A stretch of 16,307 nt of DNA from a virus. The position numbers were made by a program, and so were the translations under genes. Below, in pieces: positions 1 through 16,307 of the stretch. The notes beneath the pieces are model-generated. The model ran no database searches, was not told the origin of the DNA, and saw only the letters and a list, made by a program, of their open reading frames with translations. Where the stretch lies: positions 1 to 16,307 of IMG/VR virus record IMGVR_UViG_3300045988_104128; one strand, written 5' to 3'. The first letter of the stretch is position 1. Each line of letters opens with the position of its first letter.

Positions 1-95
1 TAAAGTGGTGACGCATTGCAGTGGTACAGCGTTAGCACGTCAGCGTGGTACCGTGAGCGCACGAAGTTAGTTGTGTCTAACTTAGTACCATAGTA
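1..95. repeat. Left inverted terminal repeat (95 bp)
   Basis: Bases 1-95 are the exact reverse complement of 16213-16307, compared base by base. Identity breaks at 96 versus 16212. The repeat starts TAAAGTGG, which is the phi29-family AAAGT terminus preceded by one extra T. It contains GTGGTG at 5 and GTGGTA at 21 and 45 (24 bp apart), plus the palindrome AAGTTAG-N6-CTAACTT at 64-83. Confidence 0.95.
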
Positions 96-175
96 CTATA
101 TAAAATGTTCACAATTTGTTTACAATTTGTACATACGCTGTTCACAACTGACCTATATAATGTACTTAAAGATAA
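94..175 (+). promoter_or_regulatory. Early promoter/leader box, copy 1 (homologous to 2244-2310)
   Basis: TACTATATAA at 94-103 and CCTATATAAT at 152-161 are -10-like. ATAAAATGTTCACAATTT (100-117) recurs with one mismatch at 2245-2262, and ACATAC ... CTATATAAT ... AAAGA follow in the same order in both copies. I could not place a convincing -35 element, so the exact promoter is uncertain. Confidence 0.45.
111..130. repeat. Tandem near-palindromic 9-mers ACAATTTGT x2, 11-bp period (operator-like)
   Basis: ACAATTTGT occurs at 111-119 and again at 122-130. Each copy is an ACAA-n-TTGT palindrome. The homologous box at 2244-2310 has only one degenerate copy (ATAATTTAG). Confidence 0.6.
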
Positions 176-215
176 AGGAAAGGGGTACTTAAAGAGAGTG
201 CCAAAGGTGTATAGT

Positions 216-533
216 ATGAAGAAATATATTGAACTTAATAACGAGACTTTTGAGGTCAAAAAAGCCAAGGGTGAATTGCACCCTATTACACAAGTCCGTA
301 CATTAATGGATTGTTACGCAAGACCTAGCGATATCAAAAAAGCTATATACAATGATTGGTTTAATTGGTATCTATCTGTGGATAGTCCAAAGTATCAAAT
401 AGTCAATATGTCGATACAATCGTACAATGTAAATATGTTCACTATTCGTATGGATGTATTTGATACCAAAACATATGAATTTATAGGTTGCCTTTATATA
501 TCCAAAACGAGGCAGGAGTTTTGGACTATCTAG
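216..533 (+). CDS. Hypothetical early protein (105 aa)
   Basis: ATG at 216 has AAAGGTG about 6 nt upstream. The longer track ORF from 105 would read through the promoter-like boxes. I recognise no family. The C-terminal EFIGCLYISK resembles DFISCLIVKR at the end of the 2428-2598 product. Confidence 0.75.
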   Translation: MKKYIELNNETFEVKKAKGELHPITQVRTLMDCYARPSDIKKAIYNDWFNWYLSVDSPKYQIVNMSIQSYNVNMFTIRMDVFDTKTYEFIGCLYISKTRQEFWTI

Positions 534-540
534 TATAGTC

Positions 541-561
541 GGGTCGGTGCAACTCCGACCC
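541..561 (+). other. G+C-rich hairpin with T-loop-like loop (GGGTCGG-TGCAACT-CCGACCC)
   Basis: A 7-bp perfect stem with a 7-nt loop TGCAACT lies 8 nt after the stop at 533. No U-tract follows. It shares the 13-mer CGGTGCAA[C/G]TCCG with the element at 1124-1142. Confidence 0.7.
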
Positions 562-570
562 ACTTGTATC

Positions 571-588
571 GCTGATAACACTATCAGC
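571..588 (+). other. Second hairpin GCTGATA-ACAC-TATCAGC
   Basis: A 7-bp perfect stem with a 4-nt loop lies 10 nt after the first hairpin. No U-tract follows. Confidence 0.6.
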
Positions 589-634
589 AAGTAACAAATA
601 AACAATCATAAAAACAAAAAAGGAGACAAAAACT

Positions 635-919
635 ATGAGAAAATCGAAAATGGTAACTAGAACAATCGTAACTACAAATGCTGAGATAATGTGTTTTAAT
701 CTCGATACAAATGAGGTTATAACATTAACTGAGTCATATATCGGGGATTTATCCGATAAGGACATCGAAAAACAGTTTTCTGTTGATTATGCCAACAGCG
801 CTAAATTTTTGAAACTTGTAAGCGCAGAGAAAACTACAAAATTGTATGGCATACCTGAAAAAGAATTTTTGCAGTACGCTGTAGAACTCGACAGCGAAAC
901 TAGAAAAGAGGTGAGATAG
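635..919 (+). CDS. phi29 p6-like dsDNA-binding (histone-like) protein, paralogue A (94 aa, no acidic tail)
   Basis: SD AAAAGGAGAC lies upstream. The protein aligns with the 2701-3033 product along its length (MRKxxMVTRTI.T, C.N..T, G, KD, LYG..E.EF, LD..TRKE). The pattern also resembles phi29 p6 as I recall it (ITKTTVNVAKMV ... VYELPVEKFLEVA). Confidence 0.7.
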   Translation: MRKSKMVTRTIVTTNAEIMCFNLDTNEVITLTESYIGDLSDKDIEKQFSVDYANSAKFLKLVSAEKTTKLYGIPEKEFLQYAVELDSETRKEVR

Positions 920-920
920 T

Positions 921-1097
921 ATGATAAATCTGGAATACGGCAAATCAATGTATGGCGGTTGGTATGCACAATCTAATAATCAAGATATAGCGTTAAGAGC
1001 TGTCACTTTAAAGGAACTAAAAGAAAAAGTATCAAAATTATGTATAAACGCTAAATTAACAAAACGTTTTGATAATTTAGGTAATGGAATTTTATAA
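921..1097 (+). CDS. Hypothetical early protein (58 aa)
   Basis: This ORF is absent from the track because it is under 60 aa. ATG at 921 sits 2 nt after the upstream stop, with AAAAGAGGTGAG just upstream. TAA stop at 1095-1097. Confidence 0.65.
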   Translation: MINLEYGKSMYGGWYAQSNNQDIALRAVTLKELKEKVSKLCINAKLTKRFDNLGNGIL

Positions 1098-1101
1098 ACA
1101 T

Positions 1102-1149
1102 AGCCTAAGCGAAAAAGCGCACAGCGCGGTGCAAGTCCGCGCGTAGGCT
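1102..1149 (+). other. tRNA top-half-like structured element (outer stem AGCCTA/TAGGCT enclosing T-arm-like hairpin GCGCGG-TGCAAGT-CCGCGC)
   Basis: The outer 6-bp stem pairs 1102-1107 with 1144-1149. The inner 6-bp stem pairs 1124-1129 with 1137-1142 around the loop TGCAAGT (tRNA T-loop consensus TTCAAGT). A 16-nt linker (1108-1123) occupies the place of the D and anticodon arms. The element starts 5 nt after the stop at 1097. Confidence 0.6.
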
Positions 1150-1189
1150 TTACAATTGAATACAGTAAAGAATGAAAAGAGGTGAAAAT

Positions 1190-1381
1190 ATGACAGTTCA
1201 AGATTTATTTAGAGTTTTGTCGGATTACGAAAAAGTATCATTCAACACAAAATGTGTAACTGGTGTATGGTATGGACTTGTAAAAGATATTCCTAGTAGT
1301 TATTTTGACTATATAATAGAGTCAATCTATTCTATGTCACACGTTGACGGAAGTAGTTATTTAGTTATTAACTTTGCATAA
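1190..1381 (+). CDS. Hypothetical early protein (63 aa)
   Basis: ATG at 1190 has GAAAAGAGGTGAAAA directly upstream. The track start at 1172 lies inside that SD cassette. Confidence 0.75.
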   Translation: MTVQDLFRVLSDYEKVSFNTKCVTGVWYGLVKDIPSSYFDYIIESIYSMSHVDGSSYLVINFA

Positions 1382-1428
1382 ACTTTATAGTTCAATACAG
1401 CAAAGAGTGAAAAGAGGTGAAAAAATAA

Positions 1429-1629
1429 ATGACTAATAATATAAAGTTGGGAACATTAGTCAAATTGAGTGTAACCACCAGTTTTTGGTTACACGATATT
1501 CAGTACGATATTGACGAGTTCTACACACGTTCTCAAATATTGGAGAACAAACAATTATCACGTATGAAAGTGATAAGTTTTAAAGCATTGGCAGGAAAAG
1601 AAATGATATACGTAAAAGTAGAAGAGTGA
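1429..1629 (+). CDS. Hypothetical early protein (66 aa)
   Basis: ATG at 1429 is preceded by the same cassette, TACAGCAAAGAGTGAAAAGAGGTGAAAA. Confidence 0.75.
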   Translation: MTNNIKLGTLVKLSVTTSFWLHDIQYDIDEFYTRSQILENKQLSRMKVISFKALAGKEMIYVKVEE

Positions 1630-1644
1630 AAAGAGGTACAAACC

Positions 1645-1941
1645 ATGTTATACAAAAATAGAAAAATGGCACAGTCGGAAGTTGATGAAATCTATGAAGA
1701 TTTCGTTATAGAGATAGCGACAAAAGTCGCTAAACAAGTAAAAGGAAAAGTGTATTATGGTTTTGCCACAGTAGAAGATATGTGGTACGTCATAGTAAAG
1801 ACACGTGAACTCGGAGAAAAGCGTTTTTTCCTTGATACACTCGATTATGATATGTTAAGCGGTGTATCATCAAAGGAAATAGCCGATAACATAGTCAAAT
1901 TTTATCGCAAAATAATTGAGAGGAGATTTTTTATAATATGA
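1645..1941 (+). CDS. Hypothetical early protein (98 aa)
   Basis: ATG at 1645 is preceded by AGAGTGAAAAGAGGT. The 3' end overlaps the next start (ATGA). Confidence 0.75.
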   Translation: MLYKNRKMAQSEVDEIYEDFVIEIATKVAKQVKGKVYYGFATVEDMWYVIVKTRELGEKRFFLDTLDYDMLSGVSSKEIADNIVKFYRKIIERRFFII

Positions 1942-2186
1942 CAAATAAAAGAATGCATCAATTAGAGCGCAAGGTTAGAGTGGGTTTCAAAAACTTTAAT
2001 CAAATAATATATCCAAAAAATGTCGAATTTAAATTTTTAGAGCAAATTAGATATTTAATGTTTGAAAACATACGATTTGAACATTATAGAGGTAATATAA
2101 CTATTAGTGAATTGCATTTTATGGCACGTTGTCTTAGAAGTTATTATTGGTATTACAGAATAGAGATAGATAAGAATTTTGGCTAG
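1938..2186 (+). CDS. Hypothetical early protein (82 aa)
   Basis: The start overlaps the upstream stop (ATGA), and GAGAGGAG lies upstream. The product is basic and aromatic-rich, with no recognisable family. Confidence 0.7.
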   Translation: MTNKRMHQLERKVRVGFKNFNQIIYPKNVEFKFLEQIRYLMFENIRFEHYRGNITISELHFMARCLRSYYWYYRIEIDKNFG

Positions 2187-2243
2187 TTTACACAAGTTTT
2201 CGTAAATTTTCGTAAAATACAGAAAACTAATTGTGGAACAGTT

Positions 2244-2310
2244 CATAAAATGTTCATAATTTAGACATACTGCATTTACATCACTACTGTACTATATAAT
2301 ATGTAAAGAG
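2244..2310 (+). promoter_or_regulatory. Early promoter/leader box, copy 2
   Basis: ATAAAATGTTCATAATTT, ACATAC and GTACTATATAAT (2289-2300) are collinear with 100-161. A possible arrangement is TTGTGG (2231-2236), 18 nt, CATAAT (2255-2260). A further TACTATATAA lies at 2350-2359. Confidence 0.45.
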
Positions 2311-2358
2311 GTATTACACCATTTACAAAAAAGTTACGTTTTGCTTCAATACTATATA

Positions 2359-2399
2359 ACCGCACTATTGCTAGGCAACACGACACTCAATAGTGCGGT
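2359..2399. promoter_or_regulatory. 12-bp perfect inverted repeat ACCGCACTATTG-N17-CAATAGTGCGGT (operator or 5'-leader hairpin)
   Basis: The arms are 2359-2370 and 2388-2399, perfectly complementary. The left arm abuts the TATATAAC box. The element lies 29 nt upstream of the 2428 start and has no U-tract. Confidence 0.6.
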
Positions 2400-2427
2400 C
2401 TCCTCAAAGAAAAGGAAGTGATTAACA

Positions 2428-2598
2428 ATGATAGAAACATTATACGCACAACTCATATCAGACCCTAATACACGCAAGGTACTATGTCGAACAGACAAAC
2501 GTAACGTCACAACAGAAACAATCTATCGTGACGATTGCAAAATCATAATTCGTCACAAACTAGATGACTTTATTTCATGCCTTATAGTTAAGAGATAG
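2428..2598 (+). CDS. Hypothetical early protein (56 aa), possible truncated paralogue of the 216-533 product
   Basis: This ORF is not in the track because it is under 60 aa. ATG at 2428 has AAAGGAAGTGA upstream, and the TAG stop is at 2596-2598. The C-terminus DDFISCLIVKR compares with YEFIGCLYISK. Confidence 0.6.
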   Translation: MIETLYAQLISDPNTRKVLCRTDKRNVTTETIYRDDCKIIIRHKLDDFISCLIVKR

Positions 2599-2631
2599 CA
2601 AGCTATCGCAAAACAGATTGCAAAAATCAAC

Positions 2632-2660
2632 TTGACTAATACACCTATTGGTGTTACAAC
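2632..2660 (+). promoter_or_regulatory. Candidate sigma-A-type promoter for the p6-like/SSB/TP/polymerase operon
   Basis: TTGACT (2632-2637), a 17-nt spacer, then TGt-TACAAC (2652-2660, extended -10). Confidence 0.45.
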
Positions 2661-2700
2661 TTTATTACAAATCATAATACATAGAAAAGGAGACAAAATT

Positions 2701-3033
2701 ATGAGAAAACCAATGGTCACACGTACAATTATTTCAACAGCAGTAAAAGCATTATGTGTAAATCCACAGACAGCAGATACTTTTGAGCAGGATTTTACAC
2801 TTAGTGGTAAAATTCTCGAAAAAGACAAGGCTTTAAGAAAAGCATCAAAACTTTATAACACAGATGAATGTACAATCGTTGCAATTCGTGAACTTAAAGA
2901 AGTAAATGAGCTTTACGGTATGGATGAAGCAGATTTTATTGCAGGTGCAAAAATACTCGACCCTGCTACACGTAAAGAGATTGAGACAGAGCAGGCAGAC
3001 GCAGAAATAACAGAGCAGGCAAACGCAGAATAA
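2701..3033 (+). CDS. phi29 p6-like dsDNA-binding (histone-like) protein, paralogue B (110 aa, acidic Q/E/A tail)
   Basis: ATG at 2701 has the same AAAAGGAGACAAAA leader as paralogue A; the track start at 2632 is a non-ATG upstream extension. The acidic tail ETEQADAEITEQANAE resembles the phi29 p6 tail. The gene order p6-SSB-TP-Pol matches phi29 genes 6-5-3-2. Confidence 0.75.
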   Translation: MRKPMVTRTIISTAVKALCVNPQTADTFEQDFTLSGKILEKDKALRKASKLYNTDECTIVAIRELKEVNELYGMDEADFIAGAKILDPATRKEIETEQADAEITEQANAE

Positions 3034-3055
3034 AAAGAAAAGGAGATAAACAATT

Positions 3056-3412
3056 ATGGCAATTACAATTAACACACAATCAAAGGATTTCACAGAGGTA
3101 GAACAGTATCTTATGACCCTTGACAGAGGTATTAAGTCTCTTAAGGACGTAGAGGACAATACATCTTTTCCAGTGGCAGGCTATCTTACATTCACAGATG
3201 AAAAAGACAATGGTGATAGCGTTGACATTTTGTCTATCATTACACCTGACAAAGAGGTATTCTCTTGTCAGTCAGCTACTTTCAAGCGTAGTTTTGATAA
3301 CATTACCAACATCATGCACGACAAACAGTTTAGTATCATTAAAGTTAGTGGTACAGCAAAGAACGGCAGATCTTATATTGACTGCGCACTCGATGTGAAA
3401 TCAGTAAAATAA
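3056..3412 (+). CDS. phi29 p5-like single-stranded DNA-binding protein (118 aa)
   Basis: SD AAAGGAGA lies upstream. The C-terminal FSIIKVSGTAKNGRSYIDCALDV parallels phi29 p5 FKVKVVQGTSSKGNVFFSLQLSL as I recall it. The gene sits between the p6-like gene and the TP/Pol pair. Confidence 0.65.
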   Translation: MAITINTQSKDFTEVEQYLMTLDRGIKSLKDVEDNTSFPVAGYLTFTDEKDNGDSVDILSIITPDKEVFSCQSATFKRSFDNITNIMHDKQFSIIKVSGTAKNGRSYIDCALDVKSVK

Positions 3413-3429
3413 AATTTTATCTTACTGCT

Positions 3430-3457
3430 GACCCTTGCTATTAAGTTAGCAGGGGTC
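3430..3457 (+). terminator. Hairpin, possible leaky intrinsic terminator/attenuator after the SSB gene
   Basis: GACCCTTGCTA-TTAAGT-TAGCAGGGGTC forms an 11-bp stem with one G:U pair. It is followed by the T-rich but interrupted tract TTATTAATTT. Confidence 0.45.
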
Positions 3458-3485
3458 TTATTAATTTAGAGAGGAGAGAAAAAGT

Positions 3486-4025
3486 ATGGCAAAAAAAAGA
3501 TTATCAAAAAACCAACAGCAATATGCTAAATTAATCAATGAAGCTATAGAACAGAATATAAGCGTAAAAGGTATTAAGGCTTTTCCAAAACATATAACAC
3601 AGCAAACTTTACAAGATTTAGCAGAAGAAATACAACAAAGAAAACAAGCACAACAGCATACTATTACTGATGAAATAATATCACGTTTACAAGCATTACC
3701 AACTAAAAAAGTAACATATGATAAAGCTAATGGAACTCAATATATTATTGATTTATCAGAGTTTACTAATACGTGTTTATCAATAATAAAAAATATGCAG
3801 GAAACGTTTGGTATAGAAGAATACGAAGAATATTTGCAGAAAAATGCTGAGGATATTATAGACTCATTAGATACTATTATTAAAACGCATTATAGTGGTG
3901 AAGTGTCAGCAGAGACAGAACGTATTATACCTATATTATCAAATCACGATATGTCAATGGCTACTGCAACAATGACAAGTGATATTAATGACTATTTTAA
4001 TTGGTCTGATATTGATAATATATGA
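3486..4025 (+). CDS. Putative terminal protein (179 aa)
   Basis: The gene lies immediately upstream of the protein-primed polymerase gene and overlaps it (ATGA), as phi29 gene 3 does with gene 2. The basic N-terminus MAKKRLSKNQQQYAKLI recalls phi29 TP MARSPRIRIKDNDKAEYARLV. The C-terminus is acidic. No other ORF is a better candidate. The assignment is by position. Confidence 0.5.
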   Translation: MAKKRLSKNQQQYAKLINEAIEQNISVKGIKAFPKHITQQTLQDLAEEIQQRKQAQQHTITDEIISRLQALPTKKVTYDKANGTQYIIDLSEFTNTCLSIIKNMQETFGIEEYEEYLQKNAEDIIDSLDTIIKTHYSGEVSAETERIIPILSNHDMSMATATMTSDINDYFNWSDIDNI

Positions 4026-5965
4026 AAAATGTACGTTCTTTTATGTGTGATTTTGAAACTACTGTATATGCAGGACAGTCATCAACAGAAGTATGGGCTA
4101 GTGCTAGTGTAGAATTTTATACAGAGAATGTAAATATTTTTCATTCAATAGGTGAGCAGTTTCAATATTTTAAAACATTAAATTGTAATGTAATAGCTTA
4201 TTATCATAACCTTAAATTTGACGGCAATTTTTGGTTGTCATATTTATTACAAAAATTAAAAATGAAACAGGCTTTTATTCCATACAATGATGAGGGTACA
4301 GTAGGTGAATTTTTAAAAAATAAAGAAATGAAAAATAATACTTTTAAATATACAATATCATCAATGGGACAATGGTATTCGATAACTATAAAAACAAATA
4401 ATCACATAATAGAATTAAGAGATAGTTTAAAGTTATTGCCATTTTCTGTAAAGCAAATAGGTAAATCTTTTAACACTAAACATCAAAAATTAGAAATGGA
4501 ATATACCGGTTATAGATATGCAGGATGTAATATAACGGATGAAGAAAAGAAATATATAGCAAATGACGTATTAGTAGTAAAAGAAGCACTCGAGCAGTTG
4601 TTTAATGATGGACATGATAAACTAACAATAGGTTCATGTTGTATGGAAGAATATAAAAAATCATTACAAGCATATGATTATAAAGAATTATTCCCACCAT
4701 TGGATGAAATCGAAATTGATAAAAATATATTCGGTTCAAGTAATGCTGATGAATATATACGACGTAGTTATAGAGGGGGTTGGTGCTATTTAGTAAAAGG
4801 AAAAGAAAATATTATTAGACATAATGGTGTGACAGCAGATGTAAACTCTTTATATCCTAGTATGATGCACTCTCAAAGTGGTAATTATTTTCCAATAGGT
4901 AAACCATATTTTTGGACAGGTAATATAATACCTAATGAAGCTATAGGTGAAAATAAATATTACTTTTTAAGAATAAAAACACGCTTTTATATCAAAGAAA
5001 ATATGTTACCATTTATACAGATAAAAAGTAACTACTTATATAAAGGAACAGAGTCATTATCTACAAGTGATATTTTAAATAAAGACGGGACGTATAGTAG
5101 GTATTATAAAGATATATACGGCAACTTACATGACAGTACAGTAATAATGACAGTAACCATGACAGATTACAAACTAATGTTAAAACACTATGAACTAGTT
5201 GATTTTGAAATTTTAGACGGATGTTGGTTTTATTCCATGAAAGGAATATTTGATAACTACATCAATCATTATGCAGAAATTAAAATGAACAGTAAAGGTG
5301 CAAAGCGTACAGAAGCAAAACTGTTTCTCAATAACCTTTATGGTAAACTTGCTAGTAGTTCTAATAGTAGTTTTAAGGTTGCATACGTCAAAGATGACGA
5401 CAGTATAGGCTTTTACATAGTCCCTGCTAATAATAAAAAGGTAGGTCATATAGCAACAGGCAGTGCAATAACATCCTATGCCCGTAACTTTACGATAACA
5501 GCCGCTCAAAAAAATTACTATGGTGTAGATAAAGCAGGATTTATTTACGCTGACACTGACAGTATACATTGTGACTTGCCTGCTGATAAGATAAAAGGCA
5601 TAACAGTAGACCCTGTAAAATTTTGCTGTTGGAAGCTTGAAAGCAGTTGGGACACAGCTATTTTTACAAGGCAGAAAACATACATAGAACACATAACTCA
5701 CAACGATTTAGTTCCTGTTGATGAACCATATAACGATATTAAATGTGCAGGAATGCCACAGAAATGTAAAGATTTATTTAATAAATCAATGCAGGGTTAT
5801 GAAGCAAAGGAGAGTGATAACTATACGCAAAGGGAATTAAAATTCTTAGAAACAAAAAGAGACTATAGTGATTTTAAAGTTGGGTTATGCGTTCCCGGAA
5901 AATTGCTACCAAAAAGAATTAAAGGTGGTGTATTATTGGTGGACACAACTTATGAAATGAGGTGA
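4022..5965 (+). CDS. Protein-primed family-B DNA polymerase (phi29 gp2-like, 647 aa)
   Basis: Motifs seen: ExoI CDFETT, ExoII YHNLKFDGNF, ExoIII YIANDVLVVKEAL, motif A DVNSLYPS, motif B KLFLNNLYGKLAS, motif C IYADTDSIH, KxY RQKTYIE, and C-terminal GGVLLVDTTYEM. All are close to the phi29 polymerase motifs. Confidence 0.97.
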   Translation: MKNVRSFMCDFETTVYAGQSSTEVWASASVEFYTENVNIFHSIGEQFQYFKTLNCNVIAYYHNLKFDGNFWLSYLLQKLKMKQAFIPYNDEGTVGEFLKNKEMKNNTFKYTISSMGQWYSITIKTNNHIIELRDSLKLLPFSVKQIGKSFNTKHQKLEMEYTGYRYAGCNITDEEKKYIANDVLVVKEALEQLFNDGHDKLTIGSCCMEEYKKSLQAYDYKELFPPLDEIEIDKNIFGSSNADEYIRRSYRGGWCYLVKGKENIIRHNGVTADVNSLYPSMMHSQSGNYFPIGKPYFWTGNIIPNEAIGENKYYFLRIKTRFYIKENMLPFIQIKSNYLYKGTESLSTSDILNKDGTYSRYYKDIYGNLHDSTVIMTVTMTDYKLMLKHYELVDFEILDGCWFYSMKGIFDNYINHYAEIKMNSKGAKRTEAKLFLNNLYGKLASSSNSSFKVAYVKDDDSIGFYIVPANNKKVGHIATGSAITSYARNFTITAAQKNYYGVDKAGFIYADTDSIHCDLPADKIKGITVDPVKFCCWKLESSWDTAIFTRQKTYIEHITHNDLVPVDEPYNDIKCAGMPQKCKDLFNKSMQGYEAKESDNYTQRELKFLETKRDYSDFKVGLCVPGKLLPKRIKGGVLLVDTTYEMR

Positions 5966-5971
5966 AACATT

Positions 5972-6139
5972 ATGATAAACAAATTATTAATTATGATACT
6001 AAATCATAAAAAGCAAAAGTTAGTTTATAAGAATTGTGGTATATGTAATTATCCATTACAATGTGATTATTGCGACATATACTTTATGCAAAGAGATATT
6101 AAAGATGTAGTACGTCATTTAAAGGGGGGAAAAATATGA
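5972..6139 (+). CDS. Small Cys-rich protein (55 aa; CGIC...CDYC zinc-ribbon-like)
   Basis: This ORF is not in the track because it is under 60 aa. ATG at 5972 has GAGGTGA upstream. The Cys pattern is C-x2-C-x6-C-x2-C. The stop overlaps the next start. Confidence 0.6.
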   Translation: MINKLLIMILNHKKQKLVYKNCGICNYPLQCDYCDIYFMQRDIKDVVRHLKGGKI

Positions 6140-6261
6140 TAACATGGTTAGTAGATTTATATTACAGATACAAAGCAAAGAAACACGAAAAGGTTTGTAG
6201 ACACCTTTGTTGTTTTTGTAATCACAAATATTATTGTGATTTTTTCACAAAGGAGTATTAA
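6136..6261 (+). CDS. Small Cys-rich protein (41 aa), likely paralogue of the preceding ORF
   Basis: The start overlaps the upstream stop (ATGA). The motif KVCRHLCCFCNHKYYCDFF compares with KNCGICNYPLQCDYCDIYF in its neighbour. TAA stop at 6259-6261. Confidence 0.5.
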   Translation: MITWLVDLYYRYKAKKHEKVCRHLCCFCNHKYYCDFFTKEY

Positions 6262-6265
6262 AAAT

Positions 6266-6499
6266 ATGAATGATAAAATGGAAAAAGTAGTGCAGGAACT
6301 ACGCAAAAGATTTAGAGGTTCAATCGAGTTTTATGATGTACCATATACAGAGCAGTATAAAATAGAATATTGCTTAAATGGTTTATACATAGTAAAGTTT
6401 TTATCATACGATTTTATAAAGAAAAAAGATACAAGGAAAATTGTATTATCATTAAACATATTAATCGCGACAGATATACACAATCATTTTTACAAATAA
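6266..6499 (+). CDS. Hypothetical protein (77 aa)
   Basis: ATG at 6266 has AAAGGAG upstream. The track start at 6236 overlaps the preceding ORF and lacks an SD. Confidence 0.7.
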   Translation: MNDKMEKVVQELRKRFRGSIEFYDVPYTEQYKIEYCLNGLYIVKFLSYDFIKKKDTRKIVLSLNILIATDIHNHFYK

Positions 6500-6502
6500 A
6501 GC

Positions 6503-6534
6503 AAAAAGGCAGGAGTAAAATACTCTTGCCTTTT
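6503..6534. terminator. Bidirectional intrinsic terminator between convergent early (+) and ATPase (-) transcription
   Basis: AAAAA-GGCAGGAGT-loop-ACTCTTGCC-TTTT: a 9-bp stem with one G:U pair, flanked by an A-tract on the 5' side and a T-tract on the 3' side. It therefore reads as a terminator on both strands. Confidence 0.75.
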
Positions 6535-6649
6535 CTATATCTATAACTATTGCAGAACACAAGCGCACAGCATTTACGACAATACATACTAGCGTTATCT
6601 TCCAAACGTGCTACCTAGCAGTATCAAGTGAACATACAACAGCAGATAC

Positions 6650-7690
6650 CTAATAACTAATAGTCTTGAATAAAACTTCTTTGCATTTAAGGTTCTTAAA
6701 TCTAAAACAACCTTTTTCAAAATAATATCTCAATTGACTAATAAATAAATCATTCTGTTTTAACATAACATAATTAATATCATGGTCATTAACAGTAACA
6801 CTTATTTTAGTTCTAAAAGTACTATCCGCCTTATCATCAATATATAAAAACCCTTGCTCACTAAATTGTTTCACAGCATAGTCATGGTTCATATACCTTA
6901 AGGTTGCAATATATTTTCCTTTTCCTACGGGAGTATCAATAAAAGCAGTGTTATCATTTAAGTACACATTTTCACTTGAGTATGCGACATACTGATTATT
7001 CTTAAATGCTCTATTGAAACCACTCTCTTTTTGTGCCTTACTAGCAGTTTGTATAAAACCACTTTCAAGTACAAATCCGTCCCCTTTTAAGAAATTAGTC
7101 TCACTGTTTAATCTTTCAGATATTCCTAACTCTACATAATAAGGATTGATAATACTGACAGCATTACTTAACATATATACAGGAAGATACCTTGCCTGCT
7201 CTCCATGTCCCCTTGCTATACTTGTATGTACGCTGATAAATTTTCTTATTTCATCACTACAATAGTGATTAGTTTCACTCTGAAATTCATCAAATAGCAT
7301 ACTATCAGTATCACTAAGTAAGTGACTATATTTTTTCAATTGGTCTGCACTATTTAAACTAATAGCATAACCACAATGCTGTTCATTTAAAAACAAACTA
7401 TGATAGATACCACTTGCACAGCGTTCACTTTCCATAGTGTAATTACTAAAAAATAATGTTTGTAAATCCTTAAAGAACTTATTAGATACATCATCAAGTT
7501 CATAGTTGTATCTATAAATTAAACAGAATTTTTTACCATATTTTAGAAATCTGTTGACTTCTAATCTACCAAAATATGTTGTCTTACCACCACTTCTATT
7601 AGTGGTACATAAAAATAGTTCAGGTTTTAATCCGTTTATATCTTTCATTGATAACAATTTAGTTCCGTCATAGTATTTATTTTCACTCAT
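6650..7690 (-). CDS. DNA encapsidation ATPase (phi29 gp16-like, 346 aa)
   Basis: Walker A-like NRSGGKTT, Walker B-like MLFDEF, and LSNAVSIINPYY (phi29 gp16 LSNAVSVVNPYF). This is the only supported minus-strand gene. Confidence 0.92.
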   Translation of the reverse strand: MSENKYYDGTKLLSMKDINGLKPELFLCTTNRSGGKTTYFGRLEVNRFLKYGKKFCLIYRYNYELDDVSNKFFKDLQTLFFSNYTMESERCASGIYHSLFLNEQHCGYAISLNSADQLKKYSHLLSDTDSMLFDEFQSETNHYCSDEIRKFISVHTSIARGHGEQARYLPVYMLSNAVSIINPYYVELGISERLNSETNFLKGDGFVLESGFIQTASKAQKESGFNRAFKNNQYVAYSSENVYLNDNTAFIDTPVGKGKYIATLRYMNHDYAVKQFSEQGFLYIDDKADSTFRTKISVTVNDHDINYVMLKQNDLFISQLRYYFEKGCFRFKNLKCKEVLFKTISY

Positions 7691-7735
7691 ATTGTTGTAC
7701 TCTTTTCTTAAAATTAACTATAATTATCTCAATTT

Positions 7736-7764
7736 ATTATATCAAATATATTGTAAAATATCAA
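7736..7764 (-). promoter_or_regulatory. Leftward promoter for the ATPase gene
   Basis: On the minus strand: TTGATA (7764-7759), a 17-nt spacer, TATAAT (7741-7736). The -10 lies about 45 nt upstream of the ATPase start codon. Confidence 0.65.
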
Positions 7765-7779
7765 GTAATATGTTATAAT
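7751..7779 (+). promoter_or_regulatory. Rightward late-operon promoter (near-consensus, extended -10)
   Basis: TTGTAA (7751-7756), a 17-nt spacer, TGt-TATAAT (7771-7779). The holin start is about 33 nt downstream. The promoter overlaps the leftward promoter across 7751-7764. Confidence 0.75.
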
Positions 7780-7811
7780 TAAAAAGAGAATAAAAGAAGG
7801 GCGGTGAGGAT

Positions 7812-8021
7812 ATGGACACATTTCAAATGATTTTGCAGGCTGTCACAACAGTTGGATTTCCTATAGTAATGTGCTTATGTTTGGCATGGTACTGTATGAA
7901 ACTGAATGAAAGTCACAAGGCAGAAACAGACAAGTTTACAACAGCACTAAATGATAACACACTGATATTACAGAAATTATGCGACATATTAAATGTGGAA
8001 AGAAGTGATAAGAATGAGTAA
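7812..8021 (+). CDS. Holin (69 aa, BhlA/UviB-like architecture)
   Basis: A single N-terminal TM segment (AVTTVGFPIVMCLCLAWYCM) is followed by a charged helical tail. The gene lies immediately upstream of the endolysin and overlaps it. SD GGTGAGGA. Met1 and Met6 offer a possible dual start. Confidence 0.75.
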   Translation: MDTFQMILQAVTTVGFPIVMCLCLAWYCMKLNESHKAETDKFTTALNDNTLILQKLCDILNVERSDKNE

Positions 8022-8676
8022 AGTTGACGTTTACACAGATTATATGATTGCAATAGCAAATGACAATTCACATGGTTATTCACAGATTAACAGAGGTGGA
8101 AATCCTGACTTTGATTGCAGTTCATTAGTTGGACACGCACTTGCTAAAGCAGGTTTTAATGTAAATGTAAACAGTACAACACGAAACTTATACGAACAGT
8201 TAAAACGTTGTGGCTTTACTTCATGCAATAGACCTTTTCAAAAAGGTGATATTCATTTAGCAGTAGGACATCATGTATGTGTTTCAACAGATAGTGAACA
8301 TATAGTTCATGCAAGCATTGATGAAAGAGGGACTACAAAGGGACGTAAAGCAGGAGACCAAACAGGAAAAGAAATTTGCATAAGAAAATATTACACACCT
8401 AGTTATGGTTGGGATTATCATTTACGCTATAATGGGAATAAAGGAAGTGCAGGTTATACTATGAATTTATTAAAGAGCGGAGTATCAAATATTGACGTAA
8501 CAGTATTTGAAATACTTATGACAAAGTTAGGTTATTACAGTGGTAGCATTGATACAAAATATGGTGCAGGCTGTATAAGGGCTTGTAAAAATTTTCAGTC
8601 AGATTATGGATTAACTGTTGACGGGGTGTGTGGTAAAAACACATGGAATAAACTTTTTAGTTTAGGTATAAGATAA
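8014..8676 (+). CDS. Endolysin: Amidase_5-like cysteine peptidoglycan hydrolase plus C-terminal PG_binding_1-like domain (220 aa)
   Basis: ATG at 8014 overlaps the holin stop. HGYSQINRGGNPDFDCSSLV and GDIHLAVGHH resemble the Dp-1 Pal-type Amidase_5 motif (YDCSS). The C-terminal LGYYSGSIDTKYGAGCIRACKNFQSDYGLTVDGVCGKNTWNKL fits the PG_binding_1 pattern. Confidence 0.85.
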   Translation: MSKVDVYTDYMIAIANDNSHGYSQINRGGNPDFDCSSLVGHALAKAGFNVNVNSTTRNLYEQLKRCGFTSCNRPFQKGDIHLAVGHHVCVSTDSEHIVHASIDERGTTKGRKAGDQTGKEICIRKYYTPSYGWDYHLRYNGNKGSAGYTMNLLKSGVSNIDVTVFEILMTKLGYYSGSIDTKYGAGCIRACKNFQSDYGLTVDGVCGKNTWNKLFSLGIR

Positions 8677-9260
8677 TGGCATGGATAGTTAAAGTAGGAG
8701 TAGCTCAATATTTAACACAGTCTGAAATGGAAAACAATGCTAATGAGTTCTATGGTTATTTCAACAGTAAAGGTTTTACTATTGAAAGCGTAGCAGGTAT
8801 GTTAGGTAATCTTCAACAGGAGTCAAATATTAACCCTGGTATGAAACAAACAGCAAGTGCAAGTAGCGGTTGGGGATTGATACAGTGGACACCTAGCAGT
8901 AATCTAACAGAGTATGCAACTGCACATGGCGCTGATTGGGCAACAGGAGAAATACAAACGCAGTTAATGTGGGATGAAATAATAAATGGTTATGGTGGAC
9001 AATGGATACCTAAACCTGCACTAGGATATAGTTATAATGGTGATGAATTTTCAAAGTTGACAGATGTAGCAGAAGCGTGCAAAGCATATTTATATGAAAG
9101 AGAACGTGCAGGAGTTGAAGCATTGAGTAACAGATTAACATATGCTAGTAATTGGTATGAGTATCTAACAGGTGTTACACCACCTACTCCACCTGAACCA
9201 CCTACACCAACTAAGCGAAAAGGTATGCCAATTTGGATGATGCGTAGACCATTATTTTAA
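8676..9260 (+). CDS. Tail-associated lysozyme, phi29 gp13 N-terminal-domain-like (Phage_lysozyme2 type), with a Pro/Thr linker and a 15-aa basic tail (194 aa)
   Basis: VAGMLGNLQQESNINP ... GWGLIQWT is characteristic of the phage tail lysozyme family. The C-terminus is TPPTPPEPPTPT followed by KRKGMPIWMMRRPLF. The start overlaps the endolysin stop (TAATG). Confidence 0.75.
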   Translation: MAWIVKVGVAQYLTQSEMENNANEFYGYFNSKGFTIESVAGMLGNLQQESNINPGMKQTASASSGWGLIQWTPSSNLTEYATAHGADWATGEIQTQLMWDEIINGYGGQWIPKPALGYSYNGDEFSKLTDVAEACKAYLYERERAGVEALSNRLTYASNWYEYLTGVTPPTPPEPPTPTKRKGMPIWMMRRPLF

Positions 9261-9280
9261 ATAGAAAAGAGGTGAGAAAA

Positions 9281-9601
9281 ATGGCAGTACTTTCACATGA
9301 TGATTTTATGAACGCAGTAAAAGGTTTAGCAGGTGATAACGCTGACGATAATACACTTGCTATGATTGAGAATTTTACTGATACATTCAATGACCTTGAA
9401 ACACGTGCAAAAGATACCACTGATTGGAAAGCAAAATATGAGCAGAATGACAATGAGTGGAGAGAAAAATATAAAGCACGATTTTTTGAGGGCAGTGCAG
9501 ACACAGACCCTGCAACAGTAATTAATGAACAAAAGGAAGATATTACTGATGATGGTAAGGAAATTTCCTTTGATGAATTATTTAAAGAAAGAGAGGGCTA
9601 A
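9281..9601 (+). CDS. Scaffolding protein (phi29 gp7-like, 106 aa)
   Basis: ATG at 9281 follows AAAAGAGGTGAGAAAA; the track start at 9272 is a GTG inside the SD. The product is small, highly acidic and helical, and its gene lies directly upstream of the capsid gene. Confidence 0.7.
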   Translation: MAVLSHDDFMNAVKGLAGDNADDNTLAMIENFTDTFNDLETRAKDTTDWKAKYEQNDNEWREKYKARFFEGSADTDPATVINEQKEDITDDGKEISFDELFKEREG

Positions 9602-9606
9602 GAATT

Positions 9607-10974
9607 ATGGCTACAAAACCAAAAATTAAGACACTTACTAATTCAAGCGTTGACATCTTAAATGCTATAAGAAACAACGCAAGTACAAATTACAAAGATT
9701 ATGTGCCACAGGCTACAGCAGACTCTGACTCAATCAGAGAAATCGGTGCAGTAATTATGGACTACCCTGCTTTACAGAATGAGTTTTTATCAGCACTTGT
9801 AAACAGAATAGGTAGAGTAATTTTAACAAGTAAATCATACGACAATCCATGGGCTATGTTTAAAAAAGGTATGCTCGAATTTGGTGAGTCTATTGAAGAA
9901 GTATTTGTTAATATTGCAAAGCCGTTTCAGTTTGACCCACAGGTTGCAGAGTCAAATGTGTTCAAGCGTGAAATTCCTGACGTACGCAGTGCATTTCACA
10001 TTATGAACTATCAGAAGTACTACAAAGCTACAATCTCAAATGACCAGTTGAGACAGGCTTTTCTGTCTATTGACGGCATTACAGATTTGATTGCTAAGAC
10101 TGTGGACGCTATGTATACAGGTGCTAACTATGACGAGTTTCAGACTATGAAGTATATGCTTGCAAAGCATATTTTAAATGGACTCATGAACCCTGTTACC
10201 ATTCCTGCTATTAACACAGCGAACATGAATAGTATTGTTAGTACTATCAAGGGAGTATCAAATAAGTTTACTTTCCTTAACTCAAAGAATAACCTTGCAG
10301 GAGTTATGAACCATACACCTAAGCAGGAACAGTATTTGTTAGTCAACTCACAGTTTGACGCTACTATGAATGTTGAAGTACTTGCGAGTGCTTTTAACAT
10401 GGATAGAGCAGAATTTGACGGACACCATGTACTTGTAGATAGTTTTGGTGATTTAGACATTGAGAGATTAAATACTCTCTTTGCTGGTGACCCTACCTAT
10501 ACAGAGATAAGTCAGGCAGAACTTGAAGCACTTGACGCTATTCCTTGCGTTTTAGTAGATAGTGATTGGTTTATGATTTTTGACAACTATCTGAACTTCA
10601 CAGAGCAGTACAATGGTGAGGGACTGTATTGGAACTACTGGTATCATGTATGGAAAACATTTAGTGTATCTCCGTTCTCAAACAATGCTGTATTTGTTGC
10701 AGGAACACCTGCTGTCAAGACAGTTACAGTTACACCTAGTGAAGCTACAGTTAGTGCAGGTGGACAGATACAGTTGAGTGTTACTGTTGATACTAATAAT
10801 TATGCACCACAGAGCGTTATATGGAGTATTGCTACTGGTGGTGATAAGGCTAGTATCTCAAGTACTGGTATGCTTAAGATTAATAGTAATGCAGGAACAG
10901 GAAGTATTACAGTCAAAGCAACTAGCACGTTTGATAGTACAAAGTTTGGTACTGCAACTATTACTGTTGCGTGA
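9607..10974 (+). CDS. Major capsid protein (phi29 gp8-like) with C-terminal Big_2 Ig-like domain (455 aa)
   Basis: VDILNAIRN, YVPQAT, FKKG, FKREIPDV and LYWNYWYHVW are collinear with phi29 gp8. The C-terminal VTVTPSEATVSAGGQIQLSV ... ITVKATS fits the Big_2 pattern. Confidence 0.95.
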   Translation: MATKPKIKTLTNSSVDILNAIRNNASTNYKDYVPQATADSDSIREIGAVIMDYPALQNEFLSALVNRIGRVILTSKSYDNPWAMFKKGMLEFGESIEEVFVNIAKPFQFDPQVAESNVFKREIPDVRSAFHIMNYQKYYKATISNDQLRQAFLSIDGITDLIAKTVDAMYTGANYDEFQTMKYMLAKHILNGLMNPVTIPAINTANMNSIVSTIKGVSNKFTFLNSKNNLAGVMNHTPKQEQYLLVNSQFDATMNVEVLASAFNMDRAEFDGHHVLVDSFGDLDIERLNTLFAGDPTYTEISQAELEALDAIPCVLVDSDWFMIFDNYLNFTEQYNGEGLYWNYWYHVWKTFSVSPFSNNAVFVAGTPAVKTVTVTPSEATVSAGGQIQLSVTVDTNNYAPQSVIWSIATGGDKASISSTGMLKINSNAGTGSITVKATSTFDSTKFGTATITVA

Positions 10975-10983
10975 TATTAATAC

Positions 10984-11011
10984 GGCAGGAGAGCATGATT
11001 GCTTTCCTGCT
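10984..11011 (+). other. Stem-loop directly after the capsid gene (possible mRNA stabiliser/attenuator)
   Basis: GGCAGGAGAGC-ATGATT-GCTTTCCTGCT forms an 11-bp stem including two G:U pairs. There is no U-tract, and the tail knob start lies 21 nt downstream. Confidence 0.4.
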
Positions 11012-11031
11012 ATTGTAAAGGTGGTGGAGAT

Positions 11032-12660
11032 ATGCAGATACAACCTAATAGTGTTATCAAATTGTGTAGTGGTGTACCGATAGATAGCAGTTATAAAGAT
11101 ACTATTTATTTTGAAAGTAGAGAAGCGCAGAAAAGTTATTTTGATAGTAAAGTTGTTAGAACTATGGACAAAGCTAGTTTTCAGAGAATTAACGGACAAC
11201 AGGGTGTTGTAAGAATGAGTGCTAATGCAGAGAGCATTTATGACTGCAACTATATGATGTTTCAAAATACTAACTATGGCAGTAAATGGTTTTATGCTTT
11301 TATTACTAATATTGAATATGTAAATGATAAAGTTAGTAATGTATATTTTACTATTGATGTTATGCAAACATGGTTTCTTTTTGACTGTACTCTTAAAGAG
11401 TGTTTTGTTGAAAGAGAGCATAGTATGACAGATGTTATTGGTGATAATTTAGTGTATGAAAATGTTGAACTAGGAGATTATGTTAGTAGTTCCTTTGAGC
11501 AATTTACAACATCTAAAACTAGTAGCGGAAACACAAATATTATAGCACCATTGTCAATAGTAGTTGCTTGTACCTTTAACAAAGATTATGAAGATGTTGC
11601 AGGCGGATATTATTCAAATTTATATAGCGGTTTAAATTTTATAACGTTTGACAACAATTCAACAGGCGCACAAGAATGTAGTAAATGGCTATCAAATGTA
11701 CCTAGTGCAAAATATGACGGCATAGTTGCTATGTTTTTAATGCCTACTAATTTTATAAGCAACGTAAATGGTGGTAATCAAATTTATACTTCTACCATTC
11801 AAAAACTTATTATAAATATGTTTGGAACAGACGGCTATCAAATTAAAAACAATAAGTTATATACTTACCCGTACAATTTTTTATACTTAACAAATTTCCA
11901 AGGTTCTTATGCTGACTTACATTATGAGTATTTCAGTGATAGTGTTTGTAATTTTACTATAGTAGGTGATATGACTTGTAATCCTGAGGTTGTAGTTATT
12001 CCTAATAATTACAAAGGTGTAGTTACAAACTATGACGAAAAAATAACATTACAAGGCTATCCACAACTAGGTTGGAGTACTGATAGTTTTAAGGCATGGT
12101 TAGCACAAAGTGCAACAAGTGTAGTTGGAAATGCTATGAGTACATCAATGTTTGATAGTGCATATGCTAATAGAACCGCTATAGCAGGAAAATATATACC
12201 TAGTGCTATGGGTGATGTTGGCACAGGTGTAAATATTTCAAGTACTGCTAACCCTTTAGCATTAACAGTAGCAGGTGTTCATGTTGCAAATGCTATACAA
12301 AATATAGCTTATCATAGTGCTTTACCACAACAAGCACATGGAAGTAATAATGGCAGTATTTTATCAACGATAGGACTAATGACTATTGGTGTAATGAAAA
12401 AACATATAAGAGAAGAGTATGCAAGAATAATTGATGATTATTTTACTGTATATGGTTATGCAACTAATAGAGTAAAAGTACCTAATATAAGCGTAAGACC
12501 GCATTGGACATACACAAAAACAATAGGAAGTAATGTTGTTTCAAAAACTTGTAACAATAATGATGTAACTCTTATCAATACTATTTTTGATAATGGTATT
12601 ACATTTTGGAAAAACGCTAGTGAAATAGGCAACTATTCATTAGATAACAGCCCTAATTAG
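11032..12660 (+). CDS. Tail knob / distal tube protein (phi29 gp9-like, 542 aa)
   Basis: ATG at 11032 has AAAGGTGGTGGAG upstream. YMMFQNTNYGSKWFYAFITNIEYVNDKVSNVYFTIDVMQTWF closely parallels phi29 gp9 YIMFQNADYGNKWFYAFVTELEF...FEIDVLQTWMF. Confidence 0.9.
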   Translation: MQIQPNSVIKLCSGVPIDSSYKDTIYFESREAQKSYFDSKVVRTMDKASFQRINGQQGVVRMSANAESIYDCNYMMFQNTNYGSKWFYAFITNIEYVNDKVSNVYFTIDVMQTWFLFDCTLKECFVEREHSMTDVIGDNLVYENVELGDYVSSSFEQFTTSKTSSGNTNIIAPLSIVVACTFNKDYEDVAGGYYSNLYSGLNFITFDNNSTGAQECSKWLSNVPSAKYDGIVAMFLMPTNFISNVNGGNQIYTSTIQKLIINMFGTDGYQIKNNKLYTYPYNFLYLTNFQGSYADLHYEYFSDSVCNFTIVGDMTCNPEVVVIPNNYKGVVTNYDEKITLQGYPQLGWSTDSFKAWLAQSATSVVGNAMSTSMFDSAYANRTAIAGKYIPSAMGDVGTGVNISSTANPLALTVAGVHVANAIQNIAYHSALPQQAHGSNNGSILSTIGLMTIGVMKKHIREEYARIIDDYFTVYGYATNRVKVPNISVRPHWTYTKTIGSNVVSKTCNNNDVTLINTIFDNGITFWKNASEIGNYSLDNSPN

Positions 12661-12675
12661 AAAAGAGGTGAGACA

Positions 12676-13575
12676 ATGAGTAGAAAAGGTAGAAAAGCAC
12701 AGACCGAAGCATTCCTGCAAAATCAAAGAACATATCTACAGTATGTTAATAGACTGACAGAGTTAAGCATTTCAATGTTTGATTGGAAAAATTTGCCTGA
12801 TACTATTGATGCAAGGTTCTTAGAACTAGCACTTTTTAATGACGGAATGGCAGTATTTTTTAAGGATGAAGTCATGGGTTACTTAGGATTGCAAGTTATG
12901 ATAGGCGGTAAACTTGATGTTTACAGAATACCTATTACACGAACAGCCTTTTCACAAAATGGTTATCAAATGAAACTTGACCCTAGTAACAGTGTTATTA
13001 TTTTTAATAATATGTTACACACTAACAGTATACTTGACGTGCAGGAAATGAGTAAAAGATTGTATGAAATACAGAGAACTATTGATGTAAATGTAATACA
13101 GCAGAAAACACCTAAGATTATTACTTGCACTGAAAATCAGAGGTTAGTAATGAAAAATCTGTATGCGCAGTATATGGGTAATGAACCATTTATTTTTGGT
13201 GATAAGAACTTAGACCTAAGCGGTATTAAGACACTTGATACTACAAGTCCTTATGTTGCTGATAAGCTATATGAGTTAAAGACTCAATATTGGAATGAAG
13301 CATTGACGTACTTAGGTATTAGTAATGTTAATACTATAAAAAAAGAGAGAATGATTACCGATGAAGTACAAAGAAATTTAGGTGGAACTATTGCTAGTAG
13401 GTATTCAAGACTGTTTATGAGACAGCAGGCTTGCGAACAGATTAATAAAATGTTTGGACTGAACATTAGTGTTGACTATCGTGAAGATATGCAGGTACTT
13501 GATACTTATGACGCTGATAAAGCAGAGTTGAGTAATGAAACTGGCGTAGGCAAAGGTGGTGATAATAATGAGTAA
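12676..13575 (+). CDS. Portal / upper collar connector (phi29 gp10-like, 299 aa)
   Basis: MFDWKNLPDTIDARFLE (phi29 FEWENLPPTINPSFLE), QQKTPKII and KKERMITDEV (phi29 KKERMVTDEV). The length is close to that of gp10. Confidence 0.93.
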   Translation: MSRKGRKAQTEAFLQNQRTYLQYVNRLTELSISMFDWKNLPDTIDARFLELALFNDGMAVFFKDEVMGYLGLQVMIGGKLDVYRIPITRTAFSQNGYQMKLDPSNSVIIFNNMLHTNSILDVQEMSKRLYEIQRTIDVNVIQQKTPKIITCTENQRLVMKNLYAQYMGNEPFIFGDKNLDLSGIKTLDTTSPYVADKLYELKTQYWNEALTYLGISNVNTIKKERMITDEVQRNLGGTIASRYSRLFMRQQACEQINKMFGLNISVDYREDMQVLDTYDADKAELSNETGVGKGGDNNE

Positions 13576-14377
13576 GTATACAACAGAGGTGCGATTTATT
13601 TGTGAAAATAGTGCAGGATTAAGTGAGAGTGAGGGTGCAGATAATGTTGATAGTGTGTTAGATAGATGTTGGAATAAGGTTTTTAATTTTGACTTTCCTA
13701 TCTTTGATGAAAACTATAGGCAGGTTTTGTGCAGGAAAATATTGAAGCATTATTATACAAGGGAGATTGCGCATGAGACTGTAGGCAGGTGGAAACTTGC
13801 ATTAAATGCTAAGCTAAATGAGATTATGCCTTATTACAATCAGTTATATAAAAGTGAGTTGCTTGAGTTCAATCCTTTTTATGATGTAGATTTGACTAGA
13901 AGTAGAGAGGGTAGTGGTACTAGAGATACGACTGGTAGTAGTACTAGTAATAGAACTAATAGCAATACAGAGACAAATACGAATGAGACTAAGGATGTAA
14001 ATAGTGCTAGTGGTACAAGTAATACTGATACTTTGAATAGGTTTAGTGATACACCACAAAATAGCATGGACACACAGAGTATTGCTGATAGCGTTCCTTT
14101 GACTACAGTTACTAAGGTAAATGAAGATAATACTACAACTAATAATAGCACTGATACGGTTACAAGTAATGGAAGTAGAACTGGAAATGGTACTGAGAGT
14201 GTGACAGGAAATAATACAGAGAATGTTAATAGCACTGATAAGTATATTGAAACAGTAAGAGGTAAACAGGGAACAGAAAATTATAGTAGTTTATTAAAGA
14301 AATTCAGAGAGACTTTTCTCAATATTGATATGATGATTATTGAGGATTGTAGTGATTGTTTCTTTACTTTATGGTAA
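13568..14377 (+). CDS. Lower collar protein (phi29 gp11-like, 269 aa) with S/T/N-rich central segment
   Basis: ATG at 13568 follows AAAGGTGGTGA and overlaps the portal stop; the track start at 13556 is a GTG. The gene follows the portal gene as in phi29. An FSDTPQ motif sits within the Ser/Thr/Asn-rich region. Confidence 0.7.
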   Translation: MSKYTTEVRFICENSAGLSESEGADNVDSVLDRCWNKVFNFDFPIFDENYRQVLCRKILKHYYTREIAHETVGRWKLALNAKLNEIMPYYNQLYKSELLEFNPFYDVDLTRSREGSGTRDTTGSSTSNRTNSNTETNTNETKDVNSASGTSNTDTLNRFSDTPQNSMDTQSIADSVPLTTVTKVNEDNTTTNNSTDTVTSNGSRTGNGTESVTGNNTENVNSTDKYIETVRGKQGTENYSSLLKKFRETFLNIDMMIIEDCSDCFFTLW

Positions 14378-14395
14378 AGGGAAAGAGAGGTAATA

Positions 14396-14806
14396 ATGAA
14401 CACAAATTATAAAAACTTAACAGAGTTTAGGTTTTGGTGCTTTAAAGTGTTACCACTGGTGTATGATGATGAATTAAGTTATTATGAAGTTATCTGCAAG
14501 TGTGTTGATTATATTAATAACTTGATTGAAAATGATAAAGCTATTAGTAATGATGTTGAACAGTTAAAGCAGGAAATGAAACAGGTGCAGGAGTGGATTG
14601 ATAATTATGATACTAGCTTTGCAGAGAGTATTATCAGAGAGTATCTTACTACTACGATATTTGTTACTATTAGTGACAGTGGTTATATTGTTTATAATAT
14701 TCCTGCTAATTGGAAAAGTATTACATTTAATACTACTGGGTTGGATATTGGTAACAATATTGGTATAGGTAACTATGACTATGGTCATTTAGTTTTAAGT
14801 TATTAA
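14396..14806 (+). CDS. Hypothetical structural protein (136 aa), possibly a fibre/appendage component
   Basis: SD GAAAGAGAGGTAA. The N-terminal KVLPLVYDDELSYYEVICK motif resembles the N-termini of Firmicute phage fibre proteins as I recall them, and a coiled-coil-like segment follows. The gene lies between the collar and fibre genes. Confidence 0.55.
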   Translation: MNTNYKNLTEFRFWCFKVLPLVYDDELSYYEVICKCVDYINNLIENDKAISNDVEQLKQEMKQVQEWIDNYDTSFAESIIREYLTTTIFVTISDSGYIVYNIPANWKSITFNTTGLDIGNNIGIGNYDYGHLVLSY

Positions 14807-14827
14807 GGAAAGAGAGGTAAGAGTAAT

Positions 14828-16069
14828 ATGAGTAACGGTTTAATTAACAGACAGTATGTAGGTGCTAGGTATGTGCCAAAGATTATGGGTGAGTGGAATA
14901 AGGCTTTGCAGTATGAAGCATTGAGTGTGGTAACGTATATGGGTAATAGCTTTACAAGTAAAGTGCCAGTGCCTGCTAATGTAGAAATTAATAATACAGA
15001 CTATTGGGTGAATACCGGTAATTACAATGCGCAGGTAACAGAATACAAAGAAATGGTAGAAAAAGAAATTGAAGATAGAAAAAATGCTGATACAGAAATA
15101 TCAGATAATTTAACAAATGAAATAAATAACAGAAAAAATGCTGATAAAGATAATATTTTATGGATTGGGGATTCTTACAGCGTGAACTATAACCACAAAT
15201 TACCTAATGGTGTTCGTGATATGTTAAATGCTAAAAATTGGTATGAGCATAGTAGAGGTGGCGCAGGTTTTGCAGGTGCATGGGGTGGTATTGACTTTAA
15301 TGGTTTAATTGAAGAAGCCAAAAATGAAATGACTGATACCCAAAAAGAAATGATAAAGTATGTGTATATAGTTGGCGGTGCTAATGATAGTAGTTTTACT
15401 TGGACTGAAATTAAGCCTAAAGTTATTAGTACTGTTGCTAATGCTAGAAATAGTTTTCCTAATGCACAAATTTGTTTTATATTTGCTAGTAGTGCATATA
15501 CTACTTACACAAATTTACTTATTAAAACTACAAATATATCTAACGATAAGATAATGCCTTGCATATTTGCTATGCCATATTATTATTTAACTGGCGCATT
15601 TTACAATGACGATAATTTACATTATACAGAGGGAGCAACTAATTATATTATAAGTGTTATATCTAATTTAATATGTGGTTCAAGTTATATTCCGACTATC
15701 ACATATAATGTTGCACGTTCTTGCTTTGAGGGTTGGACACCTATTAGTAAACAACTACAAATTTCCGCACCTAGTGGTGTAATAAAAATATCAACCTCAT
15801 ATTTGTCTTTATCAAAAAGTGTTGAACAGCCTTTTGAAACTGACGAATATGGTAATACTATATTATTAAAAAGTAAACCTATTAGCGATACTGACAGAGA
15901 CGTATTTCCACTAAGACCGACTAGAATGTATGTGCAAGTAAAAATTAAAGGTACTATTTATACTGATTATTTAGAGTGCGAATTAAATGATACAACACAT
16001 CAATTAATATGGACAACAGATAATTCATACCCTGCTACCAAAGACATGATTATAAAAATTATAGGATGA
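14828..16069 (+). CDS. Tail fibre/appendage protein with central SGNH/GDSL hydrolase (esterase) domain (413 aa)
   Basis: The N-terminal YVGARYVPK...W...YE...SKVPVP motif is typical of a fibre anchor. A repeated RKNAD helical segment follows. All four SGNH blocks are present: I LWIGDSYS (Ser116), II SRGGAGFAG, III GGANDS, V DNLH (aa 262-265). A beta-rich C-terminal domain of about 125 aa completes the protein. Confidence 0.85.
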   Translation: MSNGLINRQYVGARYVPKIMGEWNKALQYEALSVVTYMGNSFTSKVPVPANVEINNTDYWVNTGNYNAQVTEYKEMVEKEIEDRKNADTEISDNLTNEINNRKNADKDNILWIGDSYSVNYNHKLPNGVRDMLNAKNWYEHSRGGAGFAGAWGGIDFNGLIEEAKNEMTDTQKEMIKYVYIVGGANDSSFTWTEIKPKVISTVANARNSFPNAQICFIFASSAYTTYTNLLIKTTNISNDKIMPCIFAMPYYYLTGAFYNDDNLHYTEGATNYIISVISNLICGSSYIPTITYNVARSCFEGWTPISKQLQISAPSGVIKISTSYLSLSKSVEQPFETDEYGNTILLKSKPISDTDRDVFPLRPTRMYVQVKIKGTIYTDYLECELNDTTHQLIWTTDNSYPATKDMIIKIIG

Positions 16070-16080
16070 TATTAGACACC

Positions 16081-16109
16081 TAAGCACGTGTATAAACTGC
16101 TTATTTTTT
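16081..16109 (+). terminator. Weak candidate terminator of the late operon
   Basis: TAAGCA-N11-TGCTTA forms a 6-bp stem followed by TTTTTT. It starts 12 nt after the fibre stop. The stem is short and the loop long. Confidence 0.4.
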
Positions 16110-16160
16110 GTACCACGCTAACGTGCTAACGCTGTACCACTGCAATGCGTCACCACTTTA
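16110..16160. repeat. Internal direct copy of the terminal 51 bp of the right end
   Basis: 16110-16160 matches 16257-16307 at 50 of 51 positions. The single difference is A at 16120 versus G at 16267. The orientation is the same as the right terminus, and the offset is 147 bp. Confidence 0.92.
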
Positions 16161-16188
16161 CCACTGCGCGGTGCTAGGGAAGTACCAT
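16111..16188. repeat. Array of TACCAY motifs phased at exactly 24 bp
   Basis: TACCAC starts at 16111, 16135 and 16159, and TACCAT at 16183. A further 24-bp pair lies at 16258 and 16282 inside the ITR, mirrored as GTGGTA at 21 and 45 in the left ITR. Confidence 0.8.
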
Positions 16189-16212
16189 TTTGGTCGAAGT
16201 GAGGAACTGCAC

Positions 16213-16307
16213 TACTATGGTACTAAGTTAGACACAACTAACTTCGTGCGCTCACGGTACCACGCTGACGTGCTAACGCTGTACCACTGCAATGCGTCAC
16301 CACTTTA
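16213..16307. repeat. Right inverted terminal repeat (95 bp)
   Basis: Exact reverse complement of 1-95. Confidence 0.95.

Follow-up and report, generated by a model that had tools for sequence, protein, structure and literature searches.

Phage phi29 encodes a single p6, the 104-aa 'histone-like' dsDNA-binding product of gene 6 (PF17548, PHROG 6370; structures 8PW2 and 8PW4), and both p6 and the single-stranded-DNA-binding protein (SSB) are very abundant during infection (PMC4974454). Removal of the last 20 residues of p6 results in tighter DNA binding (Kd 1.47 versus 2.46 uM) and lower stability (PMC10899789). In a review of these phages, p6 homologues are placed only in the Salasmaviridae and Enterococcus faecium strains and p6 paralogues go unmentioned (PMC11476376). 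For the small early proteins p0.6 and p0.8 of phi29, a duplication within the genome has been proposed (same review, Evseev et al. 2024), which is a precedent for early-gene duplication in phi29-like phages, although the protein family differs from the one described below.

The window, meaning the whole stretch of 16,307 nucleotides analysed here, represents a complete phi29-like podophage of the gut, 16.3 kb long and bounded by terminal repeats of 95 bp (6 bp in phi29), and its IMG/VR record is classed under inverted terminal repeats. Like that of phi29, the genome is linear and presumably protein-primed. Unlike phi29, it lacks the p4 partner, as a PF05464 search of the window gave no match. 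The hosts are gut Clostridia-type bacteria, not Bacillus as for phi29; Clostridium symbiosum is the host of the nearest cultured relatives. In place of one p6 gene the window carries two, A and B, and the ORFs were found where the initial annotation had put them:

1–95, strand not assigned: left inverted terminal repeat, the first 95 nt being the reverse complement of the last 95 nt
100–161, plus strand: P1 upstream box of the first early operon (18-mer ATAAAATGTTCACAATTT, phased motifs, CTATATAAT)
216–533, plus strand: small early ORF, 105 aa, with orthologues in 39 loci
541–588, plus strand: two stable G+C-rich RNA hairpins between ORF 216–533 and gene A (predicted fold)
635–919, plus strand: gene A, very probable upstream tail-less p6 paralogue, 94 aa (profile, model, residues)
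2241–2300, plus strand: P2 upstream box of the second early operon (18-mer with one mismatch, phased motifs, CTATATAAT)
2359–2399, plus strand: perfect 12-bp inverted repeat in the P2 leader, RNA hairpin or operator (repeat search)
2428–2598, plus strand: small early ORF, 56 aa, with 44 orthologues
2701–3033, plus strand: gene B, canonical p6 orthologue by position, with acidic tail, 110 aa (profile, model, synteny)
2986–3033, plus strand: 24-nt tandem repeat, two copies, coding for the acidic tail of B (TEQADAEI / TEQANAE; repeat search)
3056–3412, plus strand: homologue of the phi29 p5 SSB, 118 aa (jackhmmer, hhalign)
3486–4025, plus strand: candidate terminal protein (TP), 179 aa (position only)
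4022–5965, plus strand: protein-primed family B DNA polymerase (sequence identity)

The homology of A and B to phi29 p6 is distant but has good support. Both are of comparable size (94–110 aa), but identity to p6 is only about 20–24% and lies below the Pfam threshold, with the p6 model PF17548 matching neither A, B nor any other clade member even at E 10. The family phrog_6370 was matched end to end by A (E 1.5e-5), B (E 4.8e-6) and four relatives, phi29 p6 itself scoring 3.5e-40. A profile of 138 clade sequences aligned with 10 Salasmaviridae p6 proteins over 79 columns (hhalign, 97.5% probability, E 6e-12) and, in each of phi29, GA-1 and Athos, picked out gene 6 alone, one p6 place each, which agrees with the single gene 6 ascribed to phi29. 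The best PDB sequence match was the p6 entry 8pw4. The AlphaFold (AF2) models (pLDDT 93.5 for A; 88.9 for B, with a disordered tail at residues 99–107) both returned 8pw4_A as best PDB match in Foldseek with probability 1.0 (E 1.3e-4 and 2.3e-3, respectively), and the BFVD matches were p6 proteins with TM up to 0.9. p6 is a hinged protein, and the TM-scores of the two models to its crystal structure were modest (0.38–0.53). A, B and p6 have in common a predicted fold in which a beta-sheet core is accompanied by alpha1, of 12 residues, and a short alpha2. Seven of the nine p6 signature residues defined in PMC10899789 occur in A (K2, R6, T11, G37, Y69, F76, A80; with A44 to I and V59 to L) and seven in B (R6, T11, G37, A44, Y69, F76, A80), R6, T11, G37, Y69, F76 and A80 thus being shared by all three proteins. 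The basic residue equivalent to Lys2 of p6 is kept in A, and is replaced by Pro in B and the other canonical copies.

The two proteins were 31% identical end to end (BLASTP, E 3e-11), with a Smith-Waterman score of 111 (shuffles 28.4 ± 5.1). Together with the phrog_6370, hhalign and 8pw4 matches, this bears out the initial view of two divergent p6-like proteins that align throughout. A and B are very probably p6-family paralogues derived from an old duplication. In public records the p6 label already stands on A-type proteins, since UWD51281.1 (a metagenome-assembled genome entry, 'Histone-like Protein p6') is 82% identical to A, and A0A8S5NGX7 (Podoviridae sp. ct2nF21) matches the A model at TM 0.88–0.91, the best BFVD match being named 'Histone-like Protein p6' at that TM. 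However, these records name single proteins, and a second canonical copy in those genomes goes unmentioned.

Gene B occupies the place of phi29 gene 6. As in phi29, it directly precedes the SSB gene within the replication operon, ORF 3056–3412 being a clear p5 homologue (jackhmmer 9.5e-21; hhalign 99.0%, E 7e-18). The TP candidate follows, directly 5' of the polymerase gene and overlapping its ORF; it had no match in Pfam and PHROG family searches. The polymerase is 33% identical to those of phi29, Nf and M2 over 99% of its length, and 64–65% identical to those of C. symbiosum phages CS229P1-3 and MT835814. The p6-SSB-TP-Pol order claimed for B was therefore recovered, as was the restriction of the acidic tail to B within the pair (net tail charge −6 versus 0 in A); like p6, B ends in a disordered acidic tail. 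In relatives, B is either 102 aa (one repeat unit) or 110 aa (two units). A, encoded in the leftmost early operon close to the left terminus as had been noted, corresponds to a natural tail-less p6 consisting of the core and alpha2. It thereby resembles p6C-delta20 and p6C-delta31 (Alcorlo et al. 2024, PMC10899789), but those are laboratory constructs, whereas A is a conserved gene under purifying selection beside a tailed copy. Acidic tails do occur on the upstream copies of some other lineages, and the tail-less state is thus a feature of a subgroup only.

A survey of related genomes, suggested with the initial annotation, found the pair to be widespread. The complete left arm was present in all close relatives with two copies detected (38/38), whilst single-copy or no-copy loci of this group all had a truncated left arm. 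A second clade had both copies in 24/24 genomes, as did most members of a third group with 66–69% polymerase identity. The pair is also found in phages whose polymerases are 64–69% identical, and so is not a feature of the window genome alone. The A/B duplication is very probably older than the splits within a large group of phi29-like phages of the human gut. Both genes are under purifying selection (dN/dS 0.07–0.18; A 0.07–0.14, B 0.18). Our favoured reading is that, in these gut phages, the p6 of phi29 is split into two forms, and that this split is ancient and conserved.

B is the positional, and probably functional, counterpart of phi29 p6, most likely coating phage DNA and opening the terminal origins for initiation by protein priming. 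A is a separately maintained, faster-evolving, tail-less form belonging to the leftmost early operon. As loss of the tail raises the affinity of phi29 p6 and lowers its stability, A may be an unshielded, tighter DNA binder. We infer DNA binding for both proteins, with A acting as its own homodimer, likely early in infection and/or at the 11-nt-phased bent arrays of both promoter boxes and the adjacent left end. These arrays comprise four GTTYAYAA-like motifs each (107, 118, 129 and 140 in P1; 2241, 2252, 2263 and 2274 in P2), and to regard them as p6 binding sites is only an analogy with the 11–12-bp period of GA-1 and phi29 p6. A and B would then divide between them two roles, origin activation and promoter silencing, which phi29 unites in its one p6; we propose this specific division of labour tentatively. 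Judging from their common ribosome-binding site (RBS) of the strongest class, AAAGGAGAYAAA (at 3039–3050 for the SSB gene), A, B and SSB would all be highly expressed.

Alternatively, A and B could form an obligate heterodimer or a mixed filament, with a tail-less and a tailed protomer on DNA. phi29 p6 uses its tail and helix alpha2 to dimerise (PMC10899789), both paralogues retain F76 and A80 in alpha2, and nearly every genome has both genes. Furthermore, the left-end gene of 21–23-kb relatives encodes two non-canonical p6 domains fused in tandem, usually with an acidic tail on the second domain only, which mimics such a pair. However, these relatives also keep a separate canonical p6, somewhat weakening the idea, and each fused domain has its nearest neighbour in its partner or in another fused domain rather than in a canonical copy, which suggests that the upstream form pairs with itself. 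A and B also sit in different operons, and we consider obligate pairing unlikely.

Somewhat less probable still is that A is a xenologue, recombined from another phi29-like phage into a mosaic left arm, rather than a paralogue of B. In the best tree the upstream copies fell into three or more separate lineages, the stem of window-type A was very long (1.2–1.8 substitutions per site), and left-arm gene content is highly variable among relatives. Against this, all clade copies, upstream and canonical, grouped against Salasmaviridae p6 (support 99–100), a single origin of the upstream copies was not rejected (AU p 0.12), and their position is stable across clades. The canonical copies formed one clade (83/90). 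The deep branches of the tree are poorly resolved, and one duplication, several, or inter-phage transfer all fit.

A might instead be a non-architectural modulator built on the p6 fold, such as a filament-capping or anti-host protein, given its accelerated stem branch, the lost tail and the changes at positions 44 and 59. This is improbable, as A retains the DNA-binding residues K2 and R6 together with the core T11, G37, Y69, F76 and A80, is under strong purifying selection (dN/dS 0.07), and has the high-expression RBS class of B and the SSB gene.

The initial annotation had further proposed that box, small ORF and p6 gene were duplicated as one segment. The order of these elements is alike in both regions, and the 18-mers (100–117 and 2245–2262) differ by one mismatch, where 0.14 matches with up to three mismatches are expected by chance; the second boxes (142–161 and 2281–2300) are 85% alike. 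The resemblance noted between the small ORFs did not hold: no relation was detectable by hhalign (probability 0.1%), their Smith-Waterman score of 35 (shuffles 23.3 ± 4.2) was equalled by 2–3% of shuffles, and their jackhmmer families never merged. Neither had a match in Pfam or PHROG (E below 0.01 for ORF 216–533). The leader reported for both genes, AAAGGAGACAAA followed by ATGAGAAAA, is present at each (Shine-Dalgarno AAGGAG at 620–625 for A; 2687–2692 for B), but is not specific to the pair, since AAAGGAGAYAAA also precedes the SSB gene; every p6-like copy in relatives is preceded by a similar A-rich Shine-Dalgarno leader, and the AATCATAA part was not conserved among these. At the DNA level, 90–920 and 2240–3035 shared only a 64-nt match over the RBS and first codons (score 54; shuffles 24.7 ± 2.8), and the RNA leaders are unlike, the one before A forming two stable hairpins (534–634, −23.9 kcal/mol, z −4.9), the one before B none (z −1.3). 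With unrelated small ORFs, a generic strong RBS, little shared DNA and an ancient duplication, duplication of a module is unsupported.

A recent segmental duplication in the window genome followed by divergence is thus highly improbable, despite the common element order, boxes and RBS with first codons, as the proteins are only 31% identical against 94% for the 18-mers, and phages with 64–69% identical polymerases have the pair without the 18-mer. It is accordingly function, rather than recent shared ancestry, that kept the boxes alike; their likeness in itself fits shared regulation as well as common descent. P1 was kept in 36 distinct relatives and P2 in 38, the latter always with CTATATAA 47 nt after the 18-mer start. 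By reading, both boxes contain −35-like hexamers at the wrong spacing. ORF 2428–2598 is limited to the close group (87–94% polymerase identity). The hairpin region 541–588 had no match in Rfam, and the P2 leader (2301–2427), which contains the inverted repeat, folded with z −3.4.

Both p6-like genes proposed in the initial annotation were present, the upstream copy (A, 635–919, 94 aa) and the canonical copy directly before the SSB gene (B, 2701–3033, 110 aa), as were the small ORFs at 216–533 and 2428–2598. The two p6-like proteins aligned end to end and had diverged strongly, as had been described (31% identity, E = 3e-11 in BLASTP; Smith-Waterman score 111, shuffles 28 ± 5). Against the 101-position PHROG 6370 profile, A matched at positions 2–91 (E = 1.5e-5) and B at positions 1–98 (E = 4.8e-6). 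Matches of A, B and four relatives ran end to end with E values from 2.5e-6 to 0.07, and phi29 p6 scored E = 3.5e-40. The Pfam model PF17548 (threshold 25 bits), made from close Salasmaviridae sequences, recovered phi29 p6 at 182 bits and gave no match for A, B or the four relatives, even at E = 10. Comparison of 138 clade sequences with ten Salasmaviridae p6 sequences in hhalign gave 97.5% probability and E = 6e-12 across 79 columns (N-terminus through helix alpha2). A 40-row clade profile identified a single place per genome in phi29, GA-1 and Enterococcus phage Athos, in each case the annotated gene 6 (E = 4.6e-5, 1.8e-4 and 1.6e-6, respectively), and the best match of the clade profile among PDB sequences was 8pw4, 'Histone-like protein p6' (E = 0.013). 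At E = 1e-3, phi29 p6 was missed by a seed HMM built from six sequences, whereas the 40-row profile and hhalign reached it.

Structure prediction agreed with these searches. AlphaFold2 models of A and B had pLDDT values of 93.5 and 88.9, respectively, the B tail being disordered. In both, the predicted order of elements was strand, strand, 11–12-residue helix, strand, short helix; the p6 fold consists of a four-stranded antiparallel sheet with a 12-residue alpha1 between beta3 and beta4, and a short alpha2. The models of A and B thus have the p6 fold. Foldseek placed 8pw4_A as the top PDB match of both by a wide margin (probability 1.0; E = 1.3e-4 for A and 2.3e-3 for B; TM 0.38–0.53), which upheld the proposed relationship of both proteins to p6. 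In BFVD, the A model matched a 'Histone-like Protein p6' of an uncultured podovirus (TM 0.88–0.91) and Bacillus phage p6 proteins (TM 0.6–0.7). Uncharacterised proteins of Staphylococcus phages S13' and JBug18 and of Streptococcus phage SOCP also matched this model (probability 1.0, TM 0.4–0.6). On the basis of such models, p6-like proteins may be general to small protein-primed podophages.

The p6 protein binds dsDNA co-operatively and independently of sequence each 11–12 bp, restrains positive supercoils and stimulates TP-primed initiation. Its signature comprises the absolute residues K2, R6, G37, A44, V59 and F76, plus T11, Y69 and A80 (PMC10899789, Alcorlo et al.). Seven of these nine are retained in A (K2, R6, T11, G37, Y69, F76 and A80, with A44 changed to I and V59 to L) and seven in B (R6, T11, G37, A44, Y69, F76 and A80, with K2 changed to P and V59 to I). 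Both retain R6, which matters most for DNA binding (PMC4974454). An NCBI protein 82% identical to A (UWD51281.1) bears the name 'Histone-like Protein p6'. A and B extend a known family by new and distant members, the p6 name for the A type being already public, and very probably represent p6-family DNA-binding paralogues that arose from an old duplication.

The first 95 bases of the window are the reverse complement of the last 95, and the IMG/VR class of the record is ITR-bounded; the 16,307 bases make up a complete linear genome of a phage. In many close relatives (those reaching beyond the window start were L026, L029, L030, L032, L039–L041, L043 and L050), about 53 nt lie past the first base of the window, comprising GGGGTCGTTTCGAACGTCGAGATTTTTGGTACACCCCATGCACTGCGCAGTGG and then TAAAGTGG...; the GGGG end adjoins a remnant of an Illumina adapter in L050, so the true genome end probably falls outside the window. 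The family B polymerase (4022–5965) shared 33% identity over its whole length with the phi29, Nf and M2 polymerases, and 64–65% with those of human faecal contig MT835814 and Clostridium symbiosum phages CS229P1-3. The phage, a phi29-like podophage, falls outside Salasmaviridae and infects gut hosts of the Clostridia type. The whole window contains no p4 homologue (PF05464; p4 regulates late transcription in phi29), and the early/late switch must therefore differ from that of phi29. The ORF directly after B (3056–3412) had no family match in family scans; a jackhmmer search seeded with it reached phi29 p5 at 9.5e-21, and hhalign of its family against p5 gave 99.0% (E = 7e-18). This p5 homologue confirms that B stands in the phi29 order B(p6)-SSB-TP candidate-Pol.

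A and B differ in tail, N-terminus and position. The C-terminus of B is acidic and disordered (pLDDT <50 at residues 99–107) with a net charge of −6, whereas A ends in DSETRKEVR with a net charge of 0; of the pair, B alone has the acidic tail, as had been noted. Upstream copies of certain other lineages do carry an acidic tail. A 24-nt tandem repeat, present in two units (2986–3033), codes for the B tail. Relatives carry one or two units, giving B forms of 102 or 110 aa, so that the population is polymorphic for tail length. At the position equivalent to Lys2, all 59 upstream copies had K or R, whereas 58 of the 60 canonical copies had Pro. B lies directly before the SSB gene, and A 1.8 kb upstream of B in another operon. 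Both are under purifying selection (dN/dS 0.07–0.14 for A, 0.18 for B).

Close metagenomic orthologues of each paralogue numbered in the hundreds, on contigs of ~16 kb. We surveyed 80 IMG/VR loci located via the polymerase, and the pair proved common in relatives rather than special to the window. Two copies were detected in 38 loci of the close group (87–94% polymerase identity), the left arm being complete in 38/38, and the single-copy loci of this group were truncated. Two copies also occurred in most genomes of the 66–69% polymerase group, and a second clade (64–66% polymerase identity) had an upstream copy and a copy directly before SSB in 24/24 genomes. Single-copy genomes were represented by CS229P2, MT835854 and probably the types of loci L070 and L073, and the retained copy was the canonical one in every case. 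In trees built on 98–99 columns, in which deep branches were poorly supported, all clade copies grouped together against Salasmaviridae p6 (support 100/99). Canonical copies formed one clade (83/90; 84% of bootstrap trees), and upstream copies formed three lineages in a basal polytomy; holding the latter together cost only 1.08 log-likelihood units (AU P = 0.12). The stem of the window-type upstream lineage was long (1.2–1.8 substitutions per site), indicating faster change in this lineage. The simplest reading is one ancient duplication, with an upstream copy that evolved faster and was sometimes lost; several duplications, or exchange between phages, are possible alternatives.

A clade-profile search of 1.84 billion representative proteins returned 2354 clusters (50% identity) at E ≤ 1e-3. 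A 2024 review gave the range of p6 as 'Salasmaviridae and Enterococcus' (PMC11476376); judged by sequence, the family extends far beyond this. At least 15 of the best 150 matches contained two p6 domains in tandem (173–204 aa), with halves 28–80% identical and the acidic end usually on the second half only. Searches of IMG/VR (proteins P0255, P0258, P0274 and P0259), JGI metagenomes (P0255) and GenBank phages (P0255) gave no genes for these fused p6-p6 proteins; such genes were found by exact look-up in ENA assemblies.

Fused p6-p6 genes and accompanying canonical copies on two ENA metagenome contigs
L124:657-1232, fused p6-p6 gene, first gene at the left end, verified on DNA
L125:516-1082, fused p6-p6 gene, first gene at the left end, verified on DNA
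L124:5416-5715 and L125:4470-4775, single canonical p6 before SSB-TP-Pol

Both are phi29-like contigs of 21–23 kb, and their fused proteins (188–191 aa) have the linker GGRTRER. Their canonical copies fell within the canonical clade of the tree, and the fused domains outside it. The combination of a fused left-end gene with a canonical p6 indicates that the two-form layout is old and widespread.

The initial annotation had further claimed that a promoter box, a small ORF and a p6 gene were duplicated together. The promoter boxes, P1 (100–161) and P2 (2241–2300), are indeed related: the 18-mer ATAAAATGTTCACAATTT (100–117) recurs at 2245–2262 with one mismatch (0.14 matches expected at ≤3 mismatches), and the boxes also agree by 85% in a further piece that ends with CTATATAAT. 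Kinship of the small ORFs did not hold up. Their Smith-Waterman score (35 versus 23.3 ± 4.2) was equalled by 2–3% of shuffles, and their orthologue families (39 and 44 members) stayed apart in jackhmmer, with an hhalign probability of 0.1%. The leader AAAGGAGAYAAA does precede both A and B but is not specific to the pair, as a third copy stands before the SSB gene; it is a strong ribosome-binding site with three occurrences in the genome. Its extra match, AATCATAA, was not conserved in relatives, and a similar A-rich Shine-Dalgarno leader preceded every p6-like copy in every relative. DNA alignment of 90–920 with 2240–3035 recovered only 64 nt, consisting of the RBS and first codons (score 54 versus 24.7 ± 2.8). 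The three-part duplicated module was therefore rejected; what remains is a pair of related genes and a pair of related promoter boxes.

Consensus alignments showed both promoter boxes to be strongly conserved in close relatives. Within the close group, nearly every genome had the 18-mer at both sites, and at the second site it always lay 47 nt before CTATATAA; more distant clades had both p6 genes and lacked the 18-mer. Each box contains four GTTYAYAA-like motifs spaced by exactly 11 nt, and 5 of the 14 exact motif matches genome-wide fall in these two 45-nt stretches.

GTTYAYAA-like arrays of the early promoter boxes
107–147, P1, motifs at 107, 118, 129 and 140, conserved in close relatives
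2241–2281, P2, motifs at 2241, 2252, 2263 and 2274, conserved in close relatives

A sigma-70 consensus scan of both boxes found no convincing −35/−10 promoter (P2, TTTACA-16-TAATAT with 9 of 12 matches; P1, nothing). Phased A/T-rich motifs of this kind point to bent DNA or to binding of one face by a multimer. The binding period of p6 is 11 bp in GA-1 and 12 bp in phi29, where p6 complexes at the genome end repress C2, an early promoter close to that end (PMC10899789, PMC4974454). By analogy, we infer that the 11-nt arrays could be loading sites for a p6 paralogue.

We propose that B would act like phi29 p6, as an abundant protein that binds DNA co-operatively without sequence specificity, and that the wrapped B-DNA complex would open the genome ends for terminal-protein priming. 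A would be a second architectural protein, in this subgroup without the electrostatic tail 'shield', that keeps its N-terminal basic residues and would be expressed from the promoter closest to the end of the genome. Tail-truncated phi29 p6 binds DNA more tightly (Kd 1.47 versus 2.46 µM; PMC10899789). A would form homodimers that act at an early stage of infection and/or on the left end and the promoter arrays, and the two roles of phi29 p6 would be divided between A and B in a phage without p4. This specific division of labour is put forward tentatively. A broader version, held with equal reserve, is that gut phi29-like phages might have p6 permanently split into a tailed form in the replication operon and a self-dimerising left-end form (tail-less in this subgroup). 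On this reading, the single-chain p6-p6 tandem of some lineages would be a hard-wired left-end form. It is also possible, if somewhat doubtful, that the left-end form takes over early-promoter silencing and first loading at the genome end; its targets under such a split would likely be the conserved 11-nt-phased arrays of the two early promoter boxes. In phi29, early-promoter silencing and end loading need p6 together with p4 and p17.

Among other readings of the pair, an A-B heteromer is unlikely, since in the fused relatives the left-end form seems to be its own partner. Less probable again is that recombination brought in A; the long stem of the window-type upstream lineage speaks for this, and the grouping of all clade copies against Salasmaviridae p6 speaks against it. 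Least probable is that A, which retains R6, is a modulator that does not bind DNA.

p6 is the model viral genome-organising protein; its structure was solved only in 2024, and reviews continue to restrict it to Salasmaviridae. Taken by itself, the window yields mostly good annotation and no new mechanism; the searchable literature gave no account of the conserved two-paralogue layout, of the tail and K2/Pro differences or of fused tandems. Our analysis adds that the p6 family is far larger than described and present in abundant human-gut phages, many of which have a conserved p6 paralogue pair, or a fused tandem plus a single copy. A and the fused tandem are natural counterparts of the tail-less and covalently dimeric constructs, respectively, with which p6 has been dissected, and they offer a direct test of the influence of the tail and of dimerisation on DNA wrapping, on the opening of origins and on promoter control.

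One RBS class is common to A, B and the SSB gene, whereas the small early genes lying between the two p6 genes have a different one, GAAAAGAGGTGA. p6 and SSB are made in large amounts during phi29 infection (PMC4974454), and the common RBS class suggests that A is too. The RNA leader before A (534–634) contains two stable hairpins (z −4.9); that before B has none (z −1.3). Stable G+C-rich hairpins of early intergenic regions, those before A included, lie at 541–588, 1100–1150 and 2359–2399, the fold of 2301–2427 having z −3.4. These lacked a T-tract and any Rfam match (a scan of 1–3300 was empty), and may serve RNA stability or processing, or act as operators. Four consecutive small early genes are preceded by leaders of a second class, GTGAAAAGAGGTGAAAA; the proteins of these genes had no pairwise similarity above shuffles.

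Leaders of the GTGAAAAGAGGTGAAAA class
905–921, before gene 921
1168–1188, before gene 1190
1403–1423, before gene 1429
1622–1642, before gene 1645

Among these leaders, 51 nt are repeated at 1141–1191 and 1376–1426.

Follow-up and report, generated by a model that had tools for sequence, protein, structure and literature searches.

A probable buried former terminus and a 24-nt phased repeat array at the right end of a phi29-like gut phage genome

Inverted terminal repeats (ITRs) of at least 100 bp on a genome replicated by terminal-protein priming are familiar from the phages Cp-1 (236 bp) and PRD1 (about 110 bp), and we know of no report, and our literature searches turned up none, of 24-nt phased units, variation in unit copy number or buried termini in phages of that type. 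To our knowledge, buried terminal repeats are otherwise known only from adenovirus laboratory mutants: Haj-Ahmad and Graham reportedly described, in 1986, adenovirus type 5 mutants with embedded inverted terminal repeats. More generally, the lengthening, upkeep of identity and exchange of ITRs in protein-primed genomes (phi29-like phages, tectiviruses, adenoviruses, linear plasmids) are poorly documented in nature. Consistent with what a first-pass annotation of the present DNA had surmised, our literature searches on phi29-like phages found no description of an internal terminus copy, nor of natural layered buried termini or unit-structured ITRs.

The closest described system for the ends of such a genome is the complex formed by phi29 protein p6, which binds DNA with a dimer every 24 bp and a monomer every 12 bp, has recognition regions at 46-68 and 62-125 from the ends, and recognises a bendability pattern, not a sequence motif (PMC4974454). 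Template switching by the phi29 DNA polymerase in vivo is known to give defective subgenomic molecules, which form at internal sites (Murthy, Meijer, Blanco and Salas, 1998, cited in PMC4974454).

The DNA analysed here (hereafter “the window”) is a stretch of 16,307 nt, a 16.3-kb phi29-like genome with genes nearly all on the + strand, in which the last ORF stops at 16069 and the entire right-end repeat region lies 3' of the ORF end. A human-gut contig from ENA (ERZ909704 k127_13740, 16371 bp; hereafter “the twin”) differs from it by 1 mismatch in 11480 nt (99.99% identity), and the precomputed Pfam matches of this twin (PF03175, PF05352, PF25622, PF16838/PF20934 and PF05894) correspond to a family B protein-primed polymerase, connector, phi29 capsid, tail knob and Gp16 ATPase, i.e., the gene set of phi29-like (picovirus-type) phages on a linear genome of 15-20 kb. 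The ITRs that such phages carry at their physical DNA ends are represented as well (95 bp in the window, 127 bp in the twin). GenBank phages yield distant relatives only (73% identity over the capsid gene, ends unresolved), the nearest being Clostridium phages CS229P1-3, which are placed among the phi29-like phages by a review (PMC11476376). A 179-aa ORF (3486-4025) directly upstream of the polymerase gene occupies the position of the terminal-protein gene in phi29; it received no Pfam or PHROG name, a related-locus search with it gave no confirmed match, and an Rfam search of the whole window returned no family. The source is a phi29-like, protein-primed gut phage, and the membership features that sequence could test suggest that it replicates as a phi29-type protein-primed replicon.

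Two of its small products had been labelled p6-like, and this label is weakly supported by remote profile matches. The 635-919 product (+ strand, 94 aa) matches phrog_6370 at E=1.5e-5 over profile positions 2-91 of 101, and the 2701-3033 product (+ strand, 110 aa) at E=4.8e-6 over positions 1-98 of 101, for a family that phi29 p6 itself matches at 3.5e-40. The resemblance holds at the level of these full-length PHROG matches (E ~1e-5) and not beyond, as neither paralog matched the Pfam p6 family PF17548 at E<=10 or phi29 p6 by BLASTP. The two are 31% identical to each other and have basic N-termini (MRKSKMVTRT and MRKPMVTRT, respectively), and 2701-3033 lies upstream of a 118-aa ORF (3056-3412), the 179-aa ORF and the polymerase gene (4022-5965), so that a small protein with a basic N-terminus precedes the polymerase as in the phi29 order 6-5-4-3-2. 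It is plausible that these two remote p6 homologues, the obvious candidates, would bind the array described below.

Evaluation of the contig ends argues that the window does not reach the ends of the DNA. The last 51 nt (16257-16307) had been taken in the first-pass annotation for the last 51 bp of the genome and for a replication-origin terminus, a placement that the twin and the relatives contradict. The twin outruns the window by 32 nt at both ends: its right end reads ...CACCACTTTA/CCACTGCGCAGTGCTAGGGATGTACCATTTTG, i.e., ...CACTTTA/CCACTGCGCAGTGCTAGGGATGTACCATTTTG (the slash marking the window end), and its left end is the reverse complement, adding CAAAATGGTACATCCCTAGCACTGCGCAGTGG upstream of the left end of the window. 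The twin was itself probably cut short by the assembler, since its 127-nt ITR equals the MEGAHIT k. A comparison set of ~50 IMG/VR relatives at 92-98% portal identity tells the same story where contig ends are preserved: both ends reach 53-76 nt beyond TAAAGTGG. Some 25 relatives do so, with 5'-CCCTGG or 5'-GGGG at their limits. Among left ends, 7 contigs begin exactly GGGGTCGTTTCG and 4 begin CCCTGG; on the right, 4 finish ...CCAGGG (including two independent ENA assemblies by different assemblers) and 4 finish ...GACCCC, from MEGAHIT and other assemblies. In contig 099438, Illumina adapter is fused to both ends, to the left one at GGGGTGGTTTCG and to the right one at ...CGAAACCACCCC (GGGG.../...CCCC), and this fusion marks the physical DNA ends. 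Because the twin and the relatives continue 32 to 76 nt outward at both ends, TAAAGTGG would be the start of one internal 24-nt unit in a longer ITR and not the genome terminus, despite its resemblance to phi29's 5'-AAAGTA. The window would then stop ~52 nt short of both true DNA ends, and the 51-mer does not sit at a physical DNA end. Exact-pattern scans of JGI metagenomes and IMG/VR for the outer ITR and the junction of the window gave no match, and the true terminal ~20 nt of this phage were therefore not recovered. A start at (T)AAAGTGG is common, within 1 nt, to the window (both ends), L104:1 and L111:1, and could reflect either an assembly break at a 24-nt unit of variable copy number or a real minor DNA end. 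Broadly speaking, perfect ITRs at contig ends, even with a phi29-like AAAGT start, are no proof that a metagenomic phage genome is complete.

Read inward, the ITR of this phage would consist of a terminal segment of ~26 nt, a series of 24-nt units and a 44-nt hairpin-containing element; across the clade, ITR length ranges from ~45 nt (099438) to >250 nt. Phi29 has an ITR of 6 bp, whereas a GTGGTAC head is here repeated 4-5 times in an ITR of ~100-150 bp. In the window, the inner 95 nt of the left ITR (1-95, + strand) form a perfect 95-bp inverted repeat with 16213-16307; the left copy contains 24-nt units b and a (1-51) followed by the 44-nt element (52-95), and the right copy (16213-16307, + strand) contains the 44-nt element (16213-16256) followed by units a and b (16257-16307). 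A stem-loop in the 44-nt element (ACTAAGTTAG / CTAACTTCGT, an inverted repeat at 16222-16247, + strand) is kept in relatives and present at the left end too, within 61-86. Every unit carries a GGTAC or GGTAA head, which reads GTGGTAC on the left-end strand and TACCAC on the window + strand at the right end.

These heads account for the TACCAC/TACCAT motifs that had been noticed 24 bp apart at 16111, 16135, 16159 and 16183, and which we recovered as four TACCA heads in 24-nt phase (16111-16187, + strand). The further 24-bp pair claimed for the ITR is there as well (TACCA at 16258 and 16282); with two more heads beyond the window, this terminal set is 3 nt out of phase with the first. When one 147-nt unit was shuffled with dinucleotides preserved and any 5-mer at any lag of 10-40 was considered, a chain of four at one lag, such as that of TACCA, arose in 0 of 5000 shuffles (shuffle maximum 3, in ~1%). 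The 24-bp phasing is non-random and intrinsic to a single copy. This upholds the earlier view that phasing is not only a by-product of the duplication at this end, and removes the argument given for it, namely that two motifs lie outside or straddle the duplicated segment: all four fall within that segment (at least 83 nt) once the ENA extension is counted.

Aligned in a 24-nt register counted from the innermost head, the left ends of 24 relatives keep that register, as the proposed comparison of related genomes was meant to reveal; type B ITRs have 4 heads and type A ITRs 5, and 25-27 nt separate the outermost head from the physical end. Information peaks at -2 to +4 (GTGGTAC) and at +12 to +15 (GCRC) across 96 pooled units, of which only ~5 unit classes are independent. 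Whole units are also gained and lost: the b unit, which contains TAAAGTGG, is missing from about eight relatives (L028, L042, L055, L014, L029, L016, L030 and L132), L131 has duplicated a units and L140 duplicated b units, L033 has a 48-nt rearrangement, and L176 is without 48 nt, i.e., two units. At contig ends of a more distant clade (60-69% portal identity), which may be incomplete, no 24-nt array was found. Separately, the last 300 nt of one such distant contig (L079, IMGVR_UViG_3300029503_000026, 68% portal identity) hold ~10 tandem copies of a 27-nt unit.

A stretch of 24 bp makes 2.3 turns of relaxed B-DNA, and the period fits, by inference, a wrapping complex better than same-face binding. 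The likeness to the phi29 p6 complex extends to a protein-primed phage with the same family of small early dsDNA-binding protein (phrog_6370, here a remote match), and to an array tens of nt from the ends with a 24-bp period and a 12-nt sub-signal, here on the DNA side only; it differs in that the present phage has two paralogs of remote homology (no Pfam or BLAST match). Most likely, the 24-nt units provide phased sites for a candidate origin-organising protein. With an ITR of conserved 24-nt units and two remote homologues of p6, this phage provides a substrate defined by sequence on which 24-bp p6 wrapping could be tested outside Bacillus phages.

The right end of the window carries more than this ITR. 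A 51-nt direct repeat with one mismatch, 147 nt apart (16110-16160 and 16257-16307), was found as first annotated, and comparison of the repeats also bore out the asymmetry of the two ends, the left being without a second copy. Counting the ENA extension, the duplication grows to at least 83 nt with 3 mismatches (96% identical): the 32 nt added by the twin are homologous to window 16161-16192, with 2 mismatches. Overall, the right end amounts to 1.7 copies of a 147-nt unit. The inner copy comprises ITR units a and b (16110-16160, + strand) and then, in what looked like a spacer (16161-16212, + strand), the remainder of unit c, a GTACC at 16182-16186 and 26 more nt; this spacer and the outer ITR segment of relatives are homologous and agree in length to within 1 nt.

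What lies just inside this copy is equally informative. Between the last gene and 16110 stands an element unique to the right end (ACACCTAAGCACGTGTATAAACTGCTTATTTTTT, 16070-16109, + strand; weak hairpin and T-run), which directly adjoins the ITR in simpler relatives, being kept just upstream of the only right ITR in L060, L020, L063 and L041, and which is also present in relatives whose last genes differ. A terminator scan made no call on the T-run element at 16083-16109, and its sole find was a weak hairpin within the buried unit c. Alignment of 16083-16212 against the only right ends of the same four relatives gave a common upstream flank (AGCACGTGTATAAACTGCTTATTTTT), after which the 51-mer and its continuation match as well; the inner copy ends within 1 nt of the stop in L060, L020 and L063, and extends 26 nt beyond the outermost GGTAC head, vs. 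25-27 nt in relatives ending CCAGGG or GACCCC. Because flank, 51-mer, continuation and end length all match the only right ends of relatives, 16110-16212 appears to be an older right terminus in its entirety, with its end at 16212 +/- 1, and orthologous to the only right end of the simpler relatives. It is in effect an embedded terminal repeat, a full-length terminal copy at an internal site joined to non-terminal DNA. Its last 6 nt are CTGCAC, vs. CCAGGG or GACCCC in relatives, and the phage's own true terminus, with which they might be compared, was not among the sequences recovered.

From 16213 on, the left end is repeated in reverse complement, beginning at left position 95. The real discontinuity is thus 16212/16213 (...GGAACTGCAC/TACTATGGTAC...), an ITR boundary that sits inside an imperfect palindrome (GTACCATAGTAC) and is also present in the ENA contig. 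The template switch had been placed instead right after CACTTTA, a position that fails since the TACCACTGC found there simply opens the next ITR unit and comes after the terminal copy as well. With the junction at 16212/16213, the true ITR of the phage would measure ~147 nt, vs. ~103-127 nt in simple relatives. Two of the three differences between buried and terminal copies hit positions that are the same in nearly all other aligned sequences, and one substitution in the buried copy disrupts a perfect 12-bp palindrome (CACTGCGCAGTG, at window 16162-16173) that is kept in the outer ITR of nearly all relatives and reads CACTGCGCGGTG, i.e., broken, only here. This single case hints at relaxed constraint, and it is probable that the buried copy has stopped serving for initiation and is starting to decay.

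Buried termini are not peculiar to the window. They occur in 10 of 40 informative right ends (those that keep ITR sequence), namely in the window lineage, L174, L178, L019, L030, L039, L044/L107, L045, L062 and L064; the junction is different in each lineage, and each was found in a single lineage. In every case the acceptor is inner left-end sequence, and the donor breakpoint lies at, or a few nt from, the positions where contigs of relatives end (in 099438, the adapter-fusion point). Acceptors are confined to the left-terminal ~235 nt, at few recurrent sites and none elsewhere. One is a palindrome (GTACTATAGTAC), used in the window and its twin (CTGCAC/TACTATGGTAC), in L174 (CCAGGG/CTATGGTAC, at least 2 copies), L062 (CCCCCAGG/ACTATAGTAC), L064 (GACCCCC/TATAGTAC), L039 (GACCTCACCC/TATAGTAC, twice, with copies that differ) and L178 (CCAGGG/ATAGTAC). 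Two outer layers of L178 were joined just inside this palindrome (GACCC/AATATATAGTAC and GACC/AATATATAGTAC), L019 (CCAGGG/ATTGTGAAC) and L045 (GACCCC/ATTGTGAAC) ~20 nt inside it, and L030 (GACCC/ATTATAACGG) and L044/L107 (CAGG/ATATAGGTCAG, at both ends) at the -10 box of an early promoter. The recurrence of acceptor sites could stem from one old event followed by recombination instead of a mechanistic hot spot.

In L178 (ENA ERZ28564368 scaffold_2135, last 330 nt), three former termini are nested at one right end: the innermost is a much-deleted remnant of type A, the layers outside it are of type B, and the copies have diverged. Such layering, judged from the sequences, implies that ITR types may pass between lineages. 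As copies here are diverged or partly deleted, they are not assembly-graph loops. Older layers are deleted or decayed in both L062 and L178, and most relatives are without a buried copy. Overall, the clade constitutes a readable record, with former termini at varied depths and exact breakpoints in a quarter of relatives, which makes ITR growth by end-jumping countable and testable.

It is tempting to speculate on how such ends arise. In the scenario that we favor, 16110-16212 would once have formed the physical right end, the place that its counterpart still occupies in simpler relatives, and the terminal ~147 nt of the left end would later have been copied, inverted, onto its outside, extending the ITR from ~103 to ~147 nt and burying the old end. 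The phage DNA polymerase, on arriving at the 5' end of its template, might jump to an easily melted, TATA-containing site on the displaced left-end strand and then copy to the 5' terminus of that strand. Such a jump would yield the observed product, an old end followed by n nucleotides of the left terminus in reverse complement, and end-jumping of this kind (a template switch to the left end) is the likely mechanism. Of the earlier proposal that the internal copy is a relic of slide-back or template switching, an event of the template-switch type is thus the best reading, while slide-back is not supported. The parallel with phi29 is that a strand-displacing, protein-primed polymerase would leave its template and continue on another strand; the difference is that the switch would occur here at the template end and yield a viable genome with a longer ITR. 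The likeness to the adenovirus type 5 mutants lies in a protein-primed linear genome with a complete terminal repeat placed internally near one end; those are laboratory constructs or mutants, whereas the present copies are natural, recurrent (10/40), layered and decaying. Inspection of the junctions by eye revealed no clear microhomology (at most 1 nt), and the acceptor sites are TATA-rich, which may mean simply that they melt easily. With two copies in place, unequal pairing could gain or drop copies (as in L039, L044 and L174). A model of panhandle 3'-extension was rejected, since with a flush panhandle the first event would have no template overhang to copy.

We give this whole account (a contig ~52 nt short of its ends, an old end buried under an appended left-end copy, and 24-nt units acting as a protein-binding array) a probability of roughly 0.7, and several other explanations have to be set against it. 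For the array alone, the units might be a neutral minisatellite produced by replication slippage and without binding function, which is possible though doubtful: whole-unit gains and losses are frequent and flanked by a 9-nt repeat (GCAGTGGTA), yet the heads stay in phase with the physical end even between ITR types with different unit bodies, and information is concentrated in GTGGTAC and +12 to +15. The right end itself might be an artefact, the genome ending at ~16212 and everything from 16213 onward being a spurious extension, due either to chimeric reads from library ligation or PCR or to a graph mis-join with the left end in reverse complement, in which case the three mismatches would be differences between left and right ITRs. 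The assembly-graph topology is identical under both models, the ITR of the ENA contig equals k=127, and every junction is a singleton; window proteins were moreover found on 4 contigs only, searches with three of these proteins always led to the same single ENA contig, and the 4 contigs possibly derive from one sample, which the window and the twin may share. However, simple relatives have near-perfect ITRs, low-depth links between high-depth unitigs would be expected to be pruned by MEGAHIT, and the nested, diverged and partly deleted copies of L178, L062 and L039 exceed what one chimeric link can produce. A junction that exists only as a minority form or an in-vitro chimera is unlikely, because acceptor sites are restricted to few recurrent sites of the left-terminal ~235 nt, the junctions come from MEGAHIT, SPAdes and other assemblers and from several samples and projects, and the layers are nested and decayed; we regard the artefact as a whole as improbable on the same grounds.

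If the buried terminus is real, it might be maintained by selection, whether as a working spare origin, as a nested origin or as an addition to the origin complex, and could serve for rescue after end erosion or be used in panhandle pairing like the embedded ITRs of adenovirus. Completeness to within 1 nt and 96% identity with the terminal copy speak for this, as do the presence of such copies in a quarter of relatives and the start of three contigs at (T)AAAGTGG, which resembles the phi29 terminus. Protein-primed initiation nevertheless requires a template 3' end, a buried copy is absent from most relatives, older layers have been deleted or have decayed (L062, L178), the buried and terminal arrays are out of phase by the 3 nt noted above, and the b unit with TAAAGTGG is itself absent from ~8 relatives; that the substitutions of the buried copy hit otherwise uniform positions adds a weak argument, and we find selection for a spare origin hard to credit. 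Least credible of all is that TAAAGTGG is the true terminus and that slide-back or a template switch, right after CACTTTA, produced the internal copy. The perfect 95-bp ITR does begin at TAAAGTGG, its likeness to 5'-AAAGTA is real, and the 9-nt TACCACTGC recurs at the supposed switch point, but the twin and ~25 relatives run on with homologous sequence at both ends, the adapter-fused physical ends of one relative lie further out, and TACCACTGC, as the head of the next unit, also follows the terminal copy. Returning to end-jumping, a bolder version that we hold to be a long shot would make terminal accretion regular and possibly adaptive: the polymerase would jump onto its own or a co-infecting left end and install a new ITR, even of another type (L178), buried termini, along with a sequence-specified 24-bp array bound by the two p6 paralogs, would act as backup origins or an extended origin complex, and the (T)AAAGTGG starts could mark a second, nested initiation site of phi29 type.

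Several further observations were made on these genomes. At the ends of relatives, the early-promoter region is among the ~270 nt of left-end sequence that recur at the right end of L028 (IMGVR_UViG_3300045988_069413, last 270 nt), and the left end of contig L106 is an inverted snap-back centred on the palindrome CACTGCGCAGTG. Two public contigs retain library sequence: IMGVR_UViG_3300045988_099438 still carries TruSeq adapter (L140:1-22 and the last 26 nt of L051), and the left end of IMG/VR contig …095171 carries Nextera transposase sequence (L135:1-48). Within the window, a 40-nt repeat with ribosome-binding sites (604-643 and 2670-2709, 70% identical) precedes the two p6-like paralogs, and a 51-nt repeat, again with ribosome-binding sites (1141-1191 and 1376-1426, 82% identical), precedes two neighbouring small ORFs; both suggest that genes may have been duplicated along with their leader sequence. 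Finally, the interval between the first gene and the first p6-like gene (534-600) contains two hairpins with 7-bp stems (GGGTCGG..CCGACCC and GCTGATA..TATCAGC), which might act as paired terminators or belong to a packaging RNA.
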